64,000 bases of DNA from Spirochaetia bacterium (GTDB lineage: Bacteria; Spirochaetota; Spirochaetia; DSM-2461), in assembly GCA_963666985.2 (NCBI GenBank), contig CAXXIA010000001.1:64001-128000 (forward strand). The letters run 5' to 3'. The notes below the pieces were generated by a model. It was not told where the DNA came from, ran no database searches, and was given only the letters and a program-made list of their open reading frames with translations. Shown here in pieces: positions 1 to 64,000 of this stretch; within the stretch, counting starts at the first letter, position 1, and every line of letters starts with the position of its first letter. The position numbers and the translations under genes were made by a program.

Positions 1-1006
1 TATGAAGCACTTTGTCGATGAACTCGACCGACAGAACAACAAGAATCCCGGCGATGGCACCGATAACGATGGCCGCACCGGGAGAGACGAATCCACATCC
101 GGCGGTAATGCCGACCAAACCGGCCAGGGCGCCGTTAAGGCTCATTGAAACATCGGGCTTTCCGCTCATAATCCAGATCGTGAACATGGCGAACACCGCG
201 GCGGCGGCGGCGGCCAATGTTGTCGTAACGGCGACGGTCGCCATCGAAGTATCCGTTCCGCTCAAAGTCGAACCGGCGTTGAATCCGTACCACCCGAACC
301 AGAGAATGAAAACACCAAGGGCTGCCAGGGGCAGGTTATGGCCCATAATGGCCTTCACGGTAACCTTGCCGTCTTTCTTCACGTATTTGCCGATCCGCGG
401 TCCGAGCGTGATGGCGCCGGCCAGCGCGAACCAGGCGCCTACGCTGTGGACGACGGTGGAACCGGCGAAATCGGCGAAACCTCTGCTGATGAGCCAGCCG
501 CCGCCCCACATCCAGTGGCCGGATATCGGGTAGAAAACGCCGGAGATGAAAACGGAATAAATCAGGTAACTGGTGAATTTGGTCCTCTCGGCCATGGCGC
601 CGGACACGATGGTGGCGGCGGTGGCGGCGAAGACCACCTGGAAGAACCAGTCGCGCATCAGAGAGGTATCGCCGGTTACGGCGAAATCGCTCCAGCCCAG
701 GAATCCGCCGATGGAATCGCCGTACATCAGGGCCCAGCCGATGGCCCAGTACATAATGGCGCCGACGGAAAAGTCCATAAGGTTTTTCATGATGATGTTT
801 CCGGCATTCTTCGCGCGGGTCAGTCCCGTTTCAACCATGGCAAAACCGGCCTGCATGAAGAACACCAGCGCGGCCGCGAGAACAAGCCAGATGGCATCGA
901 AAGCGGCTTTGATTTCATCGCCGGAAAGCTCTTCGGCAAATCCTCCGGATATGGGAATCAGGAGTAATACGGCGAGAACCGCCAGGAAACGTATTTTTCG
1001 GTTCAT
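1..1006 (-). CDS. amtB: Ammonium transporter (Amt family), 3' end outside the window
   Basis: Not in the ORF track because it runs off the left edge. Reading from ATG at 1006 gives a signal-peptide-like N-terminus, then VFFMQAGFAMVETGLTRAKNAGNIIMKNLMDF, FQVVFAATAATIVSGAMAER, DFAGSTVVHSVGAW and LWFGWYGFNAGS, all Amt signatures. Confidence 0.95.
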   Translation of the reverse strand, partial: MNRKIRFLAVLAVLLLIPISGGFAEELSGDEIKAAFDAIWLVLAAALVFFMQAGFAMVETGLTRAKNAGNIIMKNLMDFSVGAIMYWAIGWALMYGDSIGGFLGWSDFAVTGDTSLMRDWFFQVVFAATAATIVSGAMAERTKFTSYLIYSVFISGVFYPISGHWMWGGGWLISRGFADFAGSTVVHSVGAWFALAGAITLGPRIGKYVKKDGKVTVKAIMGHNLPLAALGVFILWFGWYGFNAGSTLSGTDTSMATVAVTTTLAAAAAAVFAMFTIWIMSGKPDVSMSLNGALAGLVGITAGCGFVSPGAAIVIGAIAGILVVLSVEFIDKVLH

Positions 1007-1046
1007 ACTTTCCTACCTTTTTTATTTGTATTCTTGCCGGCTTAGA

Positions 1047-1063
1047 AGCTAAATGCGTGCCAA
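1047..1063 (-). promoter_or_regulatory. sigma54 (-24/-12) promoter of amtB
   Basis: Minus strand reads TTGGCACGCATTTAGCT, i.e. TGGCAC with GG-N10-GC spacing, 40 bp upstream of the amt start. A sigma54 activator gene lies next door. Confidence 0.85.
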
Positions 1064-1162
1064 GTTTAGGTTGGAAAACAAATGGTATTTCTTAAATATT
1101 TCTATTGTAAGGAAATAATAAATGACCCCCGAAGCTTCGCCGTTACCGCCACATCCCAAACG

Positions 1163-1192
1163 AAAAAAAACCGACCCCGGAGAGGGAGTCGG
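1163..1192 (-). terminator. Rho-independent terminator of the NifA-like gene
   Basis: Minus strand CCGACTCC-ctctcc-GGGGTCGG followed by T8. Confidence 0.75.
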
Positions 1193-1241
1193 TTTCCTAC
1201 GTTTATGTAGCAGTTAAAGAAGTTTCCTACATTTATGTGCG
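1192..1241. promoter_or_regulatory. Putative enhancer (UAS) pair for the sigma54 activator: CCTAC-N6-GTAG-like sites
   Basis: GTTTCCTACgTTTATGT (1192-1208) and GTTTCCTACaTTTATGT (1222-1238) lie 30 bp apart and about 130-180 bp upstream of the -24 box. Related sites occur at 2801-2816 and 2847-2862. Confidence 0.6.
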
Positions 1242-2792
1242 GTATTTTTTCGGATCGATTTCGAACTTATCAACGCGCAGGCCCATGATGCGCTCCGAGA
1301 TTCCCAGATGCCGTGCGGCTTCGGCGCGGTTCCCCCTGGAGGTTTTCAAAGCCTCACGAATCAGTTCCTCTTCAAGCTTATCGAGCGCTTCGGGAAGCGT
1401 GCTTGCCAGGCCCGTATTGGTGGATTCCGCGGACTGCAGACTCGGAGGAAGATGATAGGCATGCACAACATCGTCGGTGGAGAGCAGAACCGCCCGTTCG
1501 ATGCAGTTTTCCAGTTCCCTGACATTTCCCGGCCAATGGTAGCTTGTCAGAAGATCGATGGCCGAACTCGAAATGCGCCGAACCGTTTTTCGGTTTTTAT
1601 TGGAATACTTTTCCACGAAGTGGTCGGCCAACAGCATGATGTCGCCGTGTCTTTCCCGCAGGGGGGGAAGATGAATGGGAAAAACGTTCAAGCGGTAGAA
1701 AAGGTCTTCTCTGAATTTCCCTTCGATAATTCCGTCTTCCAGGGATCGGTTGGTGGCGGCGATGATGCGGACGTCCACCGGAATGGTTTCGCTTCCGCCG
1801 ACGCGTTCGATTTCCCGTTCCTGCAAAACCCGCAGGAGCTTAACCTGAATAAGCGGCGAGAGTTCTCCGATTTCGTCCAGAAAAATGGTTCCGCCGTCGG
1901 CCATTTCGAAACGGCCTTTACGGGTTTTTACGGCGCCGGTGAAGGCTCCTTCCTCATGACCGAAAAGTTCGGATTCAATCACGCCTTCGGGAAGGGCCGC
2001 GCAGTTGACTTTGATGAAGCTCTTTCCTGCTCTGGGACTGTTGTAATGAAGGGCATTGGCGATCAGTTCCTTCCCCGTGCCGCTTTCACCGCGGACAAGC
2101 ACCGTGGCTTCACTGGGAGCAACCTGTTTCACCAGATCGTAAACCTGCTTCATGGAGCGGTTGTTTCCGATCATATTCTGCGGCTGGAAGGATTCCCTGA
2201 GGGCTTCCTGAAGTCTGTTGTTTTCTTCTTCCAGGGCCTTCTGGGCCTCTTCCGAATCCCGGCGGAGCTGGACCGCGCGGGCAATCATGCTGCCGATGAT
2301 GGTCAGTAGGCGGACATCTTCGTCCAGAGCGATTTCATCACCGAATAAACGGTCGCTGGAAAGAGCGCCGACGGTATCCTGGCCGATTTTGATGGGCACG
2401 CAGATGAAGCCCGTGGATATGGCACCGGAGCGTGCTCCGGTTCTATCCAGGAATCCGGGTTCCGTGGAAATATCGGGAACGACGATGTGTTCTCCGGACT
2501 GAATAACGCGGCCGGTAATGCCTTCACCGAGTTTATAGCGTCCTTTGGCCTGCTCTTCTCCCGTCAGTCCGTAAGCCGCTGAGATTCGGATTTCACCCGT
2601 ATGGCGGTTCAGCAGGGTTACCGTGCCCCGGTGCATGCCCATATGCTCGGCAATAGCCTCCAGAACCGGTGAAATGATTTGATTCAGATCGAGACTCATG
2701 TCCAGAATCTGGCTGATTTCGAAAAGGAGTGTGAGTTCTTGGATTCGACGGCGATAATGACGCCCGTCAATGCGTTCTTCTGTTTCCAGCAT
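1233..2792 (-). CDS. NifA-like sigma54-dependent transcriptional activator (GAF-AAA+-Fis HTH)
   Basis: N-terminal GAF region, Walker A GESGTGKE, ESELFGHEEGAFTGA, Walker B IFLDEIGE, WPGNVRELEN and a C-terminal HTH. Confidence 0.93.
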   Translation of the reverse strand: MLETEERIDGRHYRRRIQELTLLFEISQILDMSLDLNQIISPVLEAIAEHMGMHRGTVTLLNRHTGEIRISAAYGLTGEEQAKGRYKLGEGITGRVIQSGEHIVVPDISTEPGFLDRTGARSGAISTGFICVPIKIGQDTVGALSSDRLFGDEIALDEDVRLLTIIGSMIARAVQLRRDSEEAQKALEEENNRLQEALRESFQPQNMIGNNRSMKQVYDLVKQVAPSEATVLVRGESGTGKELIANALHYNSPRAGKSFIKVNCAALPEGVIESELFGHEEGAFTGAVKTRKGRFEMADGGTIFLDEIGELSPLIQVKLLRVLQEREIERVGGSETIPVDVRIIAATNRSLEDGIIEGKFREDLFYRLNVFPIHLPPLRERHGDIMLLADHFVEKYSNKNRKTVRRISSSAIDLLTSYHWPGNVRELENCIERAVLLSTDDVVHAYHLPPSLQSAESTNTGLASTLPEALDKLEEELIREALKTSRGNRAEAARHLGISERIMGLRVDKFEIDPKKYRT

Positions 2793-2871
2793 GCACGGAT
2801 CTTACGGAATTGTAGGAATTGTAGCAAGACCATCTTTGTCTGAAAAGCGACACTGATGTAGGATTCCGTTA

Positions 2872-3648
2872 TCAGCCCGCGGTGAAACCGGTAAAAAGGG
2901 CGGCGGCCGCGGGCGGTCCCATGGCCGCCAGGAAGAGAAGCCGATCACCGGCACGGACGGAGAGATTCGGTCCCGTCGGATCTTCCGTAAAACATCGGGA
3001 GAGGAGGGCTTCAGCCGTCAGATCCGAACGCTTCAGAGCCGATTCGGCCATCGGCAGCGCCAGGACGGCGGCTCTTCGGAAAATCGATTTGCGGTTTTGC
3101 AGTCCGCGGCTTAAGGCCGCATCCCGGATGGTCGCCGTTTCATCCATAATCAGCGGGAGAAAGGAAATGGTGAGCATTAGGGCGGAGGCGACGGCGCCCG
3201 ACCACTTTTTGGGTAAAAACGATAAAATTTTCCGGACGGCGCCGGCCAGATCCGCCGGATCGGTCGAGGAGGCCAGAAGCTGGCCGGCAAGGAGTATGAC
3301 CAGAAGCCGGCCAGCGCGAAGCGTTCCCGTTAGCAGACCCGTTATTCCTATCGGAAACTGTATCCCGCCGATTATCAGAGGCGGCGCGGGTTCGGCGAAG
3401 CCCGCCGAAACGATGATGGCGGCGGCCATAACGGCCCAAAAGAGCAGGGGACGGCGCATGCGTTTCGGAGACGTTCCCGCCGCCGCATGAAAGCCGAGAA
3501 CGGTTATTCCGACGGCGGCCGTAACCGTTCCGTTCCCCGCCAATGCGAGAATGCTCCAAGCGGCCAATTCAAGCAGCTTTAATCGCGGATCGTGCCGGTG
3601 CCATATGGACACCCCCGGCTTATAGTGGAGAAATTCGAGTTCTCTCAT
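2872..3648 (-). CDS. ECF transporter transmembrane component (EcfT/BioN-like)
   Basis: Hydrophobic protein with HDPRLKL near the N-terminus and two SRG/SRC coupling motifs. Follows the ECF ATPase and bioY. Confidence 0.85.
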   Translation of the reverse strand: MRELEFLHYKPGVSIWHRHDPRLKLLELAAWSILALAGNGTVTAAVGITVLGFHAAAGTSPKRMRRPLLFWAVMAAAIIVSAGFAEPAPPLIIGGIQFPIGITGLLTGTLRAGRLLVILLAGQLLASSTDPADLAGAVRKILSFLPKKWSGAVASALMLTISFLPLIMDETATIRDAALSRGLQNRKSIFRRAAVLALPMAESALKRSDLTAEALLSRCFTEDPTGPNLSVRAGDRLLFLAAMGPPAAAALFTGFTAG

Positions 3649-4460
3649 AATGTCGGCTTCTCTGGTTTTTTATCCGGCGCATCCGCGGCCGAGCCGGCGG
3701 GGAAATCCCGCGGTTCGCGGGCCCAGCTCATCGTGCTTACATCACCTTCGGGCCTGCGAACGCCTATTTCTTCAACTTCATTAATTATATCGAGGGGATT
3801 TCCTTCGGCATGGATGCGTCCGCCGTTCATGAGAATCAGACGATCCGCATGAGAGAGAATCTTCGCCAAATCATGAGTAATCAGAAGAATGGTGGTGCCT
3901 CCGGTTCGGAGACGATTCAAGACGGTGATGAGATCGGCGCAGCCCGGCCAGTCCAGACCCGTAAACGGTTCGTCCAGAACCAGAATGTCCGGTTCCATGG
4001 CCAGGACTCCCGCCACCGCCAGCCTCCGTTTTTCTCCTCCCGAGAGTGTATGGGGACGGCGTTCGTCGAATCCGATAAGGCCCGCGGCGGCCAGCGCCTG
4101 CCGCACCCGCTTCTCGATTTCGGGCCGAGAGAGCCGCAGATTCTCCGGACCGAAGGCCGCATCGCGGGCCACGGTCTGTCCGACAATCTGAGCGTCGGCG
4201 TCCTGGAACACAAGCCCGATTCTGCGCCGGGTAAGGGAAAGATTCTCCGTAATCGGGATACCGTCCAGAAGAATCCGACCGGAGGTCGGACGCATCAGGC
4301 CGTTCAAATGACGCATAAAAACCGTTTTCCCGCTGCCGTTGGGACCGGCAAGGATGGTGAATGACGCTTTCTCTATGCATAGGCTGATGTCATTCAATAC
4401 GGCCGTGCCGTCGGGAAACACATGGCGCAAATTCTGAATCGCCAGAAGAGGAGGAATCAA
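3645..4460 (-). CDS. ECF transporter ATP-binding component (EcfA/BioM-like)
   Basis: GPNGSGKT, VFQDADAQ, LSGGEKRR and LDEPFTGLD. The TTG start overlaps the bioY stop. Confidence 0.9.
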   Translation of the reverse strand: MIPPLLAIQNLRHVFPDGTAVLNDISLCIEKASFTILAGPNGSGKTVFMRHLNGLMRPTSGRILLDGIPITENLSLTRRRIGLVFQDADAQIVGQTVARDAAFGPENLRLSRPEIEKRVRQALAAAGLIGFDERRPHTLSGGEKRRLAVAGVLAMEPDILVLDEPFTGLDWPGCADLITVLNRLRTGGTTILLITHDLAKILSHADRLILMNGGRIHAEGNPLDIINEVEEIGVRRPEGDVSTMSWAREPRDFPAGSAADAPDKKPEKPTL

Positions 4461-5023
4461 CTTTCGGCGCTCCCGGTACGGATGCGGTCTTTCAACGCCG
4501 CCCCAACGGCAACGGCCGCGGCCGCTTTAACAGCGTCGCCGATAAGAAAGGGAACGGTGTATTTGGTCCACGTGGCGGCCCAAGACCAATCCTCCACGCG
4601 GCCCATGAGCTGCCGGTGCATCCAGGGCAGACCGGGAATATAAATCGCAGCCGTACCGGCCAGGGCCGCAAGGATGAGGGCGGGGAGGGCCGCTTTGCCG
4701 GCCCGTGAGATCAGTCCTGTTAAAAAGGCGGCCAGGGCATATCCGACGAGGAATCCTCCGGTAGGCCCGGCGATGACCTGAGGTCCTCCCGAACCGCCGG
4801 CGAAAACAGGAAGTCCTATGGTTCCGAGAAAAATGTAGAGACCGACAACGGCAAGACCGAGCCATGGTCCCAAAAGCATTCCGGAAAGAATGATGAAGAG
4901 GGTGGCCATGGTGAACGGGACCAAAGGATTCCAAGGCGCGGGAAAACTGAAAACGGCTCCGATAATCACCAGGGCCGTAAAGGCCGCACAGAGAACGATG
5001 GATTTTACTGTTGTGTCTTTCAT
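4457..5023 (-). CDS. bioY: Biotin transporter substrate-specific component BioY
   Basis: VPFT, YIFLGTIGLPVFAGGSGG, GPTGGFLVGY and PFLIGDAVK BioY motifs. Directly downstream of birA. Confidence 0.92.
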   Translation of the reverse strand: MKDTTVKSIVLCAAFTALVIIGAVFSFPAPWNPLVPFTMATLFIILSGMLLGPWLGLAVVGLYIFLGTIGLPVFAGGSGGPQVIAGPTGGFLVGYALAAFLTGLISRAGKAALPALILAALAGTAAIYIPGLPWMHRQLMGRVEDWSWAATWTKYTVPFLIGDAVKAAAAVAVGAALKDRIRTGSAES

Positions 5024-5041
5024 TCAGGTTCCTTAGTCAAT

Positions 5042-5977
5042 TTATTCGATGTCGCCCGCGCCGATGCGCCGAACGCTGCCGTCTGATCCCCGAAGGCGCA
5101 AGCGTCCGAGTCCGTCGGCGCCGACGACGGTTCCCGAGATTTTCAGAGAGTCCACGAAGTAAGCGGCCTTTTCGCCTTTACCGGTCATAAGGCTGTTCCA
5201 CCAGCGCGGAGTTCCATCGAGACGGAAATCCTCCGATGAGGTCAGAATGTCCATGGTTCCGATCCATTCCTTAAGAAGCGTGCTCCGGTCTACCTCGCGG
5301 CCGAGGAGGGCTTTCATCGAAACGGTGCCGTCCGCCGGGCCGTTGTTGGCGTTGACTCCCAGGCCCAGTGCCGCATAGTGAATCAGGTCTCCCGAGATTT
5401 CCGCTTCACCGAGAACTCCGGCGATTTTTTTCCCGCCGACCAGGACGTCGTTGGGCCACTTTACGTTCGCGGGGATGCCGTAACGGTCCCGCAGGAGCCG
5501 AACCAATCCAGCGGCCGCGGCCATAACGTAGCGCTGGATGCGGAGAGCCGATCCTTTAGGGTGGATCACTCTGGTAACCCAAAGACCGCCTTCCGGAGAC
5601 ATCCATGTCCGCTCCCGGCGTCCGCGGCCGCGGGTTTGCCTCAGAGCGGCAACGATGAAATCCTCCTGCCGCGGACCGGATTCAAGGCTATGGGCTTTAT
5701 CCATTGTCGATGCCGTTTCCCGAAGAACGGTGATGTTTTCCCTCTCCGCGAACTCCCAGGAGGTCAGCAGCGGGATTTCGGTTTCTTCGATGCGGTATCC
5801 CCGGTGTTCCGATTCGATGCGGTAACCGTATTCCCGTAAGGTGCGGACGTGCTTGTGTACGGCGACGCGGCTTATGCCCAGGGCCGCTCCGAGGGTTTCT
5901 CCGGAAAGGGGCGCGGAAGAATCTCGGAGGATTTCGAGAAGTACGCGCTTCGGATCTTGTTCGGATTCGTTAACCAT
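5042..5977 (-). CDS. birA: Bifunctional biotin--protein ligase / repressor BirA
   Basis: N-terminal HTH (LSGETLGAALGISRVAVHKHV), QTRGRGRRERTWMSP, KWPNDV and KIAGVL. Confidence 0.93.
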   Translation of the reverse strand: MVNESEQDPKRVLLEILRDSSAPLSGETLGAALGISRVAVHKHVRTLREYGYRIESEHRGYRIEETEIPLLTSWEFAERENITVLRETASTMDKAHSLESGPRQEDFIVAALRQTRGRGRRERTWMSPEGGLWVTRVIHPKGSALRIQRYVMAAAAGLVRLLRDRYGIPANVKWPNDVLVGGKKIAGVLGEAEISGDLIHYAALGLGVNANNGPADGTVSMKALLGREVDRSTLLKEWIGTMDILTSSEDFRLDGTPRWWNSLMTGKGEKAAYFVDSLKISGTVVGADGLGRLRLRGSDGSVRRIGAGDIE

Positions 5978-5999
5978 CTACGATTGTAAGGTTAACGAA
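5966..5999. promoter_or_regulatory. BirA (biotin) operator overlapping the birA start codon and -10 box
   Basis: Perfect inverted repeat TTCGTTAACC-N14-GGTTAACGAA, matching the spaced TGTtAAC...GTTaACA layout of BirA operators. Confidence 0.75.
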
Positions 6000-6046
6000 A
6001 GTGGGAAAGCCCGTCTACCCGGAGAAAGCGCGGAGTTTTTTGATCA

Positions 6047-7081
6047 TCAGAGCGGCGGCCATCTCAGACGGGGACTTTTAAGCACTTCCGGATTTATAAT
6101 CGAATCCGGAAGGCGGCCTTCGGCGGCGTCCAAAATATCGGAGACGATGGCCTTCCTCATTCTTCCGAGCGCATCTTCGCTGTACCAGCCCATGTGCGGG
6201 GTGATGATGACATTGTCCGTAAAGAAGAGGGGATGTCCTCCCGGCAGCGGTTCGGGATCGGTGGAGTCCAAGGCCGCGCCGGCCAAATGGCCATTTTTGA
6301 GAGCCTCCGTCAGCGCTTCGGTGTCCACGAGACTGCCCCGCGCCGTGTTCACCAGGAGTGCGCCTTTTTTCATTCGGCCCAAAAGATTCCGGTTGAACAT
6401 CCCTTTTGTGTCTTTGGCGGCGGGAATATGAATACTCACCAAGTCCGAGCGGGCGATTAAATCATCAAAGGAAGCGGGTTCCGCACCGAGTTCCCGAATC
6501 CGGCCCTCTTCCATATAAGGATCGCAGGCCAGCACCCGGGAGGCCACCGGCTTCCAGAGCCGGGCCGCCTCGGTTCCGGTTTTCCCGAAACCCACCAAAC
6601 CTACCGTCAGCGATCCCAAACTGCCGTAGGGCATGATTCGCTTCAGGTTCCACCCGGCGTCGGTGCCCATATGCGGCGAGGATGCCACGGACTGCTGAAG
6701 AGGGATTCTTAAGGCCAGGGAGAGCCCCAGGACAAAGGCCTGTTCGGCGGCCTCGCGGCTCCAGAAACCCGGTTCGTTGATGCACACGATGCCCGCTCGG
6801 GTCGCCGCGTTCAGATCAAGATTGTCGTATCCGTCGCCGTGGCGGATGATGAGCCTGCATTCCGAAAGCCCCCGGAGAACCTCCGCCGTTATGTGCGCCT
6901 GGTCCACGACGAGAATGTCGGCATCCTTAACCTCGTTAAGGAGTTCTTCGGCCGGCGCGCCGCGAAGCTGGTGGTGGCGGTAGGCGATGGAAGTCCCGGC
7001 GAATTGTTCTTCTTCCCAATTTAAGTTTTCTTCGACGTAGTCCGTGACGGCGCAAAGGATTTTTTTCTTTTCGGAATCCAT
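6047..7081 (-). CDS. D-isomer-specific 2-hydroxyacid dehydrogenase (CtBP/PGDH-like)
   Basis: RHGDGYDNLD, GLVGFGKTG, VNTARGSLVD, DPEP and ITPHMGWYS. Confidence 0.9.
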   Translation of the reverse strand: MDSEKKKILCAVTDYVEENLNWEEEQFAGTSIAYRHHQLRGAPAEELLNEVKDADILVVDQAHITAEVLRGLSECRLIIRHGDGYDNLDLNAATRAGIVCINEPGFWSREAAEQAFVLGLSLALRIPLQQSVASSPHMGTDAGWNLKRIMPYGSLGSLTVGLVGFGKTGTEAARLWKPVASRVLACDPYMEEGRIRELGAEPASFDDLIARSDLVSIHIPAAKDTKGMFNRNLLGRMKKGALLVNTARGSLVDTEALTEALKNGHLAGAALDSTDPEPLPGGHPLFFTDNVIITPHMGWYSEDALGRMRKAIVSDILDAAEGRLPDSIINPEVLKSPRLRWPPL

Positions 7082-7173
7082 TGCGCCATTATACAGATCG
7101 GGGAACTGAAAAACGATCCCAAGACGGGTAATGAGGTTTCACTATCGGTATTCGGCGTGATTGCGCGTGTATG

Positions 7174-8190
7174 TCAGGCTTCGAAAATCTTCGAAAAGCG
7201 CCGCGGCTCCCTCGCTTTCCATACACCCGAATGGAAAACGGAACTGATCATCAGGGGCAGAACCGTCGTGGCCTCCGCGTACACCATCTGTTCGGCGACG
7301 GTGTCCACCTTTCCCCAGCTGGAAGCTTCCTTCAGAGTCGAGCTGGAACAGGCCCCGTCCCGCACGTCGGCCACGGTAATCTGAACGGCGTAGGCATGCA
7401 TGGGAACTTCCCGGCCCAGAACCTCCGCGCATACCACGGTATCCTGAGCGAAGTTTTTCGGAACGCCGCCGCCGATCATGATCAATCCAGTTTTCTCTGC
7501 GCGGATTTTTACTTCCGTGAGTTCCCGGAAATCCCGTACGCTGTCGATGGAAACGTACTTGTCTTTGCCTTCCTGATGGAGAACCAGCCCGAATCCCGCG
7601 CTGGAGTCGGAGAAGGCCGGACAGAATATCGGAACGTCCATCTCGAAACAGGCCTGCACCAGAGAATCGGCCTTTTTGGCGTTTTTCGTCAGGTAGCGGC
7701 CCATCTCCCGGATAAAAGCGCGGGAACTGTAGATGCCCGGAGGCAGAGAATCGGCGATTTCGCAGATGGTGCGGTCCACAACCTGCAGCTCTTCCTCGTC
7801 GATGAACGTATCATAGATGCGGTCCACATAGTTCTCTCTGAGCACCGAATCGTCGATGAACGGAGTCCCCCGGTAGTGGCGGAATCCCAAGGCTTCCAGG
7901 AAATCCATATCCACGATGGAGGCACCCGTGGCCACCACGGCGTCCACCATTTTGGAGCGGACCATGTCGATGTAAACCTGCATGCATCCGGCCGCCGAGG
8001 TGCTTCCGGCCAGGGTGAGAATCACCGAGCAGTCCTTATCGCCGACCATGTTTCGGATGATTTCCGCGGCCCGTGCCGTATCCCGCGAAGCGAAGGACAT
8101 TTTCGCCATGGCGCCGATGATGGGCGTCGCGTCGAAATCCTTAATGTCGATATGCTCGATGGTTTCCTGAAGCAGATCTTTTTTATTCAT
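7174..8190 (-). CDS. Deoxyhypusine synthase-like protein (SpeY-type, homospermidine pathway)
   Basis: YVDRIYDT, FCPAFSDSSAG, GGGVPKNFAQ and DGACSSSTLKEASSWGKV DHS motifs. The start is placed at ATG 8190 (GGAGAG RBS), overlapping the agmatinase stop. Confidence 0.88.
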   Translation of the reverse strand: MNKKDLLQETIEHIDIKDFDATPIIGAMAKMSFASRDTARAAEIIRNMVGDKDCSVILTLAGSTSAAGCMQVYIDMVRSKMVDAVVATGASIVDMDFLEALGFRHYRGTPFIDDSVLRENYVDRIYDTFIDEEELQVVDRTICEIADSLPPGIYSSRAFIREMGRYLTKNAKKADSLVQACFEMDVPIFCPAFSDSSAGFGLVLHQEGKDKYVSIDSVRDFRELTEVKIRAEKTGLIMIGGGVPKNFAQDTVVCAEVLGREVPMHAYAVQITVADVRDGACSSSTLKEASSWGKVDTVAEQMVYAEATTVLPLMISSVFHSGVWKAREPRRFSKIFEA

Positions 8191-9067
8191 GATTCTCTCC
8201 ATAGGCATGGCGGTAGGCCATGATTTTATAGGCGAGCTTGGCCGCCGTGAATTCGGGCGCGGAATCTCCGTTCGGACAGAGTTCCACGATATCCGCGCCG
8301 ATAACCTTATTCGTTTTGAACAGAGCCGCCAGGGCGCCTGTTAAATGATACCAATTCAGTCCTCCCGGTTCCGGTGTTCCCGTGGCCGCCATAACGGAAG
8401 GATCCAGAACATCGAGATCGACGGTAATATACAGAGGACCCCGGACGGCGTTCGTCATTCGGGTTATCCAGCCGCCTTTTCCATGCGGGCCTTTCTCAGC
8501 GGCGGCATCGGAAGCGATTTCGTCGGCGAATATAACCCGGCTTCGGTCCATTCGTTCGTTTTCCGATCGGTCCATGGACCGGATGCCCACCTGAAAGATC
8601 TTCGCAACTTCCAGGGCCCGGGCCATCACGCAGGCATGGTTGTAGCGGCTTTCCTCGTATTCGTCCCGAAGATCCGAATGGGCGTCGAATTGAACCACCG
8701 TCAAATCAGGATAGCGGGCTGCGGCCGATTCGATGATTCCGGCGCTTACCGAGTGTTCGCCGCCGAGGAACATCGGAAACGATCCGGAATCCCAGATTGA
8801 ACCGCAAAAATCCCGAACCGAAGAGGCCATCGCCTCGGGGGATGAAAAATCATACGCTTTTTCGGCGATTCGAACTCCGGCCCTGTACGGTTCGCTGTCG
8901 GTTTCGATATCGTACAGCTCCACCTGAGAGGACGCTTCAATGAGGGCCCTCGGTCCCCCATCGGCCCCTTTCCTGTACGTACTTGTCCCGTCGTAGGGAA
9001 TCGGTACAATCAGGAAACCGGGATTTTCGGCGGTTTCCGGGATGTCAAGAAAGGGCGAATACGGCAT
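8183..9067 (-). CDS. speB: Agmatinase / ureohydrolase
   Basis: GGEHS, QFDAHSDLR and DLDVLDPSVMAATGTPEPGG. The start is uncertain: ATG 9067 or in-frame ATG 9127. Confidence 0.9.
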   Translation of the reverse strand: MPYSPFLDIPETAENPGFLIVPIPYDGTSTYRKGADGGPRALIEASSQVELYDIETDSEPYRAGVRIAEKAYDFSSPEAMASSVRDFCGSIWDSGSFPMFLGGEHSVSAGIIESAAARYPDLTVVQFDAHSDLRDEYEESRYNHACVMARALEVAKIFQVGIRSMDRSENERMDRSRVIFADEIASDAAAEKGPHGKGGWITRMTNAVRGPLYITVDLDVLDPSVMAATGTPEPGGLNWYHLTGALAALFKTNKVIGADIVELCPNGDSAPEFTAAKLAYKIMAYRHAYGENHE

Positions 9068-9141
9068 CGGCGCTATCCCGGCGCGGACGGCAAAAAAATC
9101 CGGCCAAGATTGTTCGGCCGTCCGCATGAAAAAAGTGAGTA

Positions 9142-9170
9142 ACAATAGACTCCCGATTTAGACGTGTCAA
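9142..9170 (-). promoter_or_regulatory. sigma70 promoter of the speB-DHS operon
   Basis: TTGACA-17 nt-TATTGT on the minus strand. Confidence 0.7.
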
Positions 9171-9293
9171 TAAAACTTCACGCTGAATTTGTCCCGCAAG
9201 AGAATTGACCGAGACTCATTTCAAGTGCTTAATGAACGGTGCAATCCGGGACTCTCATCAGCTTTGCGGAATTGATACAATGAAGCAAGGCCG

Positions 9294-11270
9294 GTGAGAA
9301 CTCCGGATGAAATGCCGCATTCGGGAGGCGCGATTCGCTTGAATAAAAATCAATCGCTGAGCAGGTGGTCCGTGGACGATTCGGCCGAGCTCTACGGACT
9401 GAATCTCTGGGGACGGGATTATTTCACGGCATCCGACGAAGGTCATGTCGTGGTGAAACTTCCCGACGGTCGAGGCGGGCACTGCCGGGCCGATCTGTAT
9501 GAAATCGTTAAGGGGATTGAAGAGCGGGGGATTTTGTTTCCCGTACTGCTTCGTTTCCCCGACATTATCAGACAGGAGCTCGGCGAACTGAACGAGTCGT
9601 TCGCCGAGGCGATCAAAGAAACGGGATACTCATCGGAATATCGCGGCGTTTTTCCCATCAAGGTTAATCAGCAGCAGCAGATTATCGAAGAGATTGTGAA
9701 GGGGGGATTACCCTATCACCACGGACTCGAAGCCGGAAGCAAGGCCGAACTGTTCATTGCTCTGGCCATGCTGGACGATCCGGATGCCCTGATTGTCTGC
9801 AACGGATATAAAGATTCCGAGTTCATCGATTTGGCCCTTCTCGGCTCCCAGGCGGGAAACCGCGTGATTCTGGCCGTGGAGCGGCCGGGGGAGATTGATC
9901 TTATTCTGGAGCGGTCCGAAATTCTCGGTATTGATCCTGTTTTGGGAATCCGAGCGAAACTTTCTTCCTACGGAGGGGGGAACTGGTCTTCCTCGGGGGG
10001 GGATCATTCGATTTTCGGCCTGACGGCCTCCCAAATACTCGATGCCGTGGAAACGCTCGGCAAGGCGGGGCGTCTTGACTGCCTTCGGCTTCTTCACAGC
10101 CATATCGGTTCTCAGATACCGGATATCCGCTCCATTCGGCAGGGAGTCCAGGAACTTGTCCGCTACTACGTGTCTCTCGTCAGGGAAGGCGCGCCCATGG
10201 GGTACCTCGACATCGGCGGCGGTTTGGCCGTGGACTATGACGGTTCGAATACGAATTATGCCTCCAGCAGGAATTACAGCACGAAGGAATACTGCGTCGA
10301 CGTTGTGGAAGCCATTCAGGGCATCTGCAATGAGGCAAAAATCGCAGAACCGGTTATCATCACCGAATCGGGACGGGCGATTACGGCCTATTCGTCCGTC
10401 CTGCTTTTCAACATTTTGGATGTAAATCGCCTTGATCCGGAATCCGACGACATCGGAATCCCCGAGAACGCTCCCGCGGCCCTGCAAAATCTCGCGGATC
10501 TCGCCCGTGAGGGGATCAATATTAAAAATCTCCAGGAATCGTTCAACGATGCGTTGTTTTACAGAGATGAAATCAGAGGGAAATTTCTTCTCGGAGATTT
10601 GGACCTGAGAACCAGAGCGCTCGGCGACCGGTGCTTCTGGCGCATCTTGAGAACCATTAACCGGCTGCTTCCTTCGGTGAAACGCGTTCCTGAAGAACTT
10701 CAGGAACTCGATCAGCTTCTTGCGGACATATACTATGGTAATTTAAGTATTTTCCAGTCTTTGCCCGACAACTGGGCGATTGAACAGCTCTTTCCCGTTA
10801 TGCCCATCCATCGCCTCGACGAACGGCCGGAAAACGCGGCCGTGGTCGCCGATACCACCTGCGACAGCGACGGGAAAATCGACCGGTTCATTAATGTTCA
10901 CGACGTCGATCGAAGTCTGCTGCTTCACGATCCCCGCGAGGGTGAGCCGTATGTCGTCGGCGCCTTCTTGGTCGGAGCCTATCAGGAAACATTGGGAGAT
11001 CTTCATAATCTCTTCGGCGATACTCATGTGGTCAGCATTGTCGTGGACGAGAACGGTGATCTGGATTTTCAGAGGGAAATCACCGGGGATTCGGTCGCGG
11101 ATGTGCTCAGCTATGTGGAATACGATCCCAAAACTTTGGCCGGAGGATTCCGCGATCGACTGGAACGGGCCGTCAGGCGGGGTCGGATTACTCCCGGATT
11201 ACGCCGCCGAATTCTGAAAGCTTATGAGGACGGGCTGCAGGGCTACACGTATTACGAGCAGGAAGAGTAG
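9294..11270 (+). CDS. speA: Biosynthetic arginine decarboxylase
   Basis: YRGVFPIKVNQQ (PLP lysine), GLEAGSKAE, HSHIGSQI, DIGGGLAVDYDG, TCDSDG and GAYQETLGDLHNLFG. The start may be a downstream codon. Confidence 0.95.
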   Translation: MRTPDEMPHSGGAIRLNKNQSLSRWSVDDSAELYGLNLWGRDYFTASDEGHVVVKLPDGRGGHCRADLYEIVKGIEERGILFPVLLRFPDIIRQELGELNESFAEAIKETGYSSEYRGVFPIKVNQQQQIIEEIVKGGLPYHHGLEAGSKAELFIALAMLDDPDALIVCNGYKDSEFIDLALLGSQAGNRVILAVERPGEIDLILERSEILGIDPVLGIRAKLSSYGGGNWSSSGGDHSIFGLTASQILDAVETLGKAGRLDCLRLLHSHIGSQIPDIRSIRQGVQELVRYYVSLVREGAPMGYLDIGGGLAVDYDGSNTNYASSRNYSTKEYCVDVVEAIQGICNEAKIAEPVIITESGRAITAYSSVLLFNILDVNRLDPESDDIGIPENAPAALQNLADLAREGINIKNLQESFNDALFYRDEIRGKFLLGDLDLRTRALGDRCFWRILRTINRLLPSVKRVPEELQELDQLLADIYYGNLSIFQSLPDNWAIEQLFPVMPIHRLDERPENAAVVADTTCDSDGKIDRFINVHDVDRSLLLHDPREGEPYVVGAFLVGAYQETLGDLHNLFGDTHVVSIVVDENGDLDFQREITGDSVADVLSYVEYDPKTLAGGFRDRLERAVRRGRITPGLRRRILKAYEDGLQGYTYYEQEE

Positions 11271-11288
11271 AAGGCGCGCTGAGGGATT

Positions 11289-11333
11289 TATCGATATTTC
11301 AATGAGTGACTGAAAAGCCACGGGAAGAGCGCC
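11289..11333. repeat. 45-bp direct repeat, left copy (displaced 3' end of the 21223-22032 gene)
   Basis: TATCGATATTTCAATGAGTGACTGAAAAGCCACGGGAAGAGCGCC, identical at 44 of 45 positions to 21224-21268. Confidence 0.92.
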
Positions 11334-11361
11334 ATCTTTTTAATTAAGAAGGGGGCCGGAG

Positions 11362-13452
11362 TCAGTTCATCGCGTATGTATGGCGAGAAATGATCTGTTC
11401 TTGATATTCCGGACTCAATTCACAGAAATAACCGCTCCAGCCCCAGACTCGGACAATCAGGTTCTTGTGATTCTCCGGATGCTCCAGGGCGTCCTTCAGC
11501 GTCTCCGGATTGAGCGTATTGAGCTGCAGTTGCTGACATCCGAGTTGGGCGAAGGTTCGGATGAACAGGGCGACTTTCTCGAGCGCATCATCGTCTGAAA
11601 AAATCGTTTGTGAGAGTTCCATGGTGATGGGGCCGCCGTTGCATATTCGATGGTAGTCGATTTTGGCGAATGACTGCAGGACACTAATCGGGCCGCGAAC
11701 TTGTGCTCCGGGCGAGGGGGCTAGGTTGGCGGCGAACATGCTTTCTTTTCTTCTGCCGTCGGCTGTGGCTCCGACGATTCGGTCCTGTGTGTCTCCGCAA
11801 TCTCGAGCTAACCATAAGTAGTACATTGCGGACCCGCTGCCGGGCCTGAAGCGGCCGCCCCGGCTGTTATCGCCTTGTCGATCGCATGCGTCGGCCATGT
11901 ATGAAAAGAGACGGGTGAGTATCGAATCGACGGCCTCATCGTTGCATCCCACTTTTTGGCCGGTAGCGAGGAGTTGACGTACATCCTCGAAACCTTTGAA
12001 ATCGGTTTCGAGAGCGTTCAGGAGTCTTTGAGAAGAAAGGCACTTGTCCTCGAAGACAAATTTCTTCACATTGATCAGTGCATCGGCGGCGCTGCTACAT
12101 GCCGCACCGTGAATGCCGTAGTTGTTGTAGGCTGCGCCCTGGGAGATATCTCGTCCCTGTTCCAGACATCCTGTCATAAGGACTGAATAGAATGGTGCGG
12201 GGGGAAGGAGCAGATCGCGTTTCCCACGGGCCAATTGCTCGATTTGTCGGTCGATGTTCCGTTCCACTCGATCCATGATGTTTTCGAAGTTGCGGTCGTT
12301 CTCGGTTAAACCATCAACGATGGCTTCATGAGCCGCCAGAGGAAACGAAACGGCTCCGATGTTTACGACTTCCATGCCCTTACCGGGAATAATGAATTCC
12401 CAGCAGGCCGCGACGGTATAGTCTCTTGCGTCTTTCAAATCGTATCCCATGGCGGTCAGAGCCGGGATTATCACATCGTCGTTGGAGTATTGAGGAAATC
12501 CTAAGCCTATTTGTGTCAGGCGGGCCGCTGTCATAAGGAGATTTTTATCCGTATCGGCGTTGATTCTCAGATTGATCTTGGGATCTATCATGGCGACGTC
12601 ACGGGCAACCCGCAGAACTATATGAGTGAGTTCATTTACGGCGTTTTTCCCTTGTCTCGTCACCCCGCCCAGCATAAGGGACTGGCCGTTGTCCCCCTGC
12701 TGGACGCCGGGATACAGGTCTGAGTCTCTATTTAGGGAGATGAAAAACTCGGCGAGGAGTTCTTCGGCTTTGGGAAGGGACAGAGCACCGGATTGGAGAT
12801 CGTTTCGGAGATAGGGCCACATGTATTGGTCGAATCGTCCCAGGCCGACATGGTAGTTCCCGCTCATCCAGACAGCGGCATGAAGCAGGCGGAGCGATTG
12901 GAGCGCCTCGTGAAAGTTTCGTGCGGAGAAGGCTGGAACACGGGACAAGACGATCGCCAGGTCCATACGGCCAATGCGCTCCGCTTCTTTTTCGTATCGG
13001 GCGGCCAAATCGAGAACAGCGTCCATGGTTTCGATTGCCGCTGTGAGAAACTCCACGGCGTCCCTGTCGTGCTCATGGCTCCGGAGGCTCTTTTCGGCAG
13101 CCGCCTTCCGGCCGGAAAGCCCCTGGGAGAGAACCATGCCCCAATCGGCGCAGATATTGCTGATCGGTCCCGATTCATGGCGGCTCCGGCCAGCAAAAAA
13201 GGCCTCCCATTCCTCGGGAAGGTACAGCGGCGCGATGCCGGGAACGGTCCTGGTGAAGGCTATCTTCTGGTCGGGTTCGATTACGGGGAATTCCGCTTCA
13301 CATTGCCGCCGAGTCAGCCTGGCGGCCCTCATGGTCCATGACAGGTTCTCCACTTCGCATTCGGGAATAATATCCGGGACGCTTTGAAGGCGCCATTTGC
13401 GCTGTTCCCGGTTTCTGACCCGATTTCTCATTGCTTCAAGCCGTTCGTTCAT
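11362..13452 (-). CDS. Glycyl radical enzyme (PFL superfamily), atypical short form, function unknown
   Basis: GLGRFDQYMWPY, Cys loop DYTVAACWEF, ATADGR and C-terminal glycyl loop LIVRVWGWSGYF. 696 aa. Confidence 0.92.
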   Translation of the reverse strand: MNERLEAMRNRVRNREQRKWRLQSVPDIIPECEVENLSWTMRAARLTRRQCEAEFPVIEPDQKIAFTRTVPGIAPLYLPEEWEAFFAGRSRHESGPISNICADWGMVLSQGLSGRKAAAEKSLRSHEHDRDAVEFLTAAIETMDAVLDLAARYEKEAERIGRMDLAIVLSRVPAFSARNFHEALQSLRLLHAAVWMSGNYHVGLGRFDQYMWPYLRNDLQSGALSLPKAEELLAEFFISLNRDSDLYPGVQQGDNGQSLMLGGVTRQGKNAVNELTHIVLRVARDVAMIDPKINLRINADTDKNLLMTAARLTQIGLGFPQYSNDDVIIPALTAMGYDLKDARDYTVAACWEFIIPGKGMEVVNIGAVSFPLAAHEAIVDGLTENDRNFENIMDRVERNIDRQIEQLARGKRDLLLPPAPFYSVLMTGCLEQGRDISQGAAYNNYGIHGAACSSAADALINVKKFVFEDKCLSSQRLLNALETDFKGFEDVRQLLATGQKVGCNDEAVDSILTRLFSYMADACDRQGDNSRGGRFRPGSGSAMYYLWLARDCGDTQDRIVGATADGRRKESMFAANLAPSPGAQVRGPISVLQSFAKIDYHRICNGGPITMELSQTIFSDDDALEKVALFIRTFAQLGCQQLQLNTLNPETLKDALEHPENHKNLIVRVWGWSGYFCELSPEYQEQIISRHTYAMN

Positions 13453-14207
13453 TATCGAATTCGTACCTCCAGTCCTAATTCTTGAAATGGTTTCGGGTCG
13501 GCGTTTACCTCCCCCTTTTCATCAAATCCCGGCTTGAACGCCATACCGAGTCCTGCGTATTTCCCTCCGGCGGCGCGGTTGTATCGCAGCAAATCGATTC
13601 GTCGGAGATTTTTCATCCGCGAGGCCGTCCGAGCGATCCTGTGGAGATTATCGTCCGTGTCGGAGACGCCGGGCACCAGGGGCACGCGGATGATCAGCGG
13701 AGTCTCCAGGGCATTCATCTGGTCAAGATTCGCCAGGATCGCCTCGTTGCCGCATCCCGTGAACCTCTTATGGAGGGCTTTATCCATGATTTTCAAATCA
13801 AAGAGAACCAGATTACATTTTGAGACGATTTTTCGGAAAAGCTTCGGCTCGCCGTATCCGCTTGTATCCAGGGTGACGTGCAATCCATGGAGTCTGTCGA
13901 TAACCTCGATGAGGAACGGGACCTGGCAAAGTGGCTCTCCTCCCGAGAATGTTACTCCGCCGTCGTTCGCTTGGAGTATCTCCGATTGACGGTTGAGCAA
14001 CTCCGCAAGATCCTCGGATGAGTATCGTCGGCCCACGAGGCGATCTCCCAGGGGACGGTGCATAAATTGCGGCTCAGGTGATTGGCTTTCCGGGTTATGG
14101 CACCAAGTGCACCGCAGCGGGCAGCCCTTCAAAAAGACCGTTGTCCTGATTCCCGGTCCGTCATGGACGGCCAGTTCCTTGATATCGAAAAGCATTCCGG
14201 TTTTCAT
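13452..14207 (-). CDS. Glycyl-radical enzyme activating protein (radical SAM)
   Basis: HDGPGIRTTVFLKGCPLRCTWCHNPES (CxxxCxxC), GGVTFSGGEP and DTSG, with no ferredoxin insert. The start is placed at ATG 14207 (MKTGMLFDI). Confidence 0.93.
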   Translation of the reverse strand: MKTGMLFDIKELAVHDGPGIRTTVFLKGCPLRCTWCHNPESQSPEPQFMHRPLGDRLVGRRYSSEDLAELLNRQSEILQANDGGVTFSGGEPLCQVPFLIEVIDRLHGLHVTLDTSGYGEPKLFRKIVSKCNLVLFDLKIMDKALHKRFTGCGNEAILANLDQMNALETPLIIRVPLVPGVSDTDDNLHRIARTASRMKNLRRIDLLRYNRAAGGKYAGLGMAFKPGFDEKGEVNADPKPFQELGLEVRIR

Positions 14208-14233
14208 GGAACAAATGCTCTTCCGTCCGGCAT

Positions 14234-16628
14234 TCAGGCCGGATAAGGCAATTCGACGATGCCGAACGGAACAATGTCCCCTTCGTATCGTTTTCCGCCG
14301 ATTTTCAATCGATAGCTCGACGCCGTTCCGCATGTTTCGTTCAGCACAAGGAGGTTCTCCGCATGTCTGAATCCCTCCAGGACGACATTGGAAGGTGACA
14401 AATCGTAAAGCGGGATAGCGGGAACCGCCGGAATCTCGATGGATTCGATGATGCCGGTCCCGAAACCGTAAGCACGTCCCCAGGCGGGCATGAGCGCGGC
14501 CGACGACGGCTCGGAGAATTTTCTGATGACGAATCGATGAACGTATTCACCGTAGAACGGCTCCTTGTACCATTCGGTTTCCGCCCTCACATCATCGACG
14601 TCGTTCCCGACGTGGAAGTTGAGTTTTCTTCGGCCTCCGCTGGTCGTCGAGCGTCCGAGACACAGGGATATTTCTCCGGTCTTCCCGCATACTCGAAAGG
14701 ATTGAGCGCCGGTTTGGGATGCCAGAAGGTACCCGGTGCCGTCTTGTCGGCAGAGGACGTGAGAAAGGGCCGCGATGTACGCCGGCTCCTCCCGGGGATG
14801 ACGGATTTCCCCAAAGGGTCCGTCGTACCAGATTTCTCCGGCGTCGCCGGTCTCCAGGCGAGCCTTGATGCCGCCGGGAGCAAAGTCCATCTCGCCGAGG
14901 GTTTCGGGTAATTCCGCGTCCACCAGGGCGGGTGCCGTGAAATGGAATTTCCACATCACGTATACGGCGTCCCCGTCCGTCGTATAGACGGCTTTGTGAT
15001 GAACGTGCCAATCGATTTGCTTTTCGATGATAAGAGACGGAGATTCCCCCGGAATAACGCTGACTCGGGGAGAGCCTTCCGGGCGGCAGGGACGTTTTCG
15101 GTCATCGAGTCTTTTCACGAGGATCTCGAAAGGCGCCAGAGCCAATGTCGCTTCCTGTCCATCTCGGCGAATGACGAGGGCGCCGTCCCGTTCCTCGAGT
15201 TCCATTGTTCCTTTGGTGATTTTCTTGCCGCCCCGGCACTTAGCCGTTTCCGGCGAGGACTCGCGGCGGAACAGGATGGGGACGGCATGGTAGGGGGAGG
15301 CGTCGAATCGGATGAGGTGTTCATAGCCTTCCGGAGACCTTCGAATGGAAATAATCTTCGCCATTTCCGTCCCATGGACGATTTTTAAGGGCTCCTCGGC
15401 TGTATGGGTCCGCAAAAATCCACTGAACGGCGTGTTGTTGATGAACCAGAATCCGGATCCCGTCGTGCATTCTTCGTCCGCCGCCGACGACAGCCGTCCC
15501 AAGGCATAGTCGTCCGCGATTCGGGACGCTTCAATGAAGCTTTCCCGCCGTTCTATGGTTCTCTCGTACATCGGATACCATCCTCGGGCATCCGAATTTG
15601 TTCCCCATACGAGCAGATGCCGCGACCTTTCCAGCGGATGGACGCGGTCCGAGAAGCGGAAGTAATTCCGTTCAACATCGGGATAGTCGTTAAGACTTTC
15701 GACGTTCCAGGTGATATCGGACCGGGGATGCCCCGCGGGTGCTTCCGTTTCGTCATTCTCCGCGCCGACGGACAAGATACCCGCCCGTCGGTAGGCTTCC
15801 ATCGCTTTCAGGGTCAGGCGGTGGGTTTCGATGTCGATAGGCTTGGACACCCAACGTGAATGGCTCGGGGACCGGGTGCTTCCTTCCGCCTTGTTGGTGG
15901 AGGGCCCGGGCTTCTTCGATCCCTTTAAGCCGTGTTTCCGAATGTAATCCGAGACGAACGTCCATTCGGCATCGATTTCGGCGTCGATCAGAGCCTTTCG
16001 AAGTTCCTCGCTCTTTTTGATCGTATCGGGGATTTCTAAGTCGTTTTGGAAGGTCAAAAGTGCATTGTCGGGAATGGATGCCGGATCCAAAGACGCGATG
16101 TCGTCGACGCCGAGTGTGGGAACTCCGACACATCGGCTGCCGTCGAGGCCTTCAAGGGTGTAGGGAAAAAAACGGTTTGCCCTCCCAGTTTTTGATAATA
16201 ACCCATTGGACGTCAAGCCGGTCGATGATGTAGGGGAGTTGCGGATAATACGCGACTTCCTGGATAAAAAACCCCTCTGGCGGGCCAAGTTCCTTCTTGG
16301 TGATCGACGTTCCCAGCATAGCGGAATCGAGTGCCGTCATTCCGTTTAGACACATTCCCACGGGTTCCGAATAGTAAGTTCCCATATAACGAACGCGCTT
16401 TTTTTCATAAAGGCGGTGGATGCGATCCAGGACATCGGGAGCGCAGATTTTCAGAGACTCAAATGTCTGCCCCGGCAATTGGAAATGAACTTTGGTCGCA
16501 GGATTGGCCTCGACATAGTCCAGGAACAAACGATAGATCGCCGGGAATTTTTCCCAGATAATCGACTTGCTTGATCTGTCGTAATTCATGTTGGGGTGAA
16601 CCGTATTCGTTATGTACACTTTCTTCAT
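14234..16628 (-). pseudogene. GH57-like glycoside hydrolase (about 797 aa if joined), interrupted by a +1 frameshift in a T7 run
   Basis: The N-terminal frame (MKKVYITNTVHPNMNYD...GTYYSEP...GFFIQEVAY) stops at 16152. The C-terminal frame continues FFPYTLEG...FQNDLE. Removing one A from the A7 run at 16166-16172 fuses them. This could be a sequencing error. Confidence 0.7.
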
Positions 16629-16790
16629 GTGCGCGCAATCCTGTGGATAAATTTCTTGATTGAAGACTGAAACGGCCGTTTTTTCGTGAATGGGGAGCAT
16701 CGAAAGGAACAGTTCTTTCAGTCTTCGAAATACCGGTTCCTTGACCGTCGATTCCAACCCGGTTCAACATCGTTTCCTTCGGGCTGAAGA

Positions 16791-16830
16791 AAAGGGCAGA
16801 AGATTCCCGCGAAATGGAGAATCCTCTGCC
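16791..16830 (-). terminator. Stem-loop / terminator between the binding-protein gene and the catabolic genes
   Basis: Minus strand GGCAGAGGATTC-loop-GAATCTTCTGCC followed by CTTTTCTT. Confidence 0.55.
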
Positions 16831-16856
16831 TCCTTGATTTTTTCCGACCTTTCCGG

Positions 16857-18098
16857 CTATGGTGCCAAGTTTGACACGATTTCGTCGGCGGTCGTCTCGC
16901 CGTTGATCAGCGATCGAATGCCGGCTCCAAGACCGTCCCGAATTCGGGACGGCAGATAGTCTACCAGCATGCCGGAATCCTTGGTCGTTTCTTTCAGATG
17001 GGCCAGGGCAATCTTATAGATGTCCTGGTTCCACATGCCGTTTGCTGCTGACGAGGAACTGAGCATGTTTCCTTCTTGTGCGATCGAGATCTGCGATTCA
17101 TCGGAGAACATATGAAGCAGGAACGCGACGGCCGCGTCTTTGTTCTCGGTGTTTTTTGGAATGACGAAAACCTGTCCGCCGGAAGCGCTCCAGGGAGCGA
17201 AGGGCTTGTCGGTGAAGAGAACGGGCTCATCGAAAGAGGAATACCGAAAGTCGGCCGGTTTCGCCGCTTCGAAATTCGAAATAACCCACGATCCCATGGG
17301 AAACATGGCCACCTTGCCCTTGATGAAGAGGTCGATGCTGCTTTCGTAACTCACGCCTGTCATCGAAGGATCTATGACGCCCGAATCACGAAAATCCTCG
17401 ACGATGGCCAGAGCGTCGCGCAGGCCTTGCAGATCCCAATCACCGGATTCAACGGCCGCATTGACGGGATCGAGACCCATGATCTGCGCCGTGATCATTC
17501 CCAGGACGGCAGTGCCGGTCCAGGTATCCTGGGCGCCCCACATCACCGGAATGTATCCGGCATCCGCGATCGTTTTCGATACGTCGATCAGCTCATCGAG
17601 GTTTTTCGGTTCCGAAAGCCCGAGTTTTTCGAAGATATCAACGTTGTAGTACCATTCGATAGGCGCGGGACTGTCGGCGATTCCGTAGATTTTATCGCCG
17701 AATTTTCCCCAGCCGGCGCACAGTCCGTAGAGGCTCGCATCCAGACCGTTTTCGTAGAACACGTCCGTCATGTCCATCAGCATACCGTTGCGGGCGTAGT
17801 CCATGAACCGATCATGAGTGGTCCCAACCACATCCGGCGCCTCGCCGGCGGAGAATTGAGTCCGGATTGCGTCATGGTAGCCGGTATTCGTCGCCCAGAG
17901 ATCCACCTCCACTCCGGGATTCGCCTCCTGGAACGCCTCGACGACGCCGGGATAGCCCTTCGCCCTGGCGACGGTCGTGTAATATGTCGAAACCCGTAGT
18001 GAAACGGTTTTTGCCGAATTGTCATCTGATGATCCGGTTGCAAATGCAGAGCCGATGGTGACGGCAAGAACGAAAGCCGTCATGAGTCCTTTCTTCAC
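16857..18098 (-). CDS. Carbohydrate ABC transporter solute-binding protein (family 1)
   Basis: Signal peptide, FQEANPGVEV, GEAPDV, YYNVDIFEKLG and FIKGKVAMFPMGSW. GTG start with AAGGAG RBS. Confidence 0.9.
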   Translation of the reverse strand: MKKGLMTAFVLAVTIGSAFATGSSDDNSAKTVSLRVSTYYTTVARAKGYPGVVEAFQEANPGVEVDLWATNTGYHDAIRTQFSAGEAPDVVGTTHDRFMDYARNGMLMDMTDVFYENGLDASLYGLCAGWGKFGDKIYGIADSPAPIEWYYNVDIFEKLGLSEPKNLDELIDVSKTIADAGYIPVMWGAQDTWTGTAVLGMITAQIMGLDPVNAAVESGDWDLQGLRDALAIVEDFRDSGVIDPSMTGVSYESSIDLFIKGKVAMFPMGSWVISNFEAAKPADFRYSSFDEPVLFTDKPFAPWSASGGQVFVIPKNTENKDAAVAFLLHMFSDESQISIAQEGNMLSSSSAANGMWNQDIYKIALAHLKETTKDSGMLVDYLPSRIRDGLGAGIRSLINGETTADEIVSNLAP

Positions 18099-18250
18099 GC
18101 TATACTCCTTAATTTCATTTTTTCGTTGTCATGATCAGATAGAATTTTTATTGCGATTTCATGTTTTGTTTGACCTCCTTATCCGCTGTTCTCAATGTTG
18201 CCTATTGATTCATGGCATCCGATTTTCCGATTGTTTTGTTGTTCTTTCAG

Positions 18251-19060
18251 TCATCCCTTGAGCGAGCCGGTGAGTCCCCCGATAAACTGTTTCTGAAAAA
18301 AGCCGAAAAGGATAATTACCGGGAGACTTGCCAAGATGAGCCCCGCGAAAAGCATGGGATAATCGGTGGAGTATTGCCCCATTGTCGAATAGATTCCGAT
18401 ATTCAATGATTTGAGCTGCTCCTTGAACAGAAGGACGAGTGCGACGATAAATTCGTTCCAAAGCCAAACGGATTGGAAAATGATTACGACGCTCAGCCCC
18501 GTTTTGGAGACGGGCAGGACGATTCTGAAGAAAATAGCCGGTTCCGAGCATCCGGCAATCCTAGCCGAATCCAAAAGATCGTCCGGAAAATCCCGGAAAA
18601 ATCCTTTAAGAAGGAACACCGTGAAAGGCAGGCCCAGCGCGATGTACACCAGGATAATCCCGATGCGTGTATTTACAAGGTGAAGCATTTTCAGGTAGTA
18701 GAAGAACGGTACCAGAAGCGCAACGGCCGGCGTCATTTGTCCCATGAGCAGCAGTAACTGCAACCGTTTTTTGCTTTTGATCGGGTATTTCTCCAGAGAA
18801 AAGGCGGCCAGGGAGCCGCAGAGGACCATGGCTCCGACACCGGCGGAGGAATAGATGATGCTGTTTAAGGAATAACTCAAGACATTTACGTTGTTCCAGA
18901 TCCCGACATAGTTGTCGAAGCCGAAAGATCCGGAGCCGGTACGGAACGAGCCGATAAGCATTCTCACCAACGGCATAACCGTGATCAGCGATGCAATCGC
19001 GAGAACGGCATAAATAAGGATATCGGCCGCCGTGTTTTTTTGACTTTTCTGCGTTTTCAT
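18251..19060 (-). CDS. Carbohydrate ABC transporter permease (MalG-like)
   Basis: EAA-like loop DLLDSARIAGCS, WNEFIVAL and FQKQFIGGLTGSLKG. Confidence 0.9.
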   Translation of the reverse strand: MKTQKSQKNTAADILIYAVLAIASLITVMPLVRMLIGSFRTGSGSFGFDNYVGIWNNVNVLSYSLNSIIYSSAGVGAMVLCGSLAAFSLEKYPIKSKKRLQLLLLMGQMTPAVALLVPFFYYLKMLHLVNTRIGIILVYIALGLPFTVFLLKGFFRDFPDDLLDSARIAGCSEPAIFFRIVLPVSKTGLSVVIIFQSVWLWNEFIVALVLLFKEQLKSLNIGIYSTMGQYSTDYPMLFAGLILASLPVIILFGFFQKQFIGGLTGSLKG

Positions 19061-19075
19061 ATCCGACGTTCCTTT

Positions 19076-19978
19076 TTAACGGCCATGCCGGTTCTGTAAT
19101 TTGAAATAGACCGACGATATCACGACGACGATGAGCAGCATGACAATCGATAAGGCGGCCGAGTAACCCAATTTGTAATAATCGAAACCCGTCTTGTAGA
19201 TATACGTCCCGATGACCTGAGCGGATTTCGGCGGGACGGCCGTCGCCATCACGAGGAAGGGATCGATGACCCGGAACGCGTCGATGAGGTTCAGCATGAC
19301 TACAATGCCGATGAAAGGGCGAATAAGCGGCAGAGTAATCAATGAGGCGATTTGCAGCCGGTTTGCGCCGTCTATTTTTGCCGCTTCCATGATTTGTCCC
19401 GGGATGTTTCTGATGGAAGCCGAATAGACAACCAAACCGAACCCAAAACCTTTCCATACGGACGCCGCGGCGATCGAGAGCATGGCCGTGGAAGGATCTC
19501 CGAGCCAGTTGCGCGTTAAGGCCGACAATCCTATGGTCCTGAGGGCGATGTTAAGCATCCCGTCGTAGGGATTTAGGAGGCGTTTCCACAAGAAACCGAC
19601 AACAACCCATGACAAGATGAATTGGCTGAACAGCAGGAATCGATAAACCTCGCGCCCCTTTACATTCCCGGTCGAAACATCGCTTTCCAGGAGAAGCGCC
19701 AGCAGAAGGGCAACGATATTCCCGATGACGATTGTATACAGTGCATAAAGGGAATTATTGAGAAGGGATGTCCAGAATGTTCCGTCCGAAAAAATCTGCA
19801 GGTAGTGGTCCAATGCAACGAAATCCATTTTCCCGAGTCCGTTCCACGAGAAGAAGCTGAGAACCAGAGAACAGCAGAGGGGAATGATGAAAAAGAGACC
19901 GAATATCGCCAATGCAGGAACGAGGAATAATCGGCCCCAAAAGACCGTTTTCTGTATCGGTTTACTTGTATTTTTCAC
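19076..19978 (-). CDS. Carbohydrate ABC transporter permease (MalF-like)
   Basis: WLGDP, IMEAAKIDGA, ITLPLIRP and GYSAALS. Confidence 0.9.
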   Translation of the reverse strand: MKNTSKPIQKTVFWGRLFLVPALAIFGLFFIIPLCCSLVLSFFSWNGLGKMDFVALDHYLQIFSDGTFWTSLLNNSLYALYTIVIGNIVALLLALLLESDVSTGNVKGREVYRFLLFSQFILSWVVVGFLWKRLLNPYDGMLNIALRTIGLSALTRNWLGDPSTAMLSIAAASVWKGFGFGLVVYSASIRNIPGQIMEAAKIDGANRLQIASLITLPLIRPFIGIVVMLNLIDAFRVIDPFLVMATAVPPKSAQVIGTYIYKTGFDYYKLGYSAALSIVMLLIVVVISSVYFKLQNRHGR

Positions 19979-20000
19979 AAAAAGCTCAATTAGCTCTAAA

Positions 20001-20040
20001 TGGTATATGGTATATTATATGGTAAAAGTGTATGTTTCAA
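20001..20040 (-). promoter_or_regulatory. Promoter of the cassette operon with TGGTATA direct repeats (candidate operator)
   Basis: TTGAAA-17 nt-TAATAT on the minus strand. Plus strand has TGGTATA at 20001 and 20008 and TGGTAAA at 20020, overlapping the -10 region. Confidence 0.5.
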
Positions 20041-20155
20041 GTGTTTTTGAATAAATTATTGAGATATTCATCGAATTTCCCTAGAATATCGCATCAGTGA
20101 TGCAGAAGCGGCAGGAAGCCTTACCTAAAATTTCTGAAGCAATCGGAAACAGTTA

Positions 20156-21211
20156 ATGCCAATAGAAAACAAGCAAAACGGAATCGTCAGAATCCTGGAA
20201 CAGCGTATCGCGGATGGCATATATACGAACTCTCTTCCAAAGACCGGCGACCTTAAGGAAGAATTCGACGTCAACCTCAAGACCTTGAACAAGGCGATTC
20301 TTCGATTGGTCGATAGGGGGCTCGTTTACAGAAAGCCCGGTAAGGGCACGTTTGTCGCAAAAGCTCCCGAAAAGGTTGAAGACACTCTCATCGAACTACT
20401 GTTCGTCGGTTCTTCCGAAATGTTCATCCATCCGTTTTACAGCGACATGTGGAGGGGGCTTCTCGATGGAATTGAAGGCGCCGGATATAAGCTTGTCTTG
20501 ACGTCTCTCGAGGAGAACGAAAAGAGGGGAGGCCTGAAACGAGTCTGCCAGGATACGATTTCGTCCGCAGCGAAAATTCTCGTTGGAACGAATAACGCGG
20601 AGCAACTGAAGATCCTGAAGAAAAGCAAAGTTCCTATTTTGCTCGTGGGGGAAAAAACGGACCTTCCGGATGTCGTGGCCGTGTATACCGATATCAGGGA
20701 AGCGGTTTCGGAGGCCGTCCGTTATCTTCGGAAGAAGCGGATCGACGATATCGCCTTCATCGGTCAGACCGCAGCCGACGGTGAGCATCTTTGGAATCTG
20801 GACAAATTCCATTCGTACTTGGAAGAGATCCAAAGAAAAGGCGGCATCAACAGCGACCTCATCATCAATACGCCGTCTTTCGCCCGTTTCGGATATTCGT
20901 CCATGAAGGCAATACTGGACAAGCAAATCCCCCAGGCGGTCATTTCTGCGTATGATCATCTTGTTCCCGGAATCTATGAGGCGATCAAGGAACGAAATCT
21001 GTCGATTCCGGACGACATCAGCGTCATCGGGATCGACGGCTTGGATTTAAACTTGCACCCCAAGTTGACCAGCATCCCCGTTAATCGATATCAAATCGGC
21101 TTGACCGCCGGCCGGCAGATTGTCGCCATGATCCGGAATCCGCGGAAGAAATATCAATCGACCATCTTATCAACGACCTTTGATCCGAAATCCGGAGAAT
21201 CTGTAAGATGA
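20156..21211 (+). CDS. GntR-HTH / LacI-type effector-domain transcriptional regulator (AraR-like architecture)
   Basis: N-terminal winged HTH ending RKPGKGTFV and a C-terminal sugar-binding domain (IPDDISVIGIDG, LTSI). Divergent from the transporter operon. Confidence 0.88.
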   Translation: MPIENKQNGIVRILEQRIADGIYTNSLPKTGDLKEEFDVNLKTLNKAILRLVDRGLVYRKPGKGTFVAKAPEKVEDTLIELLFVGSSEMFIHPFYSDMWRGLLDGIEGAGYKLVLTSLEENEKRGGLKRVCQDTISSAAKILVGTNNAEQLKILKKSKVPILLVGEKTDLPDVVAVYTDIREAVSEAVRYLRKKRIDDIAFIGQTAADGEHLWNLDKFHSYLEEIQRKGGINSDLIINTPSFARFGYSSMKAILDKQIPQAVISAYDHLVPGIYEAIKERNLSIPDDISVIGIDGLDLNLHPKLTSIPVNRYQIGLTAGRQIVAMIRNPRKKYQSTILSTTFDPKSGESVR

Positions 21212-21222
21212 ATATTCAAAAC

Positions 21223-22032
21223 CTATCGATATTCCAATGAGTGACTGAAAAGCCACGGGAAGAGCGCCTCATCCGTATAACAGGGGCCGGGTGTGTGTCC
21301 CATCCCTGTGTATTCACTGTATTTGAACATGGGATGGAAGATGCGTGTGAGTGTGACGGTCGTTCGTTCATATCCTGTGAAGGTATCGGAAGCCGATGTT
21401 TCAAAGGCGCATGCGTTGCATGCATAGGAACGCATGTTTTCCAGGGCTTCTCGGGCAACCTCGACTCTGGTTTCGGTATCGGAGAGACCGATGTGATACC
21501 AAAGGGCGGTTTTCTTTGCAATGTCGTTTCCCAAATCGGACTGACTCTGACCGGCAACCCGAATAATGGCCGCAAAGTACAGATTCTCCGCATACAGCCC
21601 CTTGGCCAAAGGATAGCTGCCCGATTCTCCGGCGGAAAATCCGGTTAAATAGAGACGGTTTGTATCAATCCTGAACCCTGCGTCTATGGCGCTTTTAATC
21701 CATTCTCCCAGAGCCTGTCCGTCGGACTCAGAGGTCTGCTGATAATCAATAACGAAGGCCGGATAGACCTGTGCCGCCCGGCTGTAATAATAACTTTGTC
21801 CCTCTCCCCAGCAGCCGGAAACCAAGAGGGGGTATTTTCGAAAGGCATTTTCGAACTTTTCGTATCCCCAGGGAGTAAAAAAACTCAGCCCTTCGTGAAT
21901 TACTTCCTCCGGAGCATCGGCGTCTTCGAAGGTCTCTTCTTGAGTTTGAGCGAAATTGTTGTCCCACGGATTGACGCATGAACAAAGAGAAGAAAGGCAG
22001 ATGAGGGCAAAGACTCTGTTTCCGATTTTCAT
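21223..22032 (-). CDS. Putative lipoprotein with an alpha/beta-hydrolase (esterase-like) fold
   Basis: Lipobox-like LCSC, nucleophile elbow LYLTGFSAG, and candidate Asp (GLSD) and His (GMGH). Confidence 0.7.
   Translation of the reverse strand: MKIGNRVFALICLSSLCSCVNPWDNNFAQTQEETFEDADAPEEVIHEGLSFFTPWGYEKFENAFRKYPLLVSGCWGEGQSYYYSRAAQVYPAFVIDYQQTSESDGQALGEWIKSAIDAGFRIDTNRLYLTGFSAGESGSYPLAKGLYAENLYFAAIIRVAGQSQSDLGNDIAKKTALWYHIGLSDTETRVEVAREALENMRSYACNACAFETSASDTFTGYERTTVTLTRIFHPMFKYSEYTGMGHTPGPCYTDEALFPWLFSHSLEYR
21224..21268. repeat. 45-bp direct repeat, right copy (current 3' end of the lipoprotein gene)
   Basis: Identical at 44 of 45 positions to 11289-11333. Encodes ALFPWLFSHSLEYR and part of the stop codon. 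Confidence 0.92.
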
Positions 22033-22136
22033 TTTCTTCCTTGTTTCAGGAAAAAATAGCGCGTTTTTTCGTTATGTCCAAGGCCTCAAAGGGGCTTACA
22101 AGATGTGCTGGGGAAAGGTTCGTGAAGTTGTGTTTT

Positions 22137-22271
22137 TGGCGGGAGGGCAGGACTCGCCTTCCACTCGCCGTCGTCGTGACGGCTCCTTCCAGGCCGCTGG
22201 TTCAACCTTCCTCGACTTGCTGTCTCGGATCGCTTCCTATTCGGTCGCGACCGGTTTCACCCTTCGAGTCC
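22137..22271 (-). repeat. tRNA-associated structured element ending in a tRNA 3'-end mimic
   Basis: Minus strand starts GGACTCGAA (reverse complement of the T-arm TTCGAGTCC) and ends CGAGTCCTGCCCTCCCGCCA, similar to the 3' end CGAGTCCTGCCCCTGCTA of the adjacent tRNA. Confidence 0.5.
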
Positions 22272-22282
22272 TTTTTATCGAC

Positions 22283-22324
22283 AAAAAAAGACCGGAAGCC
22301 CTTTTTAGGACATCCGGTCTTTTT
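22283..22324 (-). terminator. Terminator downstream of tRNA-fMet
   Basis: AAAAAAAGACCGGA-loop-TCCGGTCTTTTT, symmetric, with a T-tract on both strands. Confidence 0.7.
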
Positions 22325-22396
22325 AGCAGGGGCAGGACTCGAACCTGCGACCTCCGGGTTATGAGCCCGACGAGCTGCCAACTGCTCTACCCTGCG
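22324..22396 (-). tRNA. Initiator tRNA-Met (CAT)
   Basis: Cloverleaf CGCAGGG...CTCATAA...TTCGAGT...CCCTGCTA. The unpaired C1:U72 and three consecutive G-C anticodon-stem pairs indicate an initiator tRNA. CCA is not encoded. Confidence 0.95.
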
Positions 22397-22408
22397 GCGT
22401 GCCTGAAG

Positions 22409-22437
22409 AAGATATCGACGTAAGGAATAAATGTCAA
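22409..22437 (-). promoter_or_regulatory. sigma70 promoter of tRNA-fMet
   Basis: TTGACA-17 nt-TATCTT. Confidence 0.75.
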
Positions 22438-22665
22438 CCGAAGCGGAAAATATTCTTGGAATCTCGTTGCGTTTGAGTGTTCTTGAGAGGATTGAAGACC
22501 TTCGGAAACCGAATGGAAGGAGTCTTCTTTTTGAGAATGTAATAATCCTGATTCAGCGGTGCGGCTCGGTGTGTTCCTGAACCGCCGGTCCTCCGGAGAG
22601 AGGTCCGGCAGAAGAGTTTTGAAGTTGAGAAGGCGCTTCAATGGTGCTTAGGGCTTTATTCTCTT

Positions 22666-23355
22666 TTACCGGCCGGAGCGGCCGCTTCTCAAGTCGTCCT
22701 TGCGGGCATTCCGCAGCCGGGCGATAAGAATGGCGTATCCGATGAAAAGGATTGGAACGATCAGAACGGAAGGAACGGCGGAATCCATCAGAAACCAATC
22801 ATAGGTTCCGTGAATGATTACGGCGATTAGAAAAGCCGCCGCAACGCTGCCCTTCGAGGTTACGATAAAGCGGCCGATGGAGAGGCCCATGAGTCCTCCG
22901 CAGAGGGCGTGCAGGGGCACCGCCGTGAGGCCGCGGATTAATGCGACGGCAACAGGGTAGTCTTCTCCGAAAACGTAGAAGATGTTCTCCGTTAACGCAA
23001 AACCCATGGCGACGGCGATTCCGTAGACCGCCCCGTCCAGGACTTCGTCGAATTCCCGGCGGCGGCGGACAAGAATCAGCATTAAGACCTGCTTGACTCC
23101 CTCTTCCACGACGGCGACGCCCAAAAAAGCCGTGGAAATGATTACCAGGGGCTCCGGCAGAAGAGTGCAGAGCGGAACGGAGACCATTTCAAGAAGAGCG
23201 GCGATAAGCGGCGATGCCGTTCCCAAGAAAAAAAGTTTCAGGATAAGCCCGCGCGGTTCTTTTTTAAATCGGTCGAAACGGTCCGCGGCCCAAAGAAAGG
23301 CCAGGCAGGGCAGAGCGGCGGCGGCCAGAATAACGGCGCCGTAGGCGGTGCTCAT
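22666..23355 (-). CDS. PrsW-family intramembrane metalloprotease
   Basis: VVEEGVK, DGAVYG, GFALTEN, PLHAL and HGTYD motifs. Confidence 0.88.
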   Translation of the reverse strand: MSTAYGAVILAAAALPCLAFLWAADRFDRFKKEPRGLILKLFFLGTASPLIAALLEMVSVPLCTLLPEPLVIISTAFLGVAVVEEGVKQVLMLILVRRRREFDEVLDGAVYGIAVAMGFALTENIFYVFGEDYPVAVALIRGLTAVPLHALCGGLMGLSIGRFIVTSKGSVAAAFLIAVIIHGTYDWFLMDSAVPSVLIVPILFIGYAILIARLRNARKDDLRSGRSGR

Positions 23356-24407
23356 GAGAGAAGTTCATCCAGGATGGAAAGAAGACGCATGTTGTTCTCC
23401 CTCGTTCCGAAGGTGTATCGGATCATCTTTGGAAGTCCGAAGGATTTTAAGTCCCGAACGGCTATACCGCGCTCGGCGATGGGTTTCCACAAACCGGCAA
23501 TCTCCTGGTTCAGATCGATACAGATGAAGTTGGCCTGTGTCGGATAGTAGGAGAGATTTCTCTTATCGAGTTCTTTGTAGAGAAAGGCTTTCTCGGTTCG
23601 AACCAGATCCAGAGTGCGTTCTTTGTGCTCGGTATCATTCAGGGAGGCCAAGGCCGCGGCTTGGGCCAGATTGTTCACGTTGAACGGCATGGAAGCACGA
23701 TCGGCTCCGCCGATTATTTCCGGATTTCCCACGGCGTAACCGACCCGAAGACCGGCCAGCCCGTAAAGTTTGGAAAAAGTCCTGGTTACAACCAGATTCG
23801 GATACGCGTTCAGCAGGGTGCTCGAATCGGGAAAATCGGATTCATCGGCAAAATCCGCATAGGCTTCGTCCAGGATTACGATTACGCCGCCGGGGATTTT
23901 CTCCAGGAATCCGACGATTTCATCATGGGTAAGATAGGTTCCGGTGGGATTGTTCGGATTACAGAGAAAAATCAGCCGTGTGTTTCCGTCGATAAGTGAG
24001 AGCATGGCTTCCAAATCAAAGCGGCCGTCCGAAAGGTTGGTTTCCCTCATTTCCGCGTTAAAGAGCCTCACCGCGTAACGATATTGACTGAAGGTTTGCC
24101 TGGTGCTTACGGCGTTTTCTCCGGGGCCTATCCAGGCCGCGGCCAAAAGAGCGAAAACTTCATCGCTGCCGTTGGCCACCAGAAGATTGTTCGTCCCGAC
24201 ATCCCAGATTCCGGCCAGAGATTCTTTGAGCAGACTCGATGCGCCGTCGGGATAGCGATGGACACCGTCCAGAACATCCCGGATCGCCTGAACGGCCGCG
24301 GGCGAAGGACCCAGCGGATTTTCGTTTGAGGAGAGCTTCACGGCTCCCGGGATGGTTTTTCCCGGAGCATAGGCTTCCATGGTTTTAATATTGGCTTTGA
24401 GTCTCAT
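23352..24407 (-). CDS. hisC: Histidinol-phosphate aminotransferase
   Basis: KLSSNENP, NGSDE, CNPNNPTG, DEAY and RTFSKLYGLAGLRVGY. Confidence 0.93.
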   Translation of the reverse strand: MRLKANIKTMEAYAPGKTIPGAVKLSSNENPLGPSPAAVQAIRDVLDGVHRYPDGASSLLKESLAGIWDVGTNNLLVANGSDEVFALLAAAWIGPGENAVSTRQTFSQYRYAVRLFNAEMRETNLSDGRFDLEAMLSLIDGNTRLIFLCNPNNPTGTYLTHDEIVGFLEKIPGGVIVILDEAYADFADESDFPDSSTLLNAYPNLVVTRTFSKLYGLAGLRVGYAVGNPEIIGGADRASMPFNVNNLAQAAALASLNDTEHKERTLDLVRTEKAFLYKELDKRNLSYYPTQANFICIDLNQEIAGLWKPIAERGIAVRDLKSFGLPKMIRYTFGTRENNMRLLSILDELLS

Positions 24408-24420
24408 GCAAGTTTCCTTT

Positions 24421-26028
24421 TTATTGATTCACATTATTGGTGGATACCATGGGCGGAAGGAGTCTTTCAAGTTCCATGTAAAGTTCATTGGGGCGCAGAG
24501 GTTTGCTGATCCATCCGTCCATACCGGATTCCATCGCCATACTGCGCTCTTCTTCCATGACATGGGCGGTCAGGGCCACGATGGGTGTTCGCTTCATTCC
24601 GCTTTGCCGTTCTAAATCTCTAATTTTTCGAGTCGCCGCAATTCCATCCATAACAGGCATCTGGAGGTCCATCAGAATGGCCGCCGGGGCGTTCCGTTTC
24701 CAGGCGTAGAGGGCTTCGTTTCCATCAAGGCAGGAAATCACGTTGAATCCCACGCGCTTGAGAAGGTTCTCGGCCACCAGCCTGTTGACGCGGTTATCTT
24801 CCGCCAGAAGGATTTTTATTCCGTTCCAGGAAGGCGGTGTTTTTCCGGCCGGCCATTTCGTTTCTTGTGATTTCGTCTTTGCGGTATGCTCTTCATCAGG
24901 AGATTCTCCGATTCCGACACGAATGGTGAATCGGAAGATTGATCCTTTATCCGGTGTGCTTTCGGCCTTTAAGTCGCCGCCCATGAGCTTGGCAAGAGTT
25001 CTGCTGATCGCCAAACCCAAACCGGTGCCGCCGTATTTTCGGCTGATTTCGGCATTGCTCTGCGTAAAGGGTTCAAAAAGAGATTCGAGTTTATCCCTTT
25101 CTATTCCGATTCCCGTATCGATTACCGAATATTCAAGAACAACTTCGGTTTGATCGTTTTCAAGATTTTGCGGCGGACACGAGAGTTTTACCGTAATCCC
25201 GCCTTTATCGGTGAATTTTACGGAATTGCCGACCAGATTGATGATGATCTGCCGAATGCGTGTAGGATCGCCGACGATGTATTCGGGAATGTCGGAATCG
25301 ATCTCGCTGGTCAGAGTGATTCCTTTCTCTTCGGCTCCGGTCCGTAAGAGGACAAGGGATTCTTCGATATGATCCCGAAGGCTGAAAGTCAGCCGTTCAA
25401 GCTCCATCCGTTCGGATTCCAATTTCGTGAAATCGAGGATGTCGTTGATAATCGTCAGAAGCGATTCCGATGCGTTCTTTATCACTTCAAGATACTCGCC
25501 GACAACGCCGGGAGGATCGGCCTGCAGGGCCAAATCGGTCATGCCCATGATGCCGTTCATCGGCGTTCTGATTTCATGGCTCATGCGGGCCAGAAATTTT
25601 CTGCGGGCTTCGGCCTCGGCTTCGGCTATCTCCCGGGCCTGTTCCGTGGCGGTTTCCCGGTGTTCCCAACTGGTAATATCCCTGAACAGATAAACGATTT
25701 TCGGATCAACCGAAACACGGCGATAGGGAAGAATCCGCATATCGAAGTAGCGAAATCCCCATCCCGGAAGGATGATGGATTTCCGTTTCATATAAACGGG
25801 GATTCCCGTGGCCAGAGCCTTGGTCCCCTGATCAACCAGAACGGCGGCAATATCGGGCGGCAGGAGTCTGTTCAAAGGCTTCCCGGCGGCCGCGATACGC
25901 GGAATGCGGACCAGATAGGAAGCCGTTTCATTCATCTGAAGGACGGACCCCTCAATGTCGGTAATGAATACCGCCTCTTCCAAATCGTCGAAAAGACTTT
26001 TAAGAAGTTCCGGAGGAATGTCGGTCAT
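24421..26028 (-). CDS. Cytoplasmic PAS-domain hybrid sensor histidine kinase / response regulator
   Basis: N-terminal PAS, H-box MSHEIRTPMNG, N/G boxes (NLVGNSVKFT, DTGIG, GGTGLGL) and a receiver domain (AEDN, LMDLQMP, SKP). Confidence 0.92.
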   Translation of the reverse strand: MTDIPPELLKSLFDDLEEAVFITDIEGSVLQMNETASYLVRIPRIAAAGKPLNRLLPPDIAAVLVDQGTKALATGIPVYMKRKSIILPGWGFRYFDMRILPYRRVSVDPKIVYLFRDITSWEHRETATEQAREIAEAEAEARRKFLARMSHEIRTPMNGIMGMTDLALQADPPGVVGEYLEVIKNASESLLTIINDILDFTKLESERMELERLTFSLRDHIEESLVLLRTGAEEKGITLTSEIDSDIPEYIVGDPTRIRQIIINLVGNSVKFTDKGGITVKLSCPPQNLENDQTEVVLEYSVIDTGIGIERDKLESLFEPFTQSNAEISRKYGGTGLGLAISRTLAKLMGGDLKAESTPDKGSIFRFTIRVGIGESPDEEHTAKTKSQETKWPAGKTPPSWNGIKILLAEDNRVNRLVAENLLKRVGFNVISCLDGNEALYAWKRNAPAAILMDLQMPVMDGIAATRKIRDLERQSGMKRTPIVALTAHVMEEERSMAMESGMDGWISKPLRPNELYMELERLLPPMVSTNNVNQ

Positions 26029-28226
26029 GAACCGGCCTCCGCTGTCAGAATTTGGTAGGTAAAGTATAACGCGGCCAATGTATTCGCCGAATCGGCCCGA
26101 TCCGTCGGGAATTGCATGAGCGCATGAATCAAAGGAATCAGTTCCGGCGGGGGAGACGCCTCACTCAATGCCTTGAGGCAAAGACTCCATATTTTAACAT
26201 AGGACTTCAATTCCCACAGATCGGCCAATCGTTCGCCGTGTTCCAGTAAAAAGCGTGTGTCCCGCGATTCTTCGAGCAGCAGGTTGAGTCCCTGTCCTTT
26301 TTTGCTCATTTCCTCCCTGTAAAGGGTTCCCAGCGGCGGACTCATGCCGAACTGCCGCGAAACCAGGGTTAGCAAGGTTCGTTCCGATCTTTCTCCCGAA
26401 TCGGCGAACCGTGAGGATAGAACATCATCGAGGTAGCAACGATCGGGGTCCATGTAAAACAAAGCGATCATGAAGTCCAGCCGTTCGTGGAGATCATCGG
26501 TGCTCTTCCAGAGTTCCGAGACTTTCTCCAGGTGTTCCTTGGAACCGATTCGGCCCAGGCTTTTAGCCGCCGAGGCCCTGATTCTGGGATCTTTATCCCG
26601 GAGAAGTTCGGCCAGGAGTTTTTCAGTGGCTTCGCCCGGATACGCCCCCAGGGCGAAAACGGCTTTTTCCCGATGAAAAGATACCGGTTCGGCCGCTTCC
26701 TCTCTGAGAAAGTCGGCCAGTTCCGGCCTTTGTGTTAAAAAGAGGGCGTCGATAAGCTCGCCTTTTTCCTGCGAAAGCGGTTCGGCGAGGATTTTTTCAA
26801 TTTCGGATGAAGCAACGGGTGCCTGACTGTGCCCCACGGAATGAACGAGGATTCTTCGCTTTACCGGATCGGCCGTGTTCTCGAGATTGGAGATGTCCTG
26901 GAGGGTTTTCAGGTTGTCGATATTGAAAATAATCCGGGCCGATTCGGCCAGTCCCAGACTCCCGGGCTCTTCGACGCGGTACGCGATAAAAACTTGCGCA
27001 ATCGATCCGATGGCCGCGGGAAGGAACACCAGGCCGAAATCGTTGATGGGCAGAACGGCCGTCAGATTTTGCGATAAATCCGCCAGAAAACCCGCTCCAA
27101 ATCCCAAAATCAGCGCCAGGACGGATGTTACGAAGGTTTCCATGGAGTTGAATCCCACGGCGCTTTCATCCGGCGTAATATTCACCAGCAGACGGCTTGC
27201 CGTCAGATTCACCGCCTGCAGGAAAAACATCGTGGCGAAACCCGCGATGGCATACACTTCGATATTGAAGTGATCGGGTATGAAGGACCACCACAGAAAG
27301 AGCGGGACACAGGGAATTGCCGTATAGAACAGCATCGGCCGGCTGCCGGATGTATTGGCTATGGAACGGAGGGACATGCTGGAAAGAAACGCCGCGAGAC
27401 CCACGGCGATTGTGTAGAGGAAAATTCGGGCGGCATCCAGTCCCGCGGATCGTCGGAGAAAGGGCACGGCCATGGCAAAGAGAATAACCTGGGAAAGGGA
27501 AATCCATCGGAGAAAGAGGACGCGGCGGGTGGTCTTCGAATGCATGGAGCGGGAGAAAATCACCAGGAGGTTTTCACCTTTTACGTAATCCACTCTGGTT
27601 CTGTTCGGGATTCGCCTGAATGTAAATGCCGCCGCCATATTCGCCGCGAGACCCAATATCGGCAGAATGAGCAGACCGGCCAATTCACCGATTTGCCTGA
27701 TGGAAAGAATCCCGAAGCTGATTAATCGCGAGAGAATGGATGTACCCTGGAAAGAAGATGAATTCCGGAAAATTAAGTCGTTCTGCGTTCGGCTGATCGT
27801 CAGGCGTTTCTGGACGGTGTTTACCATGGAAACACCCGCCGTTCGCGACAGGCAGAAAAGAGCATAAACCGTCATGATAAGGGTAACAGCCGTTTTCCCT
27901 TGAAGATAGGGAAGAAAGACATAGGGCAAACATACGATTCCCCGGCATATCCAGGCCCAGAATCCGACGATAACCACGTTTTTCCCTTTGAAAATTCTGG
28001 GAACGACAAGCAGCACAATCCCCGAGATATACATCATAGCGGAGATGAGTCCCAGTTCCATGTTCCCGGCGCCGAAATAGATGGCTAAAAGCGTAACCGT
28101 CGCATCGCCGAGAAAGGAAATCCCAAGACCGTTGTATCCGGAAAAACGCAGAAAAAGCCGACCTCCGACGCGGCGTTCGGATCGAGAAAGATAAATCGTT
28201 CGCTGAGAATCGCTGAATTCACTCAT
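26025..28226 (-). CDS. MFS-like membrane protein fused to a C-terminal HEAT-repeat domain
   Basis: About 12 hydrophobic segments in the first ~420 aa, then HEAT-like repeats (REKAVFALG, DPRIRASAAKSLGRIG). Confidence 0.75.
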   Translation of the reverse strand: MSEFSDSQRTIYLSRSERRVGGRLFLRFSGYNGLGISFLGDATVTLLAIYFGAGNMELGLISAMMYISGIVLLVVPRIFKGKNVVIVGFWAWICRGIVCLPYVFLPYLQGKTAVTLIMTVYALFCLSRTAGVSMVNTVQKRLTISRTQNDLIFRNSSSFQGTSILSRLISFGILSIRQIGELAGLLILPILGLAANMAAAFTFRRIPNRTRVDYVKGENLLVIFSRSMHSKTTRRVLFLRWISLSQVILFAMAVPFLRRSAGLDAARIFLYTIAVGLAAFLSSMSLRSIANTSGSRPMLFYTAIPCVPLFLWWSFIPDHFNIEVYAIAGFATMFFLQAVNLTASRLLVNITPDESAVGFNSMETFVTSVLALILGFGAGFLADLSQNLTAVLPINDFGLVFLPAAIGSIAQVFIAYRVEEPGSLGLAESARIIFNIDNLKTLQDISNLENTADPVKRRILVHSVGHSQAPVASSEIEKILAEPLSQEKGELIDALFLTQRPELADFLREEAAEPVSFHREKAVFALGAYPGEATEKLLAELLRDKDPRIRASAAKSLGRIGSKEHLEKVSELWKSTDDLHERLDFMIALFYMDPDRCYLDDVLSSRFADSGERSERTLLTLVSRQFGMSPPLGTLYREEMSKKGQGLNLLLEESRDTRFLLEHGERLADLWELKSYVKIWSLCLKALSEASPPPELIPLIHALMQFPTDRADSANTLAALYFTYQILTAEAGS

Positions 28227-28385
28227 ATCATTTTCCCTAAGTGTACTATTGGGAACTATAGCGAGTGTGGAGCGTTCATGTCAGGTCGCCGGATAAGTAA
28301 TCGCGGTTATTGATGCCGAATGAATGGCCGGTTTCTCAGAGGATTGAAAATGAATATAACGAAACAATCACAATCCTGTTAAAAT

Positions 28386-29306
28386 ATGCCGCTGATGAGC
28401 GATCACATTTTATCCATTCTTATCGCGTTCGCGGCCTATTCGCTGATGGATCTCGGGAAGGCCGTTCAAAAGATCGGTGTTACCGTTATCCGCTCAAGAA
28501 GACGGCGGGGACTGATTATTTGGATTGCCGCCTCGGCGGCGACTTCTGCGGCCTCTTTCCTCATTCTTTTCGCCGCCGGTATCGGCAGTGTGGTCGTTAT
28601 CGGAGCCATGGCGGGAACCGGACTGGTGACGGTGACGCTTTTCAGTGTTCTTTATCTTAAAGAATCCATCGGTAAAATTGATTTCTTCGCTCTTGCGGCG
28701 GTGATGATCGCGCCTTTTCTTTTTGCGGGATTCCACTATGAAATGCCCGCCACTTTGGTGGCCGTAGAACATCTGCTTTTTTTCCTGGGCGCCGTATGTC
28801 TTCTTTTTTCTCTTCTTCTGATTCCGCTTTGGCGAAATAAGAAGGTTTTGGGCATTGTCTCGGCCGCCTGCGCGGGAGCCTTTGGGGGGATGGTGGTGAT
28901 GTTTCAGAAGGTTTCGGCATCTCCGTTGGGAAAAAAGACGGCGCTGATTCATTTTGAGATTCCCGATGCGGATCCTCATGGGCTTGTATCCCGGGGAATC
29001 GCCGTGCTTCAAATCCTGACAAACCCTTATGCTTTGGGCTGGGTGGCCTTGTCGTTAATTTCCACGGCGATTCTTCAGTTTTCTTACGGCCACGGTTCGA
29101 CGATTCGGATTATTCCCGCATTTAACTGCGCCTATATCCTCGTTCCCATCTTGGGCGGGACTCTTGTTTTTCAGGAGCCTCTGCATTTCGTTCAATGGAT
29201 CGGTGTTGTCTTCATTCTCGGAGGAGTCCTTATTTTGTCTTTCGGGCGTAAAAAAAGCGCCGTTTCCGATGGGAGCGAAGCAAAAGAAATATCGGCTCAT
29301 CGGTAA
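28386..29306 (+). CDS. DMT-superfamily membrane transporter
   Basis: Two hydrophobic halves with LYLKESIG and VFQEPL...WIGVVFILGGV DMT-type motifs. The start may be ATG 28395. Confidence 0.7.
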   Translation: MPLMSDHILSILIAFAAYSLMDLGKAVQKIGVTVIRSRRRRGLIIWIAASAATSAASFLILFAAGIGSVVVIGAMAGTGLVTVTLFSVLYLKESIGKIDFFALAAVMIAPFLFAGFHYEMPATLVAVEHLLFFLGAVCLLFSLLLIPLWRNKKVLGIVSAACAGAFGGMVVMFQKVSASPLGKKTALIHFEIPDADPHGLVSRGIAVLQILTNPYALGWVALSLISTAILQFSYGHGSTIRIIPAFNCAYILVPILGGTLVFQEPLHFVQWIGVVFILGGVLILSFGRKKSAVSDGSEAKEISAHR

Positions 29307-29436
29307 ACGGCCGGAATGAGCGAACTCTTTTTCTCATCCTAAAACAATTGGAAAATTCGTTGGAATATATACGTGTTAAGATAACTGCCGGTATATCCAT
29401 TTCTTTATACAAATAGAAAAATGAAAGGAATAGGCC

Positions 29437-30372
29437 GTGAATTTTGAACTTTTTAATACCGTTATGCGGAATATGGCCCGGGTTATTGTCGGAAAAACGG
29501 AAGCAATTGAATTGATTCTTGTCGCCCTGCTGGCCGAGGGGCATGTGCTCCTGGAAGATGTTCCCGGTCAAGGAAAAACACTCATTGCAAAATCTCTGGC
29601 AAAAAGTATTGGAGGCACCTACAAAAGGATTCAATTTACTCCGGATCTTCTTCCCTCCGACATCACCGGTTTTAACGTCTTTAATCAGCGAAGCGGTGAG
29701 TTTACGTTTCAAAGCGGTCCGGTTATGTCGAACATCCTTCTGGCCGACGAAATAAACCGGACAATTCCCAGGACTCAGTCCAGTCTGCTTGAAAGTATGG
29801 AGGAACGGCAGATTACCGTGGATGGAAAGACCATGGAATTGCCCAGACCCTTTTTTGTTATTGCCACTCAGAATCCTATTGAACTTGAGGGAACCTTCCC
29901 TCTTCCTGAAGCCCAATTGGATCGATTTCTTCTTCGAATTAATTTGGGTTATCCGAAAAAGGAGGAAGAAATGGAAATCCTGAGCCGATTTCAGGACTCC
30001 GATCCCCTCGAAACCATCGGGGCCGTCATCAGCCCTGAAGATTTGGCCGGCATGCAGAGGAAACGGAGAACGATAACGGTTTCAGATCATGTTAAGGAAT
30101 ACATCGCCGATATTACCGGAGCCACACGAATCAATACGGCTCTCCGCTATGGATCCAGCCCCAGGGGGTCACTTGGCTTGATGAGAGCCGGCCAAGCCTT
30201 GGCCGCATTGAGGGGCCGAGAGTATGTCCTTCCCGATGACATAAAGTACCTCTCTTTCCCCGTTCTCGCCCATAGGCTGATTCCAAGGGAAGAAGAACGA
30301 ATGAGGGGGCGATCCTCGGAAGATATCCTTACGGAAATCATGGAAAACGTGCCGGTATCCATTCATGCATGA
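29437..30372 (+). CDS. MoxR-family AAA+ ATPase
   Basis: HVLLEDVPGQGKT, RIQFTPDLLPSDITG, LADEINR, ATQNPIELEGTFPLPEAQLDRF and SPRGS. Confidence 0.95.
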   Translation: MNFELFNTVMRNMARVIVGKTEAIELILVALLAEGHVLLEDVPGQGKTLIAKSLAKSIGGTYKRIQFTPDLLPSDITGFNVFNQRSGEFTFQSGPVMSNILLADEINRTIPRTQSSLLESMEERQITVDGKTMELPRPFFVIATQNPIELEGTFPLPEAQLDRFLLRINLGYPKKEEEMEILSRFQDSDPLETIGAVISPEDLAGMQRKRRTITVSDHVKEYIADITGATRINTALRYGSSPRGSLGLMRAGQALAALRGREYVLPDDIKYLSFPVLAHRLIPREEERMRGRSSEDILTEIMENVPVSIHA

Positions 30373-31558
30373 CGAGGGCGACGAATCGATCTCTGTTATC
30401 ACAATCCCATTTATCGTGATTCTTATTGCTCTGTTTTGTTTTATCGGTCTGTTACGGAAAGAACGGGACTTGGCCTTATGGGGAATCTGTATCCTATCGG
30501 TTATCGGATGTGCGAAAATTTGGAGTCTTGCCGGTTTGAAAGGACTTACCTGCCGTCCGGTTCCGAATTCTTCCCGACTCTTCCCCGGGGATACGCTGAC
30601 TCTGCATCTGACGGTGGAAAACAGAAAATTCCTTCCCGTTATGGTCAGAACCGGGATTCTTATCGAATCGGGAGGCCTGGAAATTCCGGAAGGAACTCCG
30701 TTTCATAGGGAAAGCGGTCTTCTTTTGCATCAGCGAGCGGATTTCATCTGGACTCTAAGAGCGGCACGCCGCGGAGTTTATCTTTTGGGGCCCTTTACCA
30801 TCGAGGCGGGAGATTTCTTTGGATTTTTTAGAAAAAATCGAAAGGAAAATCCCATAGCCATAATTGTTTATCCGAAGATTTCGGCGTTAACGGATTTCGA
30901 CATACCGAGCCGGGATTTCTTTGGGAAGTCGGGTAAAAGCAGTCCTGTTCAGGATCCGGTCTATATTCTGGGCACCCGGGAGTATCAGCACCAACAGCCG
31001 GCCAGATATATTCATTGGAAAGCCGGTGCTCGGCGGAACAAGCTCATGGAAAAGATTTTCGAGCCGTCCGAACAGAAAAAGATCCTTTTGGCCGTCGATG
31101 CGAAAGGCTTTGCTGAAAGCGGAGCAGAAGATGCTTTTGAAAAAATTCTGGAAGCGGCTGCTTCTCTGGCCGTTCATTTGGAACGGCAAGGATTTATGAC
31201 GGGGCTGATTACAAATGCGGCTCTTTATAACGGCGGGAACACCTTTGTCCGGCCGGGCAGAAATCCGCGGCAGCTGACTCTGATTCTTGAAACCATGGCG
31301 CGTATGAAAATGGATTGCGGTATTGATCTGAAGGATGTGCTAAAAGGGGTGTCTTTTTCTTCAGGTTTGAGTGCCGTTATTTTTGCCCTTTCGGCGGACG
31401 TAATTTCGGCTCAAGGAACTTACTTTATCAGCAGGGGAATCCCCTTTACCGGTATCGCCGCCGAGGTTTCGGAAAAATCCCGTTCGCGGGGGCAGGCTCT
31501 TATCCATTCACTGGAAAGCTTTCTTTTCCGGGATGAAGCACACGATGTCCGGAAGTAA
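30365..31558 (+). CDS. DUF58-domain protein
   Basis: RRGVY, DFFGF, IVYP and GTREYQ...RYIHWKA. Follows moxR. Confidence 0.85.
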   Translation: MHDEGDESISVITIPFIVILIALFCFIGLLRKERDLALWGICILSVIGCAKIWSLAGLKGLTCRPVPNSSRLFPGDTLTLHLTVENRKFLPVMVRTGILIESGGLEIPEGTPFHRESGLLLHQRADFIWTLRAARRGVYLLGPFTIEAGDFFGFFRKNRKENPIAIIVYPKISALTDFDIPSRDFFGKSGKSSPVQDPVYILGTREYQHQQPARYIHWKAGARRNKLMEKIFEPSEQKKILLAVDAKGFAESGAEDAFEKILEAAASLAVHLERQGFMTGLITNAALYNGGNTFVRPGRNPRQLTLILETMARMKMDCGIDLKDVLKGVSFSSGLSAVIFALSADVISAQGTYFISRGIPFTGIAAEVSEKSRSRGQALIHSLESFLFRDEAHDVRK

Positions 31559-32957
31559 AAACAGTCTGTTAACTTTTTTCGGGGGATGCACCTCCTTCCT
31601 CTGGCGATATGTTTGGATTAATTATATTACTATTGCACTTCTGGGCCGATCGTTTCCTTTCCCGTGGGCCGTACTTTTCTTCACTCTTTCCTTCTTGATA
31701 ACTCTCTTCACTTTCGATCGGGGACGGCGGGTTATCGTTATCGGCGTGTCTCATCTTTTCGGATTTTCGCCGGCCGTCTTCGGGACTCTCCACAGCCTCT
31801 ATCATATTCAGACCGGGATTTTGCATCCGATTTGGATCGGTCGCTTTTTCAGCCGCCCCAGAGAGCCGTTGGAATGGCTGATTCTTTTTCTTGTCATGGC
31901 TATGCCTGTTCTGTTTTGGGCGGGAGGCGTACTTCTGGCAAAAAAAAGGGCACGGTATACAAGCCATTGTGCCCGGCTGGACATCGGCATCACTTTTTTC
32001 TTTCTGCTGTTCCTGATGAAGTTTTTATTAAGGACTCAAGGTGGAATCATTATTCCGGAAGATCTTTCTATTCGTCTGTTTTACCCCTTTTTGGTTTTCG
32101 GCCTGGCCGGTGTGGCCTTATCGAAAAATAAGGGAATCGTGGAAAAAGAATTTCTTTCACACCATAAGGGAACCGGACTGGTTCTGACCTTTACGGCGCT
32201 GCTTCTTGTTTGTATCACCGGCTTGTCGCTGCTTCTTATGCCTTTGATGAATACGGCGGCCGAAGCGGGTTACGACATTATGACTCATATTTCAAAACCC
32301 ATCGGCGGACTGCTTGTTAGGATACTTCGTTTTCTTTTTCAGGGATCGCGGGCACGTTCATCGGTCGGCGCGAGCGGGGAAATGGGGGAAAATACGGCTA
32401 TCCCGTTATCGGAAGACGATGCGGCGGGCGGTCTTTTGGAACGAATACTTTGCTATTTTCTCATGGGTACGGTAGCCGCAGTTGTGATTGGCTCTGTAGT
32501 GCTGTTGGTTTGGTTTTTTGTACGGAAAATTTTATCCAGGACCAAAGTCACTGGGGATAAAGAGAAACAGTTCACGCTCTCCGATTTTTTTGTCTTGCTG
32601 AAAGCCCGGCTGATACAGCTGATCGCAGTATTATCAACTTTTTTTCACCGTTTACTGCGCCGTTACTCCGGAATTGAAGATATCTATTTATCGTTCCTTC
32701 GCTGGGGGCGGCGAGGAGGTATGGAGAGACGGAAGAATGAAACGCCGGAAGAATACCGGTTTCGTCTTTCGGCGGTTTATCCTTTTTTAGAGAATGAGAT
32801 TAACTCTATATCGGAGTCTTTTATCCTGGCCTATTACGGACCTGCCGAATCCGGGAATTTGAACCTTGATAATGCCGGCAGGGAGGCCGTGGCTTTACGC
32901 CGCCTGAAAAGCGCAAGATTTTTCTTTCCGCGGGTAAAGGTTTGGCTGAAGAGGTAA
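31545..32957 (+). CDS. Multi-pass membrane protein with a C-terminal DUF4129-like domain
   Basis: Many TM segments and a C-terminal RRKNETPEEY...FILAYYG. Third gene of the moxR-DUF58 triad. The start is 31545 or 31533. Confidence 0.75.
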   Translation: MSGSKNSLLTFFGGCTSFLWRYVWINYITIALLGRSFPFPWAVLFFTLSFLITLFTFDRGRRVIVIGVSHLFGFSPAVFGTLHSLYHIQTGILHPIWIGRFFSRPREPLEWLILFLVMAMPVLFWAGGVLLAKKRARYTSHCARLDIGITFFFLLFLMKFLLRTQGGIIIPEDLSIRLFYPFLVFGLAGVALSKNKGIVEKEFLSHHKGTGLVLTFTALLLVCITGLSLLLMPLMNTAAEAGYDIMTHISKPIGGLLVRILRFLFQGSRARSSVGASGEMGENTAIPLSEDDAAGGLLERILCYFLMGTVAAVVIGSVVLLVWFFVRKILSRTKVTGDKEKQFTLSDFFVLLKARLIQLIAVLSTFFHRLLRRYSGIEDIYLSFLRWGRRGGMERRKNETPEEYRFRLSAVYPFLENEINSISESFILAYYGPAESGNLNLDNAGREAVALRRLKSARFFFPRVKVWLKR

Positions 32958-33091
32958 GGGCGCTGGCTGGTCCGGGCCTTAATCAGGATTCTTTATTGGC
33001 ATTCAAGCGCGAGTTCACGCCGCTTTACCGAAATGGTCCTATGATGTCGCTACACTCGGTTCTCGCAGGTATGTTTTATATTTACGGAGCT

Positions 33092-33136
33092 AAAAAAAAC
33101 GCCGTTTCCGAATAATAACATTATCCGAAAACGACG
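33092..33136 (-). terminator. Rho-independent terminator (minus strand)
   Basis: CGTCGTTTTCGGATAAT-gtt-ATTATTCGGAAACGGCG followed by T8. Confidence 0.75.
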
Positions 33137-33348
33137 CTCCGCGAAGGGATCTCGATATAGGCCCTCGGGAAAAGGAGGAAACCCCGGGCCTTTATTTTCA
33201 CTGTTTCTACAACGAGAACCACCGAAAGAATGCGGGGTTACGTGAAAAAAGAAAATTTTTTTAAGTCTTCGAAAGTTCTTTCACTTTAGAGCCGTAATTC
33301 TTCAGAAAAGCGGCCGCCGGCGGGGCGTTCCCGGAGATATTGATTTCG

Positions 33349-33798
33349 TTATTGAATTTCTTTCATATCAGGATCGGAAGCGGCGCCGGCCGTTTTCATA
33401 AAGTCGTGTTCTTTTCGGATATGCCGGATATAGGCATCCACGCTCCATGCGGCGCCGGTTTCGGTTACCATGGCGAAGGCGGCATCCGCATCAGGCGGTA
33501 GAATCGCTTTGAAGCTGCGCATCAGATTTACGGCTTGCCTTTTATCGGCTCCGGCGATAAGAGCGCTTCGTTTACCCCCGCTTCGAGGCGTACCTCCGGG
33601 CCAGATGCCTTCCGCAACGGCTTTAACCGCTTCATGAGTGATTTGCCGTGCCACAATATCCGTTATCGGAGCAACCGTCACGGCCGAAGCATCGCCGCCG
33701 TCATCCGCGTAAGCCGAAAGGGCGTTTTGAGCCTCTTTTTTGGCGAAACCATCCAAAAGGATGACGATTTTTGTTTCCGTATTCAGAGTATTACTCAT
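33349..33798 (-). CDS. DUF3783-like protein
   Basis: C-terminal FAMVTETGAAWSVDAYIRHIRKEHDFM resembles DUF3783. The start is placed at ATG 33798, 6 nt after TATAGT. Confidence 0.6.
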   Translation of the reverse strand: MSNTLNTETKIVILLDGFAKKEAQNALSAYADDGGDASAVTVAPITDIVARQITHEAVKAVAEGIWPGGTPRSGGKRSALIAGADKRQAVNLMRSFKAILPPDADAAFAMVTETGAAWSVDAYIRHIRKEHDFMKTAGAASDPDMKEIQ

Positions 33799-34034
33799 GA
33801 AATCACTATAGCGGCCCTCGGAATAAAGTAAAACGGCGGGTTCGCGAAGACCGTTCCCGAACCCGCCCTTAAAGGCCGATGTCCGGGATTCCCCCTTTTG
33901 ATTTGGAATTCCTTTCCGGCATGTAATCATTGATTGTTTGCCCCGAAACCGATCCGTTTCTATTTTATTCTTAAGTGAAATGAAACAGTAAACCTCATTT
34001 TAAGAGTCATGATTTTCTTGGAGGAGTTGGAAAT

Positions 34035-36608
34035 ATGCAGGATCGATATACCATAAAAAGCCGCGAGGCTCTGGAAGCCGCCGGCCGCATCTCTGATGAC
34101 GCCGGTCATGCGCAGTTGGAAGTTGAGCACATTCTTGCCGCCCTGATTCGTCAGGAGGACGGCATCGTACCCCATCTTCTTTCACGATTGGGAGTGGCGA
34201 CCGGAGCTCTTGATACCGATATTACGGCTTTGCTGAACGCCAAGCCCCGAGCTTACGGTGATACGGTTCAGAAAAGTATGGCCGCTTCTGCGGCCGGTAT
34301 TCTTCGTTCCGCGGAAAAAGAGGCGGATAATCTTAAGGATGAATATGTCTCGGTGGAGCATATTCTTCTGGCCATATCCGGCTCGAAAGGACCCGCGGCC
34401 GATCTTTTGAAGCGTCATGGCGCCGACAGGAATGCTCTGCTTAACGCACTCAAAGAGGTTCGGGGCGGTCGCCGCGTTACCGACGAGGATCCCGAAGGAA
34501 AGTTCCGGGCCCTGGAAAAATATACCGTCGATTTAACTCAGCGGGCCCGGCAGGGGAAGCTGGATCCGGTTATCGGGCGGGATGATGAGGTCCGGCGTGT
34601 TATGCAGGTTCTCTCCCGCCGAACCAAGAATAATCCGGTTCTCATCGGCGAGCCGGGAACGGGTAAAACTGCCATCGTCGAGGGGCTGGCCGGTCGTATC
34701 GTGGCGGGCGATGTTCCCGATTCCCTCAAAGGCAAACGTCTTCTGGCGCTGGATATGGGCGCTTTGGTGGCCGGGGCCAAGTACCGCGGCGAGTTTGAAG
34801 AACGTCTGAAGGGCGTTATCCAGGATGTCTCGGCGACCGATGGAAACATCATCCTTTTTATTGATGAGCTGCACACGGTTATGGGCGCCGGTGCCGCCGA
34901 GGGCGGTACGGATGCGTCGAATCTTTTAAAGCCTGCTCTGGCGCGCGGAGAACTCCATACAATCGGAGCCACCACTCTGGACGAGTACCGAAAGCATATC
35001 GAAAAAGACGCCGCTTTCGAGAGGCGTTTCCAGCAGGTGATGGTAACCGAGCCTTCGGTGGAAGACACCATTTCCATTCTTCGGGGCCTTAGGGAACGCT
35101 ACGAGGTGCATCACGGGGTACAGATTCGGGATGAGGCGCTTATCGCGGCCGCGACTCTTTCCAACCGCTACATTACAAGCCGTTTCCTGCCGGACAAGGC
35201 CATCGACCTTGTGGATGAAGCGGCCAGCCGGGTGAAAATGGAAATTGAAAGCCAGCCGGTGGAATTGGATGCGCTGGAACGAAAGATTCTTCAGATGCAG
35301 ATTGAGAAGAAAAGTCTGGAGAGGGAAAAAGATGCGGCCTCCAAGGATCGTTTGTCGACCTTGGGCCGGGAATTGGCCGATTTGACTTCCGAACGTGACG
35401 CTCTGAAAGTCCAATGGGAAAACGAAAAAGGCGCCATCGAGGAAATCCGGATTATTAAGCAGAATATCGAGGAATTGGGTCAGAAAGCGGCCCAGGCCGA
35501 ACGGGCCGGTGATTTGAACGCCGCCGCGGAGATGATCCACGGCCGGCTTCCCGCGGCCAAGGCGGCGCTGGAAGAGAAAACAGCCCGCCTTAAGGAGCTT
35601 CAGGGCGAGAACAGCCTTCTCCGGGAAGAAATCGGCGAAGAGGATATCGCCCGCGTGGTTTCCGCGTGGACCGGCATTCCCGTTTCCAAGATGATGGCTT
35701 CCGAGAGGGAAAAGTATCTCGAACTGGAATCCATCCTCAAGCGGCGCGTGGTGGGGCAGGATGCCGCCGTCAACGCTGTCGCGGACGCGGTGCGCCGAAA
35801 CAGAAGCGGACTGGCCGATCCGGACCGGCCTTTGGGATCATTTATATTCCTGGGACCCACCGGCGTGGGCAAAACCGAATTGGCCCGCACTCTGGCGGCC
35901 TTCCTTTTCGACGACGAGAGGGCTTTAACCCGTATCGACATGAGCGAATATATGGAGAAATTCGCCGTATCCCGGCTGGTGGGAGCTCCTCCGGGATACG
36001 TCGGCTATGAAGAAGGGGGACAGCTGACCGAAGCCGTGCGCCGGAGGCCGTATTCGGTGGTGCTCTTCGACGAGATTGAAAAGGCCCATCCGGATGTTTT
36101 CGATCTTTTGCTTCAGCTGCTGGACGACGGCCGTCTCACCGACAGCCAGGGGCGCGTGGTGGACTTCCGCCATGCCATCATCATCATGACCAGCAACCTG
36201 GGTTCCGGCGTGATTCTTGAGAAGGGCGTAACCGATGAAACCCGTGCCGTCCTGGATGAGCGGCTCAAGGCGGCCTTTAAGCCTGAGTTCCTGAACCGAA
36301 TCGACGAGATTATTATTTTTGAGTCTTTGGGCAAAGAGCAGATTCGTTCCATTCTGGATATTCTCGCTTCCCGGCTGGCCGGCCGTTTGGCGGAAAAGCG
36401 GATGACTTTGAAGCTCACCGACGCGGCCAAGGATTTTATCGCCGAGAGGGGATTTGATCCGGCTTTCGGGGCCAGGCCTTTGCGGCGGGCCCTCCGTGAT
36501 TTGGTGGAAAACCCCCTTGCACGGCGGCTTTTGGCCGGGGAATTCGCCGAGGGCGATACGATTTCGGCCGATGAGGGAAACGGAGAGATTCTTTTCCGGA
36601 AGGTCTGA
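34035..36608 (+). CDS. clpB: ATP-dependent chaperone ClpB
   Basis: Clp N repeats, two AAA modules ([16 protein letters not shown]) and a long coiled-coil M domain. 857 aa with a GGAGG RBS. Confidence 0.96.
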
Positions 36609-36679
36609 TTTTTTAAGGGCGGCGGCGTACCTTTATCGGTACATCGCCGCATGTTTCCCTACATTCCCGCGATTCCGAT

Positions 36680-38218
36680 TTACTCCGTGATTTCCAGAGC
36701 GTCGTTGAAGAGGTTTTTAAGGTCTGAAGAATCGTTCCGGAACAGATACACGACATCCATGCACGCCAGAACATCGGAAGCCTCTTTGATTCTTCCCATA
36801 AAAAAGGCTTCCGATATGAATGCGCCGACTTTTTCATCGGTCAGCACGGCGGCGGCATTGCCCCAGATATGCTGAACCATGCCGTAAATATCGTTCTCAA
36901 GAACTTCGCATTTCAGTCCCAGTTTCGTCGCAAGACCATTCGCAAAAGATCCTTTCTGAACGGCGACTTTCAATCCGGAAAGTTTTTCCGGGCTTGTTTT
37001 TACTCCGTCGAGGGTAAACAGCCGAATCCGGAATTGTTCATAGGGTTTTGAAGCGACGACAGGATCATTTTTAAAAACTTCGTTCGGCCATCCCACGTTC
37101 ATGAGAACATCGATTTTTCCGTTGAGAAACTTGGGGTAGATATCCGCCCATTGGCCGCCGGAGAATTCCATGTTCCGATTCAGCTGTGCTTCGATACGCT
37201 GTGTCCGATCCACGCTTATTCCCTTCGGAACGCCCTGCTTGACATAGGTCCATGGCGGGTATGCGACATCATGACCTATCAGCAGGCTTTTTTCGCTTGT
37301 GACGGTTTTGGAGAGTGCCGCTTGCGGAAGGTTCTTCTCAAGCGCCGAAATATTCTCAAGAACTTCGGAATTAATATCTTCATAGATGCCGACGGCCGTT
37401 TCCACAAAAGGAAGCCGGGTAAGTGTCTTTTCGCCCGCTCCATGAATGGTATCCAGAAAGCCCAGCAGTGAAGAGGTGCTTTCTGCCTGCTCTCCGACAT
37501 GAGTGATGATGGAAGTAATGCTTTCATCCAGGGAATTCAGTCCGTCCGACGAGTCGGATATATCCCGGCCGGTTGATTCGATTGTTTCGAGTACTTTTTT
37601 CTGAATACTTCCGTGCTTCGAGAGTTTTTCCGCGGCATTCGCCAATTCGGTATTCAGATTCGAAAGCACGCCGTTGATGCCGTCGGTGTTCTCACGGCTT
37701 CGTTCCGCGAGTTTCTGAACTTCTTTGGCCACGACTTTGAAGCCCCGTCCCGCTTCGCCGGCCCTTGCCGCTTCGATGGCCGCGTTCAGCGCCAGAAGGT
37801 TGGTCAGTTCCGCGATATCGTTGATATGCTCTATAAAGCCGATAACCGCCTGTATGGATGCGTCAAGCCGTGTAAACACATCGGTCAGTTCCGAATATCC
37901 GTTGTCCAGTTCCTTAATGGAATCCGTTGCCGAGGATATGGATTCAACGGAGTTTTTTGAAGCCTTGATGTATTCCCTGATTTTTTCCAAAGAAAGGTTT
38001 ACAAGTTCGGCGACTTCCTCGGCTCCGCCGTTAACCTTTTTTAAGTCGTCGAAGGCCTCATCGATTTGTTCCTGTATATTCGATGTTGAGCGAATATATT
38101 CTTTCTGGAACATCATGATTATGTCGAATATCTGTTTTGATTCTATTCCCTGCCCTCGAAGGTCGTTCTTGATGAGTATCGCTTCCTGCCATTGTGATTC
38201 GGGTTCGCTTTGCCGCAT
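36680..38218 (-). CDS. Soluble methyl-accepting chemotaxis protein with a C-terminal family-3 solute-binding domain
   Basis: MCP hairpin [29 protein letters not shown], no TM segment, and a C-terminal [12 protein letters not shown]...KGISVD...[11 protein letters not shown] fold. Confidence 0.85.
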
Positions 38219-38395
38219 TATAAGTCCTCCGGGAGCTTATTGTAATTGATGCACCGGCAGGAGTGGAAAAGAAATTTGTTCGGGAGTCTTAAGTCTCGGC
38301 CGTGCGCGTCGACGTTTCGTTCGAATGGATAATTGCCGAGGAAACGGACTTCGGCGGTTCCGCCCGTTTTATACGGTAAGCGTTCCCGTATGAAA

Positions 38396-39928
38396 TCAGC
38401 GCTTCAAATAGGAAAGCTGGGCAGGCAGAACGATGTTGTTGCCGAATCTATCCTCTCCGTATCCGTTTTCGGCCAGGACGCGGATGTCTTCGAGAACCCG
38501 CATGTCTCCCTGGAAACAGACGGTGTCGTCGCTGACGATATCGATTTTGCCCATGGCCAAATACAGAGCGATTCCCCGTTTGATGAATTCCGCGAGCGTC
38601 TCATTTTCATAGGGGGAAAGATCTTTAAAAGAGAAGTCGTTGTCGTAGATCATGATTTTTTGTTTTTCAAGAAGATCCAGGAAAATCACCCGGAGAATTT
38701 TTTTCATCAGCTTTTCGTCATAGGATGAAGCCGCGTCGTTTTTGATCAGCTTGTGCTCCATGACGTAGCGGGCCACCGCATCGCGTTTACGGCGGTTCAG
38801 TTCTTCGTTGGCCCGAAAAAGTTCCAGCGGAAGCGAGGCATCGTAGATGGCCGTGCCGAGAATCATTTTGACTTCGCTGCCGTAATGGATGGCGATTTTG
38901 GCGATGAGCGTGGAAGGCCTGACGTGGAACCCCCGGTAATTGGGAATGGGAACCTCGATTTCACCGTGAACCGCGTAGTCTTTTAAAATCTCTCGGCACA
39001 GTTCCTGCGCGACTCCGATGTATCTTTCGGCGTAAGCGACGAAGTATCCGACGATGAGACCGAGCAGCGCTTTATTGGAAATGGAAGCTTTAAGTTTCTT
39101 GTTCCAGTGCTTTTGGGCATGACGTTCGTAAAAATGGATCAGCGTAACTCCGGTATCCAGCAGATGATAAATAACGGTGATTTGCCCTCTCATCAGCGGA
39201 ATCTTTTTGTCTTTCTCCGCGATTTCCGATCCGGCCAGATATGTATCGTAGAGAGATTGGAGGTTATGGAAGCTGTTTGAGAGCTCTCGGATTCGTTCTT
39301 CACTGATGATGCTCGGAATGCATGTGTGGTATTCGGAAGGATCAAGTTTTCGATGAACGTCCAAACAGCAGCTTTCTTCGGCAAGATTCAGCAGCGATGT
39401 TGCGAGGTAAACGGCTTTGCTTTGGGGATCTTGAACGATTTTTCGCTTGCGGTTCGCCTTAAGAATCCCCTGAATCGGCACATCCCGGAATCGGTAGTCT
39501 TGCAGCGGCCTTAAATCTTCGTCGAGTTTCATTCTTCCGGCGACTTTCATAAAGCTTCCGGCCGAGGCGGAGAAGGCATCCAGGAGTGTGTGCAGAGCCT
39601 CCAGGGTGGCCGTGGAGAAATCGCCTTCCACATCGAGAAGGTTGTAGCCCGATGATGCGTAATGAATATGAAAAAGATTATAAGTAACCCTGCTGAAGGC
39701 TTTGGCGACGGCGGCGGCCATGCGAAACGGAGCCCAGTATTCGTTCCATGGGGCACCGTATGCGTCGAGCATTTCTTCGCATTTTGATGCCTCAAGGAGG
39801 AGCCGCCCGATTAAAGGCCTGGGTATTTCGTGAGGATTAAGGGCCGTCATCGCCGAAGAGAGTGATATAAAATCCCTCAGATCGGGTTGGATCAGCGGGC
39901 CGAGTTCTTCATCCTTGATGATATGCAT
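38396..39928 (-). CDS. Large protein with a C-terminal HPr-like domain
   Basis: NYRGFHVRPSTLIAKIA...YGSEV matches the HPr GLHARP region. The start is uncertain (39928, 39952 or 39976). Confidence 0.7.
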   Translation of the reverse strand: MHIIKDEELGPLIQPDLRDFISLSSAMTALNPHEIPRPLIGRLLLEASKCEEMLDAYGAPWNEYWAPFRMAAAVAKAFSRVTYNLFHIHYASSGYNLLDVEGDFSTATLEALHTLLDAFSASAGSFMKVAGRMKLDEDLRPLQDYRFRDVPIQGILKANRKRKIVQDPQSKAVYLATSLLNLAEESCCLDVHRKLDPSEYHTCIPSIISEERIRELSNSFHNLQSLYDTYLAGSEIAEKDKKIPLMRGQITVIYHLLDTGVTLIHFYERHAQKHWNKKLKASISNKALLGLIVGYFVAYAERYIGVAQELCREILKDYAVHGEIEVPIPNYRGFHVRPSTLIAKIAIHYGSEVKMILGTAIYDASLPLELFRANEELNRRKRDAVARYVMEHKLIKNDAASSYDEKLMKKILRVIFLDLLEKQKIMIYDNDFSFKDLSPYENETLAEFIKRGIALYLAMGKIDIVSDDTVCFQGDMRVLEDIRVLAENGYGEDRFGNNIVLPAQLSYLKR

Positions 39929-40025
39929 TGCCACCGCTCTTCCTTTGGTCATACTTTTCTTGTGAAAATTTTGCAATACTCAATTGGCGTATCGGGATAA
40001 AAAACGGTAATACTATGGAGTATTC

Positions 40026-40883
40026 ATGCAAGATCAACAAGAAAACTTCATTTTATCCTGGCATCCGGCTCCCCAAGCATCAAACGGCGAAGAGATAATT
40101 CTTCTGGTCTGTCGGCCCGGAGGCGATGTTCTGCAGGCGGTCGGAGCCGAACCCGGATTCCCGTCTTGGCCCGGCAATGCTCCTTTCCCGCAGGAATGGC
40201 CGCGGCTCCGGATCGGCGGAATCGGCGGTAAAGCGGTCTGGCTTGCGGTTGCGCCCTTGGATGCGCCCTTGGATGCGCCGCCTCCCGACGGAACCGAATG
40301 GAACAGTCCCCGTCATCTGCTGGTTGGACTTAATATACCGCAAACCGAAGCGCTTTCACGGGCGTCCATGCTCGCGAGCTGGGATTTCGATCATCGTTTT
40401 TGCGGCCGCTGCGGGACGGCGACCGTTCTTGATGCGAACGAGGCGGCCCGGGTTTGTCCTTCCTGTGCGTTCCGTTCCTATCCCCGGGTTTCTCCGGCGA
40501 TGATCGTCAGGATTACCGACGGATCCAGAATCCTTTTGGGACACAATGCCCGTTTCCCCGAAGGTGTTTACAGCTGTATCGCCGGTTATGTCGAACCGGG
40601 GGAAACACTGGAGAAAACCGTTGTCCGGGAAATCAAGGAGGAAGTGGGGCTGGATGTTCTCACGGCCCGATACGTCAGATCGCAGGCCTGGCCTCTGCCG
40701 CATTCCCTGATGCTCGGATTCGAAGCGGAGGCCGTCGGCGATCCGGTTCCCGACGGTGTGGAAATAACCGACGCCCGATGGTTCGACGCGGATAATCTTC
40801 CTCATATTCCGCGTCAGGGAACCATTGCGCGTTCTTTGATTGATGACTGGCTTACGAGTCTGAAAAATCATCCGCCGGATTGA
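40026..40883 (+). CDS. nudC: NAD(H) pyrophosphatase / NAD-cap decapping enzyme NudC
   Basis: Zn ribbon FCGRCG...CPSC, YPRVSPA, Nudix box GYVEPGETLEKTVVREIKEEVG and SQAWPLPHSLMLGF. Confidence 0.92.
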   Translation: MQDQQENFILSWHPAPQASNGEEIILLVCRPGGDVLQAVGAEPGFPSWPGNAPFPQEWPRLRIGGIGGKAVWLAVAPLDAPLDAPPPDGTEWNSPRHLLVGLNIPQTEALSRASMLASWDFDHRFCGRCGTATVLDANEAARVCPSCAFRSYPRVSPAMIVRITDGSRILLGHNARFPEGVYSCIAGYVEPGETLEKTVVREIKEEVGLDVLTARYVRSQAWPLPHSLMLGFEAEAVGDPVPDGVEITDARWFDADNLPHIPRQGTIARSLIDDWLTSLKNHPPD

Positions 40884-41060
40884 CGGGGCCGGCTGATCGG
40901 CGGGGCCGGGAGCGGTTTCGGCGGATCGGCCGATTCTCTCTCGTTTCCCATAAGGCGGCAAGGACGGTATACTGGGCGGACTATCGGCAAGTTCGGCAAA
41001 CCGCCGGCAGGCCGGCGAGCGGCGGGACTTGCCGCCGGATGTTCGGAGGCTTAAGGAATT

Positions 41061-42425
41061 ATGGGAAAACTGTGGTCTAAAGGGTATGAACTCAACGAAT
41101 TGGTGGAACAATTCACCGTCGGTGAGGACTATATCCTCGATAAGCGCTTGATTCCCGCCGATATCGCCGGAAGTCTGGCCCATGCGACGATGCTGGAATC
41201 GGTCGGACTTCTCAGTTCGGAAGAACTCGCCAAGCTTCGCCGGGGTCTTTTAACCATCCTCGAAGAGCATGAAAGCGGGACGTTCACAATCGCCCGATCC
41301 GATGAAGACGGTCATACCGCCATTGAAAACAGATTGGTGGAATTAACCGGCGACGCCGGGAAACGGATTCATTTGGGCCGCAGCCGCAACGATCAGGTGC
41401 TCACCACAACCCGGATTTGGATGCGTCAGTTTCTTTTCAACGCCGTTAAAGCCGGAGGAGATCTGGTTTCCGATTTGCTGGATTTCGCCGAAGCGCATAA
41501 AAACGTGCCTATGCCCGGACGGACTCACATGCAGCCGGCCATGCCCTCTTCGGTCGGTCTCTGGGCCGGGGGGTTCGCGGAGCAGCTTCTGGACGACATG
41601 CGGAATCTTGCCGCGCAGTATCCTTTTTTCGACCAATGTCCGCTGGGTTCTGCCGCCGGATACGGAACGCCGCTTCCCGTCGATCGGGAAATGACCGCCT
41701 CGCTTTTAGGCTTTTCCCGGGTTCAGGTGAATGTTGTTTACGGGGGACTCAGCCGCGGCAAATTCGAATCGAGGCTTCTGGACTCTCTGGACCAGATTGC
41801 CATTACTTTAAGTAAATTCGCGACGGATTTGATTCTGTATTCCCTGCCGGAATTCGGCTATTTCACGCTCCCGCAGGAACTTTGTACCGGATCGAGCATT
41901 ATGCCGCAGAAACGCAATCCCGACGGGCTGGAACTTATGAGGGCTAAGGCTGCGGCAGTAGGCGGCTGGGCTCAGCAGGTGAAAGGGATTATCCGTTCGC
42001 TTCCCTCCGGATACAACCGTGATTATCAGGATACCAAGGGGCCGATGATGCGGGCCGCCGATACCGCGCTGGCCATGATGGCCGTGGCGGGTTTAAGCGT
42101 TAGGGAACTCAAAGTGAATGAGGATGTCCTGATCGGGGCTTTCGGCGACGGGGTGTTCGCCACCGATGCCGCCTTCGCTTTGGTTGCTCAAGGAATGAGC
42201 TTCCGCGACGCCTACCGCGAAGTGGGCACTCATCCCGAAAAGTACGGCGGCAAGGATCCCAGGGAAGCCATCGCCGACAGAACCGCCGTCGGGACGGCCG
42301 GGAATCCGCGGCCGGATATCGCGCGCAGGGGTTTGGAAGATTTGCTCTCGGAGAATGCCGTTCGGGAGTCGGCTGTGAATGAAGCCCTGGAAAGTCTTCT
42401 GGGCCGGAATATCGCCGTTATTTGA
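41061..42425 (+). CDS. argH: Argininosuccinate lyase
   Basis: HLGRSRNDQ, MPGRTHMQPA, TGSSIMPQKRNPD and GYNRD. Confidence 0.93.
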   Translation: MGKLWSKGYELNELVEQFTVGEDYILDKRLIPADIAGSLAHATMLESVGLLSSEELAKLRRGLLTILEEHESGTFTIARSDEDGHTAIENRLVELTGDAGKRIHLGRSRNDQVLTTTRIWMRQFLFNAVKAGGDLVSDLLDFAEAHKNVPMPGRTHMQPAMPSSVGLWAGGFAEQLLDDMRNLAAQYPFFDQCPLGSAAGYGTPLPVDREMTASLLGFSRVQVNVVYGGLSRGKFESRLLDSLDQIAITLSKFATDLILYSLPEFGYFTLPQELCTGSSIMPQKRNPDGLELMRAKAAAVGGWAQQVKGIIRSLPSGYNRDYQDTKGPMMRAADTALAMMAVAGLSVRELKVNEDVLIGAFGDGVFATDAAFALVAQGMSFRDAYREVGTHPEKYGGKDPREAIADRTAVGTAGNPRPDIARRGLEDLLSENAVRESAVNEALESLLGRNIAVI

Positions 42426-42554
42426 ATCGCCGAAGGAATCGCCGAAGAGAAGAATCGGCCGCGCAGATACGCCTTTGGGCAGACTCGGCACCGCAATCTC
42501 GCGGGTTTTAAGGCGGCCGTTCCTGCGCCGATGGAGATGTGGGTCTGCGGCGGT

Positions 42555-43811
42555 TTATTCTTCGGCCAATTCCTGAATTTGCCGGATTAAATCCTTCAGC
42601 CGCCTGTTTTCGGCACGGCTGTCTTCCAACTGATTTTCCAGCTCGCTGCTTTTCGTTTTTTCCTCATTGAGGCGGGCGGCCGTTTCCGCCCGCAGGCGAG
42701 CCGCTTCGGCGGCGTCCGCTTCCCTCTGCGCCCTCTCGGCGGCGATGCGGGCTTCGGCCTCGGCGTTCATTTCGGATTGATCCGAGAACCGGCTTCTCAG
42801 TTCGGCAAGACGTTTTTCGTATTCTTCCCGAAGTCTGGCTAAAAGCGGATTGTCGTCTTTTTCCTGGGCCAGGGTTTCTTCCAGATTCGCCGGATTGAGA
42901 TTGACTTCGATGAATTGATTCATCTCGGCGGTAATTTTCAGAGTGGAATCGAGGAAACCGCGGCGTCGGACGCGAACGTCGATAACCGTTCCCGCGGGCA
43001 GAAGGCCGCTGAATCGTCCTCGGCCGGTTTTCAGTCCGTCGATGTAGATGTCGGCGTCGGGAGGATTGGTTTCAAGTTCTATCCGTACGGGATTCGGCGC
43101 TTCGGCATAGCCGAAGGGCATGGCGGGAAGAGGTCTGGAGGCATCGAGTTTTTCCCGGTTGGAATCATCAAGCGTTTCGACTTTCCCGGGGCCTTCGTTC
43201 GGACGGATCATCAATTGCTGGTTCGCCGTTACGTTCGCCGAGGAGCCTTCCACGTTTCCCGATACCCGGACCGTGCCTTCGGCGACCGCGAGAGTCGTTC
43301 CTTCGGAGGATTTCTGAATAAGGAATTCGGTTCCGTGAACCTCGTATTCGGTGCCTTCGGCCAGAATGATGATGGATTCGTCTTCGTCCAGCTTTTCAAC
43401 TTTATAGGAAAGAGAGCCGGTGAGAATTTCGGTTCGCATCTCGAGTTTTGAATCGGCTCCGGTGAGTTTGAGAAAGCGCACCAGGGTGTCGCTGCCCAAA
43501 AGGGCGCTTCCTTTGCCGGCCATCTGTACTTGAGCCATCGCCCCTTCGGTGACTTTCAGGATGTCTCCGGGCGTCAGTTTCTCGCCGGGAGAGGCGGGAA
43601 TGGTCTCTTCTCCGCGGATTACGTAAACCGGCCCCGAAACATGCGTAATGACGGCGGACGTTTTTTCCGGCAGAGGCGGCGCTTCCGCCGCTTTCGGTTC
43701 GGTCAATTTGCCGTATGCGAAGACTCCGCCGAGAGCCAGAAGGATTCCGATGACGGCGCCCAAAAGAACGCGAAGAATCGATTTCACGAGATCAGCCTCC
43801 GTGGGATTCAA
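42555..43811 (-). CDS. Membrane-anchored FecR- and PEGA-domain protein with a C-terminal coiled coil
   Basis: N-terminal TM, a FecR-like region (EVHGTEF, VAEGTVRV), a PEGA-like region (TNPPDADIYIDG) and a charged heptad tail. Confidence 0.7.
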   Translation of the reverse strand: MNPTEADLVKSILRVLLGAVIGILLALGGVFAYGKLTEPKAAEAPPLPEKTSAVITHVSGPVYVIRGEETIPASPGEKLTPGDILKVTEGAMAQVQMAGKGSALLGSDTLVRFLKLTGADSKLEMRTEILTGSLSYKVEKLDEDESIIILAEGTEYEVHGTEFLIQKSSEGTTLAVAEGTVRVSGNVEGSSANVTANQQLMIRPNEGPGKVETLDDSNREKLDASRPLPAMPFGYAEAPNPVRIELETNPPDADIYIDGLKTGRGRFSGLLPAGTVIDVRVRRRGFLDSTLKITAEMNQFIEVNLNPANLEETLAQEKDDNPLLARLREEYEKRLAELRSRFSDQSEMNAEAEARIAAERAQREADAAEAARLRAETAARLNEEKTKSSELENQLEDSRAENRRLKDLIRQIQELAEE

Positions 43812-44118
43812 GACGGTTCATAATAAAACTGCGCAGGGATTCATCCAGGTCTCGTGTGCTGCGTTCCGCCAGAGCCAATAAACGGCTCCGATTATAAGGA
43901 CCGTCGCTGAGAAGGACGGATTTCATTTCTCCGTTGGGAGTAACGGCTTTTTTCCACGTAATGGTGCGGGTTCCGGCCAATTTGTCGTAGCAGATTTGAA
44001 AACCTTCGAGCTTCCTGGAAAGATCGTACCACAGGATAAGCTCAAGATCGTCATCGACGAACCAGCGCCGAAGACCTTCGCCTTTGATCTGCTTGACGTT
44101 TTTCAATTCCTGGAGCAT
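43792..44118 (-). CDS. Hypothetical protein
   Basis: 108-aa ORF (RRWFVDDDLELILWY...FQICYDK), co-oriented with and overlapping the FecR gene. TAAACT lies 7 nt before the ATG. Confidence 0.7.
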   Translation of the reverse strand: MLQELKNVKQIKGEGLRRWFVDDDLELILWYDLSRKLEGFQICYDKLAGTRTITWKKAVTPNGEMKSVLLSDGPYNRSRLLALAERSTRDLDESLRSFIMNRLESHGG

Positions 44119-44221
44119 TACACAGAGTTTACAGCTTCGAAGAAGCTATTCCAACTCCGGAGAACAAGGTCTTCGGAAAAAAAGTGATTTCCCCTGCGGC
44201 TGATTATGAAAGGCTTCCGTT

Positions 44222-44302
44222 AAAAGAGAGGCCGCTCTTCGATTTTGAACAGCGGCCTCTCAGAACCCCCCGGGGTTCGTCATGCGGAGACAAGCTCAAC
44301 GC
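44222..44302 (-). ncRNA. Candidate small RNA of about 80 nt
   Basis: TTGCGT-17 nt-TATCTT promoter (44309-44337), an unstructured 5' segment, a GC hairpin (44263-44278), and an 11-bp terminator stem (44226-44261) with T4. Confidence 0.5.
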
Positions 44303-44407
44303 AACTTTAAGATAGCTCTCAATACCTCTGCACGCAAGAGTGAATTGACGGATATCTTACGAAGATTTCACCAAAACCGATCTGAATCGTGTTTTAATAA
44401 AAAATTT

Positions 44408-45244
44408 TCATGTTCTTTTATGATTCGGCTTTTTCATGATGGAAACGACGATTAACGCCAGAAGCGCGATGATATAGGGAAATGTTTGTGACAGCGACGC
44501 CGGAAGCGCGGCCCAGCTTTGGACTCTTCCCGAGATAATTTCAATGAGTGAAAACAAATAGGCCATTCCCAGAATGCCTATGGGCTTTCGGAAGCCAAGC
44601 CAAATGAGCACCAGGGCCATCCAGCCTCTGCCCGAGCTTATTCCGGGAACGTAGGCTTCGATGCGAAATGTCAGAAACGCTCCGGATAAAGCGGCCGAGG
44701 CCGAGGAAAGGAGCAGGGCCGTCCCTTGAAGCCTCATCGGATGCAGGCCTCTTTCGGAAATGAACTCAGGTTTGTCTCCGACGGCGCGCAGGCGTCTTCC
44801 AAAGGCGGTTTCGCGCAAAACAAGAGCGGCCGATAGGGCGAGAGGAAGCATCATCCATGCCGTCCATTCCAATGACGCCGCGGAAACGCGGATATTCCCT
44901 TTATGTCCGTAAAGAGACTGCGAGATGAGGGAGTTTAGGGAAGGAACCAGAAGATTGATTCCCATTCCGGCGATGAAGAGATTGGAGCCGAGTCTCAGAT
45001 GGACCGCGGCCAAAAGGATTCCGAGGATTGCTCCGGCGGCCGCGGCTCCCGATACGGCGAGAAACGGCGATGCACCGGCCGCGGCAAGAACGGCGGCCGT
45101 AAACGCTCCGGCGCCGATGCAGCCTTCCAGTGAGATATTTAAAACGCCGGCGCGTTCCGAAAAGAGTCCCCCCAAGGCTGCTATGACGAGGGGAACGGAT
45201 GAGATTCCGACCGGCGCCGCTATATTCGAAATAAAGGCCGTCAT
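44408..45244 (-). CDS. Riboflavin/nucleoside-type ABC transporter permease (RfuD-like)
   Basis: GGLFSERAGVLNISLEG, FGRRLRAVG and GRGWMAL. The start is placed at ATG 45244, overlapping the upstream stop. Confidence 0.88.
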   Translation of the reverse strand: MTAFISNIAAPVGISSVPLVIAALGGLFSERAGVLNISLEGCIGAGAFTAAVLAAAGASPFLAVSGAAAAGAILGILLAAVHLRLGSNLFIAGMGINLLVPSLNSLISQSLYGHKGNIRVSAASLEWTAWMMLPLALSAALVLRETAFGRRLRAVGDKPEFISERGLHPMRLQGTALLLSSASAALSGAFLTFRIEAYVPGISSGRGWMALVLIWLGFRKPIGILGMAYLFSLIEIISGRVQSWAALPASLSQTFPYIIALLALIVVSIMKKPNHKRT

Positions 45245-46299
45245 AGCGTTACATCCGTTTGCCGGGCGCAGCCGGCTTTTTTTCGCCGTTTTTCTCGAAT
45301 CAGGCCAAAACCGAAACGTGCCGTTACCAGAAGGAACACCACGGCCTGGACAACGCCTGAAAGAGAGTATGAGAATCCCGAATGCGTCATGGCCGCCTGT
45401 GTTCCGGCATAAAGCCAGGCATAGGCGAGGGCCGCAAGCGGCACGAACTCGGGACGGGAAGCGGCGATAAGGGCCACCGCCAGTCCGTTCCATCCCAGCC
45501 CGCCGGTGAATCCCTGCACGGCCTGGCCGCCGTCCATAAGGGCCGCCGCGCCGGCCAGACCGAAAAGTCCTCCGGATGCGGCCAGAGAGGCCGTTGCGAT
45601 AACACCGGTACGCAAACCGCCGTATCGCGCGAATTGCTTGCTCTTTCCGCACAGGCGCCATTCGTATCCGATTCGGCTGTAGGTAAAGAACAAATAAGCG
45701 GCGGCCGCGATGAGAACGGCCCAGATCGCGGCGCTTCCCAGTCGGGAGGGGGGCAGCCAGGCCTTAAGTCCGTAAGCGTCGGGCAGGGGAGGGGCGGCGA
45801 TTAAATAACTGTCCGCATCTTTCATCGGACCGCCGAGAAGCACCGCTTCGATCGGAAGGACGGCGGCCGAGACAAGGAAGGTGCTGATCATTTCATCGAT
45901 ATTCCGGCGGGCCTTAAGAAAACCTGAAAAGCCGCCGATTAAGGCGCCCGCGGCGACGGCGACGGCCGCCGCAAGGGAGACCGCCATGAATTTCGACGGA
46001 TTCGGAAGCAGTATGGCCGTGGCGGCGGCCGCAAGTCCTCCGGCCAGGGCCTGGCCTTCGCCGCCGAGATTGAAGAATCCCGCCCGAAAGGCCAGGGCCG
46101 CCGCCGTACCGGCTAAAGTGAGGCGGGAAGCCGACGCGAGGAAATCCCCCAAAACAAGGGAATTGCGGACAGGTCCGGTGAGTATCCATAACATCGCACG
46201 GCCGGGAGTGTCCGAGAGTCCGGCCGTTATGGCGGTAATAATGCCAAGCGCGGCAAATAAAGCGGCCGCCGGTGAAAAGACGGAGCGCAATCGCTTCAT
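45241..46299 (-). CDS. Riboflavin/nucleoside-type ABC transporter permease (RfuC-like)
   Basis: FRAGFFNLGGEGQ, GYEWR, FARYGG and GWNGLAVALIA. The start is placed at ATG 46299. Confidence 0.88.
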   Translation of the reverse strand: MKRLRSVFSPAAALFAALGIITAITAGLSDTPGRAMLWILTGPVRNSLVLGDFLASASRLTLAGTAAALAFRAGFFNLGGEGQALAGGLAAAATAILLPNPSKFMAVSLAAAVAVAAGALIGGFSGFLKARRNIDEMISTFLVSAAVLPIEAVLLGGPMKDADSYLIAAPPLPDAYGLKAWLPPSRLGSAAIWAVLIAAAAYLFFTYSRIGYEWRLCGKSKQFARYGGLRTGVIATASLAASGGLFGLAGAAALMDGGQAVQGFTGGLGWNGLAVALIAASRPEFVPLAALAYAWLYAGTQAAMTHSGFSYSLSGVVQAVVFLLVTARFGFGLIREKRRKKAGCARQTDVTL

Positions 46300-47909
46300 C
46301 CCGCCTTCCTTCCCGCAATCAGATGGGCCGCGTCGAGACGGTTCCACGAAGCGGTGGAAAAAACGGAGGACAGCCTTCCTCCGGAGAGCACGGCCATACG
46401 GCCGGAGAGCTCCAGAGCTTCATCGAGATCCGATGTGAGAAGCAGAACGGCGGAACCCGTCCGGGATAATTCCCGAATACGGCCGTGTATGTTCCTTCGG
46501 CTTATTTCGTCCAATCCCCGTGTCGGATCGGCAAGAACGACCAAGCGGGAACCGGAACGTAATTCACGCTGCAGAATGACTTTCTGAATGTTTCCTCCGG
46601 AGAGTTCTTCAAGCTTTTGATCCGGTTTTCCGGCGATGTTTCCCGAACGTCGCCGCTCTTCGGTCCAGTCGCGGATTCGGTCCGGCTGAAGCAGTCCGTG
46701 TACGGCAAGAGTCCGCGATTCGAGCACCATCATGTTTTCCGCCATCGTTGAAGACGGACTTGCTCCTTTGCCGAAGGTATCCGAGGGAACATAGCGAAGT
46801 CCTTCTTTCCGCAGATTCGAGATTCCGGCGGGTGATTGTTTGCCGAATGTTTTCCCGTTTATGGTCAATTCGCCGGAAGTCGGCGCGAGCTCTCCCGTAA
46901 TCACCTCTTCGAGCCGGTCCATTCCCCCTTCATGGATTCCGGTAACGGCGAGGATTTCCCCGGGATTCAAATCAAAACTGATCTTTTTCAGCACTTCTCT
47001 GCCGGCGATGTTCAAGGATAAATCCCGAAGCGAAAGCGTCGGAGGCGAGGCGGCCGCCTTTATGGGCGTTTCTTTTTTTGCCGATTCGGAAATTTCGGCC
47101 GTATCCGCCGCCGAACCGGCTTTTGCCTGCAGGCGGTACGGTTTTGATCCGGCCGATTCCTTTGTAACCGTGCCCGCCGAGTCGCCGAACATGGCCCTCA
47201 TCACCTCGTTTCGCGAAAGATGGGCGACCGGTGCGTTCAGCACGGCTTTTCCATGGCGCAGCACCGTTACCTCGTCCGCGGTTCTCAACACATCTTCAAT
47301 GCGGTGAGTCACAAGAAGAACGGCCTTGCCGTCGGTCTTCAGCCGGTCGATCAGATCGAAAAACTCTTCGGATCGTCCTTCTTCCCATGCGGAAGCCGGT
47401 TCGTCCAAAATCAGAATTTCCGGATGAAACATCAGGGCGGCGGCCATCTGCGCTCTCTGGAGGGCGGCCGCGTCCGTTCGGGATACGGACTGACGGGGAT
47501 TGAGTTCGCCCAGATTCCACTCTTCGATCACCGCCGTGAAGCGCTCGGTCCATTTCGATCGGCCGACAAAGATCTTCTCACGGCCCAGGACGGCGGCTTC
47601 CCAGAGTTCCAGGGATTTCGGCCAAATGCTTCTCTGTCTGACCAGACCGATCCCGTCAATCAGGCCCATACGGCCCTTTGTTCGTGCCTCCAGGTCGATT
47701 TCCTTTTCCCTGAAGAACAGCCGGCCGGAATCGGGACGCGTTACTCCGGCCAAAATATGACCGAGAGTTGTTTTTCCCGCGCCGTTTTCACCCACAAGAG
47801 CATGAACGGAGCCCGCGGAGAGATTCAGAGACACATCCCTGCAGGCTCGCGTCCCCGATGAAGGCCATGTATGACCGACATCTCTTAACCGTGCAAGGAA
47901 TTCAGCCAT
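46296..47909 (-). CDS. ABC transporter ATP-binding protein with two ABC domains (RfuB-like)
   Basis: GENGAGKTT, LILDEP, LSGGNIQKV and DPTRGLD. Confidence 0.9.
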   Translation of the reverse strand: MAEFLARLRDVGHTWPSSGTRACRDVSLNLSAGSVHALVGENGAGKTTLGHILAGVTRPDSGRLFFREKEIDLEARTKGRMGLIDGIGLVRQRSIWPKSLELWEAAVLGREKIFVGRSKWTERFTAVIEEWNLGELNPRQSVSRTDAAALQRAQMAAALMFHPEILILDEPASAWEEGRSEEFFDLIDRLKTDGKAVLLVTHRIEDVLRTADEVTVLRHGKAVLNAPVAHLSRNEVMRAMFGDSAGTVTKESAGSKPYRLQAKAGSAADTAEISESAKKETPIKAAASPPTLSLRDLSLNIAGREVLKKISFDLNPGEILAVTGIHEGGMDRLEEVITGELAPTSGELTINGKTFGKQSPAGISNLRKEGLRYVPSDTFGKGASPSSTMAENMMVLESRTLAVHGLLQPDRIRDWTEERRRSGNIAGKPDQKLEELSGGNIQKVILQRELRSGSRLVVLADPTRGLDEISRRNIHGRIRELSRTGSAVLLLTSDLDEALELSGRMAVLSGGRLSSVFSTASWNRLDAAHLIAGRKAG

Positions 47910-48930
47910 CGAGGACACTGAGGTCCAATTCGCCGCCGCGCATCTTTTCCAGAATGGCGTTCATGGAGCTCAAGATTTCTTCCGGAATGTGTCTGCGGAT
48001 GTTTTTCCCGTCCATCGGGAAATCGACATAGCCTTCCCGAACACCGACGAAGGTCGATTTCCCCATTTCCAATTCGCCTTTCAGCCAGAGCGAGGTCCAT
48101 TCTTCGGCGGCGCGTTCCTGATGAACCACGGCGCTTGCCAGAACCACTCCGGGAGCCTCGTCCGTTCCATCCGAATCAAACCAGAGAACATAAGCATCGG
48201 CTTCCTTGGCGGCCGCAATAACTCCCTGGTTGCCGCCGCCGGCAATGGTGAGGATTAAATTGACACCTTCGGAATACAGTCCCGAGGCCAGTTCGCGGGC
48301 TTTTCCCGCATCGTACCAGTTTCCCAGCACGCGGAATTCCAGCTTGATGTTCGGATCCACGGCCTGCAGACCGATTTCAAACCCCGGCCGGATTTCTTTT
48401 TCCATTTGCGGATATTCCTGACCGACGATGATTCCCACGCTCGGGGGAGTCTCATTCTCGCCGAAATCTCCCGAAACCGTCGCCAGCGCGGCGAAATACC
48501 CGATGAGGAAGGCCTGTTCTCTGTGATCGTAGCGGACTTCCGCGACCGACGGTCCGCCAAGGCCCGATCCGTCCAGAACCAGGAATTCCTGATTTGGATA
48601 GGATTCGGCCGCTTTCGCGCAGATTTCACTCATAGCCGGATTGGAGGTTACGATGAGTTCGTAAAGATTTTCCGAAGCCAGAGCCGCGATCTGATTGTAC
48701 CAAGCGGCCTGATCAACACCGCCTTCAACGGTTTTTACTTCAATACCGGCCGCTTCGGCCGCTTTTTTCACCCCAGTGTCCATCATTGTGTAAGTGGGGC
48801 TGCCCTCCAGAACTCCCGGTACGAAAACGGCGATGGCGCGGGTTTGTTCTTCTTTTCCGCCGCAGGATATGAACGAAAGACTTATAAGGAATAACACGGA
48901 AAATGTGAGTCGATTGAATCTGTTACGCAT
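47902..48930 (-). CDS. BMP-family lipoprotein, probable riboflavin-binding protein (RfuA-like)
   Basis: Lipobox FISC, VFVPGVLEGSPTY, GNWYDA, GGGNQG and WFD. First gene after an FMN riboswitch. Confidence 0.88.
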   Translation of the reverse strand: MRNRFNRLTFSVLFLISLSFISCGGKEEQTRAIAVFVPGVLEGSPTYTMMDTGVKKAAEAAGIEVKTVEGGVDQAAWYNQIAALASENLYELIVTSNPAMSEICAKAAESYPNQEFLVLDGSGLGGPSVAEVRYDHREQAFLIGYFAALATVSGDFGENETPPSVGIIVGQEYPQMEKEIRPGFEIGLQAVDPNIKLEFRVLGNWYDAGKARELASGLYSEGVNLILTIAGGGNQGVIAAAKEADAYVLWFDSDGTDEAPGVVLASAVVHQERAAEEWTSLWLKGELEMGKSTFVGVREGYVDFPMDGKNIRRHIPEEILSSMNAILEKMRGGELDLSVLDG

Positions 48931-49011
48931 GTCTCTTCTCCCAATTGAGCCGACTCTTGGGAGGGAATTCACGGAAAGGACCCCATACGGACGGATATCC
49001 GCATCGGTGTG

Positions 49012-49166
49012 CCCTCTCTCTCATCCAGACTCACACTGTCGGTTTCGGAATTACACCGAATCCCCCGGGCCTTCGGTCCAAAGACAAACGCACTGCGTTC
49101 ACCTGCGGACACCGCTCGGATTGCGGACTTTTACCGCCGGTCGGGAATAAATCCCTCCCTCGAGAA
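49012..49166 (-). ncRNA. FMN riboswitch (RFN element)
   Basis: Minus strand AGGGAGGG-ATTTATTCCCGACCGGCGGT-AAAAGTCCGC...GATTCGGTGTAATTCCGAAACCGACAGT-GTG-AGTCTGGATGAGAGAG matches the RFN consensus. A downstream CTCCAA...TTGGGAG hairpin would sequester the RBS. Confidence 0.93.
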
Positions 49167-49297
49167 AGCGTGAAATAAAGATAATACCGCGAATTGAAGA
49201 GCGTCAAGAGAAGTTCCTTGGCGAAGTGTGCTACAATTTAACAAGCTTTTGTTTCGGATCGATGTTTTTTTTATCCGAAAGTATAAGGAAGGTATTT

Positions 49298-49768
49298 ATG
49301 ATTTTAAATAAAAGACTGAGCATCTGTATTTTGCTGTTCACTCTTCTTGCCGCGGGAGTGTTCGCTCAGTATCAGCCGATAGACGATGAAGCGGCCAACG
49401 CTTTCAGCGTTTCGATGCAGGCCTATTTATACGGAACCATGATGTGCGCTTTCGGCCAAAATCCTCCGGGGGCTGAATTGGAGCAGACCGACAGTGAGGT
49501 TTCCATTATATTCGACGAACTCAATTTGGCGGCTCTGGGCGTTGAAGACGAAGACGGCTACACCGCGATAAGCGGTAAGGTTACCACTTCGGAAACCGAC
49601 GGCGGATCGAACATGACGGCCGATCTCACTTTATCCGGGGGGCCGATTAAATCGCTGCGTTGGTCCGTTGAGAATTACGATATGACAAGTGAAGCCGGAG
49701 ACGAAGTGGAGTTTATTATCGTTGCCGACGGAAAGCGCTTCAGGATGTCAACCGGTGATTTCGAATAG
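49298..49768 (+). CDS. Hypothetical secreted protein
   Basis: Signal peptide MILNKRLSICILLFTLLAAGVFA-Q, an acidic mature region and an AAGGAAGG RBS. Confidence 0.75.
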   Translation: MILNKRLSICILLFTLLAAGVFAQYQPIDDEAANAFSVSMQAYLYGTMMCAFGQNPPGAELEQTDSEVSIIFDELNLAALGVEDEDGYTAISGKVTTSETDGGSNMTADLTLSGGPIKSLRWSVENYDMTSEAGDEVEFIIVADGKRFRMSTGDFE

Positions 49769-50126
49769 GAATTCCGGAGACGGGTTTGACATGCGGCGGT
49801 TTCAAAACCGAAGCCTTTTAAAAGAATCCTGAAGAATCGCGGCCTCCGGACGCGCATAAATTTTACCGATTCCTGAAATTGCCTCACCGGAGAATATTGA
49901 CCCCGTAGACGACGAAATCGTATAGTCAATTACGCAAACGTGATTCCAAAGAGGCTCTTTCAAAAATATCCCTTAGGCCCGCGGTGTTCGAAATGTTCAC
50001 ACGGTTCCTGCCCGGGTCTCCGCCGTTTTGAGGATTCAATTCCGAACGGCCGAATTGCGCGGAGGTTCGGCGGGGTGTATTTTGAACGAGTCTCCGGAAA
50101 CAATTGATTGGAGTGACGATACCTAA

Positions 50127-51449
50127 ATGAGTTTCGCCAAGCCCACCTCCCTCGGGATTATCGCCTGTCCGGGAGGAGATTCCTTCGCCGATGAAATCGT
50201 CGCCCATCTGAAAACCATTTATCAGAGGCGCTTCGAGAAGAAGGCCCAGTTTATTTCCCGATTGTACGGTTTTGAGGCCGAAGAGACTTTTCGAAGTCTC
50301 AATATGGCCGACGATCTGATGAGTCATCGGGTGTCCGCCGTCGGTCCCGCCGACGCTTATCGGTTTCCTTCTTTTAAAATCCCGTGCAAGTATACCCGCT
50401 TCGCCAACGGAGAAATAAAAACGGAAATCATGCGAAGCGTCCGCGGTATGGATCTCTATATTGTTCAGGATATCGCGAACGAAACACCGGTCCGACTGGG
50501 GGATGAAAAAAGGATTCTCTCGGTTAATGATCATCTTATGACGCTGATGACCGCTATCGACGCGGCTCATCAGGCGGGCGCCCGCCGAGTTTCTTTAGTG
50601 CTTCCGACCTATCCCTACAGCCGTCAGCATAAGAAAAAGGGAAGAGAGGGCCTAACGGCTTCCATGCTCGGACGGATGTTTGAGAACATGGAAGTGGCGC
50701 GAATAATCACTTTGGACATTCACTCACGTGAAATCCAGCATACATTCAAAAGTCTGAGTCTGGAAAATCTTCACGCTTCTTATCAGATTCTGCTGACCGC
50801 GTCGTCGTTTCTGGATTTGGTGAATGAAGACCTTGTCGTGGTTTCACCGGATACCGGCGCCATCGATCGGAATAAATTTTATGCCGACAGTCTGCGCAAG
50901 CCCCTGGCTCTCCTTTATAAAGAACGGGATTACTCGCGGGCTTCGCAGAACGCGGCGGATTCCAACATCACCAGTGCCAGGCTGCTCGGGGACGTGGAGG
51001 GCAAGACCGTTTTTATGGCGGACGATATGCTGGGTACCGGCGGTACTTTGATAAAGGCCATGAAGCTCATACGGGATATGGGAGCGAAAAAGATCATCTG
51101 CAGCGTTTCCCTCCCGTTATTCTCCGGAGGCGCTCAGGCTCACTTCGACAAGGCCTACCAAGAGGGATTGTTCGACTGTGTCATCGGGACAAATGCCGTT
51201 TCCCTGCCCGATTCCATTCTGGAAAGACCCTGGTATCGAAGCGCCAACGTTACAAATCTGTTCGCCAGAGCCATCAGCCGCGTGCATCATAATCGTTCCG
51301 TCTCTCCTCTTTTGGACAACAGCAAGATGATTCAGCGTATGCTGGCGAAAAAAAGCCGGATTCTTCAGCATGATCTTTTTCCGGATGCGAATCCGGTTTC
51401 CAATTGGAGCGCCGGTAAAGATCCCGATGACGAGACCGGTACGGAATAA
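50127..51449 (+). CDS. prs: Ribose-phosphate pyrophosphokinase (long form)
   Basis: FANGE, YPYSRQHKK, TLDIHS, VSPDTGA and ADDMLGTGGTL. Confidence 0.93.
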   Translation: MSFAKPTSLGIIACPGGDSFADEIVAHLKTIYQRRFEKKAQFISRLYGFEAEETFRSLNMADDLMSHRVSAVGPADAYRFPSFKIPCKYTRFANGEIKTEIMRSVRGMDLYIVQDIANETPVRLGDEKRILSVNDHLMTLMTAIDAAHQAGARRVSLVLPTYPYSRQHKKKGREGLTASMLGRMFENMEVARIITLDIHSREIQHTFKSLSLENLHASYQILLTASSFLDLVNEDLVVVSPDTGAIDRNKFYADSLRKPLALLYKERDYSRASQNAADSNITSARLLGDVEGKTVFMADDMLGTGGTLIKAMKLIRDMGAKKIICSVSLPLFSGGAQAHFDKAYQEGLFDCVIGTNAVSLPDSILERPWYRSANVTNLFARAISRVHHNRSVSPLLDNSKMIQRMLAKKSRILQHDLFPDANPVSNWSAGKDPDDETGTE

Positions 51450-51525
51450 CGGTTCGCGGACCACTTCCGCCTGAAGTGAGCTTCTCGGCCGCGTACCGTT
51501 TCATTCCTTCCGGGAGGAATACGTA

Positions 51526-52899
51526 ATGATTTTGGCGGTAGACCTCGGAACGGGTTCGCTTAAGGCGGGGCTTCTCACTCCCGACGGACGGCTGGAAAGT
51601 CGCGTGCGGATTCCTTACGAGCGCCCATTGCTGCCGGGCGCGGCTCCTTCGGCGGAATTCGATCCTTATGAATGGGAAAGGGCCTTTCATAAGTCGCTCT
51701 CGCTTCTTCCTTCCGTAAAGCTTTCGGCCATGGCCGTCAGCGGAAACGGTCCGACTCTGGTTCCCTGCGACGGTCGGGGACGGCCGCTGGCCCGCACCGA
51801 TCTTTGGCTGCAGTACAGGTCCATACGCTTGGACGAATGTCCCTCCTATTACCTTCCGAAGGCCGCCTGGCTGAATAAAAACGATCACGGCACCTGGGAA
51901 AAAACCCGGATGCTCCTTTCCTGTCCCGAATGGCTTCAGTATCGGCTGACCGGCCGCGCCGTTATGACGATTCCGCACGAAGGATTTCGCCGTTACGTTT
52001 GGGACGATCCTCAACTGACCGCTTACGGTCTGGATAAGTCGCTTTTCCCGGAAATAGTCATGATGGGAAGCCCTGCCGGCTCGGTGACTCCTCAGGCGTC
52101 GGCGGAAACGGGACTGCCCGAGGGGCTTCCCGTTGCGGCGGTGGGATCGGATTTCATGGCCGCGCTCTTGGGGTCGGGCATGAATGAACCCGGTATGGTC
52201 TGCGACAGGGCCGGTACCAGCGAGGGAATCAACTACTGTGCTAAAAAACCTTCCGGAGATCCGAGGCTTCGGGATTTACCGCATGTCGTGGAGGGACTTT
52301 GGAACGCGGCGGCCATCCTTTCGTCCACCGGAGCGGTTTTCGAATGGTACAGAAGACTCACGGGGCAGGAATCACGGCCTTATGAGGAAACGCTTGCCGA
52401 GGTGGAATCCGTGCCTCCGGGGCAGCCGGCGCCATTATTCTTCCCCGGCTCCCGCGGCGGCGCCCTTTGGGAATTCGACGGCGGAAGTTTTCATCGGCTT
52501 CAGCCCGGCCACGGAAAGGCCGAAATGGGGCGTGCCGTGATGGAGGCCATTGCGTTCGCCGTGCGCCGGGGCATCGAAATTCTTGAGAAAGCGGGTCTTC
52601 CCGTCGGTGAAATTCGTGTTACCGGCGGTCAGGCGCGCGGCGATGTCTGGAACCACATGAAGGCCGACATTATCGGGAGGCCTCTGTTTGTTCCCAGAAT
52701 CGAAGATGCCGAACTGGCCGGAGGGGCCGCCTGCGCGGCGGCGGCGCTGGGAAGGGGAGAGAGCCCCCTGGAAACGGCGAAAATCTATGTGGGAATGCGA
52801 ACAAGAGTGGAACCGAGAGAACGGACAAGATCTCTTTACGATGAGGCCTATGCACGCTATCGCGCCGCCTTCGAATCGCTTCCGTATTTATCGGCATGA
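51526..52899 (+). CDS. FGGY-family carbohydrate kinase (xylulokinase-like)
   Basis: AVDLGTGSLKA, AGTSE, RAVMEAIAF and TGGQARG...KADI. Confidence 0.88.
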   Translation: MILAVDLGTGSLKAGLLTPDGRLESRVRIPYERPLLPGAAPSAEFDPYEWERAFHKSLSLLPSVKLSAMAVSGNGPTLVPCDGRGRPLARTDLWLQYRSIRLDECPSYYLPKAAWLNKNDHGTWEKTRMLLSCPEWLQYRLTGRAVMTIPHEGFRRYVWDDPQLTAYGLDKSLFPEIVMMGSPAGSVTPQASAETGLPEGLPVAAVGSDFMAALLGSGMNEPGMVCDRAGTSEGINYCAKKPSGDPRLRDLPHVVEGLWNAAAILSSTGAVFEWYRRLTGQESRPYEETLAEVESVPPGQPAPLFFPGSRGGALWEFDGGSFHRLQPGHGKAEMGRAVMEAIAFAVRRGIEILEKAGLPVGEIRVTGGQARGDVWNHMKADIIGRPLFVPRIEDAELAGGAACAAAALGRGESPLETAKIYVGMRTRVEPRERTRSLYDEAYARYRAAFESLPYLSA

Positions 52900-52916
52900 T
52901 CTTTGCATGGAACCGG

Positions 52917-52946
52917 TTGACATAAAAGGCGCGCCGCGGATATCAT
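52917..52946 (+). promoter_or_regulatory. sigma70 promoter of tRNA-Thr / rpmG
   Basis: TTGACA-18 nt-TATCAT followed by a GC-rich discriminator. Confidence 0.65.
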
Positions 52947-52961
52947 CACCTCCGCTTGCGT

Positions 52962-53034
52962 GCCTCTGTAGCTCAGTCGGTAGAGCACAGCCATGGTAAG
53001 GCTGGGGTCATCGGTTCAAGTCCGATCGGAGGCT
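52962..53034 (+). tRNA. tRNA-Thr (GGT)
   Basis: GCCTCTG-TAGCTCAGTCGGTAGAGC-CAGCC-ATGGTAA-GGCTG-...TTCAAGT...CGGAGGCT cloverleaf. Confidence 0.95.
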
Positions 53035-53040
53035 TCCTCC

Positions 53041-53075
53041 ATCCCGCCAGTCTTCGGGCCGGTGGGATCTTTTTT
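53041..53075 (+). terminator. Terminator-like hairpin after tRNA-Thr
   Basis: ATCCCGCC...GGTGGGAT followed by CTTTTTT. Confidence 0.6.
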
Positions 53076-53093
53076 GTAAGGGAGTGAGTTGTT

Positions 53094-53270
53094 ATGGCGA
53101 AAGCGAAAAAGGGAGCCGTCGAAAAGATTGCTCTGCAATGCAGCGAATGCGGCAGGAAAAATTATACCACATCAAAAAACCGGCGAAACATCCAGGGAAA
53201 AATGGAGTTTAAGAAGTATTGTAAGTGGGATAAGAAAGTGACGCTTCACAAGGAAGCGAAAATCAAATAA
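53094..53270 (+). CDS. rpmG: 50S ribosomal protein L33
   Basis: Below the ORF-track cutoff. Translates as MAKAKKGAVEKIALQCSECGRKNYTTSKNRRNIQGKMEFKKYCKWDKKVTLHKEAKIK (CxxC...CxxD). Confidence 0.95.
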   Translation: MAKAKKGAVEKIALQCSECGRKNYTTSKNRRNIQGKMEFKKYCKWDKKVTLHKEAKIK

Positions 53271-53338
53271 GAAACCGATCGACCCGAGGCGTTACCGGTC
53301 TTGATTTCGCGCCTTTCGGCGATATGGTTGATCCCCCT

Positions 53339-53411
53339 AGGCCAGTAGCTCCAATGGTAGAGCGCCGGTCTCCAAAACCGGATGTTGCAGGTTCGAGTCC
53401 TGCCTGGCCTG
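53339..53411 (+). tRNA. tRNA-Trp (CCA)
   Basis: AGGCCAG...CCGGT-CTCCAAA-ACCGG...TTCGAGT...CTGGCCTG cloverleaf, in the canonical position before secE. Confidence 0.95.
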
Positions 53412-53439
53412 CAAAGCCCCTGAATGAGGTGATGAGATT

Positions 53440-53628
53440 ATGAAAAAGATCAAAGCTTTCATTATGGAGAGTTACGGAGAACTGAAGAAGGTCGTATGGC
53501 CCGGCAAGGAATCCGTTATGTCTTCGGCCAAAGTGGTTATTATTTCCACCATCGTATTCGCCTTATTCTTCGGATTCGTCGATTTCCTTCTTTCTCAGGG
53601 ACTCGTCGGACTGTTTAACGTTCTTTAA
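53440..53628 (+). CDS. secE: Preprotein translocase subunit SecE
   Basis: ELKKVVWP plus a single TM segment, between tRNA-Trp and nusG. Confidence 0.93.
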   Translation: MKKIKAFIMESYGELKKVVWPGKESVMSSAKVVIISTIVFALFFGFVDFLLSQGLVGLFNVL

Positions 53629-53638
53629 GGCGGTCGTT

Positions 53639-54193
53639 ATGGCTAAGGGCTGGTACGTCCTGCATACCTTCACGGGACATGAAAACAAAGTGGAGAAATT
53701 TATCCGCTTGATGATGGCCGACGGTACGCTTGGGGATTCCGTTCTCGACGTTAAGGTGCCTTCCGAGGAAGTTACCGAAGTTCGTAACGGTAAGAAAAGA
53801 ACGGTTAATAAAAAATTTCTTCCCGGATATATTCTGGTGGAAATGGACCTTCCCGAAAGGGGATGGAAAATTCCCTGCAGCGCAATCCGTAAAATCCAAG
53901 GTGTTACCGGATTTGTAGGCACCGGCCAGAATTCCAAGCCTCAGCCTATTTCGGCGGACGAGGCTAAAACCATCCTTCAAAAAACCGGAGCCATTAAGGC
54001 CGAGCGCCGTGTTCAGATTAAGCAGGATTTTCAGGTCGGTGAAGAAGTTCGGATTATCGACGGTCCCTTCGAGTCTTTTAAGGGAACCATCGAGGTTGTG
54101 AATCAGGAAAAAGGAAAACTCCGCGTTATGGTCGGAATTTTCGGTCGGTCCACGCCGGTTGAAGTGAGCTTCAATCAGGTGGACCGCAGTTAA
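53639..54193 (+). CDS. nusG: Transcription termination/antitermination factor NusG
   Basis: WYVLHTFTGHENKV, FLPGYILVEM, KOW motif VRIIDGPF and IFGRSTPVE. Confidence 0.96.
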   Translation: MAKGWYVLHTFTGHENKVEKFIRLMMADGTLGDSVLDVKVPSEEVTEVRNGKKRTVNKKFLPGYILVEMDLPERGWKIPCSAIRKIQGVTGFVGTGQNSKPQPISADEAKTILQKTGAIKAERRVQIKQDFQVGEEVRIIDGPFESFKGTIEVVNQEKGKLRVMVGIFGRSTPVEVSFNQVDRS

Positions 54194-54279
54194 CGCTGAA
54201 ATCGCGTCGGCCGCATAATGCGGCCTTCCGCGTTTCAATAAAAGAAGAGCGGCGGACTTAATGACCGTCCTCTCCATTT

Positions 54280-54314
54280 CGGGAGTCGCATGAATGCATG
54301 CGACGTTTGTACCG
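54280..54314 (+). promoter_or_regulatory. Probable L1-binding autoregulatory leader of rplK-rplA
   Basis: CGGGA-GTCGCATG-aatg-CATGCGAC-GTTTGTA-CCG, a hairpin with an asymmetric internal loop just before the rplK RBS. Confidence 0.55.
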
Positions 54315-54330
54315 CGATAGGAGGCCAGAA

Positions 54331-54762
54331 ATGGCGAAAAAGAAAGTTACGGCGATGATCAAACTGCAGGTCCCCGCCGGCAAGGCTACTCCGGCGCCCC
54401 CGGTCGGTCCCGCTTTGGGCCCTCACGGTGTCAGCGCGCCGCAGTTCGTTCAACAGTTCAACGACAGGACGAAGAATCTGGAACCCGGACTCACTATCCC
54501 CGTCGTTATTTCGGTGTATGCCGATCGAAGTTTTACCTTTGAGACCAAAACTCCCCCGGCGGCGGTTCTGATTAAAAAAGCCTGCGGTTTGGATCGGGGT
54601 TCGGCCGAACCTCATAAGGAAAAGGTCGCGAAGATTACCCGCGGTCAGCTCAAACAGATCGCCGAGACGAAAATGCAGGACCTGAACGCCAACGACATCG
54701 ACGCGGCGATTAAAATCATCGCCGGTACGGCCCGAAGCATGGGCGTTACGGTGGAGGGCTAA
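54331..54762 (+). CDS. rplK: 50S ribosomal protein L11
   Basis: [20 protein letters not shown] and GTARSMG. Start at ATG 54331 after GGAGG. Confidence 0.97.
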
Positions 54763-54767
54763 AAGGG

Positions 54768-55442
54768 ATGAAACACGGAAAGAAATACCGGGAAGCCGCC
54801 GGCAAGCTTGACTCCGCCAAGTCCTACGGAATTGACGAAGGTCTTGAACTTGTAAAATCCATGGCGTTTGCCAAGTTCGACGAAACCGTCGAAGTATCGG
54901 TGAATCTGAACATTAAGAAAAGCCATTCCATACGGGATACTTTTGTTCTTCCTTATCAGTTCGCCGGTGAGAAAAAAGTGCTGGTTTTCGCGAAAGGCGA
55001 TAAGGCCAGGGAGGCCGAAGAAGCCGGAGCGGCTTTCGTCGGCGCCGAAGATCTGGTGGAAAAGATTAAGGGCGGCTGGCTTGATTTCGATATCTGCGTC
55101 GCCACTCCGGATATGATGCGTGAGGTTGGTAAGCTCGGTCCGATTTTGGGTCGGCGGGGCTTGATGCCCAACCCGAAAACACGAACCGTTACGATGGACG
55201 TTAAGGGCGCCGTCGCCGAGCTGAAGCAGGGGCGAATCGAATTTCGGGCCGATAAGGGCGGAGTTGTGCATTTGGCCGTCGGGAAGGTGTCCATGGATAA
55301 GGACCAGCTTAAGGCTAATGTGAAGACTTTCGTGGATGAGCTTGCCAAGAAGCGTCCCTCCGATGTGAAGGGCGATTTTATTAAGTCGGCCTGCGTGTCG
55401 TCCACCATGGGCCCCGGCGTAAAGCTGCAGGTTCAGGAATAG
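54768..55442 (+). CDS. rplA: 50S ribosomal protein L1
   Basis: [18 protein letters not shown] and SSTMGPG. Confidence 0.97.
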
Positions 55443-55454
55443 GGGGATTGAGAA

Positions 55455-55985
55455 ATGGCTGAAGTTAACGTGCAGCAATATAAAATTGACGCCGTCGCCG
55501 AACTGAAGGACGGTCTGGAAAAAACCCGAAGCTTTATTTTCGCCGATTACCGCGGTCTTACCGTGGAGCAGATTTCCGAGCTTCGGGGTTCCCTCAGAGA
55601 AGCCGGCGCCGAATTCCATGTCGTTAAGAATAATTTTGCCAAGATTGCCTTTAAACAGATGGACCACGAAGACGTGGCTCCCTATCTGGTCGGGCCGACG
55701 GCCATCGCGTATTGCGGCGATGAAGCGGGTCCCGTGGCGAAGGCCATACTTAAGTTAAGCAAGGAAATGCCTGTTGAGCTGAAAGGCGGTCTGCTTGACG
55801 GTGAAGTTTATAATGCCGAGGCGGTTGAAGCCTTCAGTAAGCTTCCTTCGAAATTGGAACTTATTCAGATGCTCATGGGAACCATGAATGCTCCTTTGCA
55901 GAACATGGTCTTTGTGCTTAACGGTGTTACGACGAAGTTGGTTCGTACATTGGATGCCGTCAGGGAACAGAAGGCGGCTCAGTAG
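55455..55985 (+). CDS. rplJ: 50S ribosomal protein L10
   Basis: DYRGLTV, VVKNN, GPTA and KLPSK, plus synteny. Confidence 0.95.
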   Translation: MAEVNVQQYKIDAVAELKDGLEKTRSFIFADYRGLTVEQISELRGSLREAGAEFHVVKNNFAKIAFKQMDHEDVAPYLVGPTAIAYCGDEAGPVAKAILKLSKEMPVELKGGLLDGEVYNAEAVEAFSKLPSKLELIQMLMGTMNAPLQNMVFVLNGVTTKLVRTLDAVREQKAAQ

Positions 55986-56234
55986 CCGAAAATCCGGGAA
56001 TTGCCCGCATTTTTACATCAGGCCGCATGCGGCCGCTTATAAAAATGCCGGTTGTTTCTCTGATTGGCGGATTGAATGGGTAAAGGGCGAATACGGTCGG
56101 AATGTTGTTTCGATTTATTCGCTTAAAATAGGATGAACCGCCGGGAACGGCGGAAATCCGTAAAAAGAGCGGCGTCAGTCTTCTGGGGTTGTCTGCTGTC
56201 GCCGTCGTTAACTAATATATAAGGAGAAGATAAT

Positions 56235-56618
56235 ATGACTACCGAAGAAATCTTGGATGCCATTGCAGGCATGACTGTTCTTGAAGTTTCCGAATTGGTT
56301 AAGGCCATGGAAGAGAAGTTCGGCGTTACTGCCGCCGCTCCCGTAGCCGTGGCCGCCGGTCCCGTAGCCGGTGCCGCTCCCGCTGAGAGCGAAGCCGAAG
56401 AGCAAACCGAATTCGACGTTGTTCTTGCGGGTTTCGGAGACGGCAAGAAAATCGGCGTTATTAAAGAGGTCCGCGCCATTACCGGTTTGGGTCTTAAGGA
56501 AGCCAAGGAACTCGTTGAAGGCGACAAGGGTGTCGTGAAGGAAGGCGTCTCGAAGGATGAGGCCGCCTCCATCAAGGAGAAGCTTGAAGCTGCCGGCGCT
56601 ACCGTTGAGGTTAAGTAA
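56235..56618 (+). CDS. rplL: 50S ribosomal protein L7/L12
   Basis: [18 protein letters not shown] and [20 protein letters not shown]. Confidence 0.97.
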
Positions 56619-56656
56619 TCGCCCTGCGATTGCGGCCGTTTGTTATTAGTATTCTC

Positions 56657-56693
56657 AAAAGACCACCGGGGTTGTAGAACCCTCGGTGGTTTT
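56657..56693 (+). terminator. Attenuator-like hairpin between rplL and rpoB
   Basis: GACCACCGGGGTT-gtag-AACCCTCGGTGGTTTT. Confidence 0.6.
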
Positions 56694-56732
56694 GTGTCTG
56701 GGAACTCGTTCCCGATTTATAGGGGGGTATAA

Positions 56733-59700
56733 ATGTTCGAGAGATCAGAGAATGACGGCCGTGAGTTTATCGGCCACGGATATGACGAAGTTATCCAGCT
56801 CCCGGATCTTATAGACGTTCAGCTTTCGTCATACGAGAAATTCCTCCAGCGCGACGCTCTGATGTCAGGCGGAGAACTGAAAAAACAGGGGCTGGAAGAG
56901 GTCTTTCAAAGCGTTTTCCCCATTGAAAGCGCAAACAACGAACTGGTGCTCGATTATGAGTACTATACCCTCGATTTTGATGCGGTCAAGCTGAATCAGG
57001 CCGAATGCAAGCGCAAAGGGCTCACGTTCGGCGTTCCTATAAAAGCCAGGGTGAATCTGGTTTTTCAGGCAACCGGAGAGATACGTCAAAAAGACATTTA
57101 CATGGGCGATTTGCCCCTGATGACCAATAGAGGAACATTTATCATCAACGGCGCCGAGCGCGTGGTGGTCAGTCAGATTCACCGAAGCCCCGGAGTGATT
57201 TTTTCCGAGGAAAAAGGTGTCTATAATTCCCGCATTATCCCTTATCGCGGATCTTGGCTCGAATTTGAGATTGATTCCAAGAAAGAATACATTTACGCGA
57301 AAATCGACAGGAAAAAGAAAATTCTGGGAACGATTTTCCTTCGGGCCCTTGGATTCGATACCCGCGAGAAGATTATCGATATTTTCTACGAAAAAAAGAA
57401 AGTAAAGCTTCAGGCGAAACGCGAGAAAAACGAGGAGCTTGTCGGATCCATCTTAGCCGAAGCGGTCTGGCTGGATTTGGAAAATGGTGAGAAAAAGAAG
57501 CTCTATCGGGCCGCGGACAAACTTCATCCGCATGATTTGGACGAACTCCTTCAGGCCGGCGTAAAGAGTCTGAGCATCATCGACATGGATCATGAGAATT
57601 CTCTTCATTCCGATATGATCCTGGCCTGTTTCGACCGTGAAGAGACACGGTTCAATAAAGACGATCCCAATCAGGACGAACCGACCAAAGAAGATGCTTT
57701 GGCCGCCGTATACAGCGTTCTGATGCCCGGTGAGCCCATCACTCTGGAAGCCGCCGAACGGGATTTGGGATCCATGTTCTTTTCTCCCCGTCGGTACGAC
57801 CTTGGCAGAGTCGGCCGCTATAAACTGAATAAGAAATTTGATCAGGATGAAGCCATCGACGATTTGGTCCTGAATAAGCAGGACATCGTTCTGACGATGA
57901 AGTATCTGATTTCCGTATTTATCGGCGAAAAGCAGGTGGATGATATCGATCATCTCGGAAATCGCCGCGTCCGTTCGGTCGGCGAGCTTTTGGGCAACTC
58001 CCTTAAAACGGCCTTCAGCCGCATGGAGCGCATCGCCAAGGAACGGATGAGTCTGAAAGAAATAGAAACGCTTAAGCCTCAGGATCTTGTTTCCATCAAA
58101 CCCATCGTGGCGGCTATCAAGGAGTTCTTCGGGTCCAGTCAGCTCTCGCAGTTCATGGATCAGGTTAATCCGCTTTCGGAGCTGACTCATAAAAGAAGGC
58201 TGAATGCGCTCGGTCCCGGCGGTCTTTCGCGGGATAGGGCCGGTTTTGAGGTTCGGGACGTCCACTATACCCATTACGGAAGAATGTGCCCCATCGAAAC
58301 TCCCGAAGGTCCGAATATCGGGCTGATTGTTTCTCTGGCAAACTATACCCGGATTAATGACTACGGTTTCTTGGAAACGCCTTATAGAAAAGTCGTCGAC
58401 GGAAAGGCCACCCGTGATGTCGAATACCTTTCGGCCATGGATGAAGAGAAATTTTTCATCGCCCAGGCAAGTGCCGTTCTCGACGAAGAAGGCCGCTTTA
58501 AGGAAAAGCTTGTTTCGGTACACCGGAACGGAGACTATACCGTCAGGAATCCGTCCGACATCAAATATATGGATGTTTCTCCCCGGCAGATTATCTCCAC
58601 GGCCGCTTCTCTTATTCCTTTCCTGGAACATGACGATGCAAACCGGGCTTTGATGGGCTGCAACATGCAGCGTCAGGCGGTTCCTCTGCTTTTCCCTGAA
58701 GCGCCTATCGTGGGTACCGGTATGGAAGGAAAGGCCGCCTACGATTCGGGGGTTTTGGTTAAAGCCGTGAACGAGGGAACCATCTCTTATGTTTCCTCAA
58801 CGCGAATCGACGTAACCCGTACCGATGGGAATGTCGATTCCTACGATTTGGTTAAGTACCAGAGAACGAACCAGGATACCTGTTTTAACCAGCGCCCGCT
58901 CGCTAAATTCGGCACTAAAGTGAAAGCCGGAGACGTTCTGGCGGACGGCCCGTCGACACGGTCCGGGGAATTGGCCTTGGGAAGGAACCTTCTTGTCGGT
59001 TTCGTGCCGTGGAACGGATACAATTTCGAGGATGCGGTTCTTATTTCCGAAAAAGTGGTGAAAGAGGACTACTACACCTCGATTCACATTAAAGAATTCG
59101 TTACCGAGGTGAGGGAAACGAAGCTCGGTCCCGAAAAGCTCACCCGAGACATCCCCAACATGGCGGAAAAGTCTTTGGAACATCTGGATGCCGAGGGAAT
59201 CGTTCGTATCGGCGCCACGGTGAAATCCGGTTCCATTCTCGTTGGAAAGGTAACACCCAAGAGCGAGACCGAAACCACCCCTGAGTTTAAACTCCTGAAT
59301 TCAATCTTCGGCGAGAAAGCGAAGGAAGTCCGGGATACATCCCTGAAACTGCCCCACGGCGTCGGCGGAACCGTCATCGACGTTCAGCGGCTCAAGCGCA
59401 GCGAAGGCGACGATTTGAATCCCGGCGTGGATGAAGTGGTGAAGGTCCTCATCGCCACCAAGCGCAAGCTGAAAGAAGGCGACAAAATGGCCGGCCGTCA
59501 CGGAAATAAGGGTGTTGTCGCCCGAGTTCTTCCCGAAGAAGACATGCCGTACACGGAAGACGGACAGCCGCTGGATGTCTGTCTGAATCCTCTGGGTGTT
59601 CCTTCCCGTATGAACATCGGACAGATCATGGAAACCATGCTCGGCATGGCCGGTGCGAAGCTCGGGAAAATGTACGAGACGCCTGTGTTTCAGTCGGCTT

Positions 59701-60224
59701 CCACGGACGACATCAGCGACGAACTCGAAAAGGCCGGACTGCACAGAGCTTCCAAGATGGTTCTTCACGACGGCTTAACCGGTGTTCCTTTCGTTAATCC
59801 GGTTTTCGTAGGCTACATGTACTACCTGAAGCTTCACCATTTGGTTGACGATAAAATGCATGCCCGCTCCACCGGACCTTATTCTTTGGTTACTCAGCAG
59901 CCGCTCGGCGGAAAGGCTCAGTTCGGCGGGCAGAGGCTCGGTGAAATGGAAGTGTGGGCCCTGGAAGCGTACGGCGCGGCCAACACTCTTCAGGAGCTCA
60001 TGACCATCAAGTCCGACGATATGACCGGCCGTGCGAGGATTTACGAAAGTATCGTGAAGGGGGAGCCGGCCATGAGCCCCGGGATACCGGAGTCTTTCAA
60101 TGTTTTGGTTCAGGAATTGCGGGGATTGGCCCTTGATGTTCGAATATTCGATTCCAAGGGCAAACAGCTGCCGTTCACCGAACGCGATGAGGAACTGCTT
60201 AATCGCCAAGGCGGCAGGTTCTAG
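56733..60224 (+). CDS. rpoB: DNA-directed RNA polymerase subunit beta
   Basis: [36 protein letters not shown] and [16 protein letters not shown]. Confidence 0.98.
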
Positions 60225-60233
60225 GAGGAAGGG

Positions 60234-64000
<3,767 letters not shown>

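Follow-up and report, generated by a model that had tools for sequence, protein, structure and literature searches.

A strain-variable 9.9-kb sugar-uptake and glycyl radical enzyme cassette bounded by a duplicated lipoprotein gene end in a Spirochaetia bacterium

In the window, i.e., the whole stretch of 64,000 nucleotides of Spirochaetia DNA that was analyzed, a 9.9-kb cassette for sugar uptake and a radical enzyme is enclosed by two direct copies of the 3' end of a lipoprotein gene. The cassette is a strain-variable block, and the orphan copy at its left end is the displaced original 3' end of that gene. We consider it moderately probable that host recombination inserted the cassette with no integrase involved, as an insertion with long target duplication. 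The features of the locus are as follows.

9294 to 11270, forward strand: speA (arginine decarboxylase), flanking the cassette on the left; at the empty site it is convergent with the lipoprotein gene
11289 to 11333, reverse strand: left repeat copy, orphan, K267 allele, TAA stop at 11288-11290
11300 to 11333, no strand assigned: core of perfect identity, corresponding to 21235-21268, taken from the empty-site joint (11299 to 21235), which attributes 34 bp to both copies
11362 to 13452, reverse strand: glycyl radical enzyme (GRE), 696 aa, of an uncharacterized subfamily, below all NCBIfam cut-offs
13452 to 14333, reverse strand: GRE-activating radical SAM enzyme, TIGR02494 above cut-off
14234 to 16757, reverse strand: glycoside-hydrolase-like gene (GH38/GH57-like); in the window its frame is broken at an A8 run (16166)
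16857 to 19978, reverse strand: carbohydrate ABC transporter, a binding protein and two permeases
20156 to 21211, forward strand: regulator with GntR-type HTH and LacI-type sugar-binding domain
21224 to 21268, reverse strand: right repeat copy, with which the lipoprotein gene now ends, E267, TAG stop at 21223-21225
21223 to 22032, reverse strand: target gene, a predicted lipoprotein of 269 aa, esterase/peptidase-like (GFSxG motif), of patchy distribution
22324 to 22396, reverse strand: tRNA-Met(CAT), lying upstream of the target gene at a distance of 290 bp and marking the start of a larger variable region

The original prediction of a 45-bp duplication of a protein-gene 3' end was borne out. 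The two copies (11289-11333 and 21224-21268, spacing 9935) match at 44 of 45 positions, with T at 11299 versus C at 21234 as the lone mismatch, and both encode the protein tail in frame. The right copy supplies the end of the lipoprotein ORF (...SHSLEYR-TAG), while the left copy encodes the same tail and is closed by its TAA 17 bp past the speA stop. The identity ends exactly at the stop codon of the lipoprotein gene. On the inner sides, 28 bp lie between the GRE stop and the left copy, and 12 bp between the regulator stop and the right copy. An ungapped scan of both strands of the 4.86-Mb genome returned only these two copies, the next-best window matching at 28 of 45 positions, and thus the possibility of a multicopy genomic repeat fails. 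K267 is the family consensus at the lipoprotein tail, and the E267 allele looks derived. A scan for promoters and terminators at the left junction found none.

In a relative of approximately 98% identity, a contig joins 11299 directly to 21235, skipping exactly 9935 bases with no letters between. It was found as one contig in each of the runs X4, X5, and X6, all of one sample. The anticipated empty site, with the lipoprotein gene convergent with speA and a single repeat copy, therefore exists, and it supports a strain-variable insertion bounded by the duplicated gene end. The single gene copy of the relative carries the left (K267) allele and is identical to the orphan at all 45 positions; since the empty site carries this allele, the orphan represents the gene's original tail. 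If the empty site and a circle recombined by one crossover, it would fall in the 34-bp identical core (11300-11333), and the empty site thus reveals which copy is original and limits any crossover to 34 bp. A DNA search for the empty site in the congeners met with an identity of no more than about 65-70% and with the absence of the target gene. In run X3, which may be the window's own source sample, the Logan unitigs contain both alleles, meeting at a common 34-bp unitig. The depth was 8 in this core, 4.4 in the left flank, 4.4 in the cassette, and 3.2 in the right flank, i.e., the cassette showed the depth of its flanks and no excess. Unitigs of X2 and X3 are compatible with the integrated order, with short-read unitigs breaking at the 34-bp core.

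Concerning the cargo, the best homologues of the GRE are 65% identical to it. It belongs to a large uncharacterized subfamily, its substrate is probably sugar-derived, and a literature search on its function returned nothing relevant. The glycoside-hydrolase-like gene forms a single frame of 841 codons in the X3 version of the contig, and its assignment to GH38 (Atlas score 0.94) is a score-based lead. The cargo appears foreign to the lineage, because an orthologue of the GRE at E<=1e-100 was found in none of the 37 family genomes and the hydrolase-like protein in only 2 of 400 phylum genomes, once at 36% identity and once as a marginal match. Composition was rejected as a sign of foreign origin; the GC content of the cassette is 53%, and 32% of 233 windows were more deviant. 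No recombinase, transposase, or other mobility gene was detected in the cassette, where all ORFs were annotated otherwise and the recombinase HMM was negative. Likewise, no recombinase was found at 80 GRE loci (27 with more than 3 kb on each side), and spanning repeats were present at two. No attC-like repeat was found at the cassette end, and blastn of window positions 11001-22400 against the integron array (C2, 1.78-1.94 Mb) gave no match.

The likeliest route would be one host crossover with a circularized donor fragment. The cassette would already have stood beside the lipoprotein gene in a close donor strain, and the transferred fragment would have been trimmed to the last 45 bp of the gene and closed into a circle. 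Subsequently, a single crossover in the 34-bp core would have given the gene the incoming tail and placed the old tail 9.9 kb away. Survival would be favored if a start or stop codon falls within the duplicated stretch, which leaves the gene intact. The reverse crossover would cause loss of the cassette at low frequency, the cassette having no replication or transfer of its own. Counting against this route, no lipoprotein homologue adjoined a GRE orthologue in the 80 GRE and 42 lipoprotein loci. No diverged donor tract is visible in the lipoprotein segment, since this is less diverged from the relative (10 differences in 1118 bases) than the flanks are (1.95%; Poisson p=0.004). A ComEC-family gene in the genome lends weak support, 10 of 14 control genomes being also positive. 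The homology available at the site (34-45 bp) comes close to the lower limit for RecA, which is about 25 bp in Escherichia coli. It does not reach the 109-950 bp found in the experiments with E. coli (PMC3240628).

The cassette fits a known kind of event, the insertion accompanied by a long, variable duplication of the target (Furuta 2010, PMC2853133). Like the insertions described there, it is shorter than 20 kb (9935 bp) and flanked by a unique repeat of more than 30 bp (45 bp, two copies); in that study the copies differ by 1-3 mismatches, as they do here by one. Further likenesses are the lack of other mobile genes, the single-copy empty site that a relative shows, and a repeat that extends across a stop codon and leaves the target whole. 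That study reports 46-bp duplications for two cases in H. influenzae, and repeats that often span start or stop codons (PMC2853133). Our case differs in its spirochaete host and in its sugar ABC/GRE catabolic cargo, in place of restriction-modification genes. The presence of R and M genes in the insert was a screening criterion of that study (PMC2853133), and the same mechanism has been recognized for other DNAs too (PMC3457768). With a regulator, an ABC transporter, a hydrolase-like protein, an activase, and a GRE as cargo, the cassette does not belong to the restriction-modification subclass, and the break was therefore not made by a cargo nuclease.

Two related processes share some of these traits. 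For E. coli conjugation, 56 of 60 clones were described as single crossovers of trimmed, recircularized donor DNA, and the 14 sequenced clones had duplications of 109-950 bp (PMC3240628). As in our case, a gene part of variable length is duplicated around incoming DNA without an integrase; however, those are longer duplications on a laboratory substrate, whereas the cassette is natural, its duplication is 45 bp, and no donor was found. In homology-facilitated illegitimate recombination (HFIR), one-sided homology similarly anchors foreign DNA, and the process has served to explain 3' pieces of genes left as orphans (PMC3240628; PMC5361080). HFIR usually deletes recipient DNA, whereas at our site nothing was lost and 45 bp were duplicated, with no donor tract discernible in the anchor gene, whose segment is less diverged than the flanks. 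The empty-site joint has no extra letters and shows no deletion of the kind expected of classical HFIR.

The cassette is not alone in this genome. About six other integrase-free cargo blocks occur at unrelated targets, with duplications of 33, 50, 89, 127, 56+171, and 904 bp, and this variability in length (33-904 bp) is again typical of insertions with long target duplication. Four of these cases, the parC and 33-bp cases among them, were compared with congeners, and clear empty states came from the other two: for the 127-bp case mocR lies beside the aminotransferase gene (3 of 3 loci), and for the 89-bp case the AMP-ligase gene lies beside the hydrolase gene (6 of 7 loci). Searches for a recombinase in six other regions (five such blocks and a tRNA-Gly block) gave no match, and no motif is common to these duplications and the 45-mer. 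With about six more such scars in the genome, repeats arranged like attL and attR at the end of a gene do not count as evidence for an integrase.

An alternative to a crossover with donor DNA is a true target duplication at capture, in which foreign DNA entered at the lipoprotein gene's end, either through a staggered break or by template switch. The two copies would then be the recipient's and the mismatch would have arisen later. This is plausible in that the two alleles of the gene diverge by about 1%, so one later change in 45 bp could be expected, and the family-consensus K267 and seemingly derived E267 point the same way. Moreover, a donor with the target gene would not be needed, and none was found. 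The boundaries of the duplications, however, make this explanation unlikely: here the identity runs up to the stop codon and no further, in the 89-bp case it begins one base ahead of an ATG, and in the 127-bp case the mismatches cluster outside the coding part, which a related donor fits better than a fresh copy.

The polarity could also be reversed, the cassette and its repeats predating the split and the block having dropped out of the relative when its repeats recombined, which would leave the origin of the repeats unexplained. The orphan is identical to the functional tail of the relative at 45 of 45 positions, indicating that the duplication is young, and the cassette was not found in the 37 family genomes. 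We thus regard this reading as rather improbable, even though a crossover in the 34-bp core would yield exactly the empty site seen and repeat-bounded indels in Haloquadratum are mostly deletions where the direction is discernible (PMC3119063).

The original prediction had left the route between homology-driven capture and a site-specific recombinase acting in trans. Capture by homology is the better option, while the recombinase in trans is unsupported. That a tyrosine recombinase integrated the cassette site-specifically in trans, or that it is a CIME which lost its integrase and kept attL and attR, seems quite unlikely. The genome does encode seven tyrosine recombinases, of which two have att-type repeats (53 bp at tRNA-Val; 22 bp at a prophage), and no serine recombinase was found in it. 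All seven lie outside the cassette, and the Pfam search, with all PF00589 matches far off, confirmed that there is no integrase within it. According to the literature, IMEs and CIMEs have 8-60-bp repeats that take in the target gene's end, a range that covers our 45 bp and a layout that agrees with the restored gene end (PMC5704250). Their targets, tRNA or housekeeping genes, come with a cognate integrase (PMC5704250), whereas the target at this site is an accessory gene of patchy occurrence (0 of 13 congeners, 11 of 60 relatives) and no integrase, remnant, or cognate element was found, only 28 and 12 bp being left inside the repeats. The target gene also changes mostly at the amino acid level, 5 of its 8 differences being non-synonymous compared to 0 of 11 in speA (p=0.005). 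No integrase was found downstream of the lipoprotein homologues in 42 loci (27 with at least 5 kb), one locus having an upstream recombinase; the HMM for these locus scans was built solely from the seven recombinases of the genome itself, and flanks were up to 10 kb. An att-type copy of the homologous tail was absent from 46 other rows (48 examined, two of the genome itself, a few duplicated). Separately, rows L054, L080, and L084 showed 21-46-nt matches to an unrelated C-terminal extension. The 45-mer was also rejected as an att-like core, as 38% of 1000 random 45-mers have equally good inverted repeats, and it resembles none of ten other repeats, among which are the att repeats of tRNA-Val, tRNA-Gly, and the prophage (22 bp); the lowest p in the 10 comparisons was 0.047. 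A search for an attP in phages and viral contigs was negative, and among plasmids there was one match at chance level.

Finally, an assembly artefact, a multicopy repeat, or the remnant of a decayed full-length paralogue can be practically dismissed: short-read unitigs that break at the core cannot alone prove the integrated order, and tblastn gave a weak in-frame likeness (33 aa, E=0.002) just inside the left copy that is mostly the repeat itself, but similarity beyond the left copy is insignificant (p=0.08), the relative has one gene copy, and X3 holds both alleles at equal depths.

Insertion by the host's own recombination thus remains our preferred reading. A far bolder idea, which we consider very doubtful, is that the lineage has a dedicated, sequence-non-specific pathway, as opposed to a by-product of RecA, that would paste catabolic cassettes at gene starts and ends, with 30-900 bp of the landing site copied each time, and that would have worked on six or more occasions in this genome. 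The cassettes would then be reversible plug-in modules, leaving as circles and re-entering conspecific strains via their own terminal repeat. The uncharacterized GRE subfamily in the cargo is of modest interest in its own right. The layout itself is already known in kind, and the cassette adds an example with catabolic cargo: a clean, allele-resolved case of integrase-free gene gain. Given that the long-target-duplication mechanism has so far been inferred from genomes, this locus, together with the relative that has the empty site, offers a tractable test case.

The repeat pair noted earlier (44 of 45 nt), with an orphan in-frame left tail just after the speA stop, was confirmed as a real feature and could be resolved in detail:

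11289-11333: left 45-mer, 17 bp past the speA stop, encoding the same tail with K instead of E and TAA instead of TAG
between the two copies: cassette (GntR/LacI-type regulator, carbohydrate ABC transporter, GH38/GH57-like gene, radical SAM activase, glycyl radical enzyme or GRE)
21224-21268: right 45-mer, in which the target gene terminates
21223-22032, minus strand: target gene, a 269-aa ORF for a predicted lipoprotein

The copies, spaced 9935 bases apart, differ solely at 11299 (T) and 21234 (C), and only 28 bp and 12 bp separate the cassette genes from them. The genome search proposed for more copies covered all 4.86 Mb and returned these two; a third is absent, the next best window matching at 28 of 45 positions. 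Within the cassette, an A8 run (16166-16173) divides the glycoside-hydrolase-like gene into ORFs 16152-16757 and 14234-16288. The contig from run X3, which carries the cassette (organism A), is one base shorter there and holds a single 841-codon frame; the split is probably a misassembly of the window, with slippage as a possible alternative.

An empty site with a single repeat copy had also been predicted, and was found in a close relative, organism B, known from public runs X4, X5 and X6, all of one sample. Its flanks are ~98% identical (left, 71 differences in 3300 bases; right, 45 in 2634), and in each run a single contig passes directly from 11299 to 21235, so that 9935 bases are left out. 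At this joint 34 bases, corresponding to the identical core of the repeats (11300-11333 = 21235-21268), fit either side, with zero letters between. The empty site has the left allele, so the orphan left copy represents the tail that the gene had originally, and its right counterpart is incoming or later changed. In X3, which may be the source of the window, unitig depth of the cassette equals that of the left flank (4.41), with 3.2 for the right flank and 8 for the shared 34-bp unitig; no cassette depth excess was found in the X3 contigs, data of a kind blind to rare excision.

The most likely route, which we infer, is single-crossover insertion of a circularised donor fragment. A close strain would have supplied the fragment, which, after transfer, trimming to the final 45 bp of the target gene and circularisation, would have integrated by one crossover within the 34-bp core. 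In a study of E. coli conjugation this route was the main outcome, seen in 56 of 60 clones, and the 14 clones that were sequenced had duplications of 109-950 bp (PMC3240628). Counting against it, 34-45 bp of homology is short, and the donor arrangement was not found among the loci examined. Homology-driven capture, the alternative in the original prediction, is nevertheless favoured, as variable-length, unrelated duplications recur in the genome. Classical homology-facilitated illegitimate recombination involves deletion (PMC3240628, PMC5361080), and none is seen at the cassette. The cassette fits insertion with long target duplication (PMC2853133), except that its cargo is not a restriction-modification unit; as PMC3457768 notes, this mechanism is known for DNA of other kinds as well.

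The cargo is foreign to the lineage, since no GRE orthologue was found among 37 family genomes and, of 400 genomes from the phylum, two were found to encode the hydrolase-like protein. The composition of the block, however, does not stand out. Homologues of the GRE number in the thousands, and the closest is 65% identical. The enzyme (11362-13452) belongs to a widespread 694-696-aa subfamily with glycyl loop RVWGWS, which adjoins sugar ABC permeases and a regulator at several loci (L146, L147); no characterised member was found among NCBIfam equivalogs or PDB matches.

Loss of the block in the relative, a reading compatible with the others, is unlikely. A core crossover yields an identical joint, so the empty site alone fits insertion in A and loss in B equally, and repeat-bounded indels are often deletions (PMC3119063). 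That a break led to a true duplication of the target is likewise not probable.

A tyrosine-type integrase acting in trans is quite unlikely. The genome encodes seven tyrosine recombinases (PF00589), none near the window; a search for two serine recombinase families found nothing. Among 42 loci of closer target homologues, a recombinase was found downstream in none (27 having at least 5 kb downstream) and upstream in one, although distant integrases could escape the HMM used for these loci because it was built from the genome's own seven proteins. None of 46 non-self rows carried a second, att-type copy of the homologous tail. The 45-mer, whose inverted repeat is at background level, is unlike the tRNA-Val, tRNA-Gly and prophage att repeats; viral contigs and phage records contained no match to it, and plasmids gave a single one at chance level. 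The originally proposed recombinase in trans is thus unsupported, given no integrase downstream in the homologue loci, no att likeness and an accessory target. The cassette resembles the scar of integrase-type elements (IME/CIME; PMC5704250), but neither its target nor the lack of an integrase agrees with such an origin. An integron cassette was also rejected, the region being unlike the genome's large integron-like repeat array (G000:C2:1777000-1937000), which has tyrosine recombinase frames of 283 codons at one end and 405 at the other. Separately, at locus L084 the C-terminal extension of the homologous gene recurs ~2 kb downstream as an 85% copy of 46 nt (12704-12749), either a paralogous tail or another gene-end duplication.

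The target gene is itself accessory, being present in none of 13 congeners and in 11 of 60 relatives, and makes a weak candidate for a site that evolved for integration. It lies behind a tRNA-Met, 290 bp away, and in congener G006 birA directly follows tRNA-Met; together with the patchy target, this indicates that ~6000-22300 is a variable region with the cassette nested within. The block absent at the corresponding place in G006 (L211:2557-5469) spans 6047-22300, the whole interval from tRNA-Met to birA, and comprises a dehydrogenase, a deoxyhypusine-synthase-like gene, agmatinase, speA, the cassette and the lipoprotein gene; in its stead G006 carries two copies of tRNA-Met with 1.4 kb between them. 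Behind tRNA-Met, a ~120-nt element (22134-22272) starts with a tRNA-3'-end-like piece and has relatives near other tRNA genes of the same genome. Between A and B the target gene shows 8 differences, 5 non-synonymous, against 0 of 11 non-synonymous at the speA end (Fisher p=0.005). The target segment diverged less than the flanks (p=0.004), and no diverged donor tract was visible in it. In the GFSxGG motif of the target protein, residue 136 (21625-21627) is E, against G in the relative and in almost every homologue, possibly a weakening change in the window's strain.

Direct repeats at spacings of 1.2-100 kb were surveyed; outside the integron-like array this gave 57 alignments, mostly IS copies, tRNA-linked repeats or paralogues. 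Six further cargo blocks are bounded by near-unique duplications at unrelated targets (C1 and C2, contigs of the window's genome, G000):

L219, C2:2263931 and 2276173: 127 bp over a mocR-type gene start, 12.2-kb ABC/kinase/two-component block
L218, C2:1599683 and 1603920: 89 bp beginning one base before ATG, 4.2-kb Crp/ABC/cupin block, GC 42%
L220, C2:2219810 and 2229524: 33 bp before phnG, intergenic, 9.7-kb integrase-free block, GC 44%
L221, C1:1479045 and 1486481: 50 bp in an aldo-keto reductase region, intergenic, 7.4-kb integrase-free block
L222, C1:1208863-1209088: 56+171 bp of a topoisomerase IV-type gene, ~4 kb block
C2:266832 and 270590: 904 bp

The sequences of five blocks were scanned and held no recombinase; the 904-bp block was checked only against the PF00589 hits listed for the whole genome. 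Congener comparison, run for four of the six, was informative for two: the mocR site is empty in all 3 loci compared, and the 89-bp site in 6 of 7. At mocR the orphan copy continues into the ancestral neighbour, as at the cassette locus. The 89-bp repeat has four additional ~76% look-alikes, and similarity trails past the 33-bp and 50-bp repeats (p=0.003 and 0.0005). L222 is an orphan, internally deleted gene piece 4 kb downstream of the topoisomerase gene, likely a decayed longer duplication. Another integrase-free sugar-ABC block (L223, C1:407352-418136) runs from tRNA-Gly(CCC) to a partial copy of it and is accompanied by tandem repeats linked to the tRNA.

That a dedicated pathway inserts such blocks while preserving gene ends, with cassettes able to excise again, seems very doubtful. 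The repeats vary in length and are unrelated in sequence, which speaks for a general process driven by homology or by repair, and the cassette is a further case of an already known insertion type.
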